Shown here: one piece after another, positions 1 through 64,000 of the stretch | Layout of the letters: the number at the start of each line of letters is the position of its first letter | Numbering within the stretch: position 1 is the stretch's first letter | Assembly: GCA_018509705.1 (NCBI GenBank) | Contig: GCA_018509705.1_3630.1 | Origin: a phage | DNA: 64,000 nucleotides | Reading direction: 5' to 3' (one strand) | The notes under the pieces: model-generated | What the model saw: the letters and a program-made list of their open reading frames with translations, nothing else | Told to the model about the DNA's origin: nothing | Database searches by the model: none | Translations under genes and position numbers: made by a program

Positions 1-178
1 CTCGCCCCTCGTAGGCGAGTGCCAATGAAGGGCCGACACTACCCATAGTAAGTAATAAATTTAAAACATGGTACTTAGGATCTAATATATTCTACATAAG
101 TTAAGTATATGTACTTAGTACCATAAGTACTAGATCTTTTGTTTTTTATTATTTAGTTATTTTAGTTATATTCTTTAT

Positions 179-222
179 GTGTCCGTATCACGGACAGTTA
201 GTGTCCGTATTACGGACAGTTA
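179..222. repeat. Two tandem 22-bp units (GTGTCCGTATCACGGACAGTTA / GTGTCCGTATTACGGACAGTTA), each with a 7-bp-arm palindrome TGTCCGT-N3-ACGGACA
   Basis: Read directly from sequence; operator-like dyad symmetry in non-coding leader. Confidence 0.8.
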
Positions 223-293
223 CTAACCTCTGTTCCAGAGCGAACATAAAACATACGAATCCTTATAGTACAGATATTTAAGTTTTTACTGGT

Positions 294-644
294 CTAACCA
301 GTTGTTGACATTCGAATAACTTCTTCTGGTGGCAAAACTTTGGAAAATGTGCATCTTTTACCTCTCCCTTGTGTGGATATTTCAACCACTCCCGCACATT
401 CTAAAGTTTTAACGCACGCTGCTGCTTTTGTTTTCTTTATTCCAACATCTGCTGCAATTTTCCTTGTGCTGGGTGTGAAGCGTGAACTTCCTCCAAGCTT
501 ATACCAGTTGTGCAGGTAGCAGTATACGATCTTGTCATACAAGTCAAGAACAACAACCTCCCCAGTTGTGTCATTCAAAACTTTTGACATAGATAGTATT
601 TCAAGGGGGACTTTAAGATATAGCAGCTTATCCCCATCTTTCAT
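294..644 (-). CDS. Hypothetical protein, possible helix-turn-helix DNA-binding protein
   Basis: 116-aa ORF; segment TRKIAADVGIKKTKAAACVKTLECAGVVE resembles an HTH/winged-helix recognition region. Confidence 0.4.
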   Translation of the reverse strand: MKDGDKLLYLKVPLEILSMSKVLNDTTGEVVVLDLYDKIVYCYLHNWYKLGGSSRFTPSTRKIAADVGIKKTKAAACVKTLECAGVVEISTQGRGKRCTFSKVLPPEEVIRMSTTG

Positions 645-691
645 ATCTCCTGATTCTCCTTGTGTGGCAATTTTCTTTAAAATAGCAGGGA

Positions 692-1246
692 TTACTCCCC
701 GCTGTCAATAGCAAAACTCATTGCAATACGGTATGCCTCTTCTAATGGTAAGAGTCTCCCCCACACATCCCAACCGACATCAAACTGTCTGCCAAACAAC
801 TGTTGTGTGGTTCCGTGAGCATGACCGAACAGTTGGACTGATCCGTGAGGCTTTCTGTTCCACTTTGCAAACTGGTAATGGCTCATACAGATCAAATTCT
901 TGTTGTGGCGAAGCTCGTAATAATCTACAACCTCATGACCGAACTCTTTCATAATTCTGACAGTCGTCCTTGTGTCATGGTTACCACGAACAAGAATAAT
1001 ATGTCCGTTCAACATATTTAGAACATCTGGGAGCAATTTGTTGATATTCTTATCATTAGTGCACGCAATATCTCCCAAGTGAAACACAGTGTCTGCAGGT
1101 GACACAACAGAGTTCCACTTGGTGATGATTCCCGCATTCATACTGTCAAGATTGTGATCATACTGAGATCTGTGTTTTTGACATGAGTCGAACTCCATGA
1201 CCCGCTGGTGGAGAAAGTGTGTGTCGCTTGTTACAAAGTATTTCAT
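692..1246 (-). CDS. Calcineurin-like metallophosphoesterase (Ser/Thr phosphatase-like)
   Basis: Motifs VTSDTHFLH, HLGDIA and VRGNHD match the metallophosphatase signature; start moved to internal Met (MKYF) to remove overlap with upstream gene. Confidence 0.75.
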   Translation of the reverse strand: MKYFVTSDTHFLHQRVMEFDSCQKHRSQYDHNLDSMNAGIITKWNSVVSPADTVFHLGDIACTNDKNINKLLPDVLNMLNGHIILVRGNHDTRTTVRIMKEFGHEVVDYYELRHNKNLICMSHYQFAKWNRKPHGSVQLFGHAHGTTQQLFGRQFDVGWDVWGRLLPLEEAYRIAMSFAIDSGE

Positions 1247-1253
1247 ACATTCC

Positions 1254-1721
1254 TCATTTAAGTTTAATGCAGTTTTTAAGCTGGCGTTCCATACGATCCA
1301 CAACCCTGTCTGGAACATCATGAATGCTTTTATTACCATGGCGGTTTTCAACCACGATCACGGTATAACTATACCCATGACTGATCGCCATGTCAATATA
1401 TTCTTGCACATATTTTTCTTTTGTAAACGTATTACTTACCACGATACGGTCGTATCCCATACGCATCATATCTTCTACGTTATCTTTGCACCATTTTGCT
1501 GCAAGTGTTACTTTACTTGCATCCCAGTTGTAATTTCCATCATCGTCGTACCAGAACATGTCGTTCTCAAAATGTGGATACAGACCTTCTAAAGATAGCG
1601 CATTTGCCAGTGTTGATTTGCCAGACCCTGGTAGACCACGCACGATATATAGCATTTTAGACATAGTAATCCTCCGTTTTAATTTCAACGATAGTATACC
1701 CAACTGTTTTGTTAATTTCAA
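1254..1721 (-). CDS. P-loop NTPase, polynucleotide-kinase-like
   Basis: Walker A GLPGSGKST near N-terminus; about 150 aa; immediately upstream of the phosphatase on same strand; start may be internal Met (MSKMLYIV). Confidence 0.6.
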   Translation of the reverse strand: MKLTKQLGILSLKLKRRITMSKMLYIVRGLPGSGKSTLANALSLEGLYPHFENDMFWYDDDGNYNWDASKVTLAAKWCKDNVEDMMRMGYDRIVVSNTFTKEKYVQEYIDMAISHGYSYTVIVVENRHGNKSIHDVPDRVVDRMERQLKNCIKLK

Positions 1722-1724
1722 GTG

Positions 1725-1758
1725 TTGACACTAGGTTATTTGTGTGGCAGGATAGACT
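1725..1758 (+). promoter_or_regulatory. Candidate sigma70-type promoter (TTGACA at 1725-1730, weak -10)
   Basis: Exact -35 hexamer upstream of first + strand gene; -10 is poor. Confidence 0.35.
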
Positions 1759-1785
1759 GACAAAATGACAAATGAGGAATGTATA

Positions 1786-2700
1786 ATGAAGTATTTTAAT
1801 GCAGACGACCTAGTTGACAAAGGTCTTGTAACCAGCAGATATTACCCAGATCTTGGGTTAAAGATCTATAAATATGCCAGAAAAGTATTCTACAACAACT
1901 TATGGCATTTGTCTCCTCGATTACTGGAGTGCCGAGGCATTGTTGTCGGTAATGAAGGAAATGTTGTGGCATGGCCCTTCACAAAAGTGTTTAACTTGGG
2001 AGAAAACTCCACCAACCTGCCTGACAATAAGCTTGTGACGGCGGTAGAGAAAAAGAACGGATTCCTTGGTGTGGTGTCATCTCATAAAGGTGAACTATTG
2101 TTCTCAACAACCGGGTCTCTTGATTCTCCATATTGTAACCTTGCAAAGGAAACCATCCAGGAGCAATGCAGTAATTTAGATCTTATCAAGAAGGTTATGG
2201 GCAATGAAAACATGACATTCATGTTTGAAATTTGTCACCCTTCAGATCCGCATATTGTTCAGGAAGATCATGGTGCATATTTGATAGGTTGCAGATATAA
2301 TGATTCTGGAATAATGCTACCAGAAGCAGCTTTAGATGGGATTGCCAAATACCTTGGTGCAAAACGTCCTCACACTGTGCGTGAAATTCCGTTCAGTTAT
2401 GCAAAAGAATTGGCTGCAGAAACAAGAGGTGAAGGGTATATGATTCGTAAGCCTTACTACCCTTATGATCTGCAGCTGAAGATTAAGTCTCCATACTATC
2501 TGGCACGGAAGGCCGTAATGAGGGGTAAAGCTTGGAAGATTTGGGATGATGATATCTTTAAACGTGTTGACGAAGAGTTTTACGGCATGGTAAACTTCAT
2601 TCGTAACAACTACACAGAGGATGTATGGAACTGCCTCCTGGAGCAGGAACGCCGTGAGATACTTGATTACTATTTCCACAACGAGAACTATATGCAATGA
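1786..2700 (+). CDS. Nucleotidyltransferase-superfamily polynucleotide ligase, probably RNA ligase
   Basis: Motif I-like EKKNGF (KxNG), motif IV EGYMIRK, motif V LKIKSP; start set at second ATG (1786) preceded by GAGGA. Confidence 0.5.
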   Translation: MKYFNADDLVDKGLVTSRYYPDLGLKIYKYARKVFYNNLWHLSPRLLECRGIVVGNEGNVVAWPFTKVFNLGENSTNLPDNKLVTAVEKKNGFLGVVSSHKGELLFSTTGSLDSPYCNLAKETIQEQCSNLDLIKKVMGNENMTFMFEICHPSDPHIVQEDHGAYLIGCRYNDSGIMLPEAALDGIAKYLGAKRPHTVREIPFSYAKELAAETRGEGYMIRKPYYPYDLQLKIKSPYYLARKAVMRGKAWKIWDDDIFKRVDEEFYGMVNFIRNNYTEDVWNCLLEQERREILDYYFHNENYMQ

Positions 2701-3047
2701 AGAAGTTGATTGTGTGGCTAGATGACTTGAGAGATCCGTCAAATTATGGGCTCCCAGACGCTATTTGGCTAAAGAATTCCTCCGAGTTTATGGATTTTAT
2801 TAACGATAATAAAAAGCTCTACAGACGCGTTTCTGAGTGGCATATGGACAACGACCTTGGAGAGGTATTCGAAGGGTACGATTGCCTATCCATGTTGGAG
2901 GAAAAGTTTGTATTTGGTAAGCCTCCTGTAGTTGACAACGTGAAGATTTTCGTGCATACTTCTAACCCATCAGCGGCTCGTAAATTCATGCTTGCGACTG
3001 ACTCGTTTAAAAAGTTTGGAATAGAGATTAAACAAAACATCTACTGA
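2697..3047 (+). CDS. Hypothetical protein
   Basis: 116-aa ORF overlapping upstream stop (ATGA coupling); no motif recognised. Confidence 0.45.
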   Translation: MKKLIVWLDDLRDPSNYGLPDAIWLKNSSEFMDFINDNKKLYRRVSEWHMDNDLGEVFEGYDCLSMLEEKFVFGKPPVVDNVKIFVHTSNPSAARKFMLATDSFKKFGIEIKQNIY

Positions 3048-3055
3048 GGACACTT

Positions 3056-3817
3056 ATGCGACGACTGATTGTTATCTCCGGTGCTGGTTTGAGTGCTGAA
3101 TCTGGTATTCCCACTTTCCGATCTGGTAGCACTGCAATGTGGGAGAATTTCAGCATCGATGAGGTGTGCAACATCCACACCTTTGCCAAGAACTACTATA
3201 AGGTGCATGACTTTTACAATGCACGTCGTGTAGCTTTAGGCAGTGTTGAGCCTAACCTTGCACATCTTCGGATCGCTGAGTGGTATTCCCGCTGGTCTGG
3301 TCGTGTGATCAACCTTACCACCAATGTAGATGATTTGCTGGAGCGTGCTGGTGTAAAACATGAAGATATTTTACATGTCCACGGGTATTTGCCAGAAATA
3401 GTCTATGAGGACGATGAAGGAAGTGACGTCATTAAGGACATTGGATACTCTGAGGTAGACGCAGGAAAGTATACCTGGGTTAAGCCTAATGTGGTGTTCT
3501 TCGGAGAAGTAGCTCCGAAGTATACAGACATGTATGACCTGTTGACTTCTCTTACGAGCAATGATATGGTTATCCTTGTAGGGTGCTCCAACACAGTTAT
3601 CAATTTTAACTGGGAGCTATTCCCTGCCTGCAATAAGGGAACCAAACTACTGATCGTTAATAAATACGACTCACAGCATCTAGAGGAGAATGGCATTTCA
3701 CGTAGTGATATTTACCAGTATGAGGATCGCGGCATCCCAGTTTGGTTTAACGGTGCGGTTGATGCCTTCTCTGATAAAACATTCATTGAGACTGTAGAAA
3801 ACTTTATGGAACTTTAA
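3056..3817 (+). CDS. Sir2-family (sirtuin-like) protein lacking the zinc-ribbon cysteines
   Basis: GAGLSAESGIPTFRSG (GAGxSxxSGIPxFR), TTNVDDLLERAG (TQNID-like), HVHG catalytic His, VVFFGE; no CxxC pairs. Confidence 0.75.
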   Translation: MRRLIVISGAGLSAESGIPTFRSGSTAMWENFSIDEVCNIHTFAKNYYKVHDFYNARRVALGSVEPNLAHLRIAEWYSRWSGRVINLTTNVDDLLERAGVKHEDILHVHGYLPEIVYEDDEGSDVIKDIGYSEVDAGKYTWVKPNVVFFGEVAPKYTDMYDLLTSLTSNDMVILVGCSNTVINFNWELFPACNKGTKLLIVNKYDSQHLEENGISRSDIYQYEDRGIPVWFNGAVDAFSDKTFIETVENFMEL

Positions 3818-3830
3818 AAGGAGACCTTTA

Positions 3831-4544
3831 ATGCTGAATACTAAATTAATTGACAACCTGGAAAAACTATCCCAACCTGAAAACTACCTTTGGTCTGCCA
3901 ACTGGGTGGAAAACTGGAACCGTGTGGCAGCTAAAGTGAAAAAATCATACACACCATTCGAATTACAGCTTAGCTTCATTGAGGAAGAGTTCAATGAAGT
4001 TTTGGAAGAGCTGGAGAAAGGTGATGGTGGAGATCACCTGCTAAAAGAGGCCTGCGATCTTCACGTTGTCACAAGTTATGCAGCTTATCTTGTTAATGAC
4101 AATCACGAAAAGTGGTCAAACCTGTTTGATAATCCACGAGGTCTTAAGTTCAAGATCGGTGAGTTCTATGACACACTGATCGCTGCGAAAAACACATCCA
4201 AGCAAAGAGCGTCAGCTTACCGTTTAGCGGAGTTGTCAACAGCTTTGCTGTTCCAGCTTCGCGGCGATGTGTGCGGGATGATGCGTAAGGTTCTCAAATC
4301 GAATGACAGCAAGTTTGCACGGGTCAACCATCTACGGTATTCACACGGTGCCAGTGCAGATATGCCTGCTGAACAACTCATCGAGTTGGAGATTAAAGAT
4401 CTTGAGCGACGCTTTGATGGTCGATATGAAGGTTTTGTTGCTAAGGAAGAATTCTACAACGGTAATAAAGTTATCATATTCCTCGACAGTAAAGGTAAGA
4501 TTATGAAGCCTTCAAGCTTCAAGGATGTAACAGAATATATTTAA
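3831..4544 (+). CDS. MazG-like nucleotide pyrophosphohydrolase (putative)
   Basis: Acidic EEEFNEVLEELEK...EACDLHVV segment resembles the MazG EExxE...D motif. Confidence 0.45.
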   Translation: MLNTKLIDNLEKLSQPENYLWSANWVENWNRVAAKVKKSYTPFELQLSFIEEEFNEVLEELEKGDGGDHLLKEACDLHVVTSYAAYLVNDNHEKWSNLFDNPRGLKFKIGEFYDTLIAAKNTSKQRASAYRLAELSTALLFQLRGDVCGMMRKVLKSNDSKFARVNHLRYSHGASADMPAEQLIELEIKDLERRFDGRYEGFVAKEEFYNGNKVIIFLDSKGKIMKPSSFKDVTEYI

Positions 4545-4550
4545 TAATAT

Positions 4551-4578
4551 AGCCGGGGCGATCCCGGCTTTACTTGTT
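4551..4578 (+). terminator. Rho-independent terminator
   Basis: Hairpin AGCCGGGGCGATCCCGGCT followed by T-rich tract, just after the MazG-like gene. Confidence 0.55.
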
Positions 4579-4608
4579 TCGGAAAGTATGCAAGTGAGGT
4601 AGAAAGTT

Positions 4609-4917
4609 ATGTACAAGCACTCCAGAGATCTTGAAAACGATGCTGTGTTTGGGGATCAGATGAAAGAATTGGTTAAACTTATAGGTAGGATAGAGGATAA
4701 GTTTGACACTAAGATCTACATCGACAGCAAAGTATTCAACCACAAAATATGGACAAATCTGTGTGTTGGACTACATGGAGATAAAGATGTGGTAAATTTA
4801 GTTGTAATTAAGTTCATAGTGTGGCAGAATAAAACTATAAATTATTACGATCCACACCTGCTTGTTTACCCGATAAAAGACCTATTAGAGAAGGAGGACT
4901 GCAATGCCGTTATTTAA
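4609..4917 (+). CDS. Hypothetical protein
   Basis: 102-aa ORF in co-oriented array; no motif recognised. Confidence 0.4.
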   Translation: MYKHSRDLENDAVFGDQMKELVKLIGRIEDKFDTKIYIDSKVFNHKIWTNLCVGLHGDKDVVNLVVIKFIVWQNKTINYYDPHLLVYPIKDLLEKEDCNAVI

Positions 4918-5173
4918 TCTTGCTAAACCTGTAGAAGCACACCAGTTTGACGGAAGCTCTTCATCAGTATCTGATCTGCAACGGTGGATTGATACAGGTG
5001 TGTTTACATCGTCACCTGTTCGGACCAGAGATCTTCGTCGTATGTGTGAGCTTGTAGAGCCGTTTGGTAACCTAGTCTTGTACCAGGGTGATTGGCTTGT
5101 TGATTTTATGGGTGACTGGTTGGTAATGAGTAAAGAAGAGATGTTTAAAATTTTTAAGGAAGAGGTAGAGTAA
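4904..5173 (+). CDS. Hypothetical protein
   Basis: 89-aa ORF; stop overlaps ligase start. Confidence 0.4.
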   Translation: MPLFNLAKPVEAHQFDGSSSSVSDLQRWIDTGVFTSSPVRTRDLRRMCELVEPFGNLVLYQGDWLVDFMGDWLVMSKEEMFKIFKEEVE

Positions 5174-6438
5174 TGCATCAATTCAAAACAACACTTTATG
5201 CTCGCAATAAAGACGGGTCCATCCAGATGTGGAAAGTAGATACAAGCGGCAACGAGGTTATTGTTGTGTTCGGCAGGGTTGGTGGCGCTGTACAATCAAA
5301 AACCACAAAATGTGAAGCCAAAAACATCGGGCGATCCAACGAAACTACAGCAGAAGAACAAGCTGTTTTAGAGGCGCAGTCTAAATGGGAAAAGCAAGTC
5401 CGGCTGGGTTACAAAGAAAATGTCGAAGACCTTGAGGCCATTGACATTTCACCTATGCTGGCGCAAGATGCTTCGAAAAAACCACACGCTATTGTGTATC
5501 CATGCCACCTGCAACACAAACTTGACGGGAACCGTTGCTTTGTCAAATTCGTAGACGGTGTACCTAAATTCATCTCTCGCGGTAACAAAGTGTATGAGCC
5601 GAAAGGTAACATCCTCCGTGAGCTACAAGACCTGCATGAAGAAACAGGCTTTGATGAATTTGATGGGGAGTTCTACATTCACGGTTTACCGTTGCAGAAA
5701 ATAACCTCCCTCGTTAAGAAATGGCGTAGTCTGGAAGACATTGAGAAAGAAATTGATAAGGATTTCATGGCAGACATAAAACGCCGTGAGAAAGCGATCA
5801 AGGCCGGAGAGGAGACATGGAAAGACTTCAACAAGGTTGATCATCCGGTTTATGAAGAACCTGTCCGTGATTCTGATCGGTATGGAGGTTACTGCTCTTA
5901 TGACCTGAAACTGATGGTGTTCGATGTTCCTGATTGCATCCATCGCTGGGAAGATCGGGCCACAAATCTTCAGGAAGTTATTGATTATTGTGAAGTTAAC
6001 CATCTCACAAACGTCGAGGGTGTTCCTTTCAAGATCGCCTACAACGAGGAAGAGGTTCGCAACTCCATCGGACAGTACATGCAGGAAGGTTATGAAGGAT
6101 CTATTATTCGTAACTTCTGTGGCACCTACGAATACGGTCAACGCTCTACTGATCTGCTCAAGTGGAAACTGTTCACCGATGTTGAAGCAAAAGTGATCGG
6201 TGTTGAAAAAGATAAAAACGGGGAAGGTGTTCTTATCTGCGAAGAGAAAGATGGGACACAATGCAAATGCAAAATGAAAGGCACTTTTGCCGTAAGGAAC
6301 TACGAAAAATGCTGCTCATATGTTGGCAAATTTATCACGATAAAATTCCAACAGCGTACGGTGGACGGTGTGCCTCAATTCCCTGTGGGTATCGCATTCC
6401 GCAATCTTAATCCAGAAACTTGGGAGGTGCTGGAATAA
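5173..6438 (+). CDS. ATP-dependent DNA ligase
   Basis: Motif I HKLDGNR (KxDGxR), FDGEFYIHG, EGSIIRN, LKWK. Confidence 0.75.
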   Translation: MHQFKTTLYARNKDGSIQMWKVDTSGNEVIVVFGRVGGAVQSKTTKCEAKNIGRSNETTAEEQAVLEAQSKWEKQVRLGYKENVEDLEAIDISPMLAQDASKKPHAIVYPCHLQHKLDGNRCFVKFVDGVPKFISRGNKVYEPKGNILRELQDLHEETGFDEFDGEFYIHGLPLQKITSLVKKWRSLEDIEKEIDKDFMADIKRREKAIKAGEETWKDFNKVDHPVYEEPVRDSDRYGGYCSYDLKLMVFDVPDCIHRWEDRATNLQEVIDYCEVNHLTNVEGVPFKIAYNEEEVRNSIGQYMQEGYEGSIIRNFCGTYEYGQRSTDLLKWKLFTDVEAKVIGVEKDKNGEGVLICEEKDGTQCKCKMKGTFAVRNYEKCCSYVGKFITIKFQQRTVDGVPQFPVGIAFRNLNPETWEVLE

Positions 6439-6561
6439 TGTAGGAAGGTCTAGTAGGTAACGGTAACCAATTGAATGATGGTTTTCAATTGGCACCTACA
6501 TAACCACACTATGCAGTGTTGTTGATCGGGTTAGTTATGAGTAAACTGGAGAGTATGAAAA

Positions 6562-7050
6562 ATGAAACTTGATAAAAATGTTCAACGAAAAGCTTTCTTG
6601 GATATGATCGCATATTCGGAAGGAACAGATAATGGTAGACAACCTACCAAGGATCGGGGGTACGATGTCATAGTCGGCGGCAAGCTGTTCAGCGATTACA
6701 GCAAGCATCCCGGTGTTTACGTTAAGCTAAATGCTAAACTTACCTCCTCCGCTGCTGGGCGTTACCAGGTTTTGGAGAAGTTTGCTAAACACTACATGAA
6801 ACAGTTAGGATTACCAGATTTTGGCCCTGCCAGTCAGGACAAGATTGCGTTGCAACTGATCCGTGAGTGCAAGGCTCTCGCCGACATTGATGAAGGGCGT
6901 ATTCATCAGGCCATTTATAAATGCCGCAGCCGCTGGGCAAGCTTCCCACCACCGCCAGGGGCTGGAAAGCTGTACAATCAGCGAGCAGAAAGTATAGACA
7001 AGATGCTGGAGATCTTTAAGAGGGCAGGTGGAGTTGTTACAGATGAGTAA
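6562..7050 (+). CDS. Endolysin, lambda R-type lytic transglycosylase
   Basis: Near-colinear similarity to phage lambda R as recalled (QRKAFLDM..SEGTDNGRQ..GYDVIVGG..AGRYQ). Confidence 0.9.
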   Translation: MKLDKNVQRKAFLDMIAYSEGTDNGRQPTKDRGYDVIVGGKLFSDYSKHPGVYVKLNAKLTSSAAGRYQVLEKFAKHYMKQLGLPDFGPASQDKIALQLIRECKALADIDEGRIHQAIYKCRSRWASFPPPPGAGKLYNQRAESIDKMLEIFKRAGGVVTDE

Positions 7051-7723
7051 CGGGATTGACTGGTGGAGTGTCTTTAGATACGATACAGGCACTGGAAGGT
7101 TGTTTTGGAAGTCCCCACCAAAAAACAAACCTCAACTAATGGGAAAGGAGGCTGGATGTACTAACAACGGGTACAGGGATATAGTCTATCGTGGCGTGCA
7201 TTACTACAGGCATAGATTGGTGTGGGAGATGCATTATGGACCAATCCCAGAAGGGTACGAAGTTGATCACATAAAGCCACTTTTCTATTCCGACGGTGTT
7301 GCGGATGATAGGGTAGAAAACCTACAACTGTTAACACCAGAAGAAAATGCAAAAAAGGCGGCAGATGACGGATGCCTGGCACGCAAGATACCTAAATCCA
7401 ATACTGGACATTTGGGTGTATATTTTCATGCTAGATCTGGAAGGTATGCTGCTTTTGGTAAGGTAGGTCATTACTATAAGAAAGACCTAGGAGAATACGA
7501 TACCTTAGAAGAGGCCATTGCTGCTCAAAAGTCTTTTGAAAGTGGCACGTTTGTCAGGGAATATCGTGGACAGCCTTTAGGGAGGGATAAATCTAGAGGT
7601 GTCAGATTTGAAGCAGATAGGGGCAAATGGAAAGTAACTTTCAGAGGAAAAACGCTAGGCAGGTTTGACACCAAAGAGTCTGCTGAAGCGTGTTACGCAA
7701 AGGCTCTTACTGAAAGCTTGTAA
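7043..7723 (+). CDS. HNH homing endonuclease with AP2-like DNA-binding domain
   Basis: HRLVWEMHYGPIPEGYEVDHIKP...NLQLLTPEEN (HNH) plus TGHLGVYFHARSGRYAAFG (AP2-like); start at in-frame ATG 7043. Confidence 0.7.
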   Translation: MSNGIDWWSVFRYDTGTGRLFWKSPPKNKPQLMGKEAGCTNNGYRDIVYRGVHYYRHRLVWEMHYGPIPEGYEVDHIKPLFYSDGVADDRVENLQLLTPEENAKKAADDGCLARKIPKSNTGHLGVYFHARSGRYAAFGKVGHYYKKDLGEYDTLEEAIAAQKSFESGTFVREYRGQPLGRDKSRGVRFEADRGKWKVTFRGKTLGRFDTKESAEACYAKALTESL

Positions 7724-7791
7724 CAGTATCATTGACATAACCACACGGACGTGGTATTGTCACCTCATAAAATGTTTGAGAGGGTTTAACC

Positions 7792-7998
7792 ATGAAAGAT
7801 TTTCTGTTGGCAATTTTGTTCATGGCGGCATGTCTGGCCTGTGGTGTAGTGTTTGCAGGTGAAACAGCGTATCTTGTCGATGTATATCGGGACAATGGTA
7901 AACGTATTTGCCTTTATGAGACAAGCCAAGGTGAGCTCTACGAACTTGTGAAACAAGGAGAGGCAGGTTCCTGCCCTCGTACCCATTTCTTTGAATGA
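7792..7998 (+). CDS. Putative small lipoprotein
   Basis: N-terminal hydrophobic signal with lipobox-like FMAAC/LAC motif; 68 aa. Confidence 0.4.
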   Translation: MKDFLLAILFMAACLACGVVFAGETAYLVDVYRDNGKRICLYETSQGELYELVKQGEAGSCPRTHFFE

Positions 7999-8007
7999 GG
8001 AGGATAC

Positions 8008-8472
8008 GTGGAAGACGGACGTTTAATGAAGTCTGAACGCAGGCTTATTGTGCAACTGATCCCAGAAACAGCTTGGTATAATAACCTCCGAAACGCTGTA
8101 AAGAAGAGTGAGTGGGATAAGATCCGCAAGAAGTGCTATAGAGAAGCCAACTACACCTGTGAGGTGTGCGGCGGTAAAGGCAGCAAACACCCAGTGGAGT
8201 GTCATGAACTTTACACTTTCGAAGAGGGAGTGATCCGGCTTGTCGGACTGATAGCGTTGTGCCCAGATTGTCACACATCGGTGCATCCTGGGTTAGCAAA
8301 TATTCGTGGAAAGTATGCTCAGGCAGTTAATCAGTTGGCTAAGGTGAATAAGATCACCAGAGGTATGGCAGAGGCGTATTACCGAGACTGCTTTGCAGAG
8401 TGGCGCGAGCTTAGTAAAGTTCCAGAATGGAAGACTGACTTTTCGTGGATAGAGGATTACCTTGATGGCTAA
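8008..8472 (+). CDS. HNH endonuclease (zinc-binding)
   Basis: CEVCG...ECHE...CPDCH cysteine/histidine arrangement; GAGGAGGA RBS upstream. Confidence 0.65.
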   Translation: MEDGRLMKSERRLIVQLIPETAWYNNLRNAVKKSEWDKIRKKCYREANYTCEVCGGKGSKHPVECHELYTFEEGVIRLVGLIALCPDCHTSVHPGLANIRGKYAQAVNQLAKVNKITRGMAEAYYRDCFAEWRELSKVPEWKTDFSWIEDYLDG

Positions 8473-8755
8473 GAGATCTGTAAAAGAGAAATTCGATAAG
8501 ACAGCTTTTGTATTCGATACACCTCTGGACGATATCATCAGAGGTATGCAAGCCTTGTATCGGAAGGCTGAATCTGAGCAGTTGTCTGAATCAGAACTTT
8601 ACTGGCTTGGTTGGTGGGAGTTAAACCTGCCTAGAGCTGAAAGTTCTTGTCTGAGAACTGTTAAAACGTGCGCCCAAGAAAACGCTGCACTTGGAATCTA
8701 CCACAAAAGGAAAAGATCAACAAAAAGCTCTCCAAGAAAGACTAAAAAGTCTTGA
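8462..8755 (+). CDS. Hypothetical protein
   Basis: 97-aa ORF; no motif recognised. Confidence 0.35.
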   Translation: MMAKRSVKEKFDKTAFVFDTPLDDIIRGMQALYRKAESEQLSESELYWLGWWELNLPRAESSCLRTVKTCAQENAALGIYHKRKRSTKSSPRKTKKS

Positions 8756-8781
8756 CAAAAGTGTTATTAATCTGATATTAT
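8752..8781 (+). promoter_or_regulatory. Sigma70-type promoter (TTGACA-18-TATTAT)
   Basis: Exact -35 and near-consensus -10 upstream of ORF at 8815. Confidence 0.55.
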
Positions 8782-8814
8782 CGGTCAGATATCTATAAAC
8801 TAGGAGAACTAGAT

Positions 8815-9123
8815 ATGCTTAAAATTTTTATTGTTGAAGATAAAGATATTGTCCAGTTGTATGCAAACGAGAATCATAAAGGTATGATTCTGAAGAAGGC
8901 AAGCAACCTTCATGAAAACACAATTCAACCTGGCGATGTAATTAAGATCTGTGGTTATATGATACCAGACTCCTTGATGAAAATAACCCACCACTGGGGG
9001 TCTAATCCGTTCCTTTTTGAAAAGTATTGGGATGTTGAGTCACTTATTGCAGAGAGTGATGATGCATTCCATTACAGCATCCAACCATCTTGCAGAATAA
9101 CTAACAGGAGGGTCTTTGAGTAG
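8815..9123 (+). CDS. Hypothetical protein
   Basis: 102-aa ORF downstream of promoter with AGGAG RBS. Confidence 0.45.
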   Translation: MLKIFIVEDKDIVQLYANENHKGMILKKASNLHENTIQPGDVIKICGYMIPDSLMKITHHWGSNPFLFEKYWDVESLIAESDDAFHYSIQPSCRITNRRVFE

Positions 9124-10255
9124 AGAATATCCACTTATTGAGTCCATAGATTGTCTGGCTGATCTTCTTGAACCTGACGCTATAGTTTATTATGACTTCG
9201 ATCAGGTTGCATATCAAGCTGCAGCAAGTTGTGAAAAAAGGACAATTGAGGTAACACACAAAGCCTCCGGACGTAAGAAGATGTTTAAAACACGAACAGA
9301 GTTCTGGGGGCGGCAGAAGAACACCGTTGGTGGTTGGTTAAAAGCTGAGAATACCAACCGTGAAGCTGCATGTAAAAAGGCTGGCAAGGAGTTTATTCCG
9401 TGGACACGAGAAGATTTCGATGTCTTGGATATCCAAACCCCTGATCCTGTAGAGAACTGCTTGCACACAATTAAGTGTAAAGCTAATGCAGTCCTTAATT
9501 ATCTCGGTATTCCGGAAGATCGGTGCGTGGGGGTACTTGGAGGCACAGGTAATTTCAGACTAGATCTTCCCATGCCGGAAAGATATAAAGCCAACCGTAA
9601 CAATACTCTTCGACCACTGCTGCTTGGAGATGCAAGACAGTATCTCCAAAAGCAGTATAATGCTCAAGTGATCAACGGTATCGAGGCTGACGACTGGTTA
9701 GCTATCCAGCAATTTGAAGGTTGGAATCACTACCAAAAAACAGGTAAGTTCAACAAGTTTATTATCTCTATTGATAAGGACCAAAGAACACTACCGGGGC
9801 TTGTGTTCGATCCCATGCGAAACGATAAGGGAGATTTTGTAAGAGAAACCCCTATGCTGATCGATAACGGTATGGGGAACATCTTCATGAAGCCTAATGG
9901 AGAGGTTGGTGGTTACGGAATGCTGTTCTTCGGATACCAAATGCTGTGTGGTGACTCTGCTGACAACATCAAGCCGTATCAGGGACTTATCGGTAAGGGT
10001 AAGTTCGGAGATGCCTCAGCATTCTACCTACTGTCTCAGTGCAGCACTCCAAAGGAGATGTGGATGGCTATTATTGATCAGTACAAGAAGTGGTTCCCGA
10101 AAGGTGTTGTTAAGTATACTGACTTCAATGGTATTGATCGTAGAATTTCCGTAGGTCAATGGATGAGTATAATTTTTGACTGTTTGTATATGAAGCGAAC
10201 ATTCAATGATCAAACAAAACTTGTTAACGTTCTTAGAAATGTTGGAGCAATTTGA
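9116..10255 (+). CDS. 5'-3' exonuclease / flap endonuclease-like (RNase H-like)
   Basis: GIEADDWLA matches the GxEADD motif of FEN/5' nucleases; TTG start with AGGAGG RBS. Confidence 0.5.
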   Translation: MSREYPLIESIDCLADLLEPDAIVYYDFDQVAYQAAASCEKRTIEVTHKASGRKKMFKTRTEFWGRQKNTVGGWLKAENTNREAACKKAGKEFIPWTREDFDVLDIQTPDPVENCLHTIKCKANAVLNYLGIPEDRCVGVLGGTGNFRLDLPMPERYKANRNNTLRPLLLGDARQYLQKQYNAQVINGIEADDWLAIQQFEGWNHYQKTGKFNKFIISIDKDQRTLPGLVFDPMRNDKGDFVRETPMLIDNGMGNIFMKPNGEVGGYGMLFFGYQMLCGDSADNIKPYQGLIGKGKFGDASAFYLLSQCSTPKEMWMAIIDQYKKWFPKGVVKYTDFNGIDRRISVGQWMSIIFDCLYMKRTFNDQTKLVNVLRNVGAI

Positions 10256-10587
10256 TGACTAAAAATTCTGTAGATAACGCAATTATGGAAGCTGTTTTTG
10301 AGGATGATCACACAACAGGGACACTTAAAACAAAAAATACATTCGTTGTTGCCACAGGTATGTGGCGGTTGTATGAAGATGACACCATTTCATACATCCT
10401 GTACACGGATGATTACGCAGATGACCGTGTATGGTCTGCTGTTTTAAAAGAGGATTGTGAGCTGATTGAGGGCGAGCGGTTATGCATGTTCACCAGTGTG
10501 GAAACAGATGTTAAGCTTTGCTCTCTCGTATTGTTCAAAGATAAGGCTTATGCTCCTGATGAAGGAGAGGAGGATGAGGAAGCATGA
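10252..10587 (+). CDS. Hypothetical protein
   Basis: 111-aa ORF, acidic C-terminus. Confidence 0.4.
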   Translation: MMTKNSVDNAIMEAVFEDDHTTGTLKTKNTFVVATGMWRLYEDDTISYILYTDDYADDRVWSAVLKEDCELIEGERLCMFTSVETDVKLCSLVLFKDKAYAPDEGEEDEEA

Positions 10588-11213
10588 GAGAGCGTCTATT
10601 ATCCATAGACCAGTCGTTGACACACACAGCTTGCGTTGTATGGGACGATGGAAAGCCTGTTCATAAGGTTGTGTTACGAACTCAAAGCTCATCTGCAAAA
10701 GAGAAGAAACCAGGGACGGTTTCTTTTGCAACAGCTGCTGAGCGTATTGACTGGATCTGCAAACAGGTCAGATATTATATCCACACGCACGGCGTTGACA
10801 CCGTAGTTATGGAAGGGCTTTCCTTTGGATCACGCGGGGATGCCACACGTGAACTGGCTGGGTTGTTTTACGGTCTTGAAGTTATGCTTTGGGATGCCTT
10901 AGCTGATTGTGAAAATGACGGCCTGTTTAAGGTCCACACAGTGACACCAACAACTGCCAAAAAGTTTGCTCGTAGTCATCTTCCTGAGGAACTTGCTTTC
11001 GAGGAGAAGAAAAAGCTTGACAAAAAGACAGGTAAAGAGCATACTGTGAAGAAACCTGTTACGATGGATAAAAAGTTGATGGTTAAGGCCTGCGAAGTAT
11101 CTGAACCTGGGTTCCTAGATGGGGTCAATTTGGTACAAGGTAAGGCCGATCTCGCAGATGCTTATTGGATAGGCAGGGCGCATCTGGAGGGATTATCGCA
11201 AAGCGTAAAATAA
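10584..11213 (+). CDS. RuvC-like Holliday junction resolvase (putative)
   Basis: N-terminal LSIDQSLTHTACVV and VVMEGL resemble RuvC-fold motifs. Confidence 0.4.
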   Translation: MRERLLSIDQSLTHTACVVWDDGKPVHKVVLRTQSSSAKEKKPGTVSFATAAERIDWICKQVRYYIHTHGVDTVVMEGLSFGSRGDATRELAGLFYGLEVMLWDALADCENDGLFKVHTVTPTTAKKFARSHLPEELAFEEKKKLDKKTGKEHTVKKPVTMDKKLMVKACEVSEPGFLDGVNLVQGKADLADAYWIGRAHLEGLSQSVK

Positions 11214-11770
11214 GAAAGAAAGCTGTCAAAGCCCCCGTTCATAACGGGTGGTTAAAAGATTCTAAGGACATAGCCAACTTTCGAAAAGAATTGTCAGAGG
11301 AGCAGGATGGTCTTGATCCGATCTTGTGCGAGCCACTTCGTAAGCCTTGTTTGGATCATGACCATCTGACTGGTCGTTGCAGGGGTGTTTTGTCACAATG
11401 CACTAATACCTTTGAGGGGTATGTGCTTAAATACTGGATGAAATACTGTAACGAGTATACAGATTGCAGTTTATCAGAGGCGTTGCGCCGGATGGCTGAC
11501 TATTTGGAGAAAGACTACAGCGACTTCCCGCTCCACAAAAACTACAGAGATGATATGACAAAGTTCTTGAGGAGATGCTCTAAAGCTACGATCATTGCAC
11601 GAGCAGAATCAGATCTCAATATTGTCATTAATCCAGAGTGCACCAAGCATGAGGCTATTGAGTTCTACATGCAAGAGTTTATAAAGAAAACTGAGGAGAG
11701 AGATTTCTATGGGGATGAAAAAGGTATTCAATCCTTGCGACTCAGTCCTGATCAGGATGAAATACCGTAA
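11165..11770 (+). CDS. Recombination endonuclease VII
   Basis: LDHDHLTGRCRGVLSQCTN matches T4 gp49 motif DHDHxxGxxRGxLCxxCN; start uncertain (TTG, overlaps upstream gene). Confidence 0.8.
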   Translation: MDRQGASGGIIAKRKIRKKAVKAPVHNGWLKDSKDIANFRKELSEEQDGLDPILCEPLRKPCLDHDHLTGRCRGVLSQCTNTFEGYVLKYWMKYCNEYTDCSLSEALRRMADYLEKDYSDFPLHKNYRDDMTKFLRRCSKATIIARAESDLNIVINPECTKHEAIEFYMQEFIKKTEERDFYGDEKGIQSLRLSPDQDEIP

Positions 11771-11942
11771 CTGGAAAGGTGTTGTTGCAGATCGCTGCGT
11801 TACTGAGCCTAATTTATGGTTTGGCTCTACAGAGTATCATAAAGAAGAGCAGTGGTTGATGCGTGCCTTCGATGTAGACAAGGGCGAATATCGTGACTTC
11901 GCTTTAAAAGACATTCTTCAGTTTTACTAAGGAATCTTAACG

Positions 11943-12926
11943 ATGATGACAAAGTTAACTCTTGAGCAAATTTTAACACTAAAGCAACAGGGATACACTA
12001 ATAGACAAATTGCTCGTGAATTTTTAGGCCGTGAGTCACGTGAGAGCTGGATCCGACTACAGCTTAAACGTGCACAAGAGAATATGTCAGAGATTGTAGG
12101 AGAAGCAACGGAGCGCTTCCTTGAAGAGCACAAAGGTGCTAAAGTTTGGGTGTATGATACAGAAACATCCCCAACAAACGGCTGGTTCTTTGGGCACTAT
12201 AAGACCAACATTCAAACCTGTGGTATTGAAGTTATGCCCTATATGCTAACTTTCGCAGGTAAGTGGTTAGACAGCCCTAGTGTGGTTGACTGCGCTCTTC
12301 CCGATTACAAAATGTGGGATGAGGATATTCACAATGATCTCGAATTGATTCAGGATTTGTGGTATTATCTGGATAAATGTGATGTCGCAGTAGCCCACAA
12401 TTCAGGTTTTGACTGTGGGTGGGCCAACCAACGATTTGCATTTCACGGGTTGCCTCCAACAAGCCCCTACAAAGAGGTTGACACCCTTAAAATGATCAAG
12501 AAGGCATTCCGTTTGAATGCAAACACTTTGGAGTATGCATGCAAATACTTCCAACTTGCCCGACAGAAACTAATTGACCACACATTTGAAATGTGGATCA
12601 AGTGTGTTCACGGTGATCTTGAGGCGTTTAAACAGATGCGGGAGTACAATGTTGGTGATATCCTATCTCTGGAAGGCCTGTATTTGCTGGCTCGACCGTT
12701 TGCTAAGCAGCACCCCAACATGTCATTGTACTACCAGGACGAGGAGCCAAAAGTTCGTTGCCCACGCTGTGGTGGAGAACACCTTCACGAGGAAGAAGCT
12801 TTGGCGTATACTCAATTGAGTGCATTTAAAACATACCGCTGCGAAGGTTGTGGATCTGTTGTTCGTGATCGTAACAACATCCGTACCAGAGAAGAAATGA
12901 AAAACACCCTGATTCAGATAATCTAA
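11943..12926 (+). CDS. DnaQ-like 3'-5' exonuclease with N-terminal HTH and C-terminal zinc ribbon
   Basis: Exo I VYDTETSP, Exo II AHNSGFD, Exo III YNVGDI; CPRCG...CEGCG. Confidence 0.6.
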   Translation: MMTKLTLEQILTLKQQGYTNRQIAREFLGRESRESWIRLQLKRAQENMSEIVGEATERFLEEHKGAKVWVYDTETSPTNGWFFGHYKTNIQTCGIEVMPYMLTFAGKWLDSPSVVDCALPDYKMWDEDIHNDLELIQDLWYYLDKCDVAVAHNSGFDCGWANQRFAFHGLPPTSPYKEVDTLKMIKKAFRLNANTLEYACKYFQLARQKLIDHTFEMWIKCVHGDLEAFKQMREYNVGDILSLEGLYLLARPFAKQHPNMSLYYQDEEPKVRCPRCGGEHLHEEEALAYTQLSAFKTYRCEGCGSVVRDRNNIRTREEMKNTLIQII

Positions 12927-12941
12927 CAATTATAGGGAGGC

Positions 12942-13778
12942 TTGCGCCTCCCTTTTCCTTTTGGAGGCACTTTGAGCAAGAAAGAGTCCAACGACAAATA
13001 TTACACAAACCCTGAGTATGCAGAATATCTTGTTGGTAAAGTAAAAGATAAGTATGGGAATTGTGCATACGTTGAGCCTTCTGCTGGAAGGGGTTCTTTT
13101 TCAAAACTATTTTCAGAGATACTGTCGTACGATTTAGTACCAGATCCTGAATTTGAAGGACCAACACCGTGCATTCAGGCAAACTTCTTGGAGGTGCATC
13201 CCAAGGCAGATGTCTTCATAGGTAACCCACCATTTGGCAAGAATTCATCCTTAGCTTGCAAATTCTTTAACCATTGTGCATCATTGCTAGAGATTGGAGG
13301 AGCTATAGCCTTCATCTTGCCACGGACATTTGAAAAAATATTTTTTGCAAACAAACTGGACATGTCGATGCATCTTGTCTACAGCGAAAGGTGCCCTAAG
13401 AACTCGTTTTTACTTAATGGCAAACCTTATGACGTGCCATGTGTTTTCCAAATTTGGGAGAAAAAGGCGTGCAATAGGGATCCTGTAGAGGTTGGAGAGA
13501 ATAAGTTATTTTCTTTTAGCACACCAGATGACTACGACTTCTGTGTAAGACGTGTTGGGTATAATGCTGGAAAAGTACTGGGGGATGATGATCCAAAATC
13601 TGAAGAATCTACATATTTCATAAAATCTTTAGTTGACGGTGTTGACAGAGTGTTTGCTGAATGCTATTCTTCTTTTCAAGAAGAAGCAGGTAAGACTGCT
13701 GGAATGAAGAGTATAGGCAAGAAAGAACTACAATACATTTTGGAGACCAGGTATGATCAAAAGCATAGATTTGACTAA
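12942..13778 (+). CDS. DNA N6-adenine methyltransferase
   Basis: Motif I-like EPSAGRGSF and motif IV FIGNPPFG. Confidence 0.7.
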   Translation: MRLPFPFGGTLSKKESNDKYYTNPEYAEYLVGKVKDKYGNCAYVEPSAGRGSFSKLFSEILSYDLVPDPEFEGPTPCIQANFLEVHPKADVFIGNPPFGKNSSLACKFFNHCASLLEIGGAIAFILPRTFEKIFFANKLDMSMHLVYSERCPKNSFLLNGKPYDVPCVFQIWEKKACNRDPVEVGENKLFSFSTPDDYDFCVRRVGYNAGKVLGDDDPKSEESTYFIKSLVDGVDRVFAECYSSFQEEAGKTAGMKSIGKKELQYILETRYDQKHRFD

Positions 13779-14211
13779 AGAACTTACTGATGCAAAAGCT
13801 TTTGGTGAGACAGCGGTACAAAGGGGGCAGGCGATGGGACTGGCACTACCTTTCGTCTTAAAAGAGCACTTTACCGATTTTCAACTTATCAAGGGTGATA
13901 AGGGAATGCTTATCCTGGAGCATAAGTTGAGTAAGAAACGCTATAAAGTTGTTTTTAATTCTAAAGCTCCAACAAAACTGGGATTCAGAACTTACAATCT
14001 TAACCCATCCTACACTAAGGGTGTTGGAAGGGTAGAACAACAGCATTTCAGTGCCAGAGCTTCTTTAGCCCCTTTGATGCTAAATTTCTCAGGGGTGGCT
14101 TTAGGATACCTTGATAAGAAAAGAGTTCTTCATGTCCGTTTCACAGACTTTGTAACGCTTTTAGCTAACAACGAGGTTGATGAAAAGGGACGTGTAAAAA
14201 CAAACTTCTAA
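13753..14211 (+). CDS. Hypothetical protein
   Basis: 152-aa ORF directly after methyltransferase. Confidence 0.4.
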   Translation: MIKSIDLTKELTDAKAFGETAVQRGQAMGLALPFVLKEHFTDFQLIKGDKGMLILEHKLSKKRYKVVFNSKAPTKLGFRTYNLNPSYTKGVGRVEQQHFSARASLAPLMLNFSGVALGYLDKKRVLHVRFTDFVTLLANNEVDEKGRVKTNF

Positions 14212-14226
14212 TAACGCATAGTATGA

Positions 14227-14430
14227 TTGGAGGCCACAATGACACTAAAGTTAACAATTCCAGACAGCTTTTCAGAAAACTTTATCCCAGAAATGATGGG
14301 TAAGATGCGATCATTGCTTGATCAGATTGAGGAAGCTGTTTGGGAAGACGATGCTGTAGTGGCTAACGAGCTGGTAGATAAGTGTAAAAGTATTATTGAT
14401 GCAGTTGAAGAATACCACGGAGGTTTTTGA
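14227..14430 (+). CDS. Hypothetical protein
   Basis: 67-aa acidic ORF with GGAGG RBS. Confidence 0.4.
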   Translation: MEATMTLKLTIPDSFSENFIPEMMGKMRSLLDQIEEAVWEDDAVVANELVDKCKSIIDAVEEYHGGF

Positions 14431-15044
14431 TGGATATTATTGTTCTTAACGCCCCACCTAGCAGTGGCAAGGATCACATTGCAGATCTCTTGTTGGAAGC
14501 TATTCCTAACTCACACCACCGTGAGGTTAAGGAAATGCTCTTCAGTGTGGCAATTAAGGCAGCTGGTGTAACCCCTCAACTCTGGAGTGCACTTTATGAC
14601 CGCCACTACAAGGAAGAGCCTTGCCCTTTCTTAATGATGGACGGCAAGCATGTTTCTCCGCGAGAATGGATGATCCATTGTAGTGAAAATCTGATTAAAC
14701 CTATCTTTGGTGAAGATGCTTTCGGTAAAGCCGCAGTCGCATCTTTGAAGAAAGATTTCCCTGAAGGTAAAGGGGTTGTTGTTTACTCCGATGGTGGATT
14801 CAAAGAGGAGCTGGCATGCCTTAGTGAGTACGCATACAGCACAGGTGGAGATCTGTTGTTGTTCCGTATTCACCGTGTCGGATATGACTGGGGAAATGAT
14901 TCCAGAACCTATCTAAGTCTGGAAAAGAACGGAATAAAAGGGATTGAGTTTGATGTTGTAAACCCTGAAGGTGCACCTTGGGAATGTGCATCGGAGATTG
15001 TGTGCAAGTATATTGATGCTAAAGAGGCCCAAGAAGAATGTTAA
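14427..15044 (+). CDS. dNMP kinase-like P-loop kinase (putative)
   Basis: N-terminal IIVLNAPPSSGKDHIADLL resembles T4 gene 1 dNMP kinase N-terminus. Confidence 0.4.
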   Translation: MMDIIVLNAPPSSGKDHIADLLLEAIPNSHHREVKEMLFSVAIKAAGVTPQLWSALYDRHYKEEPCPFLMMDGKHVSPREWMIHCSENLIKPIFGEDAFGKAAVASLKKDFPEGKGVVVYSDGGFKEELACLSEYAYSTGGDLLLFRIHRVGYDWGNDSRTYLSLEKNGIKGIEFDVVNPEGAPWECASEIVCKYIDAKEAQEEC

Positions 15045-15631
15045 TCGGAATTGATGTAGATTTGACACTGGTAGATTCAGGAACAGCATGGTGGGAGTGG
15101 TTGGAGCGTTTGTATGGTCCAGCCAGTAAGACAGTCGCTAAACCTTCTAACGGGCTGATGTATTACGATCTGTCAAAGTATTGGCCTGATCGCCCCAAAG
15201 AAAACATCATAGGGCCTTTTGATTTCTGGAGTGACCCGTTCCTTTACGACTTTCTTAAGCCTGAAGAGGGGGCTATTGAGGTTATGAAAGATTTGGTGGC
15301 TCGTGGTCACAAGCTTGCGTTTATCTCGGTATGCAAGAAAGGTCACCTTGCATCTAAATCAAGGTTCTTAAAGCGTTGGACCAGTGATTTTATGGATCTG
15401 GACGATCACACCCAGGGCCACGGATTCTACGCCACACATTTCAAAGGGAATGTGGCTGTAGATGTTATAATTGACGACAGGCATGAATACCTGAACCAAT
15501 TCGCTTCACGACCTGAAGTTATTAAAATCCTAAAAGATACGCCTTATGAGCAATTCGAGGAGTTAAAGGTCAGTATTGACTATACCGCTAATAGCTGGTA
15601 TAAAATAGGAAAGTTTTTAGAAGGTATTTGA
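15038..15631 (+). CDS. HAD-superfamily phosphatase (5'-nucleotidase-like)
   Basis: N-terminal IGIDVDLTL (DxDxT motif I). Confidence 0.5.
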   Translation: MLIGIDVDLTLVDSGTAWWEWLERLYGPASKTVAKPSNGLMYYDLSKYWPDRPKENIIGPFDFWSDPFLYDFLKPEEGAIEVMKDLVARGHKLAFISVCKKGHLASKSRFLKRWTSDFMDLDDHTQGHGFYATHFKGNVAVDVIIDDRHEYLNQFASRPEVIKILKDTPYEQFEELKVSIDYTANSWYKIGKFLEGI

Positions 15632-15632
15632 A

Positions 15633-15833
15633 ATGGGCAGATGTTCTAAAGGTGGCGATCCTGTAGTCAGATACGGAGACTGGCTAGAGGTATATAATCT
15701 GGAGGGAAAGCTAGTGTATGCTTCCAGGATCACCCAGGATATGTGCTCTGATATGTTTAACAGGTACCTTGCATTTAAGGCCAACATAAACCCAGACGAA
15801 ATTTCCAAAATTAAAACAAGGAGAGCTAAATAA
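15633..15833 (+). CDS. Hypothetical protein
   Basis: 66-aa ORF. Confidence 0.35.
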   Translation: MGRCSKGGDPVVRYGDWLEVYNLEGKLVYASRITQDMCSDMFNRYLAFKANINPDEISKIKTRRAK

Positions 15834-16816
15834 TGCTAAAACTGTGCACTGCAAAGATTATTGCTGACAGCATTTCCGAGAAAGGTAAGTGTATAACCAC
15901 TTTTGAGCTAGAGTATCCTAGAATCATTCACTCTGAACTCATGACACACCGAGTTTTCAGCAGAAACGCCATGTCCTCTCGTGCAGTACCTGTTAACAAA
16001 ATGCTGCAGCAGGTTATGGAAAATCCTGCAATGCCAGTTCGTTTTGGTGTAAACCAGCGAGGTATGGAGGATGGTGGCGATCACGATCAGAAGATCCGTG
16101 TAGAGTATACTGATCTTGAGTTCTCTCCTGAAGAGTTCTGGAAAGAAGCTGCCAAAAATGCAGCCTGGCACGCTGAGAAGTTTGCTCTTGCTGGATACCA
16201 TAAGCAGGTGTGTAACCGCTTAGTAGAGCCGTTTCAGCGCATGAAAACAGTTGTAACAAGCACCGAGTGGAATAATTTTTTCCACCTCCGTTGCTGGCAC
16301 GATGCAGATCCTACGATTCAGATGTTGGCTAATTGTATGTGGGAGGCTATGACTAATAGCACTCCTGAAATCCTTAAACCTGGTCAATGGCACACCCCAT
16401 ATGTAGAGCACATTTATTTGGACGGTGAGTTTAACTATGCTGTACGGGATGCAGAAGGAAAGCTCTGCGTTCTCAATACTGAAGAAGCTCTATCTATTAG
16501 TGCGAGCTGTTGTGCACAAGTATCTTATCGCAATATTGACAGCACGTTTGAAAAGGCAGACAATGTGGCTAAAAAATTGATTGGTGGGGATCGTATTCAT
16601 GCAAGCCCTTACGAGCACCAGGCAACACCTATGGATCACGATAACGCAATGGAACGTTTAAACTACTACCTGTCTTCATGTGAGATCACACAAGACATCA
16701 GTACTTGGCAGGAAGGTGTAACCCATCAAGACCGTGATGGTAAATTCTGGTCTGCTAACTTTTGTGGGTGGGTTCAGCACAGACAACTGCTTAATAACCA
16801 CTTCGTGAAAGGTTAA
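15833..16816 (+). CDS. thyX: ThyX-family flavin-dependent thymidylate synthase (or related pyrimidine-modifying enzyme)
   Basis: MTHRVFSRNAMSSR fits the ThyX signature RHRxxSxNxxSxR with T for first R; protein is longer (327 aa) than typical ThyX. Confidence 0.55.
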   Translation: MLKLCTAKIIADSISEKGKCITTFELEYPRIIHSELMTHRVFSRNAMSSRAVPVNKMLQQVMENPAMPVRFGVNQRGMEDGGDHDQKIRVEYTDLEFSPEEFWKEAAKNAAWHAEKFALAGYHKQVCNRLVEPFQRMKTVVTSTEWNNFFHLRCWHDADPTIQMLANCMWEAMTNSTPEILKPGQWHTPYVEHIYLDGEFNYAVRDAEGKLCVLNTEEALSISASCCAQVSYRNIDSTFEKADNVAKKLIGGDRIHASPYEHQATPMDHDNAMERLNYYLSSCEITQDISTWQEGVTHQDRDGKFWSANFCGWVQHRQLLNNHFVKG

Positions 16817-16845
16817 TCCTATCACAGCGATAGGTAACTTTTGTG

Positions 16846-16874
16846 TTGACTAATAGTATTAGATAATCTATAAT
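16846..16874 (+). promoter_or_regulatory. Sigma70-type promoter (TTGACT-17-TATAAT)
   Basis: Near-perfect consensus read directly. Confidence 0.65.
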
Positions 16875-16875
16875 A

Positions 16876-17376
16876 ATGGCTCACTTTGTTAGTGAGCCAG
16901 AAATGGAGACAGATATGAGTAATGTTATGATTCCTAAAAAGACATTTATTTCAGTTACTTTGGATTTCCTATCTACCGTTCCCGGGTTTAACGTTCGCAC
17001 ACGAAACGGTCTCCGAGCTGCACTCTTTGCCGTAGGGTTTGATTTAAAAAGTATTGATGTTCTTCGTGGAAAAAACGTTCGATGCAAAAATAAGCCAACA
17101 CATTATCGAAAGGCAGATGTATTTGCTGGTGTTATGCGTGCAGACTTTAGATACCCGCAAATGTATAACGGTGTAGATATTTTAGATGTAGATAAAGCAC
17201 CTGGTGAGGCAATGCTTGTTCAAGATCTTCCGTATGATATTCCTGTAGAGGATCGTGTTAATGTAAGAAAGTATACAAAACAATCTGAAAAGGCTGAAGA
17301 TATTCATATTGTTGATGAACCTTTCAATTTTGAAGATCTGCATCGCCTGGAAAAATTATTCGGTATTGAAAGCTAA
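16876..17376 (+). CDS. Hypothetical protein (start probably downstream, near 16915)
   Basis: 166-aa ORF; ORF begins immediately after -10 box so true start is likely a later Met. Confidence 0.4.
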   Translation: MAHFVSEPEMETDMSNVMIPKKTFISVTLDFLSTVPGFNVRTRNGLRAALFAVGFDLKSIDVLRGKNVRCKNKPTHYRKADVFAGVMRADFRYPQMYNGVDILDVDKAPGEAMLVQDLPYDIPVEDRVNVRKYTKQSEKAEDIHIVDEPFNFEDLHRLEKLFGIES

Positions 17377-17386
17377 GGTGGTGAAG

Positions 17387-17617
17387 ATGAGTCATAACTC
17401 CAAGTGGAAGGATCTTGGTTTTGCAAGTCGGGCAGAATATGTTGGTTGGCTTTGGTTCAACGGTCTGACAAACGATATTAAAATGTATGATGATGTTTAT
17501 TATGACGAGTATACAGGTAAAATTATAAATATCTCTGTAGAAGAGGATACCTTTATCCAGCAAGATACTGATACCTGCCTTGATAAATACGTTAATGAAG
17601 TGGAGGAAGCAAATTGA
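17387..17617 (+). CDS. Hypothetical protein
   Basis: Internal ATG with AAGGTGGTG RBS; track ORF 17309 overlaps upstream gene. Confidence 0.4.
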   Translation: MSHNSKWKDLGFASRAEYVGWLWFNGLTNDIKMYDDVYYDEYTGKIINISVEEDTFIQQDTDTCLDKYVNEVEEAN

Positions 17618-19929
17618 TCACCAAGGTAATTAAAAGTAACGGATGTGAAGTGGCATTCGATCCAGAACGTTTAAATAAGGCAGCTATTTTCGGTGACGAC
17701 GGTAACGGCAATTGGTCACATATTGCACTAGATGCATACAAACGACTGTATGATGGATGTACAACCAAAGAAGTTAACCAAGCTATCATAGACTCCTGTG
17801 TTAGCCGTAAAGACGAAGCACATTCTCGTATGGCTGGTCGTGTTCTTATTGGTCAGATTTATAAAGAGGCTTTTGGAGGGTTTACAAAGATCCCTTCCTT
17901 ACCATCATTTTACAATACCATGGTTGAGAAAGGGTATTGGGAGGATATGGGTTATAGCTTTACCGAGCTAAACACTTTAGACGCTGTTATTGACCACAGT
18001 AAAGATCTCGGTTATGGCTATGCAGTCCTTAAACAGTTTCGCGACAAATACGGGATCAAGGATACTCTTAAAGACACCCTGTTTGAATCCCCCCAGATGA
18101 TGTTTATGGGGATAGCAATGGCTGTCATGAAGAATATGCCGAAAGAACGTCGTATCAACGATGTTGTAAAATTATACACTTATCTGTCCGACTTAAAGAT
18201 CAATGCCCCGACACCGTACTTAAACGGGCTGCGCACAGGTAAGACAGGGTATGCATCTTGTTGTGTAATAAAAGCTGACGATACAGCAAAATCTATTGGT
18301 GTGGCACGTGAAGTTGCGTACACAATGACGGTTAACCAAGCAGGTATCGGCTACTACTTATCCTCAAGATCTGCAGGCGATGGTGTTCGTGGTAACACTA
18401 TTAAACATATGGGTAAGATTCCATATTATCGAGGTATTGATGCTGGTGTTAAGGAGAACAGACAACAATCACGTGGCGGTTCTGCAACAGTATCATTCCT
18501 TGCACTGGACCCGCAGATTGATGAGCTAATCCGTTTGAGAAACCCTATGACTGTTGCTTCAAAAAGAATCAACACCATGGACTACTCCATCGGTATTAAT
18601 AGGTCGTTTATCAACCGTGTGGCTAAGAATTTAGATTGGATGCTTGTTTCTTATAAGCACGCTCCTCAACTGCATGAGGGTATCTTCACCATGTCTATGG
18701 AGGAGTTTGATGCAGAGGTTGATCGTATTGCTAAAGATGACAGTATTCCTAAAACATGGATCCGAGCCAGAGATCTTGCTGTTGAACTGATCACGCAGCG
18801 TACTGAGGTGGGAAGGCTGTATGTATACTGGACAGATGAGATGAATAGACATACACCTTTTAAAGATGTGATCTATTCAAGTAACCTGTGTGCAGAAATA
18901 GCCCTCCCTACAAAAGGCTATTCAGATATGCGTAATATCTTCAAGTACGATGCTGATGATGGAGAGGTTGCATTGTGCTTCCTGTCATCTCTTGTAGCTG
19001 GAAGGGTTACTCCAGAGGAGTATGAGGATGTTGCATACTACACGGTGCTTATGATTGACAATGTTATGGAAATCATGACATATCCGTATGAAAATATGGA
19101 AAGCACAGTTAAAAAACGCAGATCCATCGGGGTTGGCCTTACCAATGTTGCACATTTTATTGCCAGCCACAAGGTTACTTACGGGTCTCCTGAAAGTAAA
19201 CAGCTCGTTCACGATCTTGCAGAACTTCACAGCTACAGCTTGCATAAGGCAAGTTTACGGTTGGCAAAAGAGCGTGGTGTCTGCGAGTGGATGCATAAAA
19301 CAAAATATCCAGAAGGTTGGTTACCAATCGACACCTATAACAAAGAGGTCGATAGCGTGGTGAAAGATCCTTCTCTTAAGCAGGATTGGGAAGGGTTACG
19401 TAAAGAAATCATTGAAAATGGTGGGCTACGTAATAGCGTTCTTGAAGCATATATGCCTAATGAAAGCTCTTCGCTGGCAACAAACACCACTAACGGGGTC
19501 TATCCTGTCCGTGAGCACATTATCTTTAAAAAGTCGCCACAAGGGCAGGTGCTGTTTATCGTTCCTGACTATGATGAGTTGAAAGAGTATTACACTTCGG
19601 CTTGGGACGTTGATACTAACGACATGATCGATATGTATGCTGTGATTCAAAAATTCACAGGTCAGGCAATCAGCGCGGATTTATACATAGACTACACCAA
19701 GTTGAAAGATGGTAAAATTTCAATGAAGGAGCAGCTAGGTTACCTTATCCGTGCCACTAAATTCGGGATGAAGACATGGTATTATTTAAACTCCCGGGTT
19801 GGTGCTGGTGACTCCTTGGCAGAGGAACTTCATGCCAAGAAACAGGCTGAAGATGAAACCAGAAAGAACTATCCTTTGATTGCAGATAGTTCAGTTGAAG
19901 ATCAGTATTGCGAAAGTTGTGCACTATAA
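17614..19929 (+). CDS. nrdA: Ribonucleotide reductase class Ia large subunit
   Basis: 771 aa; N-terminal ATP-cone (VIKSNGCEVAFDPERL), C-terminal CESCAL redox pair. Confidence 0.9.
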   Translation: MITKVIKSNGCEVAFDPERLNKAAIFGDDGNGNWSHIALDAYKRLYDGCTTKEVNQAIIDSCVSRKDEAHSRMAGRVLIGQIYKEAFGGFTKIPSLPSFYNTMVEKGYWEDMGYSFTELNTLDAVIDHSKDLGYGYAVLKQFRDKYGIKDTLKDTLFESPQMMFMGIAMAVMKNMPKERRINDVVKLYTYLSDLKINAPTPYLNGLRTGKTGYASCCVIKADDTAKSIGVAREVAYTMTVNQAGIGYYLSSRSAGDGVRGNTIKHMGKIPYYRGIDAGVKENRQQSRGGSATVSFLALDPQIDELIRLRNPMTVASKRINTMDYSIGINRSFINRVAKNLDWMLVSYKHAPQLHEGIFTMSMEEFDAEVDRIAKDDSIPKTWIRARDLAVELITQRTEVGRLYVYWTDEMNRHTPFKDVIYSSNLCAEIALPTKGYSDMRNIFKYDADDGEVALCFLSSLVAGRVTPEEYEDVAYYTVLMIDNVMEIMTYPYENMESTVKKRRSIGVGLTNVAHFIASHKVTYGSPESKQLVHDLAELHSYSLHKASLRLAKERGVCEWMHKTKYPEGWLPIDTYNKEVDSVVKDPSLKQDWEGLRKEIIENGGLRNSVLEAYMPNESSSLATNTTNGVYPVREHIIFKKSPQGQVLFIVPDYDELKEYYTSAWDVDTNDMIDMYAVIQKFTGQAISADLYIDYTKLKDGKISMKEQLGYLIRATKFGMKTWYYLNSRVGAGDSLAEELHAKKQAEDETRKNYPLIADSSVEDQYCESCAL

Positions 19930-19936
19930 TTTTAAA

Positions 19937-19956
19937 GGGGCTTCGGCCCCATTTTA
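19937..19956 (+). terminator. Rho-independent terminator
   Basis: GGGGCTTCGGCCCC hairpin followed by ATTTT after nrdA. Confidence 0.5.
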
Positions 19957-19968
19957 GAGGTTAGAATA

Positions 19969-21057
19969 ATGGCTGTATTTAATGCTGAGAACACCGCTCA
20001 TAAAACTGGTGACTATCCGCTGTTTCTAGGACAGCAAATGGGTATGTACGACTCTATCAACAAAAAATATCCACAACTGTTTGAACTGTACAAAAAACAA
20101 AAAGAACAAGATTGGGCAGAGGATGAAGTGGATTTGTCGCAATCTATTTCAGATTTTGTAACATGCTCAAAGTCAACTTATGACGTGATGGTGCAGACCT
20201 TGATGTGGCAATGGGAGGCTGATAGCGTTGCGGCAAGATCGATCATCTGCCTCTTTTCACCATTCATCACTAATAGTGAGCTTTTCACCCTATTGATGAA
20301 ACAGTCGGAGATTGAAGTTCTTCACGCACTAACTTACTCAGAGATTGTTAGACAATGCCTCCCCAATGCCCGTGAGATTATAGAAGAGATCCAGGAAAAC
20401 CAAAACGTTCTGAGCAGATCCGGCGTTATTGTCAAATACATGCAGGAACTCGAGGTTATTGGTGCAAAATACCGACTGGATCCTTCTAGTGTTGAAGAAG
20501 ATGTTGTGCGGAAATGCATTCTTAGAGCGCTTTTTGCACTTTTGGCTCTGGAAAGTATTGAGTTTATTGCAAGTTTTGCATGCACTTTCGCAGTGGCTGA
20601 ACAGGGTATCTTTGTTCAGGTGGCGCAGCTTGTTCAAAAAATCATGCTTGACGAAATGCTACATTCGAAAGGTGATTTTGCCATCATTGATATCCTGCTT
20701 AACGATCCCGCATGGGAGAAAAGCTTCCTTGAGATAAAGGGAGAGTTAAAAGAGATTCTTGATGAAGTACGAACCAAGGAGTACGGTTGGAGCGACTATA
20801 TTTTCAGCGAAGGAAGAGCGATTATAGGTCTTAACTCACCGTTGCTTAAAGAATGGGTTGACTATAACTGTTCACCGATTTATGATTACTACGACATCGA
20901 CAAAGACTTTGTGCCGCCAACAAAGGACCCGCTACCGTTTATGCAGGTGTGGATGAAACCTTCATTGCAACAGACGGCGAACCAAGAAATGTCGAACACT
21001 GACTACCGCGTCAACACAACTGTTAACGACGCTGAAGAAGAAATTTGGGAGTTTTAA
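19969..21057 (+). CDS. nrdB: Ribonucleotide reductase class Ia small subunit
   Basis: 362 aa, immediately downstream of nrdA; assigned from position and size, no motif cited. Confidence 0.8.
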   Translation: MAVFNAENTAHKTGDYPLFLGQQMGMYDSINKKYPQLFELYKKQKEQDWAEDEVDLSQSISDFVTCSKSTYDVMVQTLMWQWEADSVAARSIICLFSPFITNSELFTLLMKQSEIEVLHALTYSEIVRQCLPNAREIIEEIQENQNVLSRSGVIVKYMQELEVIGAKYRLDPSSVEEDVVRKCILRALFALLALESIEFIASFACTFAVAEQGIFVQVAQLVQKIMLDEMLHSKGDFAIIDILLNDPAWEKSFLEIKGELKEILDEVRTKEYGWSDYIFSEGRAIIGLNSPLLKEWVDYNCSPIYDYYDIDKDFVPPTKDPLPFMQVWMKPSLQQTANQEMSNTDYRVNTTVNDAEEEIWEF

Positions 21058-21060
21058 TAT

Positions 21061-21339
21061 ATGAGCTGTGAAAAATCTTTTTTCTTTATTATTTACGGTA
21101 AAGATAACTGCCCACATTGTGTCAGAGCAAAAGAATTTGCAATCAGCAAAGGTCTGCCTTTTGTATATAAGACACTTGGCGAGGGATACACAAAAGAAGA
21201 GCTTATTGAGAAGTGTAGCCCAATCGTGCCCAGAACGTTGCCGCAGATCTTCTTAGAAAGCAATCTTGAAAGTGTCCATATAGGCGGTGCCGACGATTTC
21301 ATCTCTTTTGTTAAGAATGGTTTTGGAGAGAAAAAGTGA
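21061..21339 (+). CDS. Glutaredoxin/NrdH-like redoxin
   Basis: CPHC active site in YGKDNCPHCVRAKEF; 92 aa. Confidence 0.7.
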   Translation: MSCEKSFFFIIYGKDNCPHCVRAKEFAISKGLPFVYKTLGEGYTKEELIEKCSPIVPRTLPQIFLESNLESVHIGGADDFISFVKNGFGEKK

Positions 21340-22199
21340 AAGTTGTAAAACGGGACGGTAGAGAAGAGTTCTATAACGGAATTAAGGTGATCAAGGCGGC
21401 AGAGTCCGCCTTACTTGAGTCTGGACATACTGAAGAAGAAGCTTACCGGATCGCCTGCGCGGTTAATGAAGTTGTTGCTAACAATCTACCAACCGACCAG
21501 TGCACGATCTCTGTAAAAAATATCCATATCCTTGTTGAAGACGCTCTTATGGATATGGGTTTAAAATGTGCAGCCAGAGAATACATCCAGTATAGGCAGA
21601 CAAGAGATAATAACAGAGAGGCAGGTGGAAAACTGCTTGCAGATATTAGTGGCTTCTTGGATCGCACTTGTGATGAATTTACAAAAGAAAACGCAAATAA
21701 GCCTACCAATCATGTACACACTCATCGTGACCTGCTTGCAGGCATTCTTAGCAAACACCTTGCATCAACACAGATCCTGCCAGACCGTGTCTCTGAAGAG
21801 CACAATAAAGGCTTCATCCATGTGCATGATCTTGACTACTTGATCAGTCCGTTAACAAACTGTTGTTTGGTAAATTATCCAGATATGCTGGAAAACGGAT
21901 TCAACATTGGTAACGCTCATGTCAGTAAGCCGAAGTCAATAGGGGTTGCAACAACAATCCTTAGCCAAATCTCTAGTGCGGTAGCTAGTGCTCAATATGG
22001 TGGTCAGACTATGAGCCATATTGATCATTATCTGGCACAGTATGCTGAAGCAACCTATGAGAAGAACCTTAAATTTTGCCAGGAACATTGGTTGCCAGAT
22101 GCTGAGACTGTTGCAATGCAAATGACAGATAAAGACGTATTTGACAGCATGCAGACTTTGCTCTATCAAATCAATACGTTAACTTCTGTCAACGGTTAA
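21336..22199 (+). CDS. nrdD: Anaerobic ribonucleoside-triphosphate reductase, exon 1 (3' boundary approximate)
   Basis: N-terminal ATP-cone MKVVKRDGREEFYNG; frame ends in stop followed by structured non-coding RNA-like sequence. Confidence 0.75.
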   Translation: MKVVKRDGREEFYNGIKVIKAAESALLESGHTEEEAYRIACAVNEVVANNLPTDQCTISVKNIHILVEDALMDMGLKCAAREYIQYRQTRDNNREAGGKLLADISGFLDRTCDEFTKENANKPTNHVHTHRDLLAGILSKHLASTQILPDRVSEEHNKGFIHVHDLDYLISPLTNCCLVNYPDMLENGFNIGNAHVSKPKSIGVATTILSQISSAVASAQYGGQTMSHIDHYLAQYAEATYEKNLKFCQEHWLPDAETVAMQMTDKDVFDSMQTLLYQINTLTSVNG

Positions 22200-22507
22200 C
22201 AAACTGGCCGTTTTAAAACTCTGCTAACCTCAGTATGAGGGGTCAGCTGATCGCTGGCTAACGGGGAACGCTAAGGCGAAAGCTATGCCAATCCCGTGAC
22301 TAGCTTCACAAGGAGTGAGGCGGTTGTAACGACTAACCTTTTGGTGTAGGGATTATGGAAGATTCCGAAACGCAGAGGTCTGATTAAGAATCACACGGTG
22401 TGATTTCAGGCAAGAGATAGTCTGGCCTTGTGGAAACATAAGGGTGGGGACCGCAAACCCCTTTTATCACATTAAGTTTAGGTCTGGACACCTCAGTATT
22501 TGGTAGA
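22200..22507 (+). ncRNA. Putative group I intron 1 in nrdD (boundaries approximate)
   Basis: About 300 nt without ORF between nrdD fragments; AAGAGATAGTC at 22412-22422 matches the group I S element consensus as recalled; GTTGTAACGACTAA resembles the R element. Confidence 0.55.
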
Positions 22508-22762
22508 ATGATTACCAAAAACTACTTGAAAGTCCACAAAATGGGTCTTGGTGAAGAACGTATCACACCTGTGTTCCCTAAAGTGCTGTTCTTCCTAGAA
22601 GAGGGTGTCAACATGAACCCTGGAGATCCTAACTATGATTTGAAACGATTAGCTTTGGAATGCTCTGCAGAGCGGATTTATCCTGACTTTGTTTCTGTTC
22701 CACTAAATCGTAAAGTGACAGGATCGACAGATGGCAAAGTAACGAGCATGGGTAAACTATAA
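22508..22762 (+). CDS. nrdD: Anaerobic ribonucleotide reductase, exon 2 (boundaries approximate)
   Basis: 84-aa ORF in a different frame between two intron-like regions; assigned by position only, not by NrdD motif. Confidence 0.5.
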   Translation: MITKNYLKVHKMGLGEERITPVFPKVLFFLEEGVNMNPGDPNYDLKRLALECSAERIYPDFVSVPLNRKVTGSTDGKVTSMGKL

Positions 22763-23500
22763 CTGCTCATGTAAAATCTATCTAAACGGGGAAACTCCAG
22801 AACGGACAATCCCGTGCTAAACGTAACAGAACTCCTGACCAAGAGGAGTCCTGAAATGAGAAAACAAATTCGTGATTTTGAAGGTTATGAAATTGACGAG
22901 ATGGGCAATGTTTATTGCACCCGCTACGAAAATGAAAGAATTATTCATTCGTGGGAAGAGATAAACACAGGTTACCGTCTTGTTAGGATACGCAAGAACA
23001 AAAAGACTGTTTGCCTAAGGGTTCACAGACTTGTTGCTGAATCGTTCTTACCAAATCCAGACAATTTACCCTATGTTAAGCACAAAGGGGACAACAGGAA
23101 AGATAACAGTGTATACAACCTTGAGTGGGGAGCTTGCCCAGACAATACGCAAGAAGGATACAACAACAACTGTTATGCTTTTTACACAAAATGCCACGGT
23201 GTGAAAGCCACCAACAAATTAACTGGTGAGGTTTTCCACTTTAAAAGTCTGAGATGTTGTGCTGATGTTTTAGGAGTGGATAGAAAAAGAATATCTGCTA
23301 TCCTGAAACGTGGTGCGCCTAATAACTATGATTACGAGTTCTGTTACGAAATGCCTAACGACTAACCGTGATGAATGTAGCGGTGTAGGGTGTAAGCCGA
23401 TGACACTCGAAATGGTAGACACACTAAGTGTGAAGATATAGTCTGATCTGCATGGGAACATGCAGCAGCACGTAAAGGTGCGGGGGTGGACTTGCGAACC
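22763..23500 (+). mobile_element. Putative group I intron 2 in nrdD carrying a homing endonuclease ORF (boundaries approximate)
   Basis: AAGATATAGTC at 23433-23443 is an exact match to the S element consensus as recalled; HNH ORF embedded. Confidence 0.6.
22856..23365 (+). CDS. HNH homing endonuclease (intron-encoded)
   Basis: VHRLVAESF...VKHKGDNRKDNSVYNLEW (HNH_3-like) plus N-terminal EGYEIDEMGNVY motif; ATG at 22856 with AGGAG RBS. Confidence 0.7.
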   Translation: MRKQIRDFEGYEIDEMGNVYCTRYENERIIHSWEEINTGYRLVRIRKNKKTVCLRVHRLVAESFLPNPDNLPYVKHKGDNRKDNSVYNLEWGACPDNTQEGYNNNCYAFYTKCHGVKATNKLTGEVFHFKSLRCCADVLGVDRKRISAILKRGAPNNYDYEFCYEMPND

Positions 23501-24478
23501 ACCCTGAACATAATGTGTAGAAGTTTCTTATCGAAATATAGCGACCCTGTAACAGGCGAGGAGAAATACCTTGGCAGATTTAACTTAGGCGTTGTTAGCC
23601 TTAACCTGCCAATGATTGCGGCAAAAGCTAAAACGGAAGGTGTTGATTTCTTTGCAGTTCTTGACGAATACCTGGATCTTGCATACGAGGCTCACCTTGT
23701 AAGGGTTAACCGTCTAAAAGGAACAAAGGCAGGGCAGAACCCTATCATGTGGTGTGAAGGCGCTCTTGCTCGCCTGGATCCTGAAGAGAGTATTGATAAA
23801 CTCTTCTATGACGGGTACGCTTCCATCAGTATTGGGTATATTGGTGTGTATGAAACCTGTCAGATTTTGGGCAGGGAGGGTGACAAGGCTTTAGCTCTTG
23901 GAATACTACAGCACATGAGAGATGCTTGTGAGCGATACAAGAAGGAAAGTAGACTAGCGTTTAGCTTGTACGGCACTCCTTCTGAGAGTCTATGCTATAA
24001 AGCTGCAACCTGTCTGGATCGTGAATATCCTGAAGTGTTGAAGCACGAGCATGAATATCTCACCAACAGTTTCCATCAGCCAGTATGGATCAATAGCTCT
24101 CCTTTTGATAAGTGGGAGTATGAAGAAGGTTTTGCTATGATATCCTCTGGTGGCAACATCGGATACGTAGAGACACCAAATCTGAAAAACAACTTAGATG
24201 CTTTGGAAGCTCTTGTTGATTTCGGATATAAACACATTATGTATTTTGGTATCAACCAGCCTGTGGATAAATGTCTTAAGTGTGGTTTCTCTGGTGAGTT
24301 CAGTGCAACAGCTAAAGGGTTCTGCTGCCCTGCGTGCGGATGCCACGATGAACAATATATCTCAGTGATCCGAAGAGTGTCTGGATACCTTTCCAGTCCT
24401 AACTCCCGTCCTTACAATAAAGGTAAGCAAGCGGAAGTTATAGAACGGGTTAAGCACTACGGAAGTTGTGGTTGCTGA
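23486..24478 (+). CDS. nrdD: Anaerobic ribonucleotide reductase, exon 3 (5' boundary approximate)
   Basis: Conserved CRSFL and GRFNLGVVSLNLP region, C-terminal zinc site CLKCG...CPACG and glycyl radical motif RRVSGYL. Confidence 0.85.
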   Translation: MDLRTTLNIMCRSFLSKYSDPVTGEEKYLGRFNLGVVSLNLPMIAAKAKTEGVDFFAVLDEYLDLAYEAHLVRVNRLKGTKAGQNPIMWCEGALARLDPEESIDKLFYDGYASISIGYIGVYETCQILGREGDKALALGILQHMRDACERYKKESRLAFSLYGTPSESLCYKAATCLDREYPEVLKHEHEYLTNSFHQPVWINSSPFDKWEYEEGFAMISSGGNIGYVETPNLKNNLDALEALVDFGYKHIMYFGINQPVDKCLKCGFSGEFSATAKGFCCPACGCHDEQYISVIRRVSGYLSSPNSRPYNKGKQAEVIERVKHYGSCGC

Positions 24479-24544
24479 TACTTGACAAAAGCCACAAGGA
24501 TGTGGCACCCTTAGTTCAAAGACGAGAACTAAGAGGATTCAGCA

Positions 24545-25705
24545 GTGAGAAAACTTACAACCGAAGATTTTATAGAGGGGGCGAAAGCAGTTCATGGTGA
24601 TAAATATGATTATTCCAAAGTCAAATATGTGGGTGCACACACCAAGATTGTAATTATATGCCCTGAGCATGGAGAATTTAAGAAAACTCTTGGAGATCAC
24701 CTCCGTAAAAAACAGGGTTGCCCAAAATGTCAGATTGAAGCAGAAAGAGCGGCTTCTGCTGAAAAATTTAAAGCGGAGGCCGAGGCTAAGTATAATTATA
24801 AATATGATTACTCTAAGGTAGAGTATGTAAATGCTAAAACTAAAGTTGTGATTGTTTGTCCTGTTCACGGCGAGTTTGAGCAAAAGCCTGATAACCATCT
24901 CCGCGAGGGGGGTTGCCGTAAGTGTGGAGGAACTGAGAGAAAGACTACTGAAGAGTGGATCGCTGAGGCAAAAGCGCTTCATGGCGATAAGTATGATTAC
25001 TCTCTTGTAAATTATAAAACCGGTAATGATAAAGTGGAGATAATCTGTAATACATGTGGTGCTCACTTCCCACAAAGACCTCATGACCATGCACCAAGTG
25101 GAAAAGGTTGCCCCGAGTGCGGGAAGAAGAAGGTGGCCGAGGTTAGTAGGAAGACGCAGAGAAAGAAAGCATCTGAGGTAGCTAAAAGGTTTGAGGCAAG
25201 AGCCAGAGCTATCCATAAAGATAAATACGATTATTCCAGGGTGGAATATGTTAATAGGGAGACAGAGGTCACTATCATCTGTCCGATTCACGGGGAGTTC
25301 ACACAAAAACCGTTTGTCCACATCAACCAAAAAGCTGGCTGTCAAAAATGTGCTAAAGTCGGCTTCTTATCTCATGAACATGGTAGCCTTTATATCATGG
25401 TTGACGATCTGGAAGTACCAACTATGATGAAAATTGGTGTGAGTGTCCGGGTAGATGAACGAAGAAAAGATGTGTTAAAAAGAGCTAAAAAAGCTGGTGC
25501 TAGATTCTCTGATCTACATGTTATAAAAACTTGGGAAGGAACAACAGACGACATGCAAACTTTAGAAAAAGCTATGCACCAAGCCTTGAGCCAATACAAA
25601 ATCAACTTCACAGAGAAGTTTGATGGCTGTCGAGAGTTCTTCTACTACAGACCGGAGGTGTTCAGCATAGTGGAAGCAGCGTATAAAGAGATCTGCGGTA
25701 AATGA
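24545..25705 (+). CDS. T5orf172/GIY-YIG-like domain protein with four N-terminal tandem Cys/His repeat modules
   Basis: Four repeats of about 60 aa (KYDYSKV.YV...TK..I.CP.HGEF.QKP..H...GC.KC); C-terminal KIGVS...E..H..L...REFF pattern. Confidence 0.55.
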   Translation: MRKLTTEDFIEGAKAVHGDKYDYSKVKYVGAHTKIVIICPEHGEFKKTLGDHLRKKQGCPKCQIEAERAASAEKFKAEAEAKYNYKYDYSKVEYVNAKTKVVIVCPVHGEFEQKPDNHLREGGCRKCGGTERKTTEEWIAEAKALHGDKYDYSLVNYKTGNDKVEIICNTCGAHFPQRPHDHAPSGKGCPECGKKKVAEVSRKTQRKKASEVAKRFEARARAIHKDKYDYSRVEYVNRETEVTIICPIHGEFTQKPFVHINQKAGCQKCAKVGFLSHEHGSLYIMVDDLEVPTMMKIGVSVRVDERRKDVLKRAKKAGARFSDLHVIKTWEGTTDDMQTLEKAMHQALSQYKINFTEKFDGCREFFYYRPEVFSIVEAAYKEICGK

Positions 25706-25757
25706 TCGTAGAAAGATACACACATCTTAAACATGCTATAAACTAAGGAGGTACAGT

Positions 25758-25874
25758 ATGTCTAAAGGTATTTCTAAAATTTGCAAGTGTGGTTGTCGTT
25801 GCAATCTTCGTTGGTGCAAGGCACTAGATGATTTTATTTGGCATTGCCCTAAATGTGATACGGAGTATCTATGA
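25758..25874 (+). CDS. Small Cys-rich zinc-ribbon-like peptide (38 aa)
   Basis: Hand-translated MSKGISKICKCGCRCNLRWCKALDDFIWHCPKCDTEYL; strong RBS AAGGAGG; stop overlaps nrdG start. Confidence 0.5.
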   Translation: MSKGISKICKCGCRCNLRWCKALDDFIWHCPKCDTEYL

Positions 25875-26344
25875 ACATTGTCGGATACACAGAAATATCT
25901 TACACAGAAGGGCCAGGTATTAGAACTGCCTTGTGGGTATCTGGGTGCCCACACGCTTGCCCTGGTTGCTTTAATCAGGCATTTTGGTCAAAAGATAAGG
26001 GGAGGGAGTTCACTGAAGAAGATTTGCAAAAAATCTTGTCAGATTTAGATAACCCGTCTGTGTGCGGTATCTCTCTGCTGGGTGGAGAACCCTTAGCATA
26101 CTATAATGAGCCAGATATTATTAGCCTGATGGAGAAAATTAAGGAAAAATTTGGTGACAAGAAAACTATTCTTGTATATACTGGGTTCACATTTAACCAT
26201 ATCTCTAGTGATGTTCTTAAACTGGCTGATATCATCATTGACGGTAAGTATGTAAAAGATTTACCAACCAAGAAACCGTTCCGAGGCAGTGATAATCAAA
26301 GAATGTTTAAAAAAGTATCAGGCGGTTGGGTTCAGGTAGACTAG
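25871..26344 (+). CDS. nrdG: Anaerobic ribonucleotide reductase activating protein (radical SAM)
   Basis: CPHACPGC radical-SAM cysteine motif; 157 aa. Confidence 0.85.
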   Translation: MNIVGYTEISYTEGPGIRTALWVSGCPHACPGCFNQAFWSKDKGREFTEEDLQKILSDLDNPSVCGISLLGGEPLAYYNEPDIISLMEKIKEKFGDKKTILVYTGFTFNHISSDVLKLADIIIDGKYVKDLPTKKPFRGSDNQRMFKKVSGGWVQVD

Positions 26345-26347
26345 TTG

Positions 26348-26377
26348 TTGACAAAGCTTTGTTTAGATAGGTATAAT
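26348..26377 (+). promoter_or_regulatory. Sigma70-type promoter (TTGACA-18-TATAAT)
   Basis: Consensus hexamers read directly. Confidence 0.65.
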
Positions 26378-26408
26378 TATCGTAAAATGAAAGCAGAGGA
26401 GGTGCCAA

Positions 26409-26522
26409 ATGGCTAAAAAAGCCTTGAAGAAGGCGTACAAGAAAGAGATTGCGCTTGAGCTTAAGAAAAAACACAAGCGTGAAAAGAAACATCATGAGGA
26501 TGAAGAGGGGGTGCAACAGTGA
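26409..26522 (+). CDS. Small highly basic peptide (37 aa)
   Basis: Hand-translated MAKKALKKAYKKEIALELKKKHKREKKHHEDEEGVQQ; GAGGAGG RBS. Confidence 0.35.
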   Translation: MAKKALKKAYKKEIALELKKKHKREKKHHEDEEGVQQ

Positions 26523-26869
26523 CACAAGAACGTATCGATTTGGCTAATAAGTTTGTAGATCTCATTTTGCCACGGTTAGTTACTCAACATGCAGACGCTA
26601 TTTCTACTAATCTTGATGGCTTACGCCTAATGCTGAATCGCACAGATGATCCTCGTATTCGAGCTGATTTAGAAGCCTCTGCCAACAAACTGGAAAAGTT
26701 CTTGCAAGTAGATACGCAAGAAGCCTTACACAAGATTATGGTGGAAGGTTTCTCTAAAGAATTTACCATTAAAGAGCTTAAGGAGCTGATCCACCAAGAA
26801 GAGATGAATATCCGAGTTCAGGCTGTTGCAAGCAGCATGGAAGCGGCTATTGAAAAACTGTTGCAGTAA
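26519..26869 (+). CDS. Hypothetical protein
   Basis: 116-aa ORF. Confidence 0.4.
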   Translation: MTQERIDLANKFVDLILPRLVTQHADAISTNLDGLRLMLNRTDDPRIRADLEASANKLEKFLQVDTQEALHKIMVEGFSKEFTIKELKELIHQEEMNIRVQAVASSMEAAIEKLLQ

Positions 26870-26907
26870 AAGTACTTGGCACATCTCAATCTGAAAGGAG
26901 TACCAAC

Positions 26908-27696
26908 ATGGGTCGAGCTAAAGAAACAAAACGCATGCGTGATGAAGCTAGAGAGGCTCGCAAATCTGATCGCCTGCGTAAGGCTGCTGAGAAATTTGCT
27001 GACGAACGAGAGCACACCGCTCCAGCTCTCCGACCGATGAATAAAAAGCAGCAAAAGTATCTTGATTATCTAGGGTCGCGTAAGATTATTATTGTAAACG
27101 GTGTGTTTGGATCCGGTAAGACATTCATGGCATCTGCATATGCAGGTGATCTTCTGCGTAAGAATGAGATTGATAAGATCATTGTTGCACGTCCTTATGT
27201 ACAGACCGGAAAATCAAGCGGATACAAACCGGGAACGTCAATGCAGAAGCTTTGGCCTTACCTTCGCAGTATGATGGACACTATTTGTCGTCGTGTTGGC
27301 AAAGGTGCTTTTGCCGCAATGCTGGGAGATGGTCAGAACAGCCGTATCGAGATTTGTGAAGTTGAAAGCATTCGTGGTCGTAGTTTCGATGAGCGATGCT
27401 TTGTCCTGATTGACGAGGCACAGCAAACTAACCCTGAAGAAATGTTGTCAATTATCACAAGGATCTCTGATCAGGCCACACTTGTAATTATGGGAGATAA
27501 TAGCCAACGCGACATCCCTGGTAAATCTGGCCTTGCATGGGTGACGGATTTCTTTACTCGTCATCCAGATCCTGAGGTTGGAATGATCAGCTTTGATAGT
27601 CCAGACGATGTCGTTCGTTCTGGGTTGGGTCGTCAGATTGCACTCAATCTTATTGAGGATCGTGCAAATCATATTTGGACCCCTGTTTCCGAGTAA
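26908..27696 (+). CDS. phoH: PhoH-like ATPase
   Basis: Walker A GVFGSGKT; 262 aa. Confidence 0.8.
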   Translation: MGRAKETKRMRDEAREARKSDRLRKAAEKFADEREHTAPALRPMNKKQQKYLDYLGSRKIIIVNGVFGSGKTFMASAYAGDLLRKNEIDKIIVARPYVQTGKSSGYKPGTSMQKLWPYLRSMMDTICRRVGKGAFAAMLGDGQNSRIEICEVESIRGRSFDERCFVLIDEAQQTNPEEMLSIITRISDQATLVIMGDNSQRDIPGKSGLAWVTDFFTRHPDPEVGMISFDSPDDVVRSGLGRQIALNLIEDRANHIWTPVSE

Positions 27697-27740
27697 TACA
27701 GAAGGGTGGTTATTCCACCCTTAAATGTCTAAAACAGTTG

Positions 27741-27769
27741 TTGACAAACAGGTGAGCTTTAGATACTAT
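27741..27769 (+). promoter_or_regulatory. Sigma70-type promoter (TTGACA-17-TACTAT)
   Basis: Read directly; lies inside the track ORF, implying a later start codon. Confidence 0.45.
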
Positions 27770-27799
27770 TATTGGACAAAACAAGGAGAAGGGCACAGT

Positions 27800-28111
27800 A
27801 TGGCTACAATACAAGAGAGACTGAATAAAATATACTGCCTGTTTGTCTATAACGGTGAGACAATTTTGGCAAATAAAGGATCCAAGAATGTGTGGACCAA
27901 GGATAGTGGTGGTAATATAATCAACTTAGCGTTGCTACGTGAGCGCCGACACAGATTCTTTACCGAGTCTCGGATTATTGAAAGCAGCACCTGCTACAGA
28001 ACAGGCGATAAAGTGATTGTTGACAATGATACGTGGTATGTGGTAGACTGGCAATCATTGAGCTGTGATGCTTCTGACAATCGTAAGTATTCCATAGTGA
28101 TTGCTAAATAA
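27800..28111 (+). CDS. Hypothetical protein
   Basis: Start reset to ATG 27800 with AAGGAGAAGGG RBS. Confidence 0.45.
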   Translation: MATIQERLNKIYCLFVYNGETILANKGSKNVWTKDSGGNIINLALLRERRHRFFTESRIIESSTCYRTGDKVIVDNDTWYVVDWQSLSCDASDNRKYSIVIAK

Positions 28112-28171
28112 AGGTAAATGTGAATCAGGTTTAAATAAACAGCTTTCAACTTCCAATATTAAGGATTTCTC

Positions 28172-29221
28172 ATGAATTTAACATATCGCAGCACCATGGT
28201 ACACGGCATGAAAGAAAAACAGAACGGTTTCGAACCTATGAGTAATAAAATGTTCGGTATGCCGGGTGGTATTATGGAAACATACAGCTACCCAACACCA
28301 GTTGTTGACCACGTTCTTTATATCGACGATTTGGAAGACTTACAAGATCATATGTCTCGTCTGCAGACGATCCGTATGGCTCAGCCGGAAGAAAGCATTC
28401 GGGTGATCATCAATAGCCCTGGGGGTTGCGTGCACATTGCAATGGCTTATCTGCAGGCATTCCGCGAGTCTCAGGCAAGCGTTGTTGCACATGCTGAAGG
28501 GATGTGCTGCTCTGCTGGAACAATCTTATGGCTTGGTTGCAAAGAACGTACTGTGGCTCCGGACACAGAATTTATGTTCCACTACTATCAAGGTGGCACT
28601 TATGGTAACGGTGTGAACATGAATACTCAGGTCAGCTACTGGAAAAAACGTTTTGAACGCCTGATCGAAAAATACTACGGTGGGGTGCTGACAGAAGATG
28701 AGATCGCATCCATCACAGCTGGCGGTGAAGTGTGGTTAGATGGAGAAGAGCTGGCATCTAGAACTGGTGCTATCATTCTGGACGATGAAAACATTCAGCG
28801 CATTCAGAATGGACAGAAACCGAAAAAGCTTTTGGCAAAAAGTGATGAAGAAGGTGTGCTAGGCGAAGCAGGCCTGCCAGAGATTCACCAATGCACATCT
28901 CTGGACGAGCTGGTTCATGCTGTTGAGTCTGCAAAAGCAAATGGTATGAAAGATGATGTTCACACTGTGTTCCTGAATCTGCAGATGGAAAGTGGCGAGA
29001 CCGTCCGGATCGCCCTGGGTGAAATTACTTCAGAAGATCTGCAGCGATTCTCTGTCGTCGAACTTCAGGATATTCTGTCTCAATTGAAGACTACTCTGAA
29101 CGGCGGTGAAGAGGTTAAGGTGAAAGACAAGACCCGCAAGCGTCTGATGGACAATATCATTAAAACAGCAAAAGAGCTCAATGAAAAAATCCTGGGTGCA
29201 GGAATTGTCGAAGAAGCTTAA
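28172..29221 (+). CDS. ClpP-like serine protease with C-terminal extension
   Basis: VIINSPGG, GMCCSAG (Ser), FMFHYYQGG (His) resemble ClpP; about 150 aa of extra acidic/coiled C-terminal sequence. Confidence 0.6.
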   Translation: MNLTYRSTMVHGMKEKQNGFEPMSNKMFGMPGGIMETYSYPTPVVDHVLYIDDLEDLQDHMSRLQTIRMAQPEESIRVIINSPGGCVHIAMAYLQAFRESQASVVAHAEGMCCSAGTILWLGCKERTVAPDTEFMFHYYQGGTYGNGVNMNTQVSYWKKRFERLIEKYYGGVLTEDEIASITAGGEVWLDGEELASRTGAIILDDENIQRIQNGQKPKKLLAKSDEEGVLGEAGLPEIHQCTSLDELVHAVESAKANGMKDDVHTVFLNLQMESGETVRIALGEITSEDLQRFSVVELQDILSQLKTTLNGGEEVKVKDKTRKRLMDNIIKTAKELNEKILGAGIVEEA

Positions 29222-29233
29222 ACATTAATTCTA

Positions 29234-29257
29234 AAGCCCTCTTCGGAGGGCTTTTAT
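29234..29257 (+). terminator. Rho-independent terminator
   Basis: AAGCCCTCTTCGGAGGGCTT hairpin plus T-tract. Confidence 0.6.
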
Positions 29258-29272
29258 GATCTGGAGATTTGC

Positions 29273-29806
29273 ATGACTTGTGCTAGAAAACCTGATGAAC
29301 AACGTAACGCATACGATGAGTATGTGACACCGGAGTGGTGTGCAGAAGGGCTGTATGACCTTATTCCGTTCCCAGAGGGCTGGACCTACTTAGAGCCTTG
29401 CAGGAATAGTGCCTCAGGTGTGTTCTACTCCCGTATGCCGTTAGGATCTGCATGGGGAGAAATCCAAGAAGGTGTTGACTATCTGAATACAGAATACAAC
29501 CATGTTGACTGTATTATCACCAACCCACCATACAGTTTGGCTCGTGAGTTTGTAGACAAGGCGTTGAAAGATGCTGACGTAGTTATTATGCTTTTGCGTC
29601 TTAATTTTCTGGAAAGCAAAGCCAGATTTGAATGGTGGCTTGATAATGCACCTACCACTGTGATCACAATATCTAAGCGTCCATCTTTTCAATCAAATGG
29701 CAGAACTGACGGGCAAGCATATGCATATTTTGTGTGGGATAAGAAAAACCGTTTAGGCTTGCCGCCATTTATGTGGTTGGCACCACCAGAGGTAGACCTG
29801 AAATGA
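29273..29806 (+). CDS. Small DNA methyltransferase (NPPY motif)
   Basis: ITNPPYSL catalytic motif IV; 177 aa. Confidence 0.65.
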   Translation: MTCARKPDEQRNAYDEYVTPEWCAEGLYDLIPFPEGWTYLEPCRNSASGVFYSRMPLGSAWGEIQEGVDYLNTEYNHVDCIITNPPYSLAREFVDKALKDADVVIMLLRLNFLESKARFEWWLDNAPTTVITISKRPSFQSNGRTDGQAYAYFVWDKKNRLGLPPFMWLAPPEVDLK

Positions 29807-30087
29807 AAATGAGTGCTAAGGACAAATTACACCAGTTAGCGCTAAAACGTCCTGTAACGCTCCCTGACGAGCTTAACTCCATTTATGATGCGATTGTAGG
29901 GGAGATACAAAATAAAGCGTTAGCAGGCTTTCTGGGGTGCGGATTTTCGATAAATCTACCCTCGCATCTCTCAGATTACTTCCCGCACATTGTTGGAGAT
30001 TTAAGGGCAGGAGGTCTGCAGGTAGATGTTGTTGGCATCTCCCCAGAGAAAAATAATACGGTTGCCTACTTGACAGTAACCTGGTAG
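29803..30087 (+). CDS. Hypothetical protein
   Basis: ATGA overlap with methyltransferase stop. Confidence 0.4.
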   Translation: MKMSAKDKLHQLALKRPVTLPDELNSIYDAIVGEIQNKALAGFLGCGFSINLPSHLSDYFPHIVGDLRAGGLQVDVVGISPEKNNTVAYLTVTW

Positions 30088-30124
30088 TTGTGTATTGTTG
30101 TTTTCAACAAGAGGGGGGTCATTT

Positions 30125-30364
30125 ATGTACAAGTCATTTTCAATCTACTCAAGACAGGCGAAACACTACACAGAGATCCTGATCACTCAGAAAAAATCTG
30201 TGGAAGGTGAGTGGGAATATCACCATAAAATGTTGCGTCCAGACTGGGTTTTTGATAGACTTATTGCTATGATCCCTCTCGGAGAAGTATACCCTCTGAC
30301 AGCCCATCGCGATGCTTGGGATTTAATTGATTACATAGATTCATTTAAGGAGCCTAGATTATGA
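30125..30364 (+). CDS. Hypothetical protein
   Basis: Internal ATG with GAGGGGGG RBS. Confidence 0.4.
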   Translation: MYKSFSIYSRQAKHYTEILITQKKSVEGEWEYHHKMLRPDWVFDRLIAMIPLGEVYPLTAHRDAWDLIDYIDSFKEPRL

Positions 30365-30762
30365 AGATTGAGATTACTAAAGAAGGTAAGAAAGTGTCCG
30401 GCAACTATGCAACAGTAATTCGGGATTTAATGTTTGAAGCCACCAAGATCGGTACATCTAAAGTTGGTCAAACTGTTAGTGTGCAAAGTAATATCGCCAC
30501 AGGAGAGAAGGTATTCATTGTGGTCAAAGGGCAGGATCCTGTGGAAGGAACAGTGGGCCGAGGAGGTTACCTGTGCATTTCTGAAGAGCCTCGTATGCTA
30601 GTGGCTGACTCCGCTACTATAGGTGGGAAACGTGTGTGCGAGGCGGATGAGGTAATGATTATCCAGCCTGTTGACCCAGATGATCCAGCAACTTGGATGG
30701 TAGGAAATGAAATCTTCTCTTTAGAAGAGTTATCCTTCCCAGCCCCGCGCTCTGTTCAGTAA
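30361..30762 (+). CDS. Hypothetical protein (MKIEI-start small protein)
   Basis: 133-aa ORF; N-terminus similar to family A paralogs. Confidence 0.45.
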   Translation: MKIEITKEGKKVSGNYATVIRDLMFEATKIGTSKVGQTVSVQSNIATGEKVFIVVKGQDPVEGTVGRGGYLCISEEPRMLVADSATIGGKRVCEADEVMIIQPVDPDDPATWMVGNEIFSLEELSFPAPRSVQ

Positions 30763-30801
30763 TAATTTATCTTACCAGGGACGGTAGAAGCAGGAGGTAG
30801 C

Positions 30802-31035
30802 ATGAAAGTTAAATTTCTTACAGATTTAGGGTACCCTTCCTTGGTTGACTGTGTTGGTAAAATTGTGGAAGCAAAACGGCTATCTGCAAACGAGAATGTT
30901 GTCCTGGTTAAAGGGAAGGATTTACTAGCTGCAGGTGCAGAGTCTGGCAGGATCTCTCCTGATTATATGTATTACCTATCTTTAAGTAATCTGCCAGAGC
31001 GAGGCGGTAAAGGCCTTGAAGTTGTGGAGGAGTGA
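30802..31035 (+). CDS. Small paralog family A member
   Basis: MKVKFL start, DLLAAGA motif, ends LEVVEE; AGGAGG RBS. Confidence 0.55.
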   Translation: MKVKFLTDLGYPSLVDCVGKIVEAKRLSANENVVLVKGKDLLAAGAESGRISPDYMYYLSLSNLPERGGKGLEVVEE

Positions 31036-31565
31036 CAGGTATGCTTCTGATTAACTGGGAAGACCTCTATGGGGACAAAGACCCTGTTGCGTTTGTTGAT
31101 CGTAGGTGGAGATACACTGAAGAACAACTGGCGGCAAAAAATTTAACTGCAAAACGCAGAAAGATCATCCAGTGCAAGTACAAATACGCACAGTTTGCTG
31201 CAAAAGTGTCTCCACAAATCGAGAGCTTTGTGCTTAAATTGTATGACGAGTACCTCAAATTCAAATTGGATTTTGTACAGGTGTACCGTGCACAGGTACG
31301 ACCAGATACCAACATATGTAGATGGAAGGTTGTTTGTGACGGTAAAGATTTGCCGCTCAGCTTGACAATTGAGTGGCGTTATGGGTATCATGAGTGTGGT
31401 CTGTATGATATTTGGGATGTCATTGTAGATCCTGCTAAGCATCTGAACACAGAGGAGCTGGAATATATCAATAAGGTTATTCTCGATATGTTTTTCAGCT
31501 ACACCCATGAAAACTCTGAGAAAGAACGGGATAATTTTCTTGACACCCTCAGCTGCCATTTGTAG
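31032..31565 (+). CDS. Hypothetical protein
   Basis: 177-aa ORF. Confidence 0.45.
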   Translation: MTGMLLINWEDLYGDKDPVAFVDRRWRYTEEQLAAKNLTAKRRKIIQCKYKYAQFAAKVSPQIESFVLKLYDEYLKFKLDFVQVYRAQVRPDTNICRWKVVCDGKDLPLSLTIEWRYGYHECGLYDIWDVIVDPAKHLNTEELEYINKVILDMFFSYTHENSEKERDNFLDTLSCHL

Positions 31566-31568
31566 TAT
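31540..31568 (+). promoter_or_regulatory. Sigma70-type promoter (TTGACA-17-TAGTAT)
   Basis: Read directly at 3' end of upstream ORF. Confidence 0.55.
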
Positions 31569-31595
31569 ACAATTTAACCTACAAAGGGAGGACCA

Positions 31596-31832
31596 ATGAG
31601 TATAAATGTTGTGCTAATAGGTTACCTGGTAATGTCCGTTATAACAGCGGTATTCTTGACAGGTGTATGCATCGTGTCCAGACGAAGGGTGAAGTTTGAT
31701 GATTTTATCACCATCATCACTGCTGCACCTTTTTGGCCTGTTGTTATCTTCATCGTGATAATGTGCCTGGTTGATTACTACAAGAATATCCGTAAGGAGA
31801 AAAAGGAGGGTAGGGATGGAGACCGCACCTAA
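31596..31832 (+). CDS. Small membrane protein (two hydrophobic segments)
   Basis: Two hydrophobic stretches of about 20 aa each. Confidence 0.45.
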   Translation: MSINVVLIGYLVMSVITAVFLTGVCIVSRRRVKFDDFITIITAAPFWPVVIFIVIMCLVDYYKNIRKEKKEGRDGDRT

Positions 31833-31968
31833 AACTGTTTATACTGTTCTTAAAGAGATTGCGTTCTACGCAGATCTTAGCCAGGCACCTTTATGGGAAA
31901 AGAGCATGTATTTAAAATGGTGCGTTAATTTAGGGAGGCCTTCCAGTGTTTCAAGCCATGTTTATTGA
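31816..31968 (+). CDS. Hypothetical small protein
   Basis: ATG with AAAGGAGGG RBS inside track ORF 31771. Confidence 0.35.
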   Translation: METAPKTVYTVLKEIAFYADLSQAPLWEKSMYLKWCVNLGRPSSVSSHVY

Positions 31969-32051
31969 GATGCTATCTGGGGTATTGTTACTGGTAGCCA
32001 TCTTAGGTGGTGCAGTTCTGATGTATAACTATCTTGAAAAAGGAGACAGCA

Positions 32052-32237
32052 ATGGTAAAAAATAAATCTTTAGAGCAGGCTGAAAACCTTCTCCACGAGC
32101 TGGTAAAGGAGTGGAAAGTTGAATACTCAGATTTTAATGCACGAGAGGGTGAAGATTATTGGCCTACTGAGCGCTCCGAGGGTGAATGGTATCAAGATTT
32201 TATAGAGTGGTTATATCAGACGTGCGATGAGGGGTGA
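32052..32237 (+). CDS. Hypothetical protein
   Basis: ATG with AAAGGAGA RBS. Confidence 0.4.
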   Translation: MVKNKSLEQAENLLHELVKEWKVEYSDFNAREGEDYWPTERSEGEWYQDFIEWLYQTCDEG

Positions 32238-32707
32238 CGATGTTTGTTAAATATGTAAAAACGTGCCTCAACAGCCTTGGCAGAGAGCATTGGTACACCT
32301 TGCTTGAAAAAGGAGAAATTTTAACAAAATCTGGAAAGATAACTTTGATACCTCTTGATAGTAAAGGTAAAGACCCGTCACGACTTGTTATAGATGATTA
32401 CGTTACAGGTGTGACGTTCGAGGTCTCTGTGGAGAGGTTAATACGCAGAGCTGGCGGCCCTTATGACCGAAGAGAGTATGTTTTCGATTCCGTTACAGAG
32501 ATGGGGGAGCATCCGTCTTTAATGTTCAGGATGGTAATCAGAGATATGAGGTCATCTATAGATAGGATCGTAAAGGACATTAAGGAACCTTTTAGAGTAA
32601 AAGTTAAGAAGTTTTTCGATTCTAAGATTAACATACTCGCCGTTGCACTAGGTGTAGTTCAACTTCTGTTAATTTTGCACTATTTTGAACTACTATTTAA
32701 GTGGTAG
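32234..32707 (+). CDS. Hypothetical protein with C-terminal transmembrane segment
   Basis: 157-aa ORF, hydrophobic C-terminus. Confidence 0.45.
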   Translation: MTMFVKYVKTCLNSLGREHWYTLLEKGEILTKSGKITLIPLDSKGKDPSRLVIDDYVTGVTFEVSVERLIRRAGGPYDRREYVFDSVTEMGEHPSLMFRMVIRDMRSSIDRIVKDIKEPFRVKVKKFFDSKINILAVALGVVQLLLILHYFELLFKW

Positions 32708-32766
32708 TTGAGATATGGCACAAAGGATGTGCCATAGTGAAATAAACTAAGAAAGAGGTAGAGAGA

Positions 32767-33114
32767 ATGCCAAAGATTAAAACGTTATTACTGTGGGTAG
32801 CTGTTTTAGCTTTTATAGGGTACTGGACTTGGGAAACTGAATTAAAAGATATCGGATATACCAGTCTTGAGAGCAAGGCGTGCATTGGCATAACCGATGC
32901 GTTCAGGCAAAATGCTATGGATCACGAATGTGTTGATGCAGATATAGATGAGAAACTGTCTAAGGACAAAGATTTTTACCATGGGCATGCTTTACTTGAT
33001 AGTGGTGACACTGTAGAGTTCTGGTCGTGGTTTCGTGAAGATGGAACAATAAAAACAGCAGTAAAGATCTCTAACAAAGAGTTAATGCTGTTGCAGCAAA
33101 AGGAGGCTCAATGA
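32767..33114 (+). CDS. Hypothetical protein with N-terminal signal/TM segment
   Basis: Hydrophobic N-terminus LLLWVAVLAFIGYW. Confidence 0.45.
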   Translation: MPKIKTLLLWVAVLAFIGYWTWETELKDIGYTSLESKACIGITDAFRQNAMDHECVDADIDEKLSKDKDFYHGHALLDSGDTVEFWSWFREDGTIKTAVKISNKELMLLQQKEAQ

Positions 33115-33398
33115 TCTGGATATCCTATGCTGATGGCACCATGCTGTATACTGCAGGTACCAGATATGAAGTTCAGGAGAACGATAAAAAATTTATCGTA
33201 AAAACATTTGACAAGGACGACAACCTTTTGCTAGAATTGACTTCCAAAGTTGGAGAGGTATCCAATATCCAGTTGGATTGTGGTCATAAAGATAATCCAC
33301 TCAAAAAACCTGGAGTAGGTAAGGCTTCAGAAGAACGTCTGTCTCGTATTGCAGAAAGCGTTTCTCCCCAAAAATCTAAGAAGAGGACTAGAAAATGA
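33111..33398 (+). CDS. Hypothetical protein
   Basis: 95-aa ORF, stop/start overlap. Confidence 0.4.
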   Translation: MIWISYADGTMLYTAGTRYEVQENDKKFIVKTFDKDDNLLLELTSKVGEVSNIQLDCGHKDNPLKKPGVGKASEERLSRIAESVSPQKSKKRTRK

Positions 33399-33589
33399 AA
33401 AACTTACGTTTTAACACTTATTACTACAACACATTGAATGATTTGTATTATATTGTTCGAAGTAAAAGTCCTGAAACAGTCCTATTCTGCCGCGAACCTT
33501 TCAAAGGGGAGGAAGTAGAGTCTGAGATGAATGTTAGCCAGATCACCTCTTTGTTGCTCTCAGGCGCAATGGAAGAAGCAATATTCTAA
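33395..33589 (+). CDS. Hypothetical protein
   Basis: 64-aa ORF. Confidence 0.35.
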   Translation: MKNLRFNTYYYNTLNDLYYIVRSKSPETVLFCREPFKGEEVESEMNVSQITSLLLSGAMEEAIF

Positions 33590-33607
33590 ACCAGGCGGGA
33601 GGGTTTT

Positions 33608-33793
33608 ATGAAGCACTATTGCCTGTCTGGTAGAATGGGTGCAGATTGTGATTGGGTTTTCTTAAAACTTGTCAGCATTCGAGAGTTCATCCCAGAGGAA
33701 GAGCAAGAAAGCGAGCTGATGTCATGGATCAACCACTACGGTAACACTTTTCGGCATGTTAAGGTAGAAGAGTTGCCAAGCGAGGCTGATTGA
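33608..33793 (+). CDS. Hypothetical protein
   Basis: 61-aa ORF. Confidence 0.35.
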   Translation: MKHYCLSGRMGADCDWVFLKLVSIREFIPEEEQESELMSWINHYGNTFRHVKVEELPSEAD

Positions 33794-33795
33794 CT

Positions 33796-33885
33796 ATGAT
33801 TGCATCAATATTAACGTTTATGGGTGGCGTGGCATTCGGATTCATTGTTTGCCTGTTTATAGTGATTATGTCTATGCGAGGCTGA
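33796..33885 (+). CDS. Small hydrophobic peptide (29 aa)
   Basis: Hand-translated MIASILTFMGGVAFGFIVCLFIVIMSMRG; single TM helix. Confidence 0.35.
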   Translation: MIASILTFMGGVAFGFIVCLFIVIMSMRG

Positions 33886-33888
33886 ATT

Positions 33889-34185
33889 ATGAAACTTTTT
33901 GAGTGGTTTAAAAAGTTTAAATATAAAGCTGTAGCCATCGTGCCGTGGTCCATTCAGTGGGTTGATGAAGGTGGTCTACCGATACCTGGTGACAAAGATA
34001 CTGGGTACTGGATTATGATGGAGAACGGGTTTGGAAAGCGAAAGTATACGTGCACAAACTCTACTCGATCTGCACTTAATAGAGTACCTGGTTACAAACT
34101 TATGGTTGTGTGGAAAATGTCAGGCGTGCCTCCAGCCAATGCTCAATTTCTTACTGACAATCCGACCACGGTAGAGGGAGATTGA
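33889..34185 (+). CDS. Hypothetical protein
   Basis: 98-aa ORF. Confidence 0.4.
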   Translation: MKLFEWFKKFKYKAVAIVPWSIQWVDEGGLPIPGDKDTGYWIMMENGFGKRKYTCTNSTRSALNRVPGYKLMVVWKMSGVPPANAQFLTDNPTTVEGD

Positions 34186-34469
34186 TAATGAAAAAGATTA
34201 ACAGTAGTGAAGTAGAGTTTAAACTTGTCGGAAAAGGCACTTACTGGGAAGTTCGTCAAAAGGTATATTTGTTCGGTCTTATTCCCTACTGGTCTAAATT
34301 CTACTGGGGAGCTAACGAGTTGGGAAGATACGCCACCAAATCAATGGCACTTATTGGTATAGCAGAGTACATTGCAGCCCGAGACAGGGTTGGAACCACT
34401 TATTACTACACTGCTGACGATATTCGTAACAGTGTTTACGTCCCACAACCGCCTGAGGGAGACCGTTGA
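34182..34469 (+). CDS. Hypothetical protein
   Basis: 95-aa ORF. Confidence 0.4.
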   Translation: MIMKKINSSEVEFKLVGKGTYWEVRQKVYLFGLIPYWSKFYWGANELGRYATKSMALIGIAEYIAARDRVGTTYYYTADDIRNSVYVPQPPEGDR

Positions 34470-34693
34470 TGAAAGTTAAAGTTTTAGATTCAAGCTTCTA
34501 TATTGGTCAGGAGCCCTTAGTGGGGAAAGTGTTTACCGCTATCCCTAACGAAGATTATCCTGACCTTTTAAAAATAAAAGGTGCAGATCTTATTGCCGCT
34601 GGTGCATCTCAGGACTGCTTTGACAGTCAGTGGACCTACAACTTTGCCCTTGGTGAGGATGTAGAGATAGTGGAGGACGATCATGAAGGTTAA
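34469..34693 (+). CDS. Small paralog family A member
   Basis: MKVKVL start, DLIAAGA motif, VEIVED end. Confidence 0.55.
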   Translation: MKVKVLDSSFYIGQEPLVGKVFTAIPNEDYPDLLKIKGADLIAAGASQDCFDSQWTYNFALGEDVEIVEDDHEG

Positions 34694-34937
34694 AATTCTT
34701 GATTCTAACGTCTACTTGGGACAATCCTTCCTGAAGGGAAAGGTCGTTCCTGCGGTATACTTTGAAGGGTTGCCGTGGGATGATCCTGTGCGGCAACATC
34801 ACAGTTATGTAGGCCACAACGTGGTGTTTATCTTGGGATCAGACCTGATCGCTGCTGGTGCACCGGAATATTATTTCGGGGAAGAGTCCTATTATGCCTT
34901 TGGGGCAGGGTCAGATGCAGATATTGTAGAGCTGTGA
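34683..34937 (+). CDS. Small paralog family A member
   Basis: MKVKIL start, DLIAAGA motif, ADIVEL end. Confidence 0.55.
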   Translation: MKVKILDSNVYLGQSFLKGKVVPAVYFEGLPWDDPVRQHHSYVGHNVVFILGSDLIAAGAPEYYFGEESYYAFGAGSDADIVEL

Positions 34938-35348
34938 TTGGTAACCGTTGTGAAAAATAAACTGTTCAAAGTTACAATGAAAATTCGCGGAGCTTGGAGC
35001 GTAAAGCAAGGGCGTATCCCAGAATTTGAGAAAGACTTCTACGTAGTCTCCACCTCGGAGGAGGCTGCATGCTGGCAGGCTGGCTATGCCTATGCAAGAA
35101 CCTGGTACGAAGGATACCAGACCGGGGGATATGACGGAGAAATTATCAGCAAAGGTGTGGAAGAAATTAATGTGTTGACAAGTGAAAAAGTTTTTGTTAT
35201 AGTGCACCCAGATTCTAGAGTGAAGCATTACTGGAATGCCAGAACAAAAACTTGGACACCGTTTGCAGATTCTGCTACACCACTTTTAAACCAGAAAGCT
35301 CTTGACTCTGTCCCGAGCTATGGGGTTGTTGAAGAAAAGCTAAACTGA
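34938..35348 (+). CDS. Paralog family B member
   Basis: C-terminal HPDSRVKHYWNARTKTWTP resembles HPHSNIAYYWDVLNNEWTP of ORF 37155. Confidence 0.45.
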   Translation: MVTVVKNKLFKVTMKIRGAWSVKQGRIPEFEKDFYVVSTSEEAACWQAGYAYARTWYEGYQTGGYDGEIISKGVEEINVLTSEKVFVIVHPDSRVKHYWNARTKTWTPFADSATPLLNQKALDSVPSYGVVEEKLN

Positions 35349-35365
35349 AACGGTGAGGTACTAAC

Positions 35366-35656
35366 ATGATGGATTTAGTTCTAGACACTGATAACACCGG
35401 AGCGTTTAAAAAGGATGGTGTAACAAGCGTTGACCAATCATTCCCTGCCAAGATTGACTCAAAATGGACCTACAAGTTTGATGGAGAGATCTTCGCAAAT
35501 GATGAGAAGGTTGTAGATGCTGCAGCCATTTTGAACGCTCTAGGGTACGACCCTGTGAATTCTTTGATCAAGGATCCTGTTGAGTTTGCAGAGTATGTTC
35601 GAAAAATGGCAGATCTTGCTGTGGATATTTTAAAAACTATCGACAACAATCTGTAA
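35366..35656 (+). CDS. Hypothetical protein
   Basis: 96-aa ORF. Confidence 0.4.
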   Translation: MMDLVLDTDNTGAFKKDGVTSVDQSFPAKIDSKWTYKFDGEIFANDEKVVDAAAILNALGYDPVNSLIKDPVEFAEYVRKMADLAVDILKTIDNNL

Positions 35657-35662
35657 AAACTG

Positions 35663-35691
35663 TTGACACAACGCTTCAGATTTAGTATCAT
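35663..35691 (+). promoter_or_regulatory. Sigma70-type promoter (TTGACA, -10 TATCAT)
   Basis: Read directly; followed by a GC hairpin in the leader. Confidence 0.5.
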
Positions 35692-35738
35692 TGTTTTCAA
35701 AGAGGGTTTGGTTCCCTCTTCTTTAAAAGGAACACGTT

Positions 35739-36056
35739 ATGCAAATTGAAATCACTGGCAACGTAGAAATCACTGAAGGTATGGTGTCTTTCATTTCCCA
35801 CAAAATGTCTAAGCTGGAGCGTTTGCATCCCTCTGCCAACTATGCACGTGTGAGTGTAAAAGTTGAAAATGATCACCAGGAAGTTATGGCGTTCATTTTT
35901 GACAATTCTGGAAAAGAAGTTATTGCCAAAGCTAAAGGCAGTGATGCTTACGAGGCAACTGACCGTATGGTAGATGTTGCAGCACGTCAACTGGCTAAAT
36001 GCGGTGGAAAGAAAGGTAAGGGGAAAGGCAAAGTAAAGATTGACTTTAGAGAATGA
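35739..36056 (+). CDS. Hypothetical protein
   Basis: 105-aa ORF, Lys/Gly-rich C-terminus. Confidence 0.4.
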   Translation: MQIEITGNVEITEGMVSFISHKMSKLERLHPSANYARVSVKVENDHQEVMAFIFDNSGKEVIAKAKGSDAYEATDRMVDVAARQLAKCGGKKGKGKGKVKIDFRE

Positions 36057-36193
36057 GGTGCTACAATGGGTGTGATCAAGAAATTAGTCCCAAATGTAGA
36101 GATTGCATGCTTTGAAATTATGTTTGCAATCGCAGTTGTAGTTAATGTGTTAGGTTACGGCTATTAATATCAAATAATTGAGGAGACCTCTAA

Positions 36194-36463
36194 ATGAAAA
36201 TTAAATTATTCAAAACTGAGCTGGCAGACAAAAACTGTGGACTGGTTGAAGGTATGATTGTCGAAGCACAACCAGTTGACTATATGAAGGTGGTTCGTGA
36301 TGCCCTGGGTGAAGGTTTTGATCTGATGGAGCCAGCTCTGCGAGAAGATGTTATCGAGATGGCTAAAAAGCACACACCTGAAGGCATGGTGGTGTTTGTT
36401 GCACCGGGTAACGGAGAAGAGTTGATTGTAACTCCGGATGTGTATGAGATTGTAGAGGAATAA
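36194..36463 (+). CDS. Small paralog family A member
   Basis: MKIKLF start, YEIVEE end. Confidence 0.55.
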   Translation: MKIKLFKTELADKNCGLVEGMIVEAQPVDYMKVVRDALGEGFDLMEPALREDVIEMAKKHTPEGMVVFVAPGNGEELIVTPDVYEIVEE

Positions 36464-36554
36464 TCCTGCTTGGATTAGCATACTTCCTCGATAAGGAAGG
36501 TTTGTAATTATTTGTGGGAAAGGAATCCCAATCTCTTACCAGAGGTGATACTAT

Positions 36555-36818
36555 ATGATTGTTTATTTTAAAACTTCAGGTGGATACCCTGATTCTCAAA
36601 GCTTGATCGGAAAAACGTGCACAGCATACTCACCTCTTGATGAGGAGGTAGGCGATATTCTACGAAATATGTATCGGATTGATCCTCAAGAAGCTTTTGA
36701 TCAAAACCTTGTATTTGTCAAGGGCTCAGACATGAAGTCTTTGGGAGCATTCCCTGAAGCAGATGATGATGCCGTTTATTCGTTCATGACCCCTTTTGAA
36801 GCTATGGTTGTTGGGTGA
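36555..36818 (+). CDS. Small paralog family A member (divergent)
   Basis: Similar size and layout to neighbours. Confidence 0.4.
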   Translation: MIVYFKTSGGYPDSQSLIGKTCTAYSPLDEEVGDILRNMYRIDPQEAFDQNLVFVKGSDMKSLGAFPEADDDAVYSFMTPFEAMVVG

Positions 36819-36822
36819 TAAT

Positions 36823-37155
36823 ATGAAAGTACGCTTTATTGGTGAAACAATTCCTGTGCATCTCCGGTCGCCTGAGGATTCTGCAGATCTTGCATCTCAA
36901 AAGGCGAGAGGTTATGATAAGAAAGTAACCTCAACTGATGTAGTGCTTGAGGCTACTAGTCTACCTGACCCTGCTGCATTCTTTAATCATTATGGGTACT
37001 ATTTCAGCAATCTGATGAATATCGGTGAGCTTGTGTTTATTAGTGGTGGAGAGATTGTTAGCAAGCTTGGCGGCGATCCGGATGTCTTTCATGAAACCTG
37101 TCCTTTTGCATTTGTGGTAGGTTCAGATGTGGAAGTTATTGAGGAGGTGCGGTAA
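36823..37155 (+). CDS. Small paralog family A member
   Basis: MKVRFIG start, VEVIEEVR end. Confidence 0.5.
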   Translation: MKVRFIGETIPVHLRSPEDSADLASQKARGYDKKVTSTDVVLEATSLPDPAAFFNHYGYYFSNLMNIGELVFISGGEIVSKLGGDPDVFHETCPFAFVVGSDVEVIEEVR

Positions 37156-37550
37156 TGGTAAGCCTATACCGTGTTGAGTATAGCTCAGATACTGTATACA
37201 ACGTAAGAAGCAAAGATCGCAGCGACAGAGTGCAAGAAATGTATGTTCTTGCCGACAGTCCGTTATCTGCAGCGTTCAAGGCAGGGGCTCTTGCATCTCG
37301 TTGGAAATTTGAAGGCGGATCTTTCTATGAAGAAACCCTTGAAGATTCTGTTGTTATTTCTTCTGTAGAGGTTTCAGATGACTACGAAGGGAAAAAGTTC
37401 GTAATGCGGCACCCACACAGCAACATTGCGTACTACTGGGATGTTCTGAACAACGAGTGGACCCCAGATCTTCAGAAGGCTACTGTGCTAACACCGTTTT
37501 TGGCAGATAAGTTCCCACCAGAAGGTAATTTATCCGCACTGTTTCAGTAA
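37155..37550 (+). CDS. Paralog family B member
   Basis: Shares HP.S..YW...W.P block with ORF 34938. Confidence 0.45.
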   Translation: MVSLYRVEYSSDTVYNVRSKDRSDRVQEMYVLADSPLSAAFKAGALASRWKFEGGSFYEETLEDSVVISSVEVSDDYEGKKFVMRHPHSNIAYYWDVLNNEWTPDLQKATVLTPFLADKFPPEGNLSALFQ

Positions 37551-37568
37551 TTTTCTTGCACACAGGTG

Positions 37569-37597
37569 TTGACAACGCCAACCCTGTGTGAAATAAT
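37569..37597 (+). promoter_or_regulatory. Sigma70-type promoter with flanking inverted repeat (CACAGG...CCTGTG)
   Basis: TTGACA at 37569-37574 bracketed by dyad symmetry. Confidence 0.45.
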
Positions 37598-37629
37598 ACC
37601 TTCATCTTAACAAGACAGGAGACCGATTG

Positions 37630-37887
37630 ATGAAGATTAAATTGAAAAACCTTGAAACGGCAGAGATTCAGGACGGTGTTGATTTCCGTTCTAAAGATGG
37701 TGACATCTTAGAGGTAAATATTCCAACCTACGAGCTGATTAAAGGTTTTGGCAACGTTCAGGAAGAGGATATTACAGAAATTCTTATGATGTTGATTCTT
37801 GACGGAACTGTGTTTGTAGGTGAAGGTGAGAACGCTATTGCAATCCCAGGCCATTTTTATGAAGTAGTTGACGAAGAGGTGCTGTAA
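37630..37887 (+). CDS. Small paralog family A member
   Basis: MKIKLKNL start, YEVVDEEVL end. Confidence 0.55.
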   Translation: MKIKLKNLETAEIQDGVDFRSKDGDILEVNIPTYELIKGFGNVQEEDITEILMMLILDGTVFVGEGENAIAIPGHFYEVVDEEVL

Positions 37888-38238
37888 ATGAAAGTAGAAA
37901 TTACTGGTTTTGATGTTAATGTGGTTCCGGAAGATATTTTAGCTAAACTTCCGGAAGGTTTTGGTAACGGTGTTGTGGTGGATGCTGTTCCTCCTACTAA
38001 AGACATTCTGCTGCAGTATGGTGTAGCAGAGGAAGATGTCGATAAAGTTCTTACAATGATGGCAATCAATCGTGTTGTCGTTGTTAAAGGTCTCGATAAT
38101 TTTGAGAGTGATCCACTGATTATTCGTGGAGATGACTACAAAATCATCGATAATGAAGGCCAAGAGTTCTATGAGCCTTGTGCAGAAGATATTCTTAACT
38201 TATTACTGGAAGCAGGCACCGAAGAGGAGGACGAATAA
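37888..38238 (+). CDS. Small paralog family A member
   Basis: MKVEITGF start, acidic C-terminus. Confidence 0.5.
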   Translation: MKVEITGFDVNVVPEDILAKLPEGFGNGVVVDAVPPTKDILLQYGVAEEDVDKVLTMMAINRVVVVKGLDNFESDPLIIRGDDYKIIDNEGQEFYEPCAEDILNLLLEAGTEEEDE

Positions 38239-38567
38239 TGAAGATTGACCCGTTACTGAAGGCTCGTGCAGAAAAAGCGTACACCATTAAGTTGACCAAC
38301 TTGGTTCCTACTTGTCATCCGGATGTAGGTTGGCCCGAAGGTTTGGTGGAGGGAACTGTAACAGCTGCATACCTTCCTAACATCAAATACCTCATGGAAA
38401 TCTTGGAGCTGGATGAGGAAACGGCAGAAGAGTTCCAGTTGGACATGAAACAAAGTGGGACTCTGGTTATTCACGGGTGGTACAATACTAAAGATGCAGA
38501 AGACCCTCTGGTAACTTCTAATCTGGCATATGAAATCTTAGGGCCTTTGAACCTGGAGGAAGACTAA
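38238..38567 (+). CDS. Small paralog family A member (divergent)
   Basis: MKID start, acidic C-terminus, translationally coupled. Confidence 0.4.
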   Translation: MKIDPLLKARAEKAYTIKLTNLVPTCHPDVGWPEGLVEGTVTAAYLPNIKYLMEILELDEETAEEFQLDMKQSGTLVIHGWYNTKDAEDPLVTSNLAYEILGPLNLEED

Positions 38568-38854
38568 TGAAAGATCTGGTTAAGATTAAGATTAAAGATA
38601 CCAATGGAGAACTCAGCCATTTTGGAATTAATGATGGTGACGAGCTGATCGCACACCTGCCTACCAAGGAGGTTGTAAGCAAAGCAGTTGCCGGAGAAGA
38701 AGCTGCAATGCAGGCTGCAGGTGTGGATGAAAACTATGTAGCTATGTGCATGTGCCGAGATCAGGTTGTTCTGTATAAAGCGTATCGACCAAACGGAGCC
38801 ACGGAGTGGCTTGTATTCCGACCCGAAGGATATGAAATCTTAGAGGCACTATGA
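38567..38854 (+). CDS. Small paralog family A member
   Basis: KIKIKD near start, YEILEAL end. Confidence 0.45.
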   Translation: MKDLVKIKIKDTNGELSHFGINDGDELIAHLPTKEVVSKAVAGEEAAMQAAGVDENYVAMCMCRDQVVLYKAYRPNGATEWLVFRPEGYEILEAL

Positions 38855-38943
38855 TAAATCTTGCCAAGGTTGCAACGGCACTGTTAATTATTTGCTGGTC
38901 AGTAACCTTAACACTGTGTCTTGTATTTCAGTGAGGTGCTTGT

Positions 38944-39207
38944 ATGAACATCCTGATGTGGGTTATAGCAGTGGCGTTTGTTGCATGTTTTTGCTGCTGG
39001 GTTGCGGTGAGGATTTCTGTAGCTACCCTTCGGAAGTTGGGGTTCTCAGAATGGGATATTAATATCCTTTCTTTTCGCAATGAAACAATCTCAGCCGCCC
39101 TGCTTTGTAAGAAATTTAAGTGGGAACCTTGTGAGGTCATGAGCTATCTAAGAACAGGCGATATCCCTGAAAGATTTAAAAAAGTTCTTGACGGCAAGGA
39201 TAAATGA
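38944..39207 (+). CDS. Small membrane protein
   Basis: N-terminal TM helix WVIAVAFVACFCCWVAV. Confidence 0.45.
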   Translation: MNILMWVIAVAFVACFCCWVAVRISVATLRKLGFSEWDINILSFRNETISAALLCKKFKWEPCEVMSYLRTGDIPERFKKVLDGKDK

Positions 39208-39362
39208 CAGTATAGTGACTAACAAGAGGTGAGGGGTGACTGATTTTACTGAAGCTTTAATGACGGCCTTGTCTGTTTTAGCGCTATCGGTGTGTTTTGG
39301 GGCGTTATTCACATCTCTGGTTAAAGTTTTACATACAGTATTATTACCCAAGGAGCGCAGTA

Positions 39363-39614
39363 ATGACGAAGATTGACTTGAATGCTGGTGATCATGTTGT
39401 TGTCAAATGCGTTGGAGATTATCTTGGATTCACAATCGGCAATACTTACGAGGCGGTAGTGGCGAAGGTTTATCATGATAAAGTCCTCAGTCTTGTATTT
39501 GACTGTGATGATGACGGAGATGACCGTTACGTCTGTGAGGTGCTGGCTCGTGACGATAGTGAAGACCAGAAATTCCTGGTTATTGAACTGAACGGTATTT
39601 TTGTAGAACGTTAA
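39363..39614 (+). CDS. Hypothetical protein
   Basis: ATG with AAGGAG RBS inside track ORF 39297. Confidence 0.4.
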   Translation: MTKIDLNAGDHVVVKCVGDYLGFTIGNTYEAVVAKVYHDKVLSLVFDCDDDGDDRYVCEVLARDDSEDQKFLVIELNGIFVER

Positions 39615-39642
39615 TTTAAAACAACATAAGGAGACTCTTACT

Positions 39643-39948
39643 ATGGCTAAATCTAAAGTTGAACTGTTCACCTCTCTTCCTTCTGACACTGCAGAACGTG
39701 ATCGCCTTCGCAAAACAATTGAAGAACTGGTGGAACTCCAGCTTCAGATTAAAGATTTGAAAGATGCCATCAAGGATATCATTCTTGTTGAGAAGCAGGA
39801 TCATCTGTATTCTCCTAAATTCATCAAATCTCTGGTGGCTACCGAGTTCGATATTCGCTATGAGGCTGAAAAACGTCGCGCTAAAATCGAAGAAGAGGTT
39901 GAGCACATGTCTGAGGCAGACATTCTGTTCAAACGCTCTGTAGAATAA
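39643..39948 (+). CDS. Hypothetical coiled-coil protein
   Basis: 101 aa, charged heptad-like sequence; strong RBS; followed by strong terminator. Confidence 0.5.
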   Translation: MAKSKVELFTSLPSDTAERDRLRKTIEELVELQLQIKDLKDAIKDIILVEKQDHLYSPKFIKSLVATEFDIRYEAEKRRAKIEEEVEHMSEADILFKRSVE

Positions 39949-39953
39949 TGACA

Positions 39954-39980
39954 AAGAGGGGGGCTTGGGCCCCTCTTTTT
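39954..39980 (+). terminator. Rho-independent terminator
   Basis: AAGAGGGGGGCTTGGGCCCCTCTT hairpin plus TTT. Confidence 0.65.
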
Positions 39981-40003
39981 ACTATCTATGAAGGAGATTT
40001 GAG

Positions 40004-40330
40004 ATGGGTATACCGATTACTGTAAAAGAGCTAAATGAACGTGATGCAGGTGGTCTATGGCCTGCACGAAAAATCCGCTGCGTCTATATGAAAGAGAATC
40101 TTGAACATCTTGATCAACAGATAAAGGTCGGCGATATTTTCGAGGTCTTCTATTCCAATCGGCGCAACTGGGAAACCATTCAGCCTTCTGGTTTTGTTCT
40201 TGCCAAACTTGACACTGGAGAAGTGATTATCCCTGGGTTGGATATTGTCTTCGAAATTATCCAGGAGTGGGATCCGGATAAGATTAGATACGAAGAATTA
40301 TTCGGTAAAGGTATTATCAAACCTGTGTGA
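40004..40330 (+). CDS. Hypothetical protein
   Basis: 108-aa ORF with GAAGGAGA RBS. Confidence 0.45.
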   Translation: MGIPITVKELNERDAGGLWPARKIRCVYMKENLEHLDQQIKVGDIFEVFYSNRRNWETIQPSGFVLAKLDTGEVIIPGLDIVFEIIQEWDPDKIRYEELFGKGIIKPV

Positions 40331-40338
40331 GGTGGATT

Positions 40339-40638
40339 ATGTCTACAAAGGCGGCTAAATACTCCTATATGCCATCAACCTCTGCAGAGGTAGACTTTAG
40401 TTTCGATGTGTTTCCACTGTTTGAGGTGGTTCTGGCATACCCAACAATACTATCTACTCCTGAATCACTTGTGCCTGTTAAGTTGCAGAACGCTATGCAT
40501 TCTATGCACTACAACAATAAATGTAGGCACAGATGGTGTCAGGACGAGGAGAGAGATTTGGATAGTTTGAGAGATTTTGACAGTCACCTTTTGACACCTT
40601 TCAGCTACTCCAACCTTGATAAGCCTTCATGGGTATAG
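40339..40638 (+). CDS. Hypothetical protein
   Basis: Start reset to ATG 40339 with GAGGTGG RBS. Confidence 0.4.
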   Translation: MSTKAAKYSYMPSTSAEVDFSFDVFPLFEVVLAYPTILSTPESLVPVKLQNAMHSMHYNNKCRHRWCQDEERDLDSLRDFDSHLLTPFSYSNLDKPSWV

Positions 40639-40663
40639 CAAAATATCAAATTTAAGACACCTA

Positions 40664-40690
40664 GGACGCTCTGTGGCGTCCTTTTCTTTA
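40664..40690 (+). terminator. Rho-independent terminator
   Basis: AGGACGCTCTGTGGCGTCCT hairpin plus T-tract. Confidence 0.6.
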
Positions 40691-40851
40691 TATGGTGCAC
40701 GATTGCATACCTTGGACAAATAATCTCGTTACAGAGCGTTTAAGGACGGTCTACAAACAAATCTCTCTTTCGAGCGTAGCGAGAACGCACGTCCGTTTTG
40801 ACCCAAATCACCATACGCTCGGATTTTAACCAAACCCTCGCGGCGTTTCTG

Positions 40852-40880
40852 TTGACACATTACCGCTCCAGTGATAGTAT
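40852..40880 (+). promoter_or_regulatory. Sigma70-type promoter (TTGACA-17-TAGTAT)
   Basis: Read directly. Confidence 0.55.
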
Positions 40881-40912
40881 CCACACATAGTTTGTAGAAT
40901 ATGGAGTACACA

Positions 40913-41002
40913 ATGAGAACATTGTCCGAAGTTTTAGTGGTGATCCTGATGATTATTACGTCCATAGCGGCTGTTGCCGGAATACTCACGGGTGGAACAT
41001 GA
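40913..41002 (+). CDS. Small hydrophobic peptide (29 aa)
   Basis: Hand-translated MRTLSEVLVVILMIITSIAAVAGILTGGT; GGAG RBS; ATGA overlap with next ORF. Confidence 0.4.
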   Translation: MRTLSEVLVVILMIITSIAAVAGILTGGT

Positions 41003-41211
41003 TCAACACACATGCATCTGAAGAGACATCCGAAGGAGTGACCATATGTCCCTTGGCTGATCCAGTGAAAGAGGAAAACTTCGATTCTGAAGATTCTCCA
41101 TCTTCGCTCCAGGTAGATCCTGAGGCTGATGATCTAACGTGGGAAGACATCGTAGACATCTGGTTCTCTATTATGCCTGAGCACGAAGAGTTCAGGGGTG
41201 GTAGACTATGA
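40999..41211 (+). CDS. Small highly acidic protein
   Basis: 70 aa rich in D/E. Confidence 0.4.
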   Translation: MINTHASEETSEGVTICPLADPVKEENFDSEDSPSSLQVDPEADDLTWEDIVDIWFSIMPEHEEFRGGRL

Positions 41212-41332
41212 AGCACCGAGCCCACACAGGTTCCTCATGCTAAAGCATGGCCTGAAGAGGCAAACGTGCATAATTCCAGTGCATTGGAACGTATAAAACC
41301 CAGTTCACACTCTCATTTCCAGAGGAGATTTC

Positions 41333-41548
41333 ATGAAGATAGAAATATTTGGTGGAGCTGACAACACTCGTGGCCTGATTTACCTTGAGTTCGATGAATC
41401 ATACCTGCCAGAGGTGTTAAATATGGACTCTGTTGCTGATGCTTTGGGAGTAAGTCCTAAAGATCTCTACTCTGGTGCTGAGATTGATGGTTGGGAGGAG
41501 ACCATGAACATTGATTTCAGTGAAGTAGGTGATGAACCACTGGACTGA
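41333..41548 (+). CDS. Small acidic protein (family A-like start MKIEIF)
   Basis: 71 aa; AGAGGAGA RBS. Confidence 0.45.
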   Translation: MKIEIFGGADNTRGLIYLEFDESYLPEVLNMDSVADALGVSPKDLYSGAEIDGWEETMNIDFSEVGDEPLD

Positions 41549-43034
41549 CACACAATTAGCTACCCGGCTAAAGTGCTGGGAGCACCTATAACACATCTTT
41601 CAACTAAATTTCCCACCACCACAATCACTTACCTCCCACACATGACTGTTTGCTTGTTTAGTGAGCAGTCATGCCTTGACATTCTTGCCTATCCTGATAA
41701 AATTAAGTTCTTCTCTTTTCTTTTACCGAGTAATTCGGGTTTTCTGTTCTCTTCGGTTTGAAGGGGGTATGGAGATACACCTGAGTGAACAGGGTGAACA
41801 ACCGAACCATTGGCTATGGCATTAGCATGGCGAAGCGGACGGGTGACGAAAGAGGGGCCGGAGGACACCAGTCACTGCCATATGATATATGGGTGATAAC
41901 CTGAAGAATCTGAATAAGTGTTTAAGTACCAGTCAGAGGAAAAGGTGAATGGTAGCTGAAGGGGAGGGGGGTTTCTTGTATCTTTAATTTGTATATTATG
42001 TATACACTTGTAAACCAATTTCATCTGAATCTGTTTACCACACAAAGTGGATAGAGACAAATATTACCTATTAAACTTGAATTATTTATAGAAAATACCA
42101 CAACACCACTTAAGTCTTTGATTTTACACACAAATCCTGCAGATATTCAACCTCCATATTTAACATACTTGTAACATATTCCATACTCTACCTGCCTGAT
42201 CAATTTCCCCAACTACATCCCCCATATTTTCCCTGTCTGTACTACCCCTGCCCCGCCGGGAGTCCCGTCATATCTGGCTTTCCAGCAAATATCACACCCA
42301 CAAATATCATTGCCTGAAGAGGGTTTCATCCCATAATACCTGCCTTGCCTGAAGAGGGTTTCATACGCCACGTAAATTTTTTAATTGACCCCTCCCCGCC
42401 GCCGGAAAGGTTGGCTTTTCTCGCACAGACCTGAAGAGTCAGCCAGAAATATCTGAATAGGCCCAATTCTACCCCGATTTTGACCTGACCTACAGGAGCG
42501 CTGCCCTGTCAGGAGCCGTAGCGACTGGAGTGCTGCCAGGCGGACGAAATGGGAATACTTCTCATTCTTATAACAATTCTCAAATATCGAGGCAGTGAGG
42601 CAAATTAATAGGCCAGGCCGTTCACACAGTGGCACAACATTTGCAACCTATCCTGTGGGGATGAATGAGAATACCTATCATTGTGAGAACCATTATCATT
42701 ACGGGCAATTTAACATAATACCCATTATGCGCACCACTGGCGATACATACAGGGATTGATAACATGGGTTACTGTTTACGCACATAACAATTATATTTCT
42801 TACCATTTGTGTGGGATATAGTTAGCAGCCGATAGATTAGATATTAACCTGCAGACTTCTGACCGTCCAGACGTCTAAACGCCCACACACCAAGGATTAT
42901 ACATACACTCCTGAATGTAAACAGGGCCGCAAAAATGCTACCATACAAGCTTGTAAATTTTTCATGCAGCACTTGACAAAGAGGAGAAAAACTTGTCTGA
43001 CATAATGTGACCTAACTGACACAACATGACACTT

Positions 43035-43121
43035 TTACACACCTATTAGTTTACACACTGGATTGTTTACATTCCTGATTGTTCACATGCTAACCATTTA
43101 CATGATTGACTGTTTACACAC
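43035..43121. repeat. Six phased iteron-like repeats of TTTACA/TGTTTACA at about 16-bp spacing
   Basis: Copies begin near 43035, 43050, 43066, 43082, 43099, 43112. Confidence 0.6.
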
Positions 43122-43130
43122 CGATAATCA

Positions 43131-43394
43131 GCCATGCCATTCGTTTGCATGACAATAATTATACATGACAATAATCGCACTGATTATAATTAGCATGACA
43201 TAATATAAAAGCAGGGCAACTATTAGCAGATCTATAGTTGCCTTGCTTGTCATGTCATGATTAACTAAATACAAGGCAACTATGATCTGATTAATAGTTT
43301 GCAGACAAACTATCACGGGGGTGATGGTTACTGCTTTTATATTATGTCGCGACTCCGTCGCGCCATGCCATTCGTTTGCATAGTTGCCTTATTG
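43131..43394. repeat. Composite dyad region: 20-bp direct repeat GCCATGCCATTCGTTTGCAT (43131-43150, 43362-43381) framing an 18-bp inverted repeat and multiple GCAACTAT sites
   Basis: Inverted arms GACATAATATAAAAGCAG (43197-43214) and CTGCTTTTATATTATGTC (43331-43348); GCAACTAT in both orientations. Confidence 0.7.
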
Positions 43395-43991
43395 TTACAG
43401 ATAAAATAATTGTATTGTTAATTATTTCTTATCTTTCTATTAGTCATCTAATGATTTCAGTTAATATAGTAACGTACAGTAAACATTAGACGACTAAAGA
43501 TTTCTCTGCTTATGGTAACCTAACGTGACAATTCCAGACTGTTTACGAAAAATGTTGACACCTGGGCCGATTTATGTTATGCAGTTTACACGAATAATTA
43601 TTTTATGCAGGTATTGACTATTCCGTTATTCTATGGTTGGAATAAATGCTTAGCAGGCTATAGAATGGCGAGCGTACGTAAATTCTGAGATCTGGCGGCT
43701 ATAGTTATACTCGATTTTTCACGTAGAAAACGCTTTTGTAGTTATGTAAGTGTATGACTTATAAAGATTTTTAGTTGTTGACAAGCTATTGAAGATATGC
43801 ATCAGGTTAAATTTTGTGCAAATGCTGCATTATGTGCAATTTTGGAAGGAAAAACGTGTAAAAATGGCCCTGCTACCACACAATGAAAAATTATGCAATA
43901 GTTATTTTATATGTATGTTTGTACAGTGGGGTTAATTGCTGGCTTGTTGATTATTCCATTTGCCAGGCGGGGCCATTTGTGGTAGGAAAAG

Positions 43992-44022
43992 AGGAGACAA
44001 AAAGAAAGGGGCTTTAAGCCCC
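43992..44022 (-). terminator. Rho-independent terminator for the leftward gene block
   Basis: GGGGCTTTAAGCCCC hairpin followed on the - strand by TTTCTTTTT. Confidence 0.55.
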
Positions 44023-44042
44023 TGACCGTGCACCTTGTTGTA

Positions 44043-44306
44043 TTATTTGTTGCTCATCCAGTTTTCCCAAGCTGCCTGATAATCTGCCTCACTACGGCGG
44101 ATCTCTTCTTGCTCTTCAAGGCGGATCTCTTCTTCCAGGTACCCCAAGATGTCAGCCTTTTTGGTCTGGCGTAACATCCAATCATCTTTTTTACGAGTGA
44201 AGATCTTATAAGCTTTCTCGCAAACCTCTTTTTTGCTACCTTTCTGGACTTCAAGAATTCTGTAGGCCATGTACTGAACTAATTTAAGCTGATCCAGACG
44301 TTTCAT
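44043..44306 (-). CDS. Hypothetical protein
   Basis: Start reset to internal ATG with AAGAGGAAA RBS; charged 87-aa product. Confidence 0.45.
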   Translation of the reverse strand: MKRLDQLKLVQYMAYRILEVQKGSKKEVCEKAYKIFTRKKDDWMLRQTKKADILGYLEEEIRLEEQEEIRRSEADYQAAWENWMSNK

Positions 44307-44367
44307 GATGTTTTCCTCTTTATGTGGTCCTGGTTTAGTGGGCCTTTTGGCCCGTGTCATTATCTTA

Positions 44368-44640
44368 TTACTTATGGCGGCAGAATTCAAGTGTTTTTAA
44401 TTGATAATCTTCCTCAGCCTGGAGTACGACCGCCTCGATCATTTCGTTGGCATTGTTAAAGCCATAACCTTTAGCGAACTCATCCGCGCCACCTTCGTGA
44501 TCATGTTCTGCGTTCATCGCTTCCACAAAATGGAATTCCAAATTGTTGAGGTAGGGGCTTGATGTGCCGTCTTCTTTTTCGATGAGATCCCAAATAGCAT
44601 TAAAACGTGATTCGACTTCTTGATTAATCCAGCTTGACAT
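44368..44640 (-). CDS. Hypothetical protein
   Basis: 90-aa ORF with AGGAGAGAGG RBS. Confidence 0.45.
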   Translation of the reverse strand: MSSWINQEVESRFNAIWDLIEKEDGTSSPYLNNLEFHFVEAMNAEHDHEGGADEFAKGYGFNNANEMIEAVVLQAEEDYQLKTLEFCRHK

Positions 44641-44851
44641 AGTGTTTTCCTCTCTCCTGGTTATTGTGTGGGCACTTTTGCCCCTTCAAGATAAATGTTA
44701 CCCCACCCCATGGCAGATGTCAACGGTTTTTATAGTTCTTATATGACAGGCAGGCCCGGTGATTGTCTCCACCCGTCGCCAGGTGCCTGCCGTGAAACAA
44801 GTATAACAAAAAACAGGACCATTGCAAGCCCTGTTTTGTAGTTTATAAGGA

Positions 44852-45043
44852 TTATATTTTTTCGCCTATGTAGTCCGGTCGGTTTTTCTCTGTCATGCGC
44901 TTGAGCAATTCTTGCATGTTGCTTATGGCTTGCAGTGTATCCCCTTCCAGACTTGAATCAACATAATCAGGATCGTCTATAACCTTTCTATGATTATGAT
45001 AACGCAGTACCGCCAATACCTTTCTAACTTGTTCGATATTCAT
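44852..45043 (-). CDS. Hypothetical protein
   Basis: 63-aa ORF. Confidence 0.35.
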   Translation of the reverse strand: MNIEQVRKVLAVLRYHNHRKVIDDPDYVDSSLEGDTLQAISNMQELLKRMTEKNRPDYIGEKI

Positions 45044-45055
45044 TTTTATCGCTCT

Positions 45056-45190
45056 TTAAAACAAGGTGCCAACCGTTCCCAATAGATCACTGACTACCAG
45101 GACAATACTGATCAGCACATACCTAACCATAAGGGGAAAGAGCGCCAGCGATCCAGCCACAATCCCCAAGGTGATGATTATCTTTCTCAT
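45056..45190 (-). CDS. Small hydrophobic peptide (44 aa)
   Basis: Hand-translated MRKIIITLGIVAGSLALFPLMVRYVLISIVLVVSDLLGTVGTLF; start 2 nt after upstream stop. Confidence 0.35.
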   Translation of the reverse strand: MRKIIITLGIVAGSLALFPLMVRYVLISIVLVVSDLLGTVGTLF

Positions 45191-45192
45191 GG

Positions 45193-45477
45193 TTAACGGT
45201 TTACGTAAGCTTTACCGTTTACGGTGATGGGCAGATCTTCCAGGTCTGGATCTTCCTTAAGGTCGCGAGCAAGCTCACCGCACCGGATACCCTCGAATCC
45301 GTAGTACTCTGTTGTGCCGTCATTAAAAGTTTTAGCGGCAAGGCATAAGCGATAAGTAACCCAGATTTGATTGACGGCATGGATATCCGTTAGATTAACC
45401 TCTTTTGCCAGCTCTTTAGCCATTACAGGCGCATTAAGTCCAACAACCAGGGCAACTACTGCGATCATCTTTTTCAT
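45193..45477 (-). CDS. Secreted/periplasmic protein with signal peptide
   Basis: N-terminal MKKMIAVVALVVGLNAPVMA; AAAGAGG RBS. Confidence 0.5.
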   Translation of the reverse strand: MKKMIAVVALVVGLNAPVMAKELAKEVNLTDIHAVNQIWVTYRLCLAAKTFNDGTTEYYGFEGIRCGELARDLKEDPDLEDLPITVNGKAYVNR

Positions 45478-45568
45478 TGTGTCTAGCCTCTTTCTGCTAC
45501 GTTTAAGGCGGCGGTAACCGCCTGTTTATGATTTATTGGTTAATTTTCAGGTATCGCTATAAATTAAA

Positions 45569-45793
45569 CTATGCTGTACGCTCAACTATAACAACGGTTT
45601 GAGGGATCTCACCTTCCACCACTATCAAGGCCTTTTTCTGCGTGATGGATATCTTTACCCGTTGCAGCGTGGCGGTGAAGTCTTTCATTTCGTCACGTGG
45701 TGTTTTAGTGCAATGCCAGATCTCAGGCTTACCTATTTGCAAGCCGCGTAAAAATTCTGTTTTACCTGTCTTATTCGTGATCATTTGATTCAC
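45569..45793 (-). CDS. Hypothetical protein
   Basis: 74-aa ORF. Confidence 0.4.
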   Translation of the reverse strand: MNQMITNKTGKTEFLRGLQIGKPEIWHCTKTPRDEMKDFTATLQRVKISITQKKALIVVEGEIPQTVVIVERTA

Positions 45794-45794
45794 C

Positions 45795-45899
45795 TTAACC
45801 GATACCGTGGGAAGATAGGATCATGTTAGCCATAGTTGCAACCACTCCAACCGATAATGCCAGGCCAACTACTACAACCGTGAAAATTTTCTCTAACAT
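45795..45899 (-). CDS. Small hydrophobic peptide (34 aa)
   Basis: Internal Met of track ORF with GAGGG RBS; single TM helix. Confidence 0.35.
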   Translation of the reverse strand: MLEKIFTVVVVGLALSVGVVATMANMILSSHGIG

Positions 45900-45982
45900 G
45901 ATTCTACCCTCATTAATGGGCGTTGCCTTATTGCCCCGCCCTACGAAATACAGTCTATCAAGTAATAAACTATTGTCAAGAT

Positions 45983-46120
45983 TTATTTTACTTCCCAAAC
46001 GGAAAATTCACTACCTGGCGGAATCATCTTTTTAATCTTGTTTGCTGCTGCTACCAGATCCACGGCTTGTACTGTAATAATATAACCAATTGTCGAGGCT
46101 GTTGCGTTGAAAGTTTTCAT
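45983..46120 (-). CDS. Small protein (45 aa)
   Basis: Hand-translated MKTFNATASTIGYIITVQAVDLVAAANKIKKMIPPGSEFSVWEVK; GAGGG RBS. Confidence 0.35.
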   Translation of the reverse strand: MKTFNATASTIGYIITVQAVDLVAAANKIKKMIPPGSEFSVWEVK

Positions 46121-46457
46121 TAAATTACCCTCATTAATGGCGGGAAGTATTCCCGCGCTATGTAGTACACTTTACCAGATTGTTGACTGTTGTCAAACTA
46201 TTTTAACGATAATCATCATATGCTTTATTGACCTGGCGAATATAACATTCAAAAGCTAGATCAATAGATTTATATTCACGGATATATTCACCATAGGAAA
46301 CCACATACATTTCTATAGCTTCCTCATATGCGAGGAGAATAGAATCTAAGCCTACGATCTCAGTCTTTGCAATAATAGCCATGATTTTTATCCTCTTTGT
46401 GGTTGGTGGGGCTTGTTGCCCCCTTTGATTTATATTCTACAGTCTTATAAGGTCATG

Positions 46458-46691
46458 TCAACTATTTTCAAAAAATTTTTCTGCTGTAATATTTTTCCCG
46501 GTAGGGTTCGCTACTTTCAAAATTTTATCATGCACTGGACGCCCAAAAGAATAAGCGCCGTACACAGTGCACCAATAATCGCCGTCAGGCTGTACTATTA
46601 CAGCCGCATAGGGTACGCCTTTTTCGTTTTTGCTGACAAAATAGATCACGTTGCCATTAATAGCCTCGGCGCGTTTAATTTGTTCCATCAT
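46458..46691 (-). CDS. Hypothetical protein
   Basis: 77-aa ORF with AGAGAGG RBS preceded by GC hairpin. Confidence 0.45.
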   Translation of the reverse strand: MMEQIKRAEAINGNVIYFVSKNEKGVPYAAVIVQPDGDYWCTVYGAYSFGRPVHDKILKVANPTGKNITAEKFFENS

Positions 46692-46747
46692 GATGATTTG
46701 CCTCTCTTTATTTTCATAATTGGGGGGCCTTTTCGGCCCCGCCAGGT

Positions 46748-47032
46748 TTATTTATTGATAGCGTGCAGCGGGAAAGGTACGCCAGGTTGATAGATAACTT
46801 TTACAACCTCATCAGAGCAAAAGAAATTACAAAATTCACCCTGATAAGCCTCATCCTCTTTTAATTCTTCATCAACATACTGGAAAAAGTAGTCAATGCT
46901 TGGATAATCCTGACCGGGATTATATTCAACCATGGTTAATAACAATTCTTGATCATTCCGTATGATATGCATACCAGCTTTTAAGTATTTGGCTTCCATT
47001 TCTACTACATCGCCAACGGTAACAATAGCCAT
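46748..47032 (-). CDS. Hypothetical protein
   Basis: 94-aa ORF. Confidence 0.45.
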   Translation of the reverse strand: MAIVTVGDVVEMEAKYLKAGMHIIRNDQELLLTMVEYNPGQDYPSIDYFFQYVDEELKEDEAYQGEFCNFFCSDEVVKVIYQPGVPFPLHAINK

Positions 47033-47169
47033 GGTTTTAACTCCTATCTATCCGGTTAATGATTGGAGGCCTCACCGCCCCCCGACACCCTTTATTATCC
47101 ATATTGTAGGACTTGATGCAAGTACTTCTTTAAAAATTTTTTAAGCGCCTTGGGGGCCGCTGTAACGCC

Positions 47170-47200
47170 AAAATAATAAAGGCTATGCAACCGCATAGCC
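47170..47200 (-). terminator. Rho-independent terminator (- strand)
   Basis: GGCTATGCAACCGCATAGCC hairpin followed on - strand by T-rich tract. Confidence 0.5.
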
Positions 47201-47238
47201 TTTATGTGATTATATCGCTGCAGGCCCTGCCAGGGGCC

Positions 47239-47589
47239 TTATTTTGCATTCTTTCCTATATTGCCGCTACGGTACCAGCGTTTACGGTGAAAATGGTAAT
47301 AATCACCATCGGCATTAAACATCAGATGATTTTCAATAACCAGCTTACGAAGGTGGGCCGGATCTTGTTCCATTCTTGCCAGATTCTGGCGGCTGTTACG
47401 TAAGCGGATAAATTCTATATTCAGGCCGTTGATTGCAGCATGGATGTCAAAGTAACCACCTTTGAGACGTTCACGCATGGCGTTAAGCTCAACACAATAT
47501 ACAGATTTCTCACAAATCAAGGTATTAGCCAGGGCGCGGACCTGGGCAAGAGGGTTAAGCTCATTAAGGTAATATAGTTTTACTTTCAT
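47239..47589 (-). CDS. Hypothetical protein
   Basis: 116-aa ORF. Confidence 0.45.
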   Translation of the reverse strand: MKVKLYYLNELNPLAQVRALANTLICEKSVYCVELNAMRERLKGGYFDIHAAINGLNIEFIRLRNSRQNLARMEQDPAHLRKLVIENHLMFNADGDYYHFHRKRWYRSGNIGKNAK

Positions 47590-47606
47590 AAAATCACCTG
47601 CTGAAA

Positions 47607-47927
47607 TTAGTTTGAGAAAACATCGTTCACAATAGCGATCACAATGCCGCCCACCTTGTCACGGTCAACAATGCACAAATCACCATAGATCATGTGGTAG
47701 TCTGGATGATCTTTGACGGAATAGTCGATAAGTGTTTTCTTGTCATCCAGCTTACTAACTTCCATTCTCATAACGATATGAGAATCATCAAAGGCATTAT
47801 TCCGAAAAGTCATAACCTGACCGCCAGGGCACCCGGTGATTTCCACCTCCACGCCGTCTACGATCTGACCATCAAAGAAATAAAGATTATTAGCCTGGAT
47901 AAACATGATCATTACTCCTTTTTGCAC
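47607..47927 (-). CDS. Hypothetical protein
   Basis: 106-aa ORF. Confidence 0.45.
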   Translation of the reverse strand: MQKGVMIMFIQANNLYFFDGQIVDGVEVEITGCPGGQVMTFRNNAFDDSHIVMRMEVSKLDDKKTLIDYSVKDHPDYHMIYGDLCIVDRDKVGGIVIAIVNDVFSN

Positions 47928-47950
47928 TGATTATTTTAACAGGGTTTAAA

Positions 47951-47994
47951 TTTACTTTATTGATGGCCCTGGAGTCAAGGCCATCTAAAAATAA
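47951..47994 (-). promoter_or_regulatory. 44-bp conserved element, copy 1 (palindrome GATGGCC-N10-GGCCATC containing a - strand TTGACT)
   Basis: Near-identical to copies at 51667 and 52288; sits just upstream of a - strand gene. Confidence 0.55.
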
Positions 47995-47997
47995 ATT

Positions 47998-48198
47998 TTA
48001 CAGGCCTACAATCTCTTTAATTCGTTTTACTGCTGCCTCAGCGCCTTGAGGGTAAAAATTATGGTAACCAATCACGCGAGTGATACTAATCGCCGTTTGA
48101 TGATCTTCATAATCACCTTTAAAGATTTCTTGACCGTCAATCAGCACGGCAATTTTTTCTTCTTTTTTGAAGTTAATAACGCGGATATTGTTGCTCAT
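47998..48198 (-). CDS. Hypothetical protein
   Basis: 66-aa ORF with AAGGAGA RBS. Confidence 0.4.
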   Translation of the reverse strand: MSNNIRVINFKKEEKIAVLIDGQEIFKGDYEDHQTAISITRVIGYHNFYPQGAEAAVKRIKEIVGL

Positions 48199-48339
48199 TT
48201 TGTTTCTCCTTTTGGAACTTTGTCTATGCGGTGGGGAGTGTCTCCCCGTTGATTGTTATTATCCATATTCTGGATCGGATTGCAACACTCAGGGAGAAAA
48301 AAATTTGAAAAGTTAGGCCCCCATGATCGGGGGCCGTTC

Positions 48340-48459
48340 TTAGTTACTTACAGCGATAAAGTACATCCCTACGCCTAGCAATATTTCAAGGGCGATAATC
48401 TCAAGCCATACCATAACGCGGCGCACCTTATCGGTGCATGGCTTATCCTTGGTTGTCAT
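48340..48459 (-). CDS. Small hydrophobic peptide (39 aa)
   Basis: Hand-translated MTTKDKPCTDKVRRVMVWLEIIALEILLGVGMYFIAVSN; GGGGAG RBS. Confidence 0.35.
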   Translation of the reverse strand: MTTKDKPCTDKVRRVMVWLEIIALEILLGVGMYFIAVSN

Positions 48460-48625
48460 CGTCTCCCCCTTTCCTTCTGGTAGTAGTGACGCGATCTACA
48501 ATGGCCCCCAGGAGTCCTATCACGACACACACCACAAGAAAAATTATCTCCGCTGTTGTTCGATCCATTGTTATAAAATTCCTCAAGATCAGGCCTGAAA
48601 ATAAAGCGTTCGTTATTGAATCCAT
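48443..48625 (-). CDS. Small membrane protein
   Basis: 60-aa ORF with TM segment IIFLVVCVVIGLLGAIV. Confidence 0.35.
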   Translation of the reverse strand: MDSITNALFSGLILRNFITMDRTTAEIIFLVVCVVIGLLGAIVDRVTTTRRKGGDDDNQG

Positions 48626-48678
48626 CCCGCCAGGCGGCTGGCTTCAAATCTTCACTAAAGGGGTTAATTAACGTGGCA

Positions 48679-49083
48679 TTATTTAAACGGCTGGTCCACA
48701 TATTTTCTATTCCTCTCAAATAGGCGATCCGCCTCAGTTAAACAAATCTCATGGGCGTGATCTCTGGTTTTAGCTTCATCGAAAACCTGTTGTGCAAGGC
48801 TGCAACGTAGGGAGACTGGAAGATCACTATAATAGGCGTTGACAAACGTTTGAGCGTCGTACAGGTCTGAAAATACTTTACCCTTTCTATTATTCCCCTT
48901 GTCAACAATTGCAAGGATAACCAATACAATAGTTGCAACCACCCCCAGGAAAATAGATATAATAAACCATAAAAAGGCGGATCTTCCCATCTTGCCAGCG
49001 ATCCAGGCGTTAAACAAGGCAACCAATACAGCCAAAATAATAAATTCCATTCTATGTACCTCTTTTACAGTTCTGATTAACAA
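48679..49083 (-). CDS. Membrane protein (two TM helices); start uncertain
   Basis: Hydrophobic segments FIILAVLVALFNAWIA and FLWFIISIFLGVVATIVLVILAIV. Confidence 0.45.
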   Translation of the reverse strand: MLIRTVKEVHRMEFIILAVLVALFNAWIAGKMGRSAFLWFIISIFLGVVATIVLVILAIVDKGNNRKGKVFSDLYDAQTFVNAYYSDLPVSLRCSLAQQVFDEAKTRDHAHEICLTEADRLFERNRKYVDQPFK

Positions 49084-49114
49084 TAAGGCGGCAAATATGC
49101 CGCCTGCTACCTGA

Positions 49115-49495
49115 TTAAAAATTATCGCCGTAAATCTTTCCGCTTTCTACCCATACCACCACGCGAGGCATACTATCCCACACGTCTTGTTTTAGATTGA
49201 GCGCGTGCAATTCTTCGGTGGTGCTCATACCGGGCACGGGCTGATTGTATACTGCAAAACGACCGCCTGCATAATCATAGGCCAGGGTTAAATCACACTG
49301 GATCATCTTTTTGATCATGGCATTAAGCATGGCGTTAGCCGCATATTGATCACGTTTTAAAGGCAACTCTTTGATTAGTTTGCGATAGTTTTCGATATGG
49401 TCGCACACTGTTTCACGAGGAAGATCTTTCATATCTTCACGGAATGTAACCAGGTTAAACATAACGGTGTCAATAGCCTTGGTAGTGTTTTTCAT
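49115..49495 (-). CDS. Hypothetical protein
   Basis: 126-aa ORF with AAGAGGA RBS. Confidence 0.45.
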   Translation of the reverse strand: MKNTTKAIDTVMFNLVTFREDMKDLPRETVCDHIENYRKLIKELPLKRDQYAANAMLNAMIKKMIQCDLTLAYDYAGGRFAVYNQPVPGMSTTEELHALNLKQDVWDSMPRVVVWVESGKIYGDNF

Positions 49496-49585
49496 GATGT
49501 TATCCTCTTTGTTTTGTGTTGGGGCAAACGTCTTGCCACCTTGAGTTTTAATATAGCAGGTTTTTAGGTTATTGCAACACTTTAT

Positions 49586-49963
49586 TTATGAAAAAGTCAT
49601 CTCACCATATTCATCGACATCAAACCGCCAATCATTGGCCTCGATAAGGCCGATCAGGTTTTCTGCGGTGAACTGTTCTAGATAGGCCTCCTCCAGGTCT
49701 ACGTAAACCTTGCGGGATAGCTCCCGTACCGTCTCGGTGATCAGTTCTTCCAGGTCTTCCACTTTGTTTTCTTGTTTGGCGGTCAGATCTAGCCAAGTGG
49801 TATCAATGTACCCGCTTACAGTGTTTTCATGGCTGTAATGGCTGTACTTGTCGCGTTCAACACTGGCTGATAACTCGCCATCGTGCATTGTGCCGAACAA
49901 GTGACGAATTGATCGGAACTTGGTCAGGGCCTTTACTTTACGCAAAAATTTTTCTAAATCCAC
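49586..49963 (-). CDS. Hypothetical protein
   Basis: 125-aa acidic ORF. Confidence 0.45.
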   Translation of the reverse strand: MDLEKFLRKVKALTKFRSIRHLFGTMHDGELSASVERDKYSHYSHENTVSGYIDTTWLDLTAKQENKVEDLEELITETVRELSRKVYVDLEEAYLEQFTAENLIGLIEANDWRFDVDEYGEMTFS

Positions 49964-50020
49964 GTTTTCAGCACTGATTGACGCGCCGTCACCCTGGCAC
50001 CAAAAGCCTGACCAATGTAC

Positions 50021-50209
50021 TTAGGTATCTTCAAGGCCATACTCTGGAAAAACATATTCTTTATAGTATTCAATTACACTTTCTGCAAAAAAGTTATCCC
50101 CGCTGTGTTCTTCTCTTTCGCGGACCATTTCAACGGCTTTTTCTTTTTGTTCGTCGGTCAGCACGTCGAAAGATAAATTGTAACCTGCGGTAATGTTAAC
50201 GGTGGTCAT
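50021..50209 (-). CDS. Hypothetical protein
   Basis: 62-aa ORF downstream of promoter and leader hairpin. Confidence 0.45.
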   Translation of the reverse strand: MTTVNITAGYNLSFDVLTDEQKEKAVEMVREREEHSGDNFFAESVIEYYKEYVFPEYGLEDT

Positions 50210-50266
50210 GATATTTTCTCCTATTTTCTTTGTTAGTGGCGGGAAGTTTTCCCGCCTGTGTGTTTA

Positions 50267-50294
50267 AGTATACTTATTGAGGCTTACTTGTCAA
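50267..50294 (-). promoter_or_regulatory. Sigma70-type promoter on - strand (TTGACA-16-TATACT)
   Basis: Read directly on reverse complement. Confidence 0.55.
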
Positions 50295-50544
50295 CACTAT
50301 TTTTTAAATTATTGTGGCGCAAAATGTTTAAAATCTCCTCAACGTCATCAACACGGCGGCAATTTTTAAACGCTACCAATTGCCCCATGATTTTAATCAC
50401 TGGGCGGCCTTGCCAGTGCCCCTGAAGAAAGCGCGCCCTGACTTTATCGGTGGAACTATCACGCCACCAAATAGCCTTGTTGTTGCAGTAGTAAAAATTA
50501 TTCAGGATAACATCAACTTTATCAAAATTTTTTAATTTACGCAT
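50284..50544 (-). CDS. Hypothetical protein
   Basis: 86-aa ORF. Confidence 0.4.
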   Translation of the reverse strand: MRKLKNFDKVDVILNNFYYCNNKAIWWRDSSTDKVRARFLQGHWQGRPVIKIMGQLVAFKNCRRVDDVEEILNILRHNNLKNSVDK

Positions 50545-50762
50545 GGCGTTTACTCCTTTCTCTCTTTGATGTGGTTAGTATAGCTAACCTGTTGACGATG
50601 TCAATGATATTTTTAACGCCATGAAACGGCCCTGGGCGATGTTTTCAGGTTAAAGGGGGCGATTGCATAGGTGGGGGCCTTTTTGGCGCTTACAGGGCCA
50701 ACCAGGGGCGCTATTCGTAGGATAGAAATAAAAAGCCCCGCACAATGGCGGGGCGTTGGTTG

Positions 50763-50984
50763 TTATTTGTCTTTATGGCGGTATCGTTCTGCCTGTCGTT
50801 CACGTTCCAAAAGTAGGCCGGGCAATTTACGATCATAATGATTACGCCAGATCTTCCCAAACCTTTTTGGCTTATTCAGTTTATTGTTACGCTGGCGGCG
50901 TTCTGGCAGCTCTTCGGAATCATGAGGGCGCTTTACAATTTTCTCGAAATTAATTTTCATATATTCCCCCCTTGCTAACTTCAA
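50763..50984 (-). CDS. Small highly basic protein
   Basis: 73 aa rich in R/K. Confidence 0.4.
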   Translation of the reverse strand: MKLARGEYMKINFEKIVKRPHDSEELPERRQRNNKLNKPKRFGKIWRNHYDRKLPGLLLERERQAERYRHKDK

Positions 50985-51303
50985 TATTGGCCTGAATAGC
51001 CCGGATACGGCGCTTTATAACTTCCTGATCTGTGTGGTCGTATCCCCAAAAGTCTACAATTTTTGCGCCCCCCGCCTCCAGGCGGTATAGTGTTTCCTGC
51101 ATTTTGTAAGCCGGGATCGGTCGCGGTGTTACTTGGTCACCTTCTTTATTTTTATACTTTATAATATAATCTTCGTTATCGTTGAATGCCCAAAATGGAT
51201 ATTCTGCAAGGGCGGTACTTCCTCTTTCCTTTTTATCCTGGATCTTATTTACAATTAAAGCCGTAGCAATAGCGCCAATAATAAAACTTGCCCCGCTGAT
51301 CAT
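50950..51303 (-). CDS. Hypothetical protein with N-terminal TM segment
   Basis: 117-aa ORF; hydrophobic N-terminus. Confidence 0.45.
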   Translation of the reverse strand: MISGASFIIGAIATALIVNKIQDKKERGSTALAEYPFWAFNDNEDYIIKYKNKEGDQVTPRPIPAYKMQETLYRLEAGGAKIVDFWGYDHTDQEVIKRRIRAIQANIEVSKGGIYEN

Positions 51304-51377
51304 GTACTTTCTCCTTTCATGGTGTTAATAAATTATCTTTATAGATGGCCCTGCAACCAGGACCACCGAAAAAATAA

Positions 51378-51623
51378 CTATTTCACAATGCCTACAAAAC
51401 AGATCCCGCCTTCACCTATATAAGCAATATCGGTCACTTTATAACTTGTCAAGATCTGCTTATTTAGTTCATTAATAAAATCGGTCATTGCGTTGGTGTA
51501 GTTGTCTTCCGTGTCTAAGGCATAATCCCAGGTGTACACCTTTTTACGTCCGAAGCCTTTTACCATGATACGGGCGCTTTTGGTGTTGGTAGGGGCATAA
51601 TATTTGGTGATTAGTGCTGCCAT
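51378..51623 (-). CDS. Hypothetical protein
   Basis: 81-aa ORF downstream of element copy 2. Confidence 0.45.
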   Translation of the reverse strand: MAALITKYYAPTNTKSARIMVKGFGRKKVYTWDYALDTEDNYTNAMTDFINELNKQILTSYKVTDIAYIGEGGICFVGIVK

Positions 51624-51666
51624 GGTTTTAACTCCTATGCATTAGTTCAGTGTTAACAGTATAAAG

Positions 51667-51710
51667 TTTACTTTATTGATGGCCCTGGTGTCAAGGCCAT
51701 CTAAAAATAA
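51667..51710 (-). promoter_or_regulatory. 44-bp conserved element, copy 2
   Basis: TTTACTTTATTGATGGCCCTGGTGTCAAGGCCATCTAAAAATAA. Confidence 0.55.
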
Positions 51711-51712
51711 GC

Positions 51713-52054
51713 TTACTCGTTTTCTTCCAGCTCCGCAAGCTCTTCTTTTGCTTCTTCTAACTCTGTCTGTAATTCCTGGTATTCTTCATCGTCCTCAATA
51801 TCCAGGCTGTCGATGTAGTCGCTAAATCCGCAGCGGTAAGCGATAGGATCTAGCTCCTTGAGGATACGCGACGGAAGAAAAGAAATGTTTCCGATCATAA
51901 TTTCGCCGTAGATCTCGTCTAACCATTCATCATAGTTTTCGTCGTACTTGTCCTCGTCGATTTCAAAGTTATCGATCTTATTCTCAAGGTCTGCGATCTG
52001 TTTTTTCAGTTCAGCGATCTGCATAGCTTTTTCTGAGGCGGTCATAGTAGTCAT
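51713..52054 (-). CDS. Highly acidic coiled-coil protein
   Basis: 113 aa, D/E-rich with heptad-like spacing. Confidence 0.45.
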   Translation of the reverse strand: MTTMTASEKAMQIAELKKQIADLENKIDNFEIDEDKYDENYDEWLDEIYGEIMIGNISFLPSRILKELDPIAYRCGFSDYIDSLDIEDDEEYQELQTELEEAKEELAELEENE

Positions 52055-52105
52055 GGTGTTTTTCTCCTTTTGTGTGTTCTGGGAAGTTTTCCCGTTTATG
52101 TGCTT

Positions 52106-52133
52106 ATTATATCGATTTAAGTTAGCTTGTCAA
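52106..52133 (-). promoter_or_regulatory. Sigma70-type promoter on - strand (TTGACA-16-TATAAT)
   Basis: Read directly on reverse complement. Confidence 0.55.
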
Positions 52134-52253
52134 TTAAAAGTTTAAGAAAAATTTTGCGACACCGTTGGCGCTACCCATCAACATTTGCGCCAGGATGTAC
52201 CCAATGATGCAAACGATGATGGTTACCTTTGTGTGCTGGCGTGTAGTGCTCAT
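52134..52253 (-). CDS. Small hydrophobic peptide (39 aa)
   Basis: Hand-translated MSTTRQHTKVTIIVCIIGYILAQMLMGSANGVAKFFLNF; AAAGGAGG RBS. Confidence 0.4.
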   Translation of the reverse strand: MSTTRQHTKVTIIVCIIGYILAQMLMGSANGVAKFFLNF

Positions 52254-52287
52254 CTTTAAGCCTCCTTTTCCGCTCAACTGTGGTTAG

Positions 52288-52331
52288 TTTACTTTATTGA
52301 TGGCCCTGGTGTCAAGGCCATCTAAAAATAA
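52288..52331 (-). promoter_or_regulatory. 44-bp conserved element, copy 3
   Basis: Identical core to copy 2. Confidence 0.55.
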
Positions 52332-52333
52332 AC

Positions 52334-52729
52334 TCAATAAGTTTTTAGTACTTTCCCGTCCAATCTGTCAAGCTGGATCTCGATAGCTGCAGAAAACCTA
52401 TTGTAAACCACATCGCCCAGGGAGTCCAGCCAATCTATGACGTTATATACCTGCTCTTTATTCTTGCAAGTCCGGATCCGTTTCATTACGTAAGACGGAT
52501 CAATATTAGCGCTCTCGTTGTTGTGGTCCTGCGCCTGGCCTGCTGCGCTAGTTATAGATTTTACAACCACCTGAAAGGGCTTTAAGGTGCCTTTTGCGTT
52601 CATCTCACGCGCTTTTGCGGCGCGGTTGTTATATGTTACACAACGGCGGCAAATGTTGACCAAATGCATATCAATAATTTTTTCATCGTTTGCCAGTTCG
52701 TTCATGATGCGGCGTACGTTCTTGTTCAT
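52334..52729 (-). CDS. Hypothetical protein
   Basis: 131-aa ORF. Confidence 0.45.
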   Translation of the reverse strand: MNKNVRRIMNELANDEKIIDMHLVNICRRCVTYNNRAAKAREMNAKGTLKPFQVVVKSITSAAGQAQDHNNESANIDPSYVMKRIRTCKNKEQVYNVIDWLDSLGDVVYNRFSAAIEIQLDRLDGKVLKTY

Positions 52730-52811
52730 GATCTTTTTCCTTTGTGCTGGCGGGAAACATTCCCGCCTTTTGTGTCTAGTTTACTTAAATTTTGCAGCGT
52801 GTCAATGATTT

Positions 52812-53210
52812 TTATTCGTGGGCGCATGTTACAATGTGTTTTTTATAGCCCAGGTGGTCAGCAAGTGCCGACAAAAACTCTTCTTCGTAGATCCAGCCGT
52901 CGGCAGTGATCCCCATAGCATTTAATGCGCTCTCAAGTGCTGCGTTAGCTTTATCGTAACCGTGACCGCTCGCCTTGCCGCCAGTATAACCGTACTTATT
53001 GTTCTTGTTGTCGTGAATCCAAAACACGCAGTAGTGAGTGTTCCCGCTGGCGGCGGCATAATACCGGATCTCAGCTACTTCGTGCAAATTATTGTCATCG
53101 TCCAGGCCCACCAGATTATAAGCCTTGTAAAATCCACGATCACGGCGGCAGTTCTTGACATCAGAAAAAGAAAAGTCCGCATTATCAAAATTAAAGGTAG
53201 TGGTTTTCAT
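52812..53210 (-). CDS. Hypothetical protein
   Basis: 132-aa ORF. Confidence 0.45.
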   Translation of the reverse strand: MKTTTFNFDNADFSFSDVKNCRRDRGFYKAYNLVGLDDDNNLHEVAEIRYYAAASGNTHYCVFWIHDNKNNKYGYTGGKASGHGYDKANAALESALNAMGITADGWIYEEEFLSALADHLGYKKHIVTCAHE

Positions 53211-53274
53211 GATTTTATCCTCTTAGTGTCTTTTGTGTTTTTAGTGTATTTGGTGTCGGACTATATGTCAATAC

Positions 53275-53472
53275 TTATTTTTTATTAAACCAGTGGTTGA
53301 TCTGTCCTTTTGTCAGGGCGCAACGATTAAGCTGTTGCCGGGTATAGCTCTGACCGCGACGGAATTTATAAAGGCCTTGCCCGTTGTTGATGGTTACGTC
53401 CACCTGGCAAACCATTTGATCGGTGACCACCTGGCGAGTGTTGCGACGTACTTTGATCCCGTATGCGTTCAT
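53275..53472 (-). CDS. Small basic protein
   Basis: Start reset to internal Met with AAGAGGA RBS because a promoter overlaps the track start. Confidence 0.4.
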   Translation of the reverse strand: MNAYGIKVRRNTRQVVTDQMVCQVDVTINNGQGLYKFRRGQSYTRQQLNRCALTKGQINHWFNKK

Positions 53473-53522
53473 AAATTTATCCTCTTTACTGGTTAGTGCG
53501 GTGTTGTTCACCTTGTAGGGTA

Positions 53523-53550
53523 ATAATACCATGATTAACCTTGTTGTCAA
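53523..53550 (-). promoter_or_regulatory. Sigma70-type promoter on - strand (TTGACA-16-TATTAT)
   Basis: Read directly on reverse complement. Confidence 0.5.
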
Positions 53551-53837
53551 CGATTATTTTAAATTATTTTTATGATAGAATCCACCTGCCGCCCCCGCCA
53601 GGTTAACCACCATTTTTTCGTACTCTTCTTTATGTTCCCGCGCTTCTGTATCATTAATCACTACATTTCCCAGGTGAGTAGCATTACCTTTCATTTTTGT
53701 ACCTCCTCTTCAATTGTTTACCCTACAGCATGGGCCTACCAGGTTTGCAAGATTTCACCCTCTCCCACCTGGTCAGTTAGGTCCTGCCAGGTTGCAACGG
53801 TTAGCGCATCAGGTTAGAAAAATTTTTTGAAAAGGTG

Positions 53838-53866
53838 TTGACAGCGGCCCCGCCAGGGGGCACAAT
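53838..53866 (+). promoter_or_regulatory. Sigma70-type promoter on + strand inside the - strand block (TTGACA-17-CACAAT)
   Basis: Exact -35; no + strand ORF downstream. Confidence 0.4.
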
Positions 53867-54293
53867 ATACCTATCGAAAGGACGGCAGGCACCGGTGACG
53901 GGGGAGACAACCACCGGGGATGGGCGCTGCATAAAATGAGAACGGTTATCATTATCATTTAAAAATTTATGCAAAAAATCCTTGCCTTCTTTGTCCTGTG
54001 TGATACTATAATAACAAGCCGGGGCAACAGGGGCCGGGAGACAATCACCGGGCCTGCCCGTTATTCTGCAAACGAGAATGATTATCATTCAAAATTCTAA
54101 ATGAGAACTCCTCGCATTTAATAAATTTAATTAGCATGCTAATTACCCTCCGTAACAATTTCCTATAAAACAGTATCCCATAAAATATTCCCATATAGAA
54201 ATTTTAAAAATCCATTTCTGAAAACGAAAAATCGATTTCGTCCCCAAAAATTTCAGGTCGAGAGCTGGAACGATTTCCAGAAAATCCGATTCA

Positions 54294-54389
54294 GAAAACG
54301 AAAAACAGATCGAGTACTTGGAAATTTATCGAGAAAAATTTTCAGAAAATTCAATCTTTGAAACGAAAAACAGATCGAGTACTTGGAAA
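54294..54389. repeat. 30-bp direct repeat GAAAACGAAAAACAGATCGAGTACTTGGAAA (two near-identical copies 65 bp apart; degenerate third copy near 54219)
   Basis: Read directly in 1-kb non-coding island. Confidence 0.75.
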
Positions 54390-54694
54390 GCTGTACCGCA
54401 ACTTCAAGATAGTGGCTGGATTATTGCCATAAAAGGCCAAGGGCGAGTGGGAAAGTTCTGGTAGAAGGGTGTGAGCATACGCGGAAAATCTGGAATGGTA
54501 GCCCGGAATATGACGCAAACGATAGGATGAGTGGTTCAGCTCATCGTGTCTACCCTGAAAAATCCATTTTAGTTTTCGATCCGTTTTCTGATTTTCTAAG
54601 AATTTTAAAATATCTGGCCTGGTGAAATATCAAAAAGGAGGAAATCCATTTTAGAAATCCCCCTTATACTTGATATGCCAGAAATTTTCAAGTA

Positions 54695-55024
54695 TCAGCT
54701 ATCTTTGTTTTTAGGTTTATACATGCGGAGAGGTATAGTCTTTGTAACATTCCACTTCCTCAACCCTTCCCAGCTCCAATTGTGGGCGTGGTATCCGGTT
54801 ATGCATGCACTGCTAGAGTGATCGTAAGCATAAGAGAACGCTAAGCGCACCAGGTGAGGCCAGTCCTTCCACGGTTGTGGCCCGTAAGCTTTTCTCCAAC
54901 ACCGACACAAACTAAATGTCTCAAGGATAGGAAGGATAACAAACCCATACACTGTAACCAAAATAGTCAGTGCAATGATTGTCAGGAACACATACCCTGC
55001 AGTTGAAATGATGATCTCTGTCAT
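54695..55024 (-). CDS. Membrane protein
   Basis: N-terminal hydrophobic segments (IIISTAGYVFLTIIALTILVTVYGFVILPI). Confidence 0.45.
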   Translation of the reverse strand: MTEIIISTAGYVFLTIIALTILVTVYGFVILPILETFSLCRCWRKAYGPQPWKDWPHLVRLAFSYAYDHSSSACITGYHAHNWSWEGLRKWNVTKTIPLRMYKPKNKDS

Positions 55025-55218
55025 TTGTCGTCCCCTTTCTTACGGATATAAATGTGAGAACCTGCCTGTATATAAATTTCTCGACCATCTTCTGCAAAGA
55101 TGTGGAATACACGATCACCTTCGTACTCGATACGAGATATCTTCATGATTGTCTTTCCACCTGGGATGCGGATCTCGTCTCCCACAGCGATGTTCCATGC
55201 AGATTTAAGCTTAAACAT
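55021..55218 (-). CDS. Hypothetical protein
   Basis: Start reset to internal Met with AAGGAGGG RBS. Confidence 0.4.
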   Translation of the reverse strand: MFKLKSAWNIAVGDEIRIPGGKTIMKISRIEYEGDRVFHIFAEDGREIYIQAGSHIYIRKKGDDK

Positions 55219-55456
55219 CCGCACCCTCCTTTGGGAACTCGAATTCTGGCATAGCCATATACGCCACAACAGGGTTGTAATCAAAGTAGAAATGACCGTT
55301 AATTATCCCAGTTTTGTGAGCATAGTCACCAGATCCTGCAAGAACAACCTCGCAAACTCCGAAATCCACCTTGCCATTCTCATCTGCCATGGCTACAATA
55401 TACTTTCCTAGAGGCATGTTTTTAACGCCGTCTACAAATGTCCACCCTTTGTTCAT
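55211..55456 (-). CDS. Hypothetical protein
   Basis: 81-aa ORF. Confidence 0.4.
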   Translation of the reverse strand: MNKGWTFVDGVKNMPLGKYIVAMADENGKVDFGVCEVVLAGSGDYAHKTGIINGHFYFDYNPVVAYMAMPEFEFPKEGADV

Positions 55457-55477
55457 AACTTTATCTCCTGGACTTTC

Positions 55478-55810
55478 TTAAGGTAACCAGTAAACAATTT
55501 CGCCTTTCAGTTCCATGTCGTTACCGACATAGATTTTCCAGCCATCCATTTTAGCCACTGCAGGAGTGAAGTCCGTAGAACCACTAACCTCTTTCCAAGT
55601 CCCGTAGTCAGGTTGCCAGATATAGAATCCACCTTCCTTGTCCCATGCTCCATATACCACATCGAGCAGGTTGCCCATTGCAACAATAGTGGGCCGTGGG
55701 AATAATACATCTACAGATGCGCCACAATTTCGGGTAGATTTTAAATTACAATCCCAAAAGATGTCTGCCAGTGTAGCGGCAATAGCTTTACGTCTTTCTA
55801 ATGTTACCAT
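55478..55810 (-). CDS. Hypothetical protein
   Basis: 110-aa ORF. Confidence 0.45.
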   Translation of the reverse strand: MVTLERRKAIAATLADIFWDCNLKSTRNCGASVDVLFPRPTIVAMGNLLDVVYGAWDKEGGFYIWQPDYGTWKEVSGSTDFTPAVAKMDGWKIYVGNDMELKGEIVYWLP

Positions 55811-55817
55811 ATCATAC

Positions 55818-56009
55818 TCACTTGTTGTTAATAAGTTCTAAAACTTTCTGTCTTACTTTGTCAAGGTCTGTTGATTCAAAAACTGTGCGATATTCCCAAC
55901 TTTGCCCATAGGAGTGACTGCAATCCCCGTAGCACCATTGCTCAATTTGATAGTATTCAAGGAACGGGTGCTGTCTAACTATGATACCATCCCGGTTAAA
56001 AATTACCAT
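55818..56009 (-). CDS. Hypothetical protein
   Basis: 63-aa ORF. Confidence 0.35.
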   Translation of the reverse strand: MVIFNRDGIIVRQHPFLEYYQIEQWCYGDCSHSYGQSWEYRTVFESTDLDKVRQKVLELINNK

Positions 56010-56072
56010 AATACATCGCTCTCTGTTAGTTTATGCGTATATTATACACTGCAGTTTTCAGATGTCAACCTC

Positions 56073-56267
56073 TTACAGATTGCTCCAGTACAATCGGCAT
56101 TTACATTTTGGGCAATGAGGTTCTTTTATGTAATAACCGTCAGTCTTTGGAACACTTTTTGGTGCAGTTTTAATATTGTACCTGGTAAAACATCGGAAGC
56201 AGGTTACCTCTCCGATCTGTTGATCGTTAATCCACTCGCCAGAGTAAAGCTCTTTCTTGTTTCTCAT
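56073..56267 (-). CDS. Small zinc-ribbon-like protein
   Basis: CFRC...CPKCKC cysteine pairs; start reset to internal Met. Confidence 0.4.
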   Translation of the reverse strand: MRNKKELYSGEWINDQQIGEVTCFRCFTRYNIKTAPKSVPKTDGYYIKEPHCPKCKCRLYWSNL

Positions 56268-56518
56268 AATTCTCTTCAAAATCCTCTGCAATCTTATACC
56301 AAAATCTCCAGCCAGAAAGCACACGGGAACACTTTGAGGATTGAATCTTTACTTGGCTCGGAAGTTCTTTTTCCGTATGGTAGGTAGAAATACCCTCCTG
56401 CAGATTCGAATATAGCTCCTTCGGTTGTATCTACCACAGCAAGAATTAAGATTTTAGTCTCCACAGTGCTCCCCTCTCTTAGTTGTTGTGGTGACTATAC
56501 CATCTCAAAAACCAGCTG

Positions 56519-57076
56519 TCAACACTTTTTGTACTCCACCACGATAATATCCATATCAAAAGTGGCAAGGTTAATAACGTCCTCTACGTGCTCCCACTTC
56601 AAACCGCCTATGCCGCACCCGATCTTAGGGATGTAGAATGGTAAAGTCGATCCACTGAATACCTCATTGACTAGCTCAAAGCCTTTCAGGATTGAGAAAT
56701 ATTCAGCATTAGGTCCTGGGTAGAACTGAGTATACAGATTGATTCCGTAGACAATACCTCTCGGAGATAAGTGCTCCCATCGGGAGAACGCACCCAGTTT
56801 ACTTAGGCAACCATGTCTGGTCTCTTTGTCAGCTGCCAATGCTTGAGGGAACTCACGGGTAATCTGTTTTGCTATCCCCTTGCCCATTGTGTGGAAGCAG
56901 TTACAACCGTGGATCAGGTGACCAGCACCACTCTTAAAAAGGGAGATTAAATCTCCCTCTACAGTATCAATAATCACGGTATTCCAGCTCCTCTTCTGCA
57001 ATTTCCAAAAACTCATCCCAACCCTGTGGCATATTTGAGTTGCCGAAGTGGCTTTCGTAGTAGAGATTTTTACCAC
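56519..57076 (-). CDS. Macro-domain protein (ADP-ribose binding/processing), putative
   Basis: HGCNCFHTMGKGIAKQI resembles the macro NAAN..GGG motif; PKIGCGIGGL resembles the glycine-rich phosphate-binding loop. Confidence 0.5.
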   Translation of the reverse strand: MVKISTTKATSATQICHRVGMSFWKLQKRSWNTVIIDTVEGDLISLFKSGAGHLIHGCNCFHTMGKGIAKQITREFPQALAADKETRHGCLSKLGAFSRWEHLSPRGIVYGINLYTQFYPGPNAEYFSILKGFELVNEVFSGSTLPFYIPKIGCGIGGLKWEHVEDVINLATFDMDIIVVEYKKC

Positions 57077-57392
57077 TTGGAAGGTAGAAATCTGTTACCT
57101 CATAGAATCCACAATCGTCGCACTCACCTTCTTCAAACTTGGCCTCAACCTTAATACCGAGGAAGGTGAAAAGTTTATGGATATCTTCAGTTTCGAACTC
57201 CCAGTGAATGTTGTTTTCCGCATCGGTGTAGAACTGGATCAGCAGACCATTGTCCAGTTTACCAAAATACTCTGTGAAGTAACTTCCTTCCCAGAAATCT
57301 TTATGACAAATAATATCCATGCGTTTGCCCATAATAATGGTGTGAGCGTTTTGGGCATCGTCACGAATCAGTTTTGGCATTTCATAGATCAT
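56967..57392 (-). CDS. Hypothetical protein
   Basis: 141-aa ORF overlapping downstream gene start. Confidence 0.4.
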   Translation of the reverse strand: MIYEMPKLIRDDAQNAHTIIMGKRMDIICHKDFWEGSYFTEYFGKLDNGLLIQFYTDAENNIHWEFETEDIHKLFTFLGIKVEAKFEEGECDDCGFYEVTDFYLPSGKNLYYESHFGNSNMPQGWDEFLEIAEEELEYRDY

Positions 57393-57457
57393 CTTAGTTC
57401 TCCGGGTTCAACAGGTGGTGCTACAGGAAGATCATAAAACATGGCTATCACAGTCTC

Positions 57458-57655
57458 TTACACAGGAATTGCTTCAAATAGACCGTTATCTATACCGTCC
57501 TTCAGATAGAGATTATATTCTATATCGGTATCTGTATAAAGGGCAGCATCCAGCATTCTATCTGTGAGTCCATCCATCGGGTGGAGAAACCACCACCCAC
57601 GCCAGTCAAAGTAACAGCCTGGTGCATCTTCTCTTACACGGATTCGATAAATCAT
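57458..57655 (-). CDS. Hypothetical protein
   Basis: 65-aa ORF. Confidence 0.35.
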   Translation of the reverse strand: MIYRIRVREDAPGCYFDWRGWWFLHPMDGLTDRMLDAALYTDTDIEYNLYLKDGIDNGLFEAIPV

Positions 57656-57751
57656 GGGCAGTGGCCTCCTGTTAGTTATACATCCCAGTTTTCTTCGTTC
57701 ATCACGTCCTCCCGTTCTATGAAGTTATAATTGCACACCTTTCAACCTGTG

Positions 57752-58168
57752 TCAACAGAAAACTTCAACAAATTCTTCCACAGTTTTAATGTCGTGGGAA
57801 AAAGGTTTACGGCTATAACGGGCAATAGCACTATCAACCACCGCCCGGTACTCCAAATCTTCAGAATATTTCATGAAGCATTGCAGCGTCTCTGGGCAGA
57901 TAGCTAAATAGCTCCACCACCCCTCTTCAGATTGGTAGTCGAATCCCATACTCTCCAACCATGAAGCATATACGCCTGCACCCTCAAGCCAGTGAGTATT
58001 TTCATCCAGAAACTTGTTAATAGACATGTGAGCTTCTAAGCATTTATCCAGCTCTTTTCCGTTAACCAGCCACGCACTGACCATGGCGCATCCAAGGTCT
58101 ACAGATTGAGTTGACAGGTTGTATTGGTCATAGTTCTCAGGTTTAACAATGATATCTTCTAATGTCAT
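57752..58168 (-). CDS. Hypothetical protein
   Basis: 138-aa ORF. Confidence 0.45.
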   Translation of the reverse strand: MTLEDIIVKPENYDQYNLSTQSVDLGCAMVSAWLVNGKELDKCLEAHMSINKFLDENTHWLEGAGVYASWLESMGFDYQSEEGWWSYLAICPETLQCFMKYSEDLEYRAVVDSAIARYSRKPFSHDIKTVEEFVEVFC

Positions 58169-58229
58169 TTTTCAGATCTCCTTATACAAAAAGCCCCACC
58201 CTTTCGGGCAGGGCTATGTTAGTTATGTG

Positions 58230-58808
58230 TTAAAAGTATTCATAGAAGTATCCATCTGGAGCTGGAATTTTTTCATGAATGTAGTAACCAATATATATTC
58301 CAGTTTCTCTGCTACAAGAGTTGTGGGATACCCATTCTTTAAGAACGTTACCATTCATGTCCAACCTCCTTACATTTTTGCACCGTCTACCGCTGGTGCT
58401 TCTATGTAACAGAATATCCTCTGTCTGCTTGTCTTTATTTTCTCCCCAAGTCGTTAAACGGATATTATCAAAAGAGTACCCTTTGAAATCATCTATCCTG
58501 TCGCAAGAAGGCTTTTTCCTTTTGTCGTATCCGCTGGCTACCCACTGATCATACAACTCTTTGTAACCGTTTAGGTATAGCCACTCCTTAAACTCTTTTT
58601 TGGTGTAAGTCGGAGGAGGGTGACCTCTTTGCTTGCTGTTGCACTTTTGAGCCTTGTACAACACACGTATTACACCTTTTTCTGAAGAGTCTTTAGCAAA
58701 TTGGTCAGCCTCCCTGCTGGCCTTCTTGCAACACTCTTTGCACGTTGATTTGTTACTGGTGTAGAAGTCGGAGGCCTCCTTGTCCTCTCCACAACGTTTG
58801 CATTTCAT
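58230..58808 (-). CDS. Zinc-ribbon protein, possibly a nuclease/homing-endonuclease-like protein
   Basis: N-terminal CKRCG...CKECC; no clear catalytic motif identified. Confidence 0.3.
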   Translation of the reverse strand: MKCKRCGEDKEASDFYTSNKSTCKECCKKASREADQFAKDSSEKGVIRVLYKAQKCNSKQRGHPPPTYTKKEFKEWLYLNGYKELYDQWVASGYDKRKKPSCDRIDDFKGYSFDNIRLTTWGENKDKQTEDILLHRSTSGRRCKNVRRLDMNGNVLKEWVSHNSCSRETGIYIGYYIHEKIPAPDGYFYEYF

Positions 58809-58816
58809 AACTGACC

Positions 58817-60043
58817 TCAGAAAGGGATCGAGTCATCGAACTCATACTGTGCTGGATTCTGGCCCATCGGGTCATCTTCCTCGTCATTTACAGGAGGAGC
58901 GTCTACAGTGTTTTGCTGTGGAGCGGCTTCCTGTTTGGCAGTTTGAGGTTCTTGATGGTCAGTTGACCCAGCCCCGTTCTTGATCCAATCGTACAACGGC
59001 TCAGCCAGATTAGTCAAGACATCTTTTGCTTCTGTAGTAATTGCCACTGCAAAATCATCAACTTTCGTTTTCTTGTCAATACGGCGACAAGCGTTCAACA
59101 CCGCATTACCGACACTGGCACCCACTTCATCTTCAGTTCGGTTGGTGGCTTGAGCATACTCTTTCTTAAGCTCAATGGTGACTACGTGCAGTGTTTTAGC
59201 CATGCCTAGTGGGTCGTCTACCTTAAACCCGCGATCCAGGATGATTTGCAACGCATTGATGCTATGCCCCGTTTCCACACCGATAGGGTCGTAAGAGGAT
59301 TTACGCTTGCCACCAGAGCCTTGAGTGCCGTTCTCTGCCTTAGGAGGATAGGCCTTGAAACCACTGATAATGTTTCCGGTGTCTTTGTCAACAATGGCTG
59401 CAACACGACCACCTACCACCAGGTCTTTAAGCTGCTCATCAGTGACAACCATAGCACCTTCGCCAATCTTGTGGTCATTAACAGTAACCACGTTGCCAAC
59501 AATCTGAGTCACATCACCATAGATGCGTAAAACGTCCTGATTGGCATTCTGCTGAGGTTTCTGCTTCTGGCCTTGTGATTGTGCACCTTGTTGCTGTTTT
59601 TGCTGCTGAGTCGCTGCTGGAGCCTCTCCTGCACCCAGCTTAACCATCTTAGCCAGTGAGCCTTTGTAATAGGTCTTACCGTTATGCTCGTTTGCCTTCA
59701 AAGGGATATTTACGATCCATCCTGGCGTTACGGTTTCCCACTTGTCATCAATCTTAACAGAGACAGAGTCTTGATGACCCGGTTTAAGCAGTTTATCACC
59801 CATGCTGATCCAGACTTCTTCACCACCTTGAAGCAGGTTATCAGAGGAATCCAGTTCAGAAATCAGTAAAGAGATGGTGTGGCTGGATTCAATTTTCTTA
59901 CCTTGCCACACAGTGGTTTTAATACCTGTTGTAGGATCAGCACCTTTGATAGGCTTGATGCTGACACGTTTAATCATGCCGTGAGCCAGTAAAACAGTTT
60001 CACGCGGATTCATCGGGTTAGCGAATTGTTGAATAACGCTCAT
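58817..60043 (-). CDS. Putative single-stranded DNA-binding protein
   Basis: C-terminal acidic tail ending DDSIPF resembles SSB tip DDDIPF; central Q-rich linker; 408 aa. Confidence 0.4.
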   Translation of the reverse strand: MSVIQQFANPMNPRETVLLAHGMIKRVSIKPIKGADPTTGIKTTVWQGKKIESSHTISLLISELDSSDNLLQGGEEVWISMGDKLLKPGHQDSVSVKIDDKWETVTPGWIVNIPLKANEHNGKTYYKGSLAKMVKLGAGEAPAATQQQKQQQGAQSQGQKQKPQQNANQDVLRIYGDVTQIVGNVVTVNDHKIGEGAMVVTDEQLKDLVVGGRVAAIVDKDTGNIISGFKAYPPKAENGTQGSGGKRKSSYDPIGVETGHSINALQIILDRGFKVDDPLGMAKTLHVVTIELKKEYAQATNRTEDEVGASVGNAVLNACRRIDKKTKVDDFAVAITTEAKDVLTNLAEPLYDWIKNGAGSTDHQEPQTAKQEAAPQQNTVDAPPVNDEEDDPMGQNPAQYEFDDSIPF

Positions 60044-60408
60044 TATTTGTCTCCTTGTTCTTCGTTAGTGTTTGCCGTGTGTGCAAACCCTGCTTGAATT
60101 AATTTGTCCTGAACTTGAGCCAACAGCCCCATTGCAAAACTTGTGGTCCCAGAGAGGGCCATCAGCATATCTCGTTGTTGAGCTACCCAACCTAAGGCAT
60201 AGTCCAAACGACGATATTTTTCTTCTTCACGCAGAGCTTGAAATAATTGTTCAGCCTCTGGTTGTTGTGTGAGCTCCTGAAGTCTTCCCATGAAAGAAGA
60301 AAGCACTAGCAGAAGAGACACTTGATCTTTACTTAACCCTAAGAAAAATTCTTGAGGTTGTTCTTGCTCGTTCATCGCAACCGACGCTTGATCGTTCATT
60401 TGTTCCAT
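60043..60408 (-). CDS. Hypothetical protein
   Basis: 121-aa ORF, stop/start overlap with SSB-like gene. Confidence 0.45.
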   Translation of the reverse strand: MEQMNDQASVAMNEQEQPQEFFLGLSKDQVSLLLVLSSFMGRLQELTQQPEAEQLFQALREEEKYRRLDYALGWVAQQRDMLMALSGTTSFAMGLLAQVQDKLIQAGFAHTANTNEEQGDK

Positions 60409-60491
60409 TATGGAATCTCCGATTTTATTTGAACAACATAGAAGGAGACACTATTTTAGCATCCCCTTCTGCAAATTACAATAGGTATTTG

Positions 60492-60737
60492 TTAGCCAAT
60501 CACTTCGAAAGTTCCCCAATTCCCGTCCAGCAGGCAGGTGATCGGATCCCCATCGTCGTCAAAGATTTCAAAGTTTTCAGCATCCAGGATGTGGCCCTCG
60601 AACACAATACTTTCGTCGCCACCACCAGAAATAACAGCGTATTCCTTACCTTGAGTCAAGTTTTGACACCCTTTGCCACCAAAACCTACTTCAACACAAC
60701 GTACTTTCTGTCCTGCGCGAGCAACTACTTCAGTCAT
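60492..60737 (-). CDS. Hypothetical protein
   Basis: 81-aa ORF. Confidence 0.4.
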   Translation of the reverse strand: MTEVVARAGQKVRCVEVGFGGKGCQNLTQGKEYAVISGGGDESIVFEGHILDAENFEIFDDDGDPITCLLDGNWGTFEVIG

Positions 60738-60754
60738 CTTAAGGTCTCCTGATA

Positions 60755-61075
60755 TTAATCGTCAAGTTCAAAATAGATTTTAACAGCTTCATCAAAGATT
60801 GGAATCCCAATGTTGTTGATAAGCTGCCAAACTACCATATCTTTACCTGGATCTGGGAGAATGTCAACCTTTCTCCATGCGCTGTATATCCAGTTCGGAC
60901 CACCTTCTGCACTAACTGGCAGATTTTCACCAGCCTCCTGCAGATACTTATACAGCAAAAGATATTCTGGATACTCTAGAACACTGTCCTCTGTAGTATA
61001 TAGCAGTTCACGGTATACTTTTAAGAACCCTGCTGGGGTAATGTTTTCAGTCTTCATTTGCCGCTTCTCCTGCAT
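60755..61075 (-). CDS. Hypothetical protein
   Basis: 106-aa ORF. Confidence 0.45.
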   Translation of the reverse strand: MQEKRQMKTENITPAGFLKVYRELLYTTEDSVLEYPEYLLLYKYLQEAGENLPVSAEGGPNWIYSAWRKVDILPDPGKDMVVWQLINNIGIPIFDEAVKIYFELDD

Positions 61076-61439
61076 TCATCAGGTCTGCCATAGCGTCACC
61101 TACGAAGAGAACAACCACATCGTTGACAGCGTCAGCATCATCTTTATTGACGTTGCTGAATTTAGGACACACCGCAATGATCATATAGACACCGTTACCA
61201 ACCTGAACTGTCCGTGTGGTGCACATCATGGCGGTATTTGTGCCTTCTTTGAAGGCGAAGCCTTGAAGACGCTCCTCTAAAGTGTTACCGGTAGATTTCA
61301 GAAGCGCCAGCTCGTCCAAGGCATAGATGATATCTCCGGAAGTTAGTGTTGCCTTGCCATCAGACACCATAATAACTCCATCAGTACCGTCAAGCTTAGA
61401 GGCTTCAAAGATATCAATATCCCAAATATTTTTCATCAC
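61047..61439 (-). CDS. Hypothetical protein
   Basis: 130-aa ORF. Confidence 0.45.
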   Translation of the reverse strand: MMKNIWDIDIFEASKLDGTDGVIMVSDGKATLTSGDIIYALDELALLKSTGNTLEERLQGFAFKEGTNTAMMCTTRTVQVGNGVYMIIAVCPKFSNVNKDDADAVNDVVVLFVGDAMADLMNAGEAANED

Positions 61440-61756
61440 GCTTCCTCGTCGTCTAAAGAGTTGAAGATTTCACCGAAGTATTCTAAGACTTCTAGCTCCC
61501 GTGTGGTGCAGAAAACACAGTCACCGTTGTCATCCTCGATAACGGCCTCTTTACCCAGCACATCTACTTCAAGTTTATCGTTCAACAGGACAGCCCCTGT
61601 GTAAACTTTGTCGGCTGTGCAGTCCCGAAAAGCAGAGTCTTTCTCCAGATAGTCTGGCTTAACCTTGGCTTTAATTCGTTGGTATTGTTTGGTCATTGCT
61701 GTGGTCCCCTTTCGTTTTGATAGGGCCATTATATTAGGCCCCATCACTGTTGTCAA
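61436..61756 (-). CDS. Hypothetical protein (AFRDCT paralog)
   Basis: Shares AF[RK]DCT block and Cys spacing with ORF 61760. Confidence 0.45.
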   Translation of the reverse strand: MTTVMGPNIMALSKRKGTTAMTKQYQRIKAKVKPDYLEKDSAFRDCTADKVYTGAVLLNDKLEVDVLGKEAVIEDDNGDCVFCTTRELEVLEYFGEIFNSLDDEEA

Positions 61757-61759
61757 GTA

Positions 61760-62014
61760 TTAATGTTCAGGTTTTACAAAAACTACTTCATTAACAGTGC
61801 ACCATACAGAGTCTCCTTCATCATCTTTAAAGGTAAGGCACTGTGCTGAGTTTTCCAGCTCATCGATCTCTTCTTGTGATAAAGGGGCCCCTTCTTCCAG
61901 GAGGGCTTTTACCAGAGGGTTCTCACAAAACTCTGCTTCATAAATTGCACCGACTGTGCAATCTTTAAAAGCTCGGTCATTTGCAACGCATTCTGACTTC
62001 AAAGTAATTTTCAT
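61760..62014 (-). CDS. Hypothetical protein (AFKDCT paralog)
   Basis: Paralog of ORF 61436. Confidence 0.45.
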   Translation of the reverse strand: MKITLKSECVANDRAFKDCTVGAIYEAEFCENPLVKALLEEGAPLSQEEIDELENSAQCLTFKDDEGDSVWCTVNEVVFVKPEH

Positions 62015-62090
62015 CTTAGCAGTCTCCTTAGTTATTTAAAAATCAACACTCTGTTTGTGCGAAGCATCTTATATCTAATCTTACTTCTTG

Positions 62091-62489
62091 TCAATGGCTA
62101 TTTTCAATCAGCCACACAGGGTCTAGGTAAATTTGTTGGCGTGTTGCCCAATGACAAACTTCATTGTACATCTGAATCTCTTTGTCAGTCAGTTCACGAA
62201 TAGGCTCATCTATACCCTCATTTTTGTGGTAATCCCAGTCGGCATCGATTTCCCACAACCATGACTTGTTGTCACCACGCTTACGCACACAGAAGTCACC
62301 GGGACGGCCTGCCAATGCATTTAAGAACTCGTTCTCCGCTCGCTCCTGAAGAATACTAAGGAGCAAAACGTTGGAGCATGACCGTAAAATATGCTTCAGC
62401 TCACAATCATCAATCTCAACTTCAATACGTTGTTTGACTGTGTGGGTACCTTTTACTAACATCCTACCTCCTCTAAACGAACTCTGCAA
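62091..62489 (-). CDS. Hypothetical protein
   Basis: 132-aa ORF. Confidence 0.45.
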   Translation of the reverse strand: MQSSFRGGRMLVKGTHTVKQRIEVEIDDCELKHILRSCSNVLLLSILQERAENEFLNALAGRPGDFCVRKRGDNKSWLWEIDADWDYHKNEGIDEPIRELTDKEIQMYNEVCHWATRQQIYLDPVWLIENSH

Positions 62490-62667
62490 GAGTTGTGTTG
62501 TTCACTGCACCGCAGTAAATGGAGTATCCCAGCCCATTAGAGTGCAGAAACCACGGCGTGCCGAAATTATCTTTCACGTAGACATCACCGTTGTTTGTAA
62601 AGGGCCAATATTCTTCCCCAAGGGTAAAATACCTATTCATACCTTCAGCAAGATACTTTACTTTCAT
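62473..62667 (-). CDS. Small paralog family C member
   Basis: KDNFGTPWFLHSNG motif. Confidence 0.4.
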   Translation of the reverse strand: MKVKYLAEGMNRYFTLGEEYWPFTNNGDVYVKDNFGTPWFLHSNGLGYSIYCGAVNNTTLAEFV

Positions 62668-62891
62668 AGGTCCTCTTCAACAACTACAAACTTGGCAAGC
62701 AAAGTGGTTCCGTAGATATGATACTCACCGTTTGCCAGGTGAGAGATATACCAGGCAACCCCTTCCTCGTCTTTAATCATTTTGTTTGCACGAGCTTTAT
62801 CGTAATAAACCTCGTAGGTCTTTCCTTCTTTAAAGAATGACAGGTCTGTCATCTTTTCTTCTACAAAGGTAGCTTTAACCAAAGTCGTCAT
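62664..62891 (-). CDS. Small paralog family C member
   Basis: KDEEGVAWYISHLANG motif. Confidence 0.4.
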   Translation of the reverse strand: MTTLVKATFVEEKMTDLSFFKEGKTYEVYYDKARANKMIKDEEGVAWYISHLANGEYHIYGTTLLAKFVVVEEDL

Positions 62892-63262
62892 TGATCGGTC
62901 TCCTTCTTGTTAAGTCTGAATACTGCAATAATAGCATTCCCAAGGTGCAGTGTCAAGTCATTTCCAAGATACCACAGCATCCCACGGTCATCTTTAATGA
63001 AAGGGTAACAATCTGGTGCCTTCCAGACATTGTACACTTTCCCAACCTGAAAGAAATCAGGCCCTGTTGGGATTTTGGTGCCAGGCCACACTTGAGATAC
63101 CTGAACACACTCCACCTGCATAATAACAGGAATGGTCATGGATGTAAATGTTTTTGTTGGCTCTACTACCATAAAAGTCTCCTCTTTGCTCAACAGCACC
63201 TCCCTGTGCTGATAGTTTACATTAGTGACAATCACCCCAGTTACGACCACACAAGTATTCAC
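62888..63262 (-). CDS. Small paralog family C member
   Basis: KDDRGMLWYLGNDL motif. Confidence 0.4.
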   Translation of the reverse strand: MNTCVVVTGVIVTNVNYQHREVLLSKEETFMVVEPTKTFTSMTIPVIMQVECVQVSQVWPGTKIPTGPDFFQVGKVYNVWKAPDCYPFIKDDRGMLWYLGNDLTLHLGNAIIAVFRLNKKETDQ

Positions 63263-64000
63263 CTGTGATCTGGAACGGGACTCCCATCATTTTAGAAGCT
63301 TGCCAGAAGCAATGCACCACCATTTCACCCACAGGGCTCCAGATAAGTTCAAGCTTTCCGTCATCGTTCAGGATAGGATCGTACACCGTGTTTCCGTCTC
63401 TGTCAACCACTTCGTTTCCGTCCTCATCCTTGCGTGCCTTTTTGTACTTATGACCGTCGAACACATGAAGTTTGGCTTCCTGCTCTGCCTTAAATGCTTC
63501 CAGTTCTTCAATTGTGTCGAAGGTGTACACAGTCTTATACTTCGGTGTGTCAGGCACTTGAAGCTGATATTCGTCATGGTAATAGATAATACGACGGACA
63601 CCTTCATCGTACCACCCACGCTTCACCATTTGGTGGTGCATGAGTATCCCAACTAAGTCACACAGCGATGCACCACCATTTTGTTGGTATGCATTAAGTA
63701 AAGAGTGTTTAGATCGGGTCCAGATAGCATGACCATCAAAAGAGTAGATAAACTTCTTACCTGTTGCTTCCCAGAATTTCTCCAGATCCTCTTTGCGCCC
63801 CTTAAGACCGGGGTTGGCATCCCAAAGTGCATCGATCACCCTTTGCCCCAACTCTGGGGAGATATCCAGCATATCTGCAACTTTATCTTTTTGTGCCCCG
63901 TACATAACCCCATACGTGATAGGTTTACCGTCGTTACGAGACACCTCTCTGCCTGCTACTTTTGTATATGCCTCAGCATTGTTTTGGTGTGCGTCTCCGT
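63222..64000 (-). CDS. DNA polymerase I-like (family A) polymerase, C-terminal part; 5' end lies beyond window
   Basis: R.DGKPITYGVMYGA (motif B-like) and YYHDEYQL (motif C HDE); ORF is open to the window edge. Confidence 0.65.
   Translation of the reverse strand, partial: GDAHQNNAEAYTKVAGREVSRNDGKPITYGVMYGAQKDKVADMLDISPELGQRVIDALWDANPGLKGRKEDLEKFWEATGKKFIYSFDGHAIWTRSKHSLLNAYQQNGGASLCDLVGILMHHQMVKRGWYDEGVRRIIYYHDEYQLQVPDTPKYKTVYTFDTIEELEAFKAEQEAKLHVFDGHKYKKARKDEDGNEVVDRDGNTVYDPILNDDGKLELIWSPVGEMVVHCFWQASKMMGVPFQITGEYLCGRNWGDCH

Follow-up and report, generated by a model that had tools for sequence, protein, structure and literature searches.

A conserved two-tier RNA hairpin repeated between early genes of an rV5-like coliphage is a candidate RNase III-type processing signal

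PeSL (promoter-early stem-loop) elements are repeated intergenic cassettes described in the T4-type phages RB49/phi1, T4/PST and KVP40/nt-1. Each comprises a stop codon within AT-rich sequence, then a stem-loop with G-T pairs that may overlap a -35, a Shine-Dalgarno sequence and a start codon; they cluster among small ORFans, where they mediate insertions and deletions, and a PeSL stem-loop lowered lacZ expression to an extent similar to rrnB T1 (PMC2839356; PMC4122927). The RNase III signals of phage T7 (R0.3, R0.5, R1, R1.1, R1.3, R4.7 and R18.5) lie between cistrons on the strand that host RNA polymerase transcribes into polycistronic RNA; a 9-10-bp upper stem closed by a tetraloop or pentaloop is joined across an asymmetric internal loop to a lower stem rich in A/U, approximately two helical turns in all. 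Morons are promoter-gene-terminator units located between phage genes. The element characterized here shares features with each of these systems and is a further, newly found case of regulatory cassettes already known from phages, with no new mechanism.

The window, by which we mean the whole 64,000-nucleotide stretch of DNA analysed, derives from a Vequintavirus, an rV5-like coliphage, and is 99.8% identical to phage EdH4. The initial annotation reported three 44-bp copies of one sequence at 47951-47994, 51667-51710 and 52288-52331, and these were recovered exactly, with a single A/T difference in copy 1; the 44-mer had zero matches in 100 dinucleotide shuffles. The dyad GATGGCC-N10-GGCCATC was present in all three (four matches with up to two mismatches, against 0.14 expected), as was the reported TTGAC(A/T) in the loop on the - strand. 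A fourth, diverged copy with 69% identity had been missed and was confirmed by covariance models, and the genome-wide motif search that had been proposed found exactly four members in the window and the remaining EdH4 genome. All four fall in a 4.4-kb part of the early region, where the surrounding early genes are on the - strand. The copies are indeed upstream of - strand genes, with 27-42 nt between the end of each and the next ATG, but each also starts on the stop codon of the - strand gene before it or 1-3 nt away, which the annotation had not described. Coordinates of the four copies, here termed hp1 to hp4, and of associated features are given in Table 1.

Table 1. Positions of the hairpins and associated features in the window (dG in kcal/mol; bits and E refer to the covariance model of T7 RNase III sites)
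Feature	Position	Strand	Details
hp1 (copy 1)	47949..47997	-	Two-tier hairpin; loop ACUC; dG -23.6, z -6.3; 23.7 bits, E 0.005; TAA stop 48000-47998 of ORF 47998-48198 upstream; ATG at 47906, 42 nt past hairpin end
hp2 (copy 2)	51665..51713	-	Loop ACAC; dG -22.3, z -5.2; 26.0 bits, E 0.0013; lower stem from last base of TAA of ORF 51713-52054; ATG at 51623, 41 nt past end
hp3 (copy 3)	52286..52334	-	Loop ACAC; dG -25.1, z -6.0; 24.6 bits, E 0.0029; lower stem from last base of TGA of ORF 52334-52729; ATG of 39-aa ORF at 52252, 33 nt on
hp4 (fourth copy)	51331..51379	-	Loop GUUG; no -35 in register; dG -24.6, z -6.1; 23.7 bits, E 0.005; overlaps TAG stop of ORF 51378-51623; ATG at 51303, 27 nt past hairpin end
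Predicted single RNase III cut zone, hp2	51675..51677	-	AAU, 3' side of internal loop; by analogy with T7 R1
Equivalent predicted cut zone, hp1	47959-47961	-	
Equivalent predicted cut zone, hp3	52296-52298	-	
Equivalent predicted cut zone, hp4	51341-51343	-	UAU
Sigma-70-like motif, hp1	47949-47978	-	TTGACT-N18-TAAATT; overlaps hp1; 9/12 consensus
Sigma-70-like motif, hp2	51665-51694	-	TTGACA-N18-TAAACT; overlaps hp2; 10/12
Sigma-70-like motif, hp3	52286..52315	-	TTGACA-N18-TAAACT; overlaps hp3; 10/12
Early promoter P192	52106..52133	-	TTGACA-N16-TATAAT; 12/12; rV5 Table S4
Intrinsic terminator ending P192 unit	50735..50754	-	GC stem then UUUUUAUUU; annotated in EdH4, Alma and rV5 Table S4
Further canonical terminator	48316-48335		
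Further canonical terminator	47176-47205		
621-bp variable module	51714..52334	-	hp3, 39-aa ORF, P192, 113-aa ORF; bounded by direct repeats hp3 and hp2
Cassette of P192, 113-aa ORF and hp2	51661..52134	-	93.5% nucleotide identity to KKE7M

On the transcribed (-) strand the GATGGCC dyad is the uppermost part of a larger hairpin with two tiers. The upper stem comprises 10 bp rather than seven (GAUGGCCUUG paired with CAGGGCCAUC on the - strand, one U.G pair included) and carries a 4-nt loop, and a 2x3-nt internal loop separates it from a 10-bp A/U lower stem. Folding of the sense strand gave dG values of -22 to -25 kcal/mol (z -5 to -6), compared with -16 to -18 for the + strand. Among 56 homologues (41 distinct) from 16 loci the sense strand was the more stable in every case (56/56; mean -23.2 vs -14.0, a difference of approximately 9 kcal/mol). 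Pairing was kept at 98.7% of pair positions in this set, compared with 35-55% when partners were slid, and both-sided changes occurred at four pairs; the observed score was reached by 0/500 shuffles; the homologues are 85-99% identical and subject to gene conversion, so that independent substitutions are few, and the alignment was fitted to the model. Compensatory changes ran through G.U intermediates, as in hp4 (UA>UG>CG and AU>GU>GC), and G.U pairs made up 13% of cells. In hp4 the fold is kept by three wobble-compatible changes and two flipped pairs while TTGACA is lost, and this copy is as conserved as the others despite the absent -35. These data show a conserved hairpin on the - strand, best read as an RNA structure transcribed in early polycistronic units of rV5-like phages.

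To compare the hairpins with T7, a covariance model built from seven T7 RNase III sites only, at coordinates that we take to be those of Dunn and Studier 1983 (R1.1 alone was corroborated against a paper), was run over both strands of the 64 kb with filters off. Its top four matches in the window were the four hairpins, all on the - strand and full length (23.7-26.0 bits, E 0.0013-0.005), although such E-values are rough and the near-identity of hp1-3 leaves effectively two independent matches. The next-best match in the window scored 14.4 bits (E 1.2), and the other 73.5 kb of the genome gave zero matches. Reciprocally, a model of the rV5 hairpins searched against the whole T7 genome returned two matches only, T7 R1 and R0.3, the former having an identical internal loop (5'-UA / 3'-AAU) and the same shape. 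Besides their intercistronic position and two-tier architecture, the hairpins share with T7 sites a U.G at upper-stem position 8. They differ in belonging to an unrelated myovirus with only four sites clustered within 4.4 kb, in the overlap of three copies with a sigma-70-like -35/-10 motif, and in the canonical distal-box UA pair, which is C-G here (position 7 C-G, not A-U), with proximal-box positions also differing; in the box register inferred from the text of PMC1540722, the sequence determinants of E. coli RNase III are thus only partly matched. The likeness may stem from common descent or from convergence.

We consider it somewhat probable that the element acts between cistrons as a processing or stability signal of the RNase III type, a candidate for which cleavage is proposed by analogy with T7. 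Host RNA polymerase would start at ordinary early promoters such as P192 and transcribe through the hairpin, which would form right behind the stop of the cistron before it. With two tiers of 10 bp flanking a conserved, asymmetric internal loop, approximately two helical turns, the hairpin has the architecture of a T7 RNase III signal, and host RNase III would most likely make a single cut, in the 3' strand of that loop. The upstream cistron would then keep the GC-rich, 10-bp upper hairpin as a cap against 3' exonucleases, and the downstream cistrons would be freed as separate RNA. Upstream of three of the four hairpins the promoter-proximal cistron has a 5'-UTR hairpin as well, and would be bracketed by stabilising structures. 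Copies hp1-3 may in addition re-initiate transcription via the overlapping weak sigma-70-like motif, as PeSL cassettes do, with hp4 serving as a hairpin only. As near-identical direct repeats, the copies are also substrates for homologous recombination, by which cassettes are gained, deleted and exported. Cleavage by RNase III, the stabilising effect and any promoter activity are inferred, all functional claims being computational.

A less probable but credible reading is a composite of PeSL type, in which the stem-loop attenuates or terminates incoming transcription and an overlapping sigma-70 promoter restarts it, with no RNase III role. The anatomy fits the published PeSL description (PMC2839356; PMC4122927), from the stop codon and AT-rich stretch through a stem-loop able to overlap the -35, with G-T pairs, to the -10, Shine-Dalgarno and ATG; both recur among small early ORFans and bring about indels and the shuffling of genes among related genomes, with indel and cassette junctions falling in the repeats here too, and the lacZ effect of a PeSL stem-loop is also in keeping with attenuation. 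Here the promoter component is weaker and departs from the usual form in its 18-nt spacer and its lack of an A-rich tract upstream, and hp4 has none; the stem is a long, two-tier RNase III-site-like helix rather than polyG/polyC, and there are four copies, in a different phage family, against approximately 50 in RB49/phi1. Like a Rho-independent terminator the element has a GC-rich hairpin directly after a stop codon, but, as originally noted, it is not a canonical terminator: no U-tract follows the stem on either strand, both strands having A-rich sequence 3' and T-rich sequence 5' of it, and the stem contains an internal loop and is roughly twice as long as usual. The P192 unit consists of ORF 51713-52054, hp2, ORF 51378-51623, hp4, ORFs 50950-51303 and 50763-50984 and a canonical terminator, indicating that this phage uses ordinary terminators elsewhere. 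No other promoter scoring at least 10/12 was found for the two genes after hp4, which itself lacks a promoter, so these genes need read-through; efficient termination would silence them, which rules the hairpins out as strong terminators. Nor does a terminator need the conserved internal loop or the length of approximately 20 bp, both typical of RNase III sites.

The initial annotation interpreted the element as a promoter with an embedded operator, repeated so as to co-regulate three transcription units; spelled out, this would be a sigma-70 promoter with its -35 inside a palindromic DNA operator bound by a dimeric phage or host repressor. This is unlikely as a whole, although its promoter component is plausible but unproven: TTGACN-N18-TAAAYT is present in copies 1-3, in hp3 with the -35 within the loop and 5' arm and the -10 within the 3' arm of the lower stem. 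Approximately 40 homologues retain TTGAC but vary freely at the other two loop positions (3-4), and in copy 1 of HMD-6 a 1-nt loop deletion is offset by a 1-nt insertion after the stem, keeping N18. At its 3' end (GTAAAYT) the element shares homology with the -10 of a genuine phage muut early promoter, with which it has recombined at this point. Against promoter function, hp4 is equally conserved with no -35 in register, one hp3 homologue has 20-nt spacing, and the element lacks two features of the early promoters of this phage, a spacer of 16-17 nt and an A-rich stretch immediately 5' of the -35; the rV5 authors (Table S4) list it neither as a terminator nor among 33 rV5 promoters. The operator component was not supported. 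The half-sites do not co-evolve, hp4 differing at three positions in one arm only, all G.U-compatible on the sense strand, and such one-sided or compensatory changes break DNA dyad symmetry; the G.U intermediates and the poorer antisense fold also point to evolution as an RNA helix, and no repressor candidate was identified. The conservation of TTGAC in the hp1-3 loop is not accounted for by an RNase III role alone.

We similarly doubt that the hairpins are passive 3' stabilisers or insulators, REP-like or of the intra-operon stem-loop kind, blocking 3'-to-5' exonucleases once the RNA has been cleaved elsewhere, or insulating cistrons, with no specific nuclease recognition. Their location right after stop codons within operons and stable GC-rich upper stem would suit such a role, and in two distant relatives (L124 and L127) stop codons are followed by similar hairpins of approximately 20 bp that lack a U-tract, but a simple 10-bp hairpin would suffice, leaving the asymmetric internal loop, A/U lower stem and T7 RNase III profile match unexplained.

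The repeats are also recombination junctions through which cassettes have been gained and lost and transferred into KKE7M. The 621-bp module is missing from phages ime and ECP26 and from an IMG/VR metagenomic contig (L162), with an exact junction and a single repeat left. KKE7M is a phi92-like phage of another subfamily, and the cassette it shares ends at the P192 -35 and the 3' end of the hairpin. Loop variants common to the copies within one genome suggest gene conversion. These features, and the tolerance of G.T in DNA hairpins, which keeps covariation by itself from distinguishing RNA from ssDNA of the sense strand, fit repeats that are mainly recombination sites or ssDNA replication or packaging hairpins with an incidental RNA fold, but this is very improbable given that all copies are in transcription orientation and the same register with stop codons, that they lie in the early region and not at genome ends or a replication origin, that hp4 is too diverged to recombine with the others yet keeps the fold, and that any repeat recombines and would need no selection for one. 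The unit of P192, 113-aa ORF and hp2 resembles a moron in being a self-contained transferable cassette, present or absent among Vequintaviruses and moved into KKE7M; it differs in that its 3' element is not a canonical terminator and that it was inserted through homologous exchange inside promoter sequences rather than between the genes of a prophage.

The 44-bp palindrome-containing element reported in the initial annotation was recovered exactly at its three positions, copy 1 carrying a single A/T difference, with no match in shuffled sequence, and the dyad GATGGCC-N10-GGCCATC was found in all three copies. A repeat search detected an additional diverged copy (hp4, 69% identity), and the genome-wide motif search proposed in that annotation, carried out with family covariance models, returned exactly four family members in the window and the remaining 73.5 kb of the Escherichia phage EdH4 genome. 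The window derives from a Vequintavirus (rV5-like myovirus); its 47000-53000 region is 99.8% identical to EdH4 and is covered by 110 other phage records. All four copies are confined to 4.4 kb and surrounded by small early ORFs on the - strand, each element starting at, or 1-3 nt from, the stop codon of the preceding gene and ending 27-42 nt ahead of the next start codon. Separately, 17 unverified 'Campylobacter phage' records (MG065635, MG065644, MG065666 and others) were 93-99.7% identical to E. coli rV5-like phages across this region; these records are probably mislabelled as to host, or else contaminants.

Window coordinates of the hairpin elements, their structural parts and neighbouring features
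Feature	Position	Strand	Composition or remark
hp1	47949-47997	-	contains 44-mer 47951-47994
hp2	51665-51713	-	contains 44-mer 51667-51710
hp3	52286-52334	-	contains 44-mer 52288-52331
hp4	51331-51379	-	diverged copy
Lower stem (folding)		- (RNA)	10 bp, A/U
Internal loop (folding)		- (RNA)	5'-UA / 3'-AAU in hp1-3; UC / UAU in hp4
Upper stem (folding)		- (RNA)	10 bp, GAUGGCCUUG / CAGGGCCAUC, one U.G pair
Apical loop (folding)		- (RNA)	tetraloop
Unit of consensus early promoter P192	P192 (52133-52106), ORF 51713-52054 (113 aa), hp2, ORF 51378-51623, hp4, ORFs 50950-51303 and 50763-50984, terminator 50754-50735	-	
621-bp indel module	51714-52334		hp3, 39-aa ORF, P192, 113-aa ORF
Second presence/absence polymorphism	47250-47592		116-aa ORF 47239-47589
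Terminator-like palindromes	47176-47239		adjoin junction of 116-aa ORF
GC-rich 5'-UTR hairpin family	46130-46167, 50229-50266, 52069-52106, 52749-52767, 48229-48251	-	GGCGGGAA-N-TTCCCGCC and variants
Direct repeats	54194-54389		three of ~57 nt, spacing 74 and 65 nt, core GAAAACGAAAAACAGATCGAGTACTTGGAAA

No promoter or terminator is annotated at any of the four copies in EdH4, Alma or rV5, the rV5 paper, which tabulates 33 promoters and 20 terminators, does not include the elements, and a permissive Rfam scan across 47500-52800 gave only chance sub-threshold matches, none of them relevant. When IMG/VR was scanned with the 3' arm, two rV5-like contigs only were returned; the bare dyad matched at least 120 unrelated contigs and was uninformative apart from one further viral locus (L116) and a look-alike. 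The latter lies at 4904-4964 of an unrelated, GC-richer contig (IMGVR_UViG_2886027523_000001) and has the identical 10-bp upper stem (GATGGCCTTG / CAGGGCCATC) and a GCAA loop on a different lower stem, scoring E about 5e-4 under the family model; it may be an ordinary terminator, since TCTTTTCT comes after the hairpin on the + strand. A protein-guided search with the 113-aa ORF returned eight loci, and in the distant ones (L124-L130) no family member was detected under the family model. The hairpin family is apparently undescribed in Vequintaviruses and belongs to known kinds of element.

Folded as - strand RNA, each copy formed a two-tier hairpin of -22 to -25 kcal/mol (z-scores -5 to -6), compared with only -16 to -18 kcal/mol for the + strand. 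Homologues were collected as 56 sequences (41 distinct) from 16 loci, namely 14 Vequintavirus genomes or contigs, the window and one phi92-like phage. Standard pairs occupied 98.7% of pair cells as against 35-55% with partners slid by 1-3 columns, in a sample of closely related genomes whose alignment was fitted to the model. Four lower-stem pairs were altered on both sides, and the observed covariation score was reached by none of 500 shuffles. Two pairs of hp4 pass through the series U-A, U.G, C-G and A-U, G.U, G-C across phages, and its upper stem differs from that of hp1-3 at three positions of one arm only (A>G, C>U, U>C), pairing being kept through wobble each time. G.U pairs made up 13% of all cells, the same cells being A-C mismatches on the opposite strand, and the sense strand was the stabler in 56/56 sequences (mean -23.2 vs -14.0 kcal/mol). 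The internal loop was closed to Watson-Crick pairs in none of the 56, and loop variants were common to copies within one genome, pointing to gene conversion among copies. The covariation, the one-arm wobble-compatible changes, the G.U content and the uniform sense-strand stability argue that the helix is selected in sense-strand RNA and not as a DNA operator. The palindromic operator proposed in the initial annotation was rejected on this substitution pattern, in which dyad half-sites are not kept as DNA sequence: arms change on one side only, and the hp4 arms are not reverse complements as DNA.

The coordinates used for the T7 RNase III sites are those that we take to be given by Dunn and Studier (1983); the T7 GenBank feature tables consulted list no RNase III sites and a literature search gave no confirmation of the positions. 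R1.1 at its presumed coordinates was corroborated by the published description of this site (PMC1540722), which gives it a GCAA loop, a middle box of U:G and C:G and a distal box of UA/UG. Folding of T7 early intercistronic regions at the presumed sites produced the same two-tier shape, which R4.7 and R18.5 also have in common with the rV5 hairpins. R1 folded as (((((..(((((((((....)))))))))...))))), its internal loop being identical to that of hp1-3. A T7-type site comprises two helical turns of coaxial dsRNA, approximately 20-22 bp, formed by the transcribed strand; the rV5 hairpins match this length with two 10-bp stems separated by a 2x3-nt internal loop in the - (sense) strand, and the asymmetric internal loop between the stems, where the single cut falls in T7, has a conserved counterpart in hp1-4. 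With filters off, the rV5 hairpin model gave two matches only in the whole T7 genome, R1 and R0.3, and none of the late sites. Conversely, a covariance model made from seven T7 sites only (R0.3, R0.5, R1, R1.1, R1.3, R4.7 and R18.5; R3.8, R6.5 and R13 were omitted because they had no two-tier fold at the presumed coordinates) was run with filters off on both strands of the 64-kb window. Its top four matches were the four hairpins, all on the - strand and full length (23.7-26.0 bits, E 0.0013-0.005), the next-best match in the window reached 14.4 bits (E 1.2), and the rest of the genome gave no match. In an inferred register, the match to the RNase III boxes of PMC1540722 is partial: U.G at stem position 8, A-U at the pb2 equivalent and a non-Watson-Crick loop-adjacent pair agree, and the mismatches are C-G at distal box position 1 (canonical U-A), U-A at pb1 (canonical G-C) and G.U at pb2 in hp4. 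No literature on Vequintavirus transcriptomes or RNase III processing was found.

Two distant relatives, whose sole shared feature is a homologue of the 113-aa ORF at 48% identity, carry their own approximately 20-bp hairpins without a U-tract (L124 at 9467-9519 and 7436-7496; L127 at 7895-7947). Those of L124 lie on the sense strand directly after stop codons, that at 9467-9519 scoring 22.2 bits (E 0.014) under the T7 site model, which suggests a wider habit in this phage group of placing hairpins of RNase III length just after stop codons.

The best-supported reading of the element is a T7-type RNase III processing or stability hairpin with PeSL-like promoter and recombination properties, the RNase III mechanism itself being proposed, by analogy, with moderate confidence. 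By that analogy RNase III would cut once, within the 3' side of the internal loop, and the upstream cistron would be left with the upper hairpin as its cap. Three of the four hairpins come after a promoter-proximal cistron that also carries a 5'-UTR hairpin, and this together with the capped 3' end would yield a doubly protected monocistronic mRNA. These GC-rich 5'-UTR hairpins are found 5-15 nt downstream of the -10 in most consensus early promoters, ahead of the Shine-Dalgarno sequence, in an arrangement also seen in the phi92-like phages KKE7M and muut, and probably represent 5' mRNA-stabilising stem-loops.

The initial annotation read the element as a promoter with an embedded operator, repeated to co-regulate three transcription units. 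On the - strand hp1-3 contain TTGACN-N18-TAAAYT, agreeing with 9-10 of 12 consensus positions; TTGAC is retained in approximately 40 homologues, in contrast to the final two loop positions, where any base occurs; in one homologue the loss of 1 nt from the loop is offset by a 1-nt insertion, so that the N18 spacing stays intact; and GTAAAYT at the 3' end of the element is homologous to genuine -10 regions. Against this, early promoters of the phage itself are built with spacers of 16-17 nt and an A-rich tract directly beside the -35, mostly followed by a GC-rich hairpin in the 5' UTR, and the element has none of these three features; the -10-like hexamer lies entirely within the lower stem, its variable position covarying with its pairing partner; and one hp3 homologue has a 5-nt loop and an extra A, giving 20-nt spacing. 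In hp4 there is no -35 in register (CTGGTT is found there) and the loop varies (GUUG, GCUG, GUAA, GUAG, GUGG). From sequence, promoter activity of hp1-3 is possible, a little short of probable, but it cannot be the function common to the whole family. The view that the element is not a canonical terminator was borne out. The 3' flank (AAUAAAGUAAA on the - strand, UAAAAAUAA on the + strand) has no U-rich tract after the stem, and no promoter-like site of at least 10/12 follows hp4, so that the downstream genes need read-through of hp4; on these two grounds a Rho-independent terminator was rejected. A terminator scan did not report the hairpins, and canonical terminators are in use nearby in the same phage. 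For annotation, a TTGACA-containing palindrome is thus not always a promoter/operator or a terminator.

The repeats also account for a recurrent presence/absence polymorphism. In ime, ECP26 and IMG/VR contig L162 the 621-bp module is absent and exactly one repeat is left at the junction. KKE7M (Justusliebigvirus, a different subfamily) carries the unit of P192, 113-aa ORF and hp2 at 93.5% nucleotide identity, with one boundary at the P192 -35 and the other at the hairpin's 3' end. At that spot its relative muut has TTGACA-N16-TAAACT, a regular early promoter, ahead of the same 5' UTR. These boundaries and the comparison with muut indicate that the cassette entered through two crossovers, one in the -35/spacer and the other in GTAAAYT. 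Published PeSL anatomy comprises a stop codon, an AT-rich stretch, a stem-loop with G-T pairs that may overlap the -35, a Shine-Dalgarno sequence and a start codon (PMC2839356, PMC4122927). The rV5 element matches this layout, with a stable stem-loop between an upstream stop codon in an AT-rich stretch and the Shine-Dalgarno/start of the next gene, and, like PeSL repeats, lies at the junctions of an indel and a gene swap. Its resemblance to the strong sigma-70 consensus promoter with AT-rich upstream region of PeSLs is partial: in hp1-3, 9-10/12 positions agree and the -10 end is homologous to that of a genuine promoter, the spacer is 18 nt long and the -35 is not flanked by an A-rich tract; hp4 has no -35. 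At the sequence level, cassette behaviour at the repeats is that described for PeSL cassettes of T4-type phages. The KKE7M cassette documents a clean promoter-to-promoter exchange between two phage subfamilies, which takes the PeSL shuffling model beyond T4-type phages. That the hairpin is selected in sense-strand RNA and that the repeats are recombination junctions is held with high confidence. A second polymorphism concerns the 116-aa ORF, absent from rV5, phita32, HMD-6 and L162; its junction adjoins terminator-like palindromes and not the hairpin family.

The same 49 nt could conceivably be dual-coded, acting in DNA as a sigma-70 promoter whose -35 falls in the hairpin loop and whose -10 falls in the lower stem, in RNA as an RNase III site, and also as a homology patch moving promoter-gene-hairpin cassettes between Vequintavirinae and Stephanstirmvirinae. 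This is rather unlikely; if true, read-through transcripts would be cut and fresh ones started within approximately 20 nt, bringing T7-style RNA processing together with modular shuffling of the PeSL kind in a third lineage of phages. In T7, at 2694-2778 and 1024-1108, the minor E. coli promoters C (start 3113) and B (start 1514) adjoin RNase III sites R1 and R0.5, and several T7 promoters also lie beside R sites; composites of promoter and processing hairpin therefore already exist in that phage. Were the hairpins RNase III sites, host RNase III would shape how stable early mRNAs are in a large myovirus, similarly to its role in T7, and rnc hosts and hairpin mutants would offer a simple handle on early ORFan expression. 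The rV5-like phages are widely used therapy and biocontrol candidates, and to our knowledge their early gene regulation is essentially unannotated.

Elsewhere in the window, the three direct repeats at 54194-54389 lie among tiny ORFs only and cross-match in ime and ECP26; the genome map of the rV5 paper includes a 'non-coding' box. The repeats look like iterons.

Follow-up and report, generated by a model that had tools for sequence, protein, structure and literature searches.

Fur operators usually act by overlapping a promoter, and the Fur box itself is reportedly a 7-1-7 inverted repeat (TGATAATnATTATCA; the Baichoo-Helmann model). The operator of ryhB overlaps the spacer and the −10 element of its promoter and blocks initiation. 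Among phages, the T7 primary origin, T4 oriE with its iterons and T4 oriF/uvsY are transcription-activated origins, and lambda ori has four dyad-symmetric iterons with the oop RNA nearby. At lambda nut and HK022 put, a promoter-proximal hairpin with a conserved loop is repeated behind several early promoters. A 19-bp Fur box consensus, GATAATGATwATCATTATC, has been published, and for Klebsiella pneumoniae, experiments have demonstrated that Fur binds the Fur box in the ryhB promoter (PMC3423075). A functional non-coding RNA locus is described in phage phiTE, which belongs to the same subfamily as the phage analysed here: its pseudo-ToxI consists of tandem 36-nt repeats adjoining tRNAs and the terminase at 106.7 kb (PMC3475682). 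The rV5 genome paper mentions only another non-coding box of 2.6 kb, and in the searchable literature we found no account of the island described below, of its RNAs or of Fur boxes in these phages.

Here, we analysed a stretch of 64,000 nt (the window) from an rV5-like Vequintavirus, in which an initial annotation, made from the sequence alone, had noticed about 1.1 kb without an ORF. Every string quoted in that annotation was found where it had been placed. The gene-free core is confined to 53695-54694 (~1.0 kb), whereas the left edge (53554-53694, − strand) codes for a 46-aa early gene, recognised by its ORF, its strong Shine-Dalgarno sequence (GAGGAGG-6-ATG) and the annotation of relatives. 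This gene varies in length among relatives, with a 34-nt indel, and forms the left boundary of the island, outside the element itself. Within the island, three blocks stand out in a comparison of nine genus members: 53838-54135 is 96.7% identical, 54195-54389 is 93.4% identical and 54558-54665 is 95.6% identical, compared to 78-85% in the flanking genes and 73-77% in the spacers. Since the blocks are 93-97% identical while the flanking genes reach only 78-85%, the alignment indicates that these non-coding blocks are under purifying selection and that the constraint on them is tighter than on the surrounding genes. The left spacer (53700-53837; 77% mean pairwise identity with indels among the nine rV5-like genomes) is rich in CCWGG/CCAGGTT units; six CCWGG sites fall in 53560-53870, the densest 300-bp stretch of the window, and four of them lie inside the spacer. 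A second, fast-evolving spacer (54390-54557) has a mean pairwise identity of 73.5% and many indels. The cassette described below, together with the whole architecture of the island, recurs in at least 360 phage genomes of the Vequintavirinae and Stephanstirmvirinae, and each of the matching records has a gene-free island of ~0.8-1 kb with the parts in the same order. Judged from its sequence, the island is a strongly conserved control region with host-type promoters, a repeated GC-rich hairpin and Fur-operator-like sites.

Two promoters are predicted on the + strand. P_A (53838-53866, TTGACA-17-CACAAT) was called independently by a promoter scan, and its hexamers are kept in eight of the nine genus members, the remaining one having CAAAAT as −10. 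P_B (53982-54012) was assigned by sequence and positional homology: TGTGATACTATAAT at 53998-54011 is read as part of TTGCCT(53982)-16-TGaTACTAT(54004-54009) with a TATAAT overlapping it. P_B is homologous to the P2 promoter found in other genera, has a positional counterpart (TTGCAA-17-TATATT) in 20 other loci and carries a single −10 substitution in two of the nine genus members. The + strand promoters proposed in the initial annotation are credible because a comparison across genera shows conserved −35 and −10 hexamers at a fixed distance from each other, while the sequence between them changes. A CpxR-type GTAAA-N5-GTAAA box lies upstream of P2 in other genera and was dismissed for the rV5 island, from which it is absent.

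The promoters belong to a cassette that is present three times in the window and is composed of a sigma70 promoter, a GC-rich dyad of ~50 nt with the invariant core GGAGACAAYCACC and then palindromic boxes, with the core located ~20-30 nt past the predicted start and the boxes ~23 nt further on. The dyad of copy A (53880-53932, + strand; core GGAGACAACCACC at 53903-53915) scores 49.8 bits with a covariance model and has a minimum free energy of −21.9 kcal/mol (z = −1.7); copy A comprises GGGGAGACAACCACCGGGG at 53900-53918 and AATGAGAACGGTTATCATT at 53935-53953. The dyad of copy B (54014-54066, + strand; core GGAGACAATCACC at 54037-54049) reaches 81.2 bits and −27.4 kcal/mol (z = −2.7), and this copy comprises GCCGGGAGACAATCACCGGG at 54033-54052 and AACGAGAATGATTATCATT at 54071-54089. 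That the two segments are paralogous, as had been suggested, is borne out by 94% identity in a 17-nt core and 73% in the 33-nt box segment. The copy-B core is also 70-88% identical in Seuna-, Mydo-, Certre-, Henuna- and Phapecoctavirus, i.e. in other genera and in another subfamily. In the window, GGAGACAANCACC has four matches at ≤1 mismatch, three of them exact, against 0.35 expected, and one exact match lies outside the island (44758-44770, − strand). It marks copy C (44743-44835, − strand; 39.3 bits), and the covariance model found only copies A, B and C strongly in the 64 kb. In copy C, a terminator-like hairpin overlaps the promoter TTGCAA(44827-44822)-16-TGtTATACT(44805-44800), which is followed by the dyad with core GGAGACAATCACC at 44770-44758; downstream, a second promoter, TTGACA(44723)-17-TAACAT, precedes the gene 44640-44368. 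Opposite-strand cassette copies 6-9 kb away are conserved in other genera, occurring at the same position in Phapecoctavirus, Certrevirus and contigs from IMG/VR whose similarity or length is that of Mydovirus and Erwinia phages; in the rV5 genus, copy C has no box. Pattern scans of IMG/VR for the box, the core of the predicted transcript RNA1 of other genera (see below) and the hairpin core returned mostly chance matches, with few large contigs as true homologues. A combined hairpin-plus-box scan of GTDB gave six scattered matches and none in Enterobacterales, so that we rejected the cassette as a host element. The cassette also provides a new conserved nucleic-acid motif.

The palindromic boxes (consensus AATGAGAATGATTATCATT) occur in arrays of one to four, spaced exactly 29 bp apart, with a single box in some genera (PVP-SE1, Hena1). 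Box A (AATGAGAACGGTTATCATT, 53935-53953) agrees with the phage consensus at 15/18 positions, and an overlapping 19-mer at 53938 agrees with the Fur consensus at 15/19; a box scan placed B1 (54071-54089) and B2 (54100-54118), 29 bp apart, behind copy B. Matches of 13-15/19 to the Fur 19-mer start at 53932, 53938, 54068 and 54074, the phage consensus coincides with this 19-mer at 14 of 16 overlapping positions, and one phage carries a perfect TGATAATgATTATCA. The 7-1-7 repeat TGATAATnATTATCA is matched at 11-12/14 positions in the window, and a perfect TGATAATGATTATCA was found in one of the loci (L157). Four boxes with ≤3 mismatches were found versus 0.10 expected, and all six boxes of the 64-kb window that score ≥14/18 lie within two non-coding islands, the second of which holds three boxes (42548-42700; starts 42548, 42664 and 42682). 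A search of 5,426 genomes with the box region gave E. coli matches only at the ryhB promoter, where 21/22 nt are identical in strain E2348/69 and 20/22 in K-12; B1 plus its flank agrees with this operator at 19-20/22 nt. Phage boxes and ryhB operator share TGC(A/G)AATGAGAATGATTAT(T/C)ATT (20-21/22 including flanks) and the 7-1-7 dyad TGAgAATnATTaTCA. Their placement differs from that of the ryhB operator: the phage boxes lie in 29-bp-phased arrays of a virulent phage at ~+55 to +110 from the predicted P_A and P_B starts, or in other genera at ~−60 to −90 from a third promoter, and no credible promoter overlapping them was found on either strand. The sequence of the boxes and their 29-bp phasing are constant across two subfamilies with diverged proteins, which fits a slowly evolving host factor; yet 29 bp do not amount to a whole number of 6-bp Fur hexamers, and a phage initiator or repressor could be responsible for the spacing instead. 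We infer that Fur binds the phage boxes, and for the conserved 3' halves of the proposed RNAs (AATGAGAA...TTATCATT), DNA sites, i.e. putative Fur operators, are the better reading.

Beyond the boxes follows an AT-rich stretch (54119-54194); the GC content of 54075-54224 is 26%, the minimum within 51-57 kb. It leads into three direct repeats of ~57 nt on the + strand (repeat family D1, 54194-54389; core GAAAACGAAAAACAGATCGAGTAC), which start at 54194, 54268 and 54333 with spacings of 74 and 65 and identities of 61%, 100% and 82%. The two direct repeats and the degenerate copy noticed earlier are thus present as a three-member family. A repeated short motif, AAATCCATTT(T), was likewise recovered in three places (54208, 54560 and 54642), and a variant of it lies at 54282. 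The last conserved block (54558-54665) contains AAATCCATTTTAG twice (54560, 54642), and at ~54573-54597 part of the repeat core recurs in inverted orientation. Homologous triple repeats with CGATCGAG(A/T)AC were found in PVP-SE1, Mydo, POP15 and PBES02, and a repeat array after the cassettes is conserved from rV5 to PVP-SE1.

Why should a virulent phage carry sites of the ryhB type in such a setting? Since the boxes are nearly identical to the ryhB Fur operator, the phage probably reads or manipulates the iron status of its host rather than simply encoding two small RNAs. The explanation we regard as best, held tentatively and at somewhat less than an even chance, is that the island is a Fur-gated, rightward-transcribed and cis-acting hub, the rV5-genus form of a conserved control region. 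Host RNA polymerase would start rightward at P_A and P_B, opposing the leftward early operon; Fe2+-Fur would occupy the boxes, which are phased by 29 bp and lie at ~+55 to +110 relative to the predicted start of P_B, and would there gate, or act as a roadblock to, the passage of transcription into the AT-rich stretch and on through the three direct repeats. Host iron status would in this way set the activity of a cis function located at the AT-rich stretch and the repeats; the dyad may act as RNA or as DNA. Most plausibly, this function would be to activate a replication origin by transcription or to prime it; alternatively, it would be to interfere with the leftward early transcripts or to control them by an antisense mechanism. 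The hub may accordingly activate an origin or counter the early operon. A broader version, which we hold to be possible though doubtful, is that a virulent lineage wired ryhB-type Fur operators into its early control regions, with the hairpin GGAGACAAYCACC as part of the same switch. The operators would serve either as an iron sensor, with Fe-Fur gating origin firing or early transcription, or as a Fur sponge that multiplies with the phage and releases the host's iron acquisition from repression.

The initial annotation had offered a pair of small regulatory RNAs or a second iteron region. Two, or rather three, trans-acting RNAs from P_A, P_B and P_C, with the loop GGAGACAAYCACC engaging a host or phage target, would agree with the promoters immediately upstream, which are validated by comparison, with a loop-like invariant core whose GC-rich arms differ among A, B and C and nevertheless stay self-complementary, and with fold z-scores of −1.1 to −3.3. 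The promoters and the paralogy of the segments thus stand, and each RNA would have a promoter of its own, but 3' ends, an Rfam family, convincing covariation and a strand preference were not obtained. Neither an intrinsic terminator nor another defined 3' end follows either segment, terminator prediction for the + strand of 53000-55300 came back empty, inspection by eye revealed none behind copies A, B or C, and copy C continues into the next promoter and gene. Rfam gave nothing meaningful for the whole window at gathering thresholds, or for the island and three homologous loci at relaxed E-value thresholds of 1 and 5, and tRNAs or tmRNAs were not found. The outer stem ATAGCG/CGCTAT is paired in 82% of cases, with four pairs changed on both sides, whereas the inner helix reaches 58%; the common fold pairs 73% of cells versus 72% in shuffles, and the covariation score of 0.145 compares with 0.136-0.140 in slid controls. 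Folding energy and G-U asymmetry revealed no strand preference, and the window holds no enriched or standout site complementary to the 13-nt core. In other genera, a second conserved predicted transcript, RNA1, with one covarying GC<->AU pair and a possible pseudoknot, speaks for RNA genes. Because terminators are missing, covariation is weak and folding is without strand bias, free-standing sRNA genes are not well supported, and we consider this reading unlikely. A role as a RyhB sponge was discarded, as shuffled sequences gave duplexes with RyhB of at least equally good energy. The phiTE pseudo-ToxI was also rejected as a counterpart: the phiTE homologue of the island lies at 39.6 kb, away from its pseudo-ToxI, and tandem 36-nt repeats of the ToxI type do not occur in our island, whose repeats have a spacing of 57-74 nt and no sequence similarity to them. 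Processive antitermination of the nut/put type, in which a promoter-proximal hairpin of the nascent RNA modifies RNA polymerase so that terminators are read through, seems quite improbable to us. The hairpin always lies 20-30 nt past the predicted start, copy C is located before a gene, and the core contains GACAA, which we take to be the loop of P22 boxB. The phage loop is, however, much larger than those of nut and put (9-11 nt or more, no pentaloop), the alignment has no conserved boxA-like element, no N- or Q-like protein was found among the neighbours, and the inner stem is poorly conserved, with weak covariation. That the island consists of overlooked genes for small proteins, which several GenBank records annotate (e.g. 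rV5 gp193 and gp194), is very improbable. There are − strand ORFs of 31-95 aa, and some annotators have called them, but the calls disagree from record to record, the 95-aa ORF starts inside box B1 without a Shine-Dalgarno sequence, and near-invariance of all codon positions is not the pattern of a coding sequence; the 1- and 2-nt indels in the homologous island DNA of other genera likewise argue against coding.

The iteron region deserves closer weighing. The tandem promoters directed into an AT-rich stretch with repeated protein-binding sites resemble the T7, T4 and lambda origins, as do the short transcripts opposite to the main early transcription, which in this phage are predicted from the promoters. 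One could thus imagine an iteron-type, transcription-activated origin, at which a phage initiator recognises the palindromes and the CGATCGAG(A/T)AC repeats, the likeness to Fur boxes is coincidental and initiation is primed or activated from the promoters upstream, in the manner of T7 ori, T4 oriE/oriF or lambda ori. Such an origin appears to us rather unlikely. The exact 29-bp spacing of one to four palindromes, at least three same-orientation repeats and one inverted copy adjoining a region of 26% GC, the conservation of the entire architecture and a neighbouring gene annotated as DNA ligase in GAP31 and Mydo argue in favour. Of the proposed second iteron region, the three direct repeats and the inverted partial copy were confirmed, but repeats and AT-richness are the only origin hallmarks that were found. 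Cumulative GC skew falls on across 51-57 kb with a local plateau and no turn at the island, and DnaA boxes (TTWTNCACA) are not enriched in the window (9 versus 9.1 expected, none in the island). Pfam and PHROGs searches of the neighbouring proteins revealed no recognisable initiator or regulator domain; the domains matched were Macro (56519-57076), NADAR (in a neighbour from phAPEC8) and, in other genera, DUF7170. The repeats are units of 57-74 bp with an 11-13-bp core, unlike iterons of 17-22 bp, and chance can hardly account for an identity to the ryhB operator of 20-21/22 with the flanks counted in. The island at 42-43.8 kb is moreover more origin-like, with six repeats of 16-bp period at the site where a switch of transcription and skew has been reported for rV5 (PMC3606486). 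A Fur decoy would take the boxes at face value: six candidate operators per genome, multiplied by replication, would titrate Fur and derepress iron uptake and RyhB, and the promoters and hairpins would then have separate functions. The boxes match one of the validated Fur sites of the host and lie in non-coding DNA clear of recognisable promoters, and derepression of Fur-regulated genes by multicopy Fur boxes is the basis of the Fur titration assay (PMC3423075). A decoy needs neither the fixed position ~23 nt past the hairpin core nor the strict 29-bp phasing, though, and some genera (PVP-SE1, Hena1) have a single box, which makes it improbable in our view.

Phages related to rV5 and phAPEC8 are in wide use: they go into therapy cocktails, help to control O157 and serve as models (BASEL collection), and their early regions are almost wholly annotated as 'hypothetical'. 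Although hundreds of genomes contain the island, their records either leave it unannotated or mis-annotate it with small ORFs. Should Fur bind the boxes, they would directly link the iron physiology of the host to the programme of a strictly lytic phage. As iron is limiting in the gut and at infection sites, such a link, if true, could affect the efficacy of these phages in vivo.

The region under study shares 96.5% identity with Escherichia phage ime and 85-95% with about 120 further records of rV5-like phages (genus Vequintavirus). Within the window's leftward block of small early genes lies a gene-free island, which the initial annotation had placed at 53560-54690. This holds for 53695-54694 only, as the stretch to its left, 53554-53694 (-), is taken up by a genuine gene of 46 aa that has a strong ribosome-binding site. 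This early gene varies in length: rV5, FV3, Gotham and others carry a version of 57-58 aa, and the one in the window is 34 nt shorter. Small ORFs annotated within the island by some records vary from record to record and are not credible. The rV5 counterpart of the island is 116657-117672; it differs from the 2.6-kb 'non-coding' box reported at 104013-106618 of rV5 (PMC3606486). Further right, the early protein encoded at 56519-57076 (-) weakly matches the Macro domain (E = 1.7e-6); among the remaining large ORFs of the 45-60 kb block, those tested have no Pfam family.

A sequence check recovered every string quoted in the initial annotation in its place. The proposed promoter P_A (53838-53866, +; TTGACA-17-CACAAT at 53838) was also called by a promoter scan, and the two segments following P_A and P_B (53982-54012, +) are paralogous, with a 94% identical 17-nt core and a 73% identical 33-nt 3' part. 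The direct repeats form a 57-nt family of three members starting at 54194, 54268 and 54333, and the recurring short motif AAATCCATTT occurs at 54208, 54560 and 54642. Alignment of nine rV5-like genomes revealed three near-invariant blocks: 53838-54135, comprising both promoters, both segments and all palindromic boxes (mean pairwise identity 96.7%, with no variation in 93% of the columns), 54195-54389 with the three repeats (93.4%), and 54558-54665, where the repeat core recurs as an inverted partial copy alongside two AAATCCATTTTAG motifs (95.6%). Identity is 78-85% in the flanking genes and 73-77% in the two internal spacers, which have many indels. Since the non-coding blocks are more identical than the flanking genes, selection is stronger on them than on the neighbouring proteins. 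The stretch 53560-53870, variable between relatives and with indels, contains six CCWGG (Dcm) sites, some as CCAGGTT units, and is the densest 300-bp stretch in the window; one site lies within the P_A spacer (CCCCGCCAGG), and its reverse complement is found in the promoter spacer of PVP-SE1 gp201.

In a sensitive search, 53973-54130 (core 54034-54125) was 70-88% identical in Seunavirus (PVP-SE1, GAP31), Mydovirus, Certrevirus, Henunavirus and Phapecoctavirus, the last from another subfamily. These homologues are nearly always without annotation, and the PVP-SE1 version of the island matches at least 360 records. Every genome examined has a gene-free island of ~0.8-1 kb at the corresponding place, and in all genera examined its parts follow the same order: sigma70 promoter(s) on the + strand, GC-rich transcribed segment(s), one to four palindromic boxes, an additional promoter (several genera only), three long direct repeats with the core CGATCGAG(A/T)AC, and more short repeats. 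Promoter hexamers and spacer length are constant across genera while the spacer sequence varies, which is the classic comparative signature. The first transcript of the other genera, 'RNA1' (ACGCCACCCCACGGCG...GGATCGCCGG), differs from that of the rV5 genus, which lacks it and has in its place an extra, diverged copy of the second segment.

'RNA1' is conserved over ~100 nt (ACGCCACCCCACGGCGAAAAGGCGGGGCUAAC...GGAUCGCCGG; 1336-1440 in L006, the locus carrying PVP-SE1 gp201, and ~1320-1420 in the homologous loci L130, L131 and L133). Within it, a CGCC/GGCG hairpin is invariant and one helix shows 5:5 GC/AU covariation; a pseudoknot between a loop and downstream sequence is possible (CCCC/GGGG, becoming CCA/TGG in two divergent phages), and Rfam gave no match. 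Immediately 5' of the P2 -35 (L006 ~1437-1458 and homologues), GTAAA-N5-GTAAA with variable N5, which fits the CpxR consensus, is present in every non-rV5 genus except Henunavirus (second pentamer degenerate in Hena1) and absent from the rV5 island. In other genera the island is headed by the small gene PVP-SE1 gp201 (L006 1097-1279, +; Pfam DUF7170), which has its own promoter and homologues in GAP31, Mydo and KpS11; the window showed no counterpart. Some 16-20 records that name C. jejuni as host ('Campylobacter phage', MG0656xx) are ~90% identical across the region to E. coli rV5-like/phAPEC8-like phages, and their host label looks doubtful. Several genomes (e.g. MG065655, OR786310, PP430345, PP357458) start or end inside the island or at most ~2 kb away, possibly reflecting assembly breaks at its repeats.

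The segments, originally described as small-RNA-like, are copies of one cassette (A, 53880-53932; B, 54014-54066). Its sequence GGAGACAANCACC has three exact copies in 64 kb and four at ≤1 mismatch, with 0.35 expected. The third core copy (C, 44770-44758, -) lies 3' of its own promoter, TTGCAA-16-TGtTATACT, and is followed by a second promoter and then a gene. At this spot (44700-44840, -), annotated 'terminator' in two GenBank records, the loop of a terminator-like hairpin (AACAGG...CCTGTTTTTT) contains the -35 hexamer of this copy's promoter, and terminator and promoter thus overlap. A covariance model of 17 sequences found copies A, B and C and no other convincing match in 64 kb. The arms flanking the core differ among the copies and are self-complementary in each, with dyad fold energies of -22 to -27 kcal/mol (z -1.7 to -2.7). 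On the opposite strand, 6-9 kb away from the main island, a copy is conserved in Phapecoctavirus, Certrevirus and IMG/VR contigs that by similarity or length resemble Mydovirus and Erwinia phages. There, a box again lies 3' of the dyad, and the unit therefore consists of promoter, dyad with invariant core, and box. Apart from six chance-like matches, the cassette was absent from 185,579 bacterial species genomes.

Boxes B1 (54071-54089) and B2 (54100-54118) lie 3' of copy B, and box phasing is exactly 29 bp in every genus. The consensus of 25 distinct boxes from 12 phages, AATGAGAATGATTATCATT, agrees with the Fur 19-mer at 14 of 16 overlapping positions and forms a 7-1-7 dyad (TGAgAATnATTaTCA; perfect in one phage as TGATAATGATTATCA). 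Among 5,426 complete E. coli genomes, the two-box segment matched solely the yhhY-yhhX intergenic region of the E2348/69 lineage, at the ryhB promoter directly 5' of GCGATCAGGAAGACC. The phage sequence TGCAAATGAGAATGATTATCATT is identical to E2348/69 at 21 of 22 positions and to K-12 at 20, and B1 matches the ryhB site at 19-20 of 22. The BLAST E-value of 5 is not significant alone; the match carries weight because the single best match falls on a Fur operator. In K. pneumoniae, experiments showed that Fur represses ryhB via such a box and is titrated by multicopy Fur boxes (PMC3423075). Four boxes occur in the window at ≤3 mismatches (0.10 expected), and all six scoring ≥14/18 lie within its two non-coding islands. 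By all available sequence tests, the boxes are predicted Fur operators.

The second, larger gene-free island (41900-43800) is the counterpart of the 'non-coding' box reported for rV5. It carries six copies of TGTTTACA(C/T) at 43034-43118 (period 16 bp), exact 20-nt repeats (42310/42345 and 43131/43362), Fur-like boxes at 42548, 42664 and 42682, and, at 42504-42569, a degenerate unit of hairpin plus box, which the covariance model returned as a fourth unit (E = 0.03). Of the two islands, this one looks more like an origin.

Evidence for the dyad as a structured RNA is weak. The arms are self-complementary, and RNAalifold retained the outer stem ATAGCG/CGCTAT only, with three compensated pairs. 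Model-guided alignment of 33 distinct sequences gave 82% pairing for the outer helix but only 58% for the inner one; total pairing reached 73% versus 72% in shuffles, and slid controls gave covariation scores similar to the actual ones. Rfam yielded no family for the segments, the cassette or the island, folding energy showed no + strand preference (+ more stable in 12 of 21 sequences), and no terminator lies 3' of any cassette copy. Because the core sequence and not the pairing is most conserved, the dyad may act as RNA, as single-stranded DNA or as a duplex bound by protein. Trans-acting sRNAs are in our view unlikely.

Promoter signatures, cassette, operator-like boxes and repeats, together with their conservation, are established at the nucleotide level. 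As a tentative reading of this arrangement, we suggest Fur-gated rightward transcription serving a function in cis. Host RNA polymerase would initiate rightwards at P_A and P_B, which within this model are probably active promoters; Fe-Fur, whose binding to the boxes is within the model slightly less probable but still likely, would gate entry into the 26%-GC stretch and the repeat array from ~+55 to +110 downstream; and transcription through the array would activate or prime an origin or, alternatively, interfere with the leftward early transcripts, which must cross the island. Simple Fur repression is disfavoured, as the boxes lie clear of any promoter. Several results speak against an origin: there is no skew change at the island, no enrichment of DnaA boxes and no initiator-like neighbour, and the other island (42-43.8 kb) has the tighter repeat array, with its 16-bp period. 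That the island is an origin bound by an initiator, its likeness to Fur sites being coincidental, is about as unlikely as the sRNAs. That the boxes serve as a Fur decoy, titrating the repressor, appears improbable, antitermination of the nut/put type slightly more so, and a role of small proteins very improbable.

No description of the island, the cassette or Fur sites in these phages was found in the searchable literature. Cis-regulatory regions, host transcription-factor sites on phage DNA and promoter-proximal hairpins are categories known already; new is their combination and its occurrence in a virulent phage lineage.

Follow-up and report, generated by a model that had tools for sequence, protein, structure and literature searches.

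A candidate Tk.4/AdfM-type macrodomain ADP-ribosylhydrolase encoded by an rV5-like Escherichia coli phage

The window, that is, the whole stretch of 64,000 nucleotides analyzed here, belongs to the genome of a Vequintavirus (rV5-like E. coli myophage). Over the 4 kb around the macrodomain gene, the identity with Vequintavirus genomes (nom and inoa, for example) is 95-97%, and the same Vequintavirus phages match the first 25 kb of the window. No tRNA was found in a tRNA scan of the window. The macrodomain gene lies within a long leftward block that also contains the rV5 DNA polymerase and primase/helicase genes. Its neighbors are small phage genes of unknown function and the genes for a Zn-binding protein and endonuclease VII. 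The coordinates of the gene, its motifs, the regulatory signals and a distant Sir2 module are collected in Table 1.

Table 1. Features of the window around the macrodomain gene and in the Sir2 module.
Feature	Position	Strand	Basis or remark
Phosphoesterase, Sir2 module	692-1351	minus	
RNA ligase 1, Sir2 module	1765-2700		
Sir2-family gene	3056-3817	plus	Pfam SIR2, 3e-27
Predicted nucleotide pyrophosphohydrolase, Sir2 module	3831-4544		
Consensus sigma-70 promoter	56068-56041	minus	pattern match
Putative sigma-70-like promoter TTGACA-17-TATAGT, TG extension	56494..56522	minus	overlaps 3' end of the CDS; consensus scan only
Macrodomain CDS, 152 aa + stop	56519..56977	minus	ortholog of rV5 gp204 'tk.4'; homolog of T4 Tk.4/AdfM
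Second glycine-rich (diphosphate-binding) loop, residues 117-125, PKIGCGIGG	56603..56629	minus	alignments
Catalytic-loop motif, residues 80-90, NLYTQFYPGPN	56708..56740	minus	family and homolog alignments
First ligand-binding loop, residues 23-36, HGCNCFHTMGKGIA	56870..56911	minus	family alignment; alignments with DarG, Poa1p and SCO6735
Shine-Dalgarno GAGGAG	56988..56993	minus	10 nt before the GTG start codon at 56977-56975; read from sequence
Weaker promoter-like sites	57755, 57540	minus	pattern match
Strong terminator-like hairpin	58215-58192	minus	pattern match
Consensus sigma-70 promoter	61756-61728	minus	pattern match

The open reading frame is intact and terminates with TGA at 56519-56521 on the minus strand. 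The earlier note gave the reading frame as 56519..57076. Its 3' end stands, but its 5' end does not; the most likely start is the GTG at 56977, which gives a protein of 152 residues. The mechanical reading frame from the GTG at 57076 would overlap the upstream gene (56967-57392) in its first 33 codons (110 nt). The strand had been left unstated in that note. The 459-nt GTG-initiated coding sequence is likewise annotated in MT884008 and NC_011041. The relatives with this start annotated are rV5 and bov10K2, and it is also intact in a third relative, 241Ecol014PP. The GTG start overlaps the stop codon TGA of the upstream gene (56967-56969) by 11 nt, and this overlap suggests translational coupling of the macrodomain gene to the upstream gene. 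Comparison with three Vequintavirus orthologs revealed purifying selection (pN/pS of 0.11-0.21), indicating that the gene is real and selected.

The gene is called 'Poa1p-like family protein', 'macro domain-containing protein' or 'phosphatase' in related records. For the type phage rV5, the RefSeq record names it 'tk.4' (rv5_gp204) and notes its similarity to Tk.4 of phage RB49. The macrodomain identity is already annotated in public records. The anti-defense role proposed below builds on recently published work.

The putative promoter that overlaps the 3' end of the coding sequence would serve the small genes downstream and is considered locus context, not a part of the enzyme. Early or middle expression of the macrodomain gene is suggested, and the enzyme is probably made early, as the gene lies among early/replication genes with host-type sigma-70-like promoters.

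Profile searches and structure prediction confirmed that the protein is a macrodomain of the ALC1/TARG1-like class. The Pfam Macro profile (PF01661) matches with an E-value of 1.7e-6 and 28.4 bits, above the gathering cutoff of 22 bits, and PHROG 335 matches at 3e-58. The AlphaFold2 model, built from 51 homologs, has a mean pLDDT of 96.4 and a pTM of 0.91, and the predicted fold is the three-layer alpha/beta macro fold. The best Foldseek matches are the macrodomains of TARG1, Poa1p and DarG, with query-normalized TM-scores of 0.72-0.79. BT1257 and SCO6735 are other close PDB matches in fold. At E<=1e-3, the model has 177 matches in the PDB; the best 50 of the 177 are nearly all macrodomains or macrodomain-scaffold designs, and all of the top 19 are of the ALC1/TARG1-like class. 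When the family profile was compared with PDB sequences, every match between 3e-17 and 1e-10 was an ALC1/TARG1-like macrodomain: a DarG macrodomain (3e-17), BT1257, TARG1, SCO6735, a second DarG macrodomain, Poa1p and the Thermosipho DarTG fusion. The profile and structure searches that the earlier note had suggested both return macro families, in agreement with its description of a macro-domain-like protein. A window-wide search found one macrodomain only.

The sole PADLOC match is DarG (6e-14, for the macro part), and the corresponding match of T4 AdfM is weaker (4e-9). The NCBIfam model antitoxin_DarG (NF048014) matches at positions 3-141 of 338 with 47.8 bits versus the cutoff of 250 bits; the score falls below the cutoff because the N-terminal macro part alone is present.

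The glycine-rich motifs mentioned in the earlier note correspond to two predicted ligand-binding loops, HGCNCFHTMGKGIA and PKIGCGIGG. In the first loop, H23, N26 and K33 align with H24, N27 and K34 of SCO6735, and N26 also aligns with N22 of DarG. In the catalytic loop, Gln84 sits at the position occupied by Lys80 in DarG, Lys84 in TARG1 and Gln85 in SCO6735. This loop is short, and its length and motif are equal to those of T4 Tk.4. In the second glycine-rich loop, a Gly is at the position of the catalytic Asp125 of TARG1. Neither the catalytic Lys of TARG1 and DarG nor the catalytic Asp of TARG1 is therefore present, and the Gln in place of the Lys is the feature of the SCO6735 subtype. Eight positions (G24, N26, G34, A36, N80, Q84, P117 and G120) do not vary among 51 family members, and the conservation of H23 is 90% or more.

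The Gln-type macrodomain SCO6735 from S. coelicolor (PDB 5E3B) has been characterized: Gln85 is essential, the enzyme outpaces DarG and TARG1 in removing thymidine-linked ADP-ribose from DNA, and it neutralizes DarT (PMC9411070). DarG, TARG1 and SCO6735 are all ALC1-like, and each of them removes dT-ADPr from DNA (PMC9411070). SCO6735 and Bacteroides BT1257 (2FG1) resemble the window protein in being stand-alone and in having Gln at the catalytic-Lys position, with Q85 corresponding to Q84. They are only ~22% identical to it; the 'mobile loop' after the Gln is 5 residues longer in them, and K89 is not conserved here.

The macrodomain of DarG (T. aquaticus/M. tuberculosis; 5M31, 5M3E and 5M3I) is the best PDB profile match and has the same fold, the equivalent of N22, and the MGKGIA loop in common. 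In contrast to DarG, which has ~330-340 residues, the protein of 152 residues is without the C-terminal DarT-binding domain, and no darT is adjacent; no DarT was found among the neighbors with Pfam and PHROGs. Human TARG1/OARD1 (TM 0.78/0.85) and yeast Poa1p (E ~6e-10) are the best structural matches, although they are 22-25% identical to the window protein. The Lys84/Asp125 dyad of TARG1 is replaced by Gln/Gly, and Poa1p is larger, with insertions.

Homologs of the window protein were found by tblastn in 2,779 of 50,697 phage records (~5%). The carriers include T4-like phages, Pakpunavirus, FelixO1-like phages, Ackermannviridae and Vibrio phages. T4 Tk.4 is homologous over its full length (40% identity over 150 of the 152 residues, tblastn E=2e-30). 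Both proteins are stand-alone macrodomains of ~152-155 residues with the motifs HGCNCFHTMG, NLYTQFxPGPNxEY and IG[CA]GIG, with equal loop lengths and motif spacing, and neither gene adjoins NARP1 genes. They differ in 60% of residues. The genes vs, tk.3 and tk are the neighbors in T4, in contrast to the small genes of unknown function here, and the anti-DarTG2 phenotype is demonstrated for T4 alone.

That phenotype was recently reported in a preprint (bioRxiv 10.1101/2025.11.20.689424). In a transposon screen of T4, tk.4 was the single significant match to turn conditionally essential when the host carried DarTG2. Clean deletion of tk.4 sensitized T4 to DarTG2, and the gene was renamed adfM; this evidence is genetic. 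The sole phenotype found for T4 tk.4 was DarTG2-specific. T5, in which a search found no macrodomain (see below), is strongly restricted by DarTG2, and this also speaks for the AdfM-type reading. According to the HIDEN-SEQ supplements, T4 tk.4 is dispensable on E. coli K-12, and in the transposon data there for the Vequintavirus Bas54, the ortholog carries no label and has no usable entry.

Another phage macrodomain, gp104 (AdfM) of the chimallivirus PhiKZ, is DarG2-like and removes DarT2-made ADP-ribose from DNA (Cell Rep 2026, PMC13309987). It is also stand-alone and of the ALC1-like class, but belongs to another lineage. It is 23% identical to the window protein, and the family profile scores 46 bits for it versus 167 bits for T4 Tk.4. 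It keeps the catalytic Lys of DarG (FPTK), has a PADLOC DarG score of 133 bits versus 50 bits here, and is imported into the phage nucleus. AdfB of phage ICP1, considered as a candidate relative, was rejected as it is not a macrodomain.

Bacterial homologs were searched in one genome per bacterial species, with an alignment of 11 closer sequences as the query. The best 80 bacterial loci encode stand-alone macrodomains with a median length of ~150-152 residues (range 150-262) and 35-45% identity. Their hosts are Desulfobacteraceae, Shewanella, Ruegeria, Bacteroidota, Verrucomicrobia and Planctomycetes. Of these 80 loci, 79 carry the Gln motif N[AG]Y[TS]Q, and the remaining one has NAYIQ. The commonest neighbor family is seen at 11 of the 80 loci and looks like housekeeping synteny. 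The 150 neighboring ORFs matched 55 PADLOC families, and the 25 most frequent of these do not include DarT. An origin as an 'orphan antitoxin' derived from DarG is unsupported for this lineage, as its nearest relatives in cells are encoded on their own in chromosomes and DarT does not show among these frequent neighbor families. By these comparisons, the phage family appears nearer to stand-alone cellular enzymes than to DarG. The bacterial neighborhoods bear on the origin and say nothing about the function.

Based on the 40% identity to T4 Tk.4 and the genetics of T4 tk.4, we infer an anti-DarTG2 role. The gene product is probably a Tk.4/AdfM-type ADP-ribosylhydrolase that counters DarTG2 by de-ADP-ribosylation of DNA. 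The earlier note had offered, as one option, the reversal of host defense based on ADP-ribosylation, and this option agrees with the action of the T4 homolog against DarTG2.

In the proposed mechanism, the two glycine-rich loops would hold the ADP-ribose moiety. The enzyme would hydrolyze the C1'' bond of the ADP-ribose on thymidine, which is added to single-stranded phage DNA by the host DarT2. The presumed substrate is dT-ADPr in DNA. Catalysis would follow the route of SCO6735 and not the Lys route of DarG and TARG1; Gln84 would position the distal ribose, and an activated water would attack. Replicable DNA would be restored, and the phage would escape DarTG2. A side activity on ADPR-1''-phosphate or on other 1''-linked ADP-ribose conjugates may also be present.

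There are counterpoints to the AdfM-type reading. It carries function over across 40% identity. Adpp, which is similarly distant (31-35%), is a proven ADPR-1''P phosphatase. The catalytic Lys and the DarT-binding C-terminal domain of DarG are missing here.

Adpp from Vibrio phage Gary dephosphorylates ADPR-1P, as detected by LC-MS, and counters the aRES defense (bioRxiv 10.64898/2026.01.28.702374). An Adpp-like function of the window protein, that is, a phosphatase converting the ADPR-1P produced by RES-domain (aRES) NADases into ADPR within NAD+ rescue, is unlikely but ranks second. Several features agree with it. Gary Adpp is a stand-alone protein of ~158 residues in the same Gln-type, Poa1p-like macrodomain family. 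The database labels 'phosphatase' and 'Poa1p-like' point in the same direction, and H23 and T30 match H23 and S30 of Poa1p, the residues mutated for the solved structures. Adpp is, however, useful only with Adps and Namat, and the Gary gene lies between these two genes. No homologs of Adps or Namat were found in the window or in 57 kb of rV5 (64.9-100 kb and 108-130 kb), with the best E-value of 1.2. No ~136-kb Escherichia phage and no Vequintavirus was seen in a spread sample of 2,041 phage records with Namat. The earlier note had suggested a phage-encoded NAD/ADP-ribose axis, and such a broader link is not empty, as the relative Adpp works in NAD+ reconstitution, dependent on the NARP1 genes.

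The motifs also separate the window protein from Adpp. Gary Adpp carries HQ, YGQY and GCGLAG, and its loop is longer by 7 residues. The ortholog from Vibrio phage Pontus shares 94.9% identity with Gary Adpp and 31-35% with the window protein. The two NARP1-adjacent macrodomains (Pontus and Pakpunavirus EM), the only sequences from which the Adpp signature was derived, share HQxNCF, N[VL]YGQY, GCGLAG and a loop longer by 4-7 residues. In contrast, the macrodomains of the window, rV5, T4 and a FelixO1-like phage, the last one not adjacent to NARP1, share HGCNC, NLYTQ[FL] with a short loop, and G[CA]GIGG. PGPNxEY in the catalytic loop is also common to the window, rV5 and T4. The window protein, with HGCNCF, YTQF plus the short loop, and GCGIGG, lacks the features common to the two NARP1-adjacent macrodomains and is nearer to T4 Tk.4.

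In the neighbor-joining tree (200 bootstraps), the whole Gln-type family is apart from PhiKZ and TARG1 with 73% support. The window protein, T4 Tk.4 and other short-loop phage sequences group together with a bootstrap value of 14%. The deep branches are without resolution, so the choice between AdfM and Adpp was based on motif and indel characters instead. Since Adpp without NARP1 would leave NAD+ unrestored, and given the motif differences, the AdfM-type is ranked first and the Adpp-type second.

In a third reading, which is doubtful, the protein is an eraser of ADP-ribose on another macromolecule, such as a host or phage protein or RNA that an ADP-ribosyltransferase from bacteria or phages has modified, or a degrader of an ADPR-derived immune signal. 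TARG1 and SCO6735 also de-modify Glu/Asp-ADP-ribosylated proteins (PMC9411070), and the stand-alone, housekeeping-like bacterial homologs suggest a general repair role. The specificity of the T4 phenotype for DarTG2 speaks against this reading.

As reported in the earlier note, a Sir2-like gene is present in the same genome. It appears to sit in an RNA-repair-like module, together with genes for a phosphoesterase, RNA ligase 1 and a predicted nucleotide pyrophosphohydrolase (Table 1). Macrodomains can deacylate OAADPr, and Poa1p processes ADPR-1''P, a by-product of tRNA splicing. It is conceivable, though improbable, that the window protein is a dual-substrate C1''-hydrolase that acts on both DarT2-modified thymidine DNA and ADPR-1''-phosphate/ADPR>P products. 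In Vequintaviruses, such an enzyme would also clear the by-product left when the phage Sir2 in the RNA-ligase module takes off RNA 2'-phosphates in a KptA-like manner. The Sir2 axis would then exist at the metabolite level without gene linkage, and the sharp allelic divergence of the macrodomain gene within the genus would represent selection by diverse host ADP-ribosylating systems.

The direct pairing of the two genes proposed in the earlier note is unsupported. In its favor are their presence in one genome and the RNA-repair-like context of Sir2. In Vibrio phage Pontus, the same set of genes, for an RNA ligase, an ATPase and a phosphoesterase, is directly upstream of the Adps-macro-Namat block. 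This arrangement indicates that NAD/ADPR modules and the RNA-repair module associate in some phages, and the pairing therefore keeps a small probability. Against it, 52.7 kb separate the two genes, which lie on opposite strands and belong to different modules and transcription units. Their distributions are also uncoupled. The macrodomain is present in 2,779 phage records and Sir2 in 1,024, mostly in different phage groups in spread samples. T4-like phages represent ~25 of 60 sampled macrodomain carriers but, two KVP40-type Vibrio phages aside, none of 40 sampled Sir2 carriers. T5-like phages account for roughly half of the Sir2 carriers sampled and for none of the 60 sampled macrodomain carriers. 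T5 itself has a Sir2 ortholog (E=9e-101), whereas no macrodomain was found in its 121.7 kb (best 8.9 bits, filters off). In SirTM/Macro two-gene systems, the sirtuin and macrodomain genes are adjacent and co-transcribed, in contrast to the distant genes here. The Sir2 module fits a phage sirtuin clade that a published survey linked to RNA-end repair; the survey noted no coupling of this clade to an adjacent macrodomain gene (PMC9503650). The co-presence of Sir2 and the macrodomain looks like a coincidence within a large genome, and it is very improbable that the macrodomain hydrolyzes the Sir2 product, either O-acyl-ADP-ribose or the ADPR>P/ADPR-1''P from KptA-like removal of RNA 2'-phosphate.

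If the AdfM-type reading is true, rV5-like phages, which have a broad host range and are therapeutic candidates, already possess a means to counter DarTG2, and this would help to predict which defense systems fail against them. The newly named AdfM family would then reach a second large group of E. coli phages. The anti-defense family itself is already known, and the Vequintavirus protein would be a further member of it. The anti-DarT-type and the NARP1-linked macrodomains are currently all annotated as 'phosphatase'. The short NLYTQF-PGPN loop versus the long YGQY loop may tell anti-DarT macrodomains apart from ADPR-1P phosphatases linked to NARP1, a rule with few sequences behind it.

Between the window and rV5, nucleotide identity drops to 75-76% at window 56496-56895, and this drop coincides exactly with the macrodomain gene; the flanking sequences are 94-100% identical. 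An alignment of the two macrodomain proteins gives 82% identity, with a pN/pS of ~0.19 for the gene. Homologues detected with tblastn fall into several identity classes (95-99%, 48 records; 90-95%, 24 records; 80-90%, 41 records). This pattern looks like the result of recombination replacing the allele at an anti-defence locus.

The rV5 counterpart of the small zinc-binding-domain protein listed in the table is gp201, which is annotated as similar to NP_891661 of phage RB49. This accession adjoins that of RB49 Tk.4 (NP_891662). The adjacency hints that the micro-synteny of tk.4 regions is conserved between T4-like and rV5-like phages. The scan for promoter-like sites yielded 29, about twice the 13.3 expected from shuffled sequences. 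A scan of the whole window (1-64000) turned up neither tRNA nor tmRNA genes.

Features of the window around the macrodomain gene and in the Sir2 module
Feature	Position (window)	Strand	Basis or remark
Phosphoesterase	692-1351	-	Sir2 module
RNA ligase 1	1765-2700	+	Sir2 module
Sir2-like gene	3056-3817	+	Sir2 module
Predicted nucleotide pyrophosphohydrolase	3831-4544	+	Sir2 module; without Pfam match
Putative sigma-70 consensus promoter, 12/12	56041-56068	-	Consensus scan
Small protein, Pfam "Phage zinc binding domain"	56073-56324	-	PF23903, 1.8e-22
Putative sigma-70-like promoter, 11/12 with TG extension	56494-56522	-	Consensus scan
Strong terminator-like hairpin	58192-58215	-	10 bp stem, 7 GC pairs, T-run
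Putative sigma-70 consensus promoter, 12/12	61728-61756	-	Consensus scan

The module at 692-4544 resembles the published gene context of phage sirtuins and RNA repair. In Vibrio phage Pontus (L090, 644-6195), genes for an RNA ligase, an ATPase, and a phosphoesterase are located immediately upstream of an Adps-macro-Namat (NARP1-AP) block. Genes of these three kinds also accompany Sir2 in rV5, where their order differs. Thus, the NAD-rebuilding module neighbours the three genes that also flank the Sir2 module of rV5-like phages. The Pakpunavirus macrodomain of Pseudomonas phage EM (L091, 1273-4222) is located between Namat-like phosphoribosyltransferase and DprA/SLOG-like genes, and this region is a possible extended NAD/ADPR module.

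In Escherichia phage vB_EcoM_E9 (L092, 2995-3780), a 261-aa protein carries the Tk.4-type macrodomain as its N-terminal half, followed by a C-terminal extension of ~110 aa. This phage is similar to FelixO1-like phages, and its record is classified no lower than Caudoviricetes. At six Desulfobacteraceae loci (L010, L014, L023, L052, L064, and L082), a ~200-aa protein is encoded at most ~2 kb from a stand-alone Gln-type macrodomain. It contains a Nudix-box-like motif, as judged by eye, and is possibly an ADP-ribose pyrophosphatase. The proximity of the two genes may be mere lineage synteny.

Some database labels are doubtful. In RefSeq, T5.105 of phage T5 (L007, 7789-8295) is labelled "Sir2 (NAD-dependent deacetylase)", although this 168-aa ORF is distinct from the real Sir2, T5.102, and lies downstream of it. 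It showed no match to the window Sir2 at E<=1e-3, and this label is probably wrong. Between 16 and 26 "Campylobacter phage" records, with C. jejuni given as the host, show 95-99% identity to the E. coli rV5-like genome of the window, and they include a Sir2 99.6% identical to that of the window. These records are probably mislabelled or contaminant assemblies.
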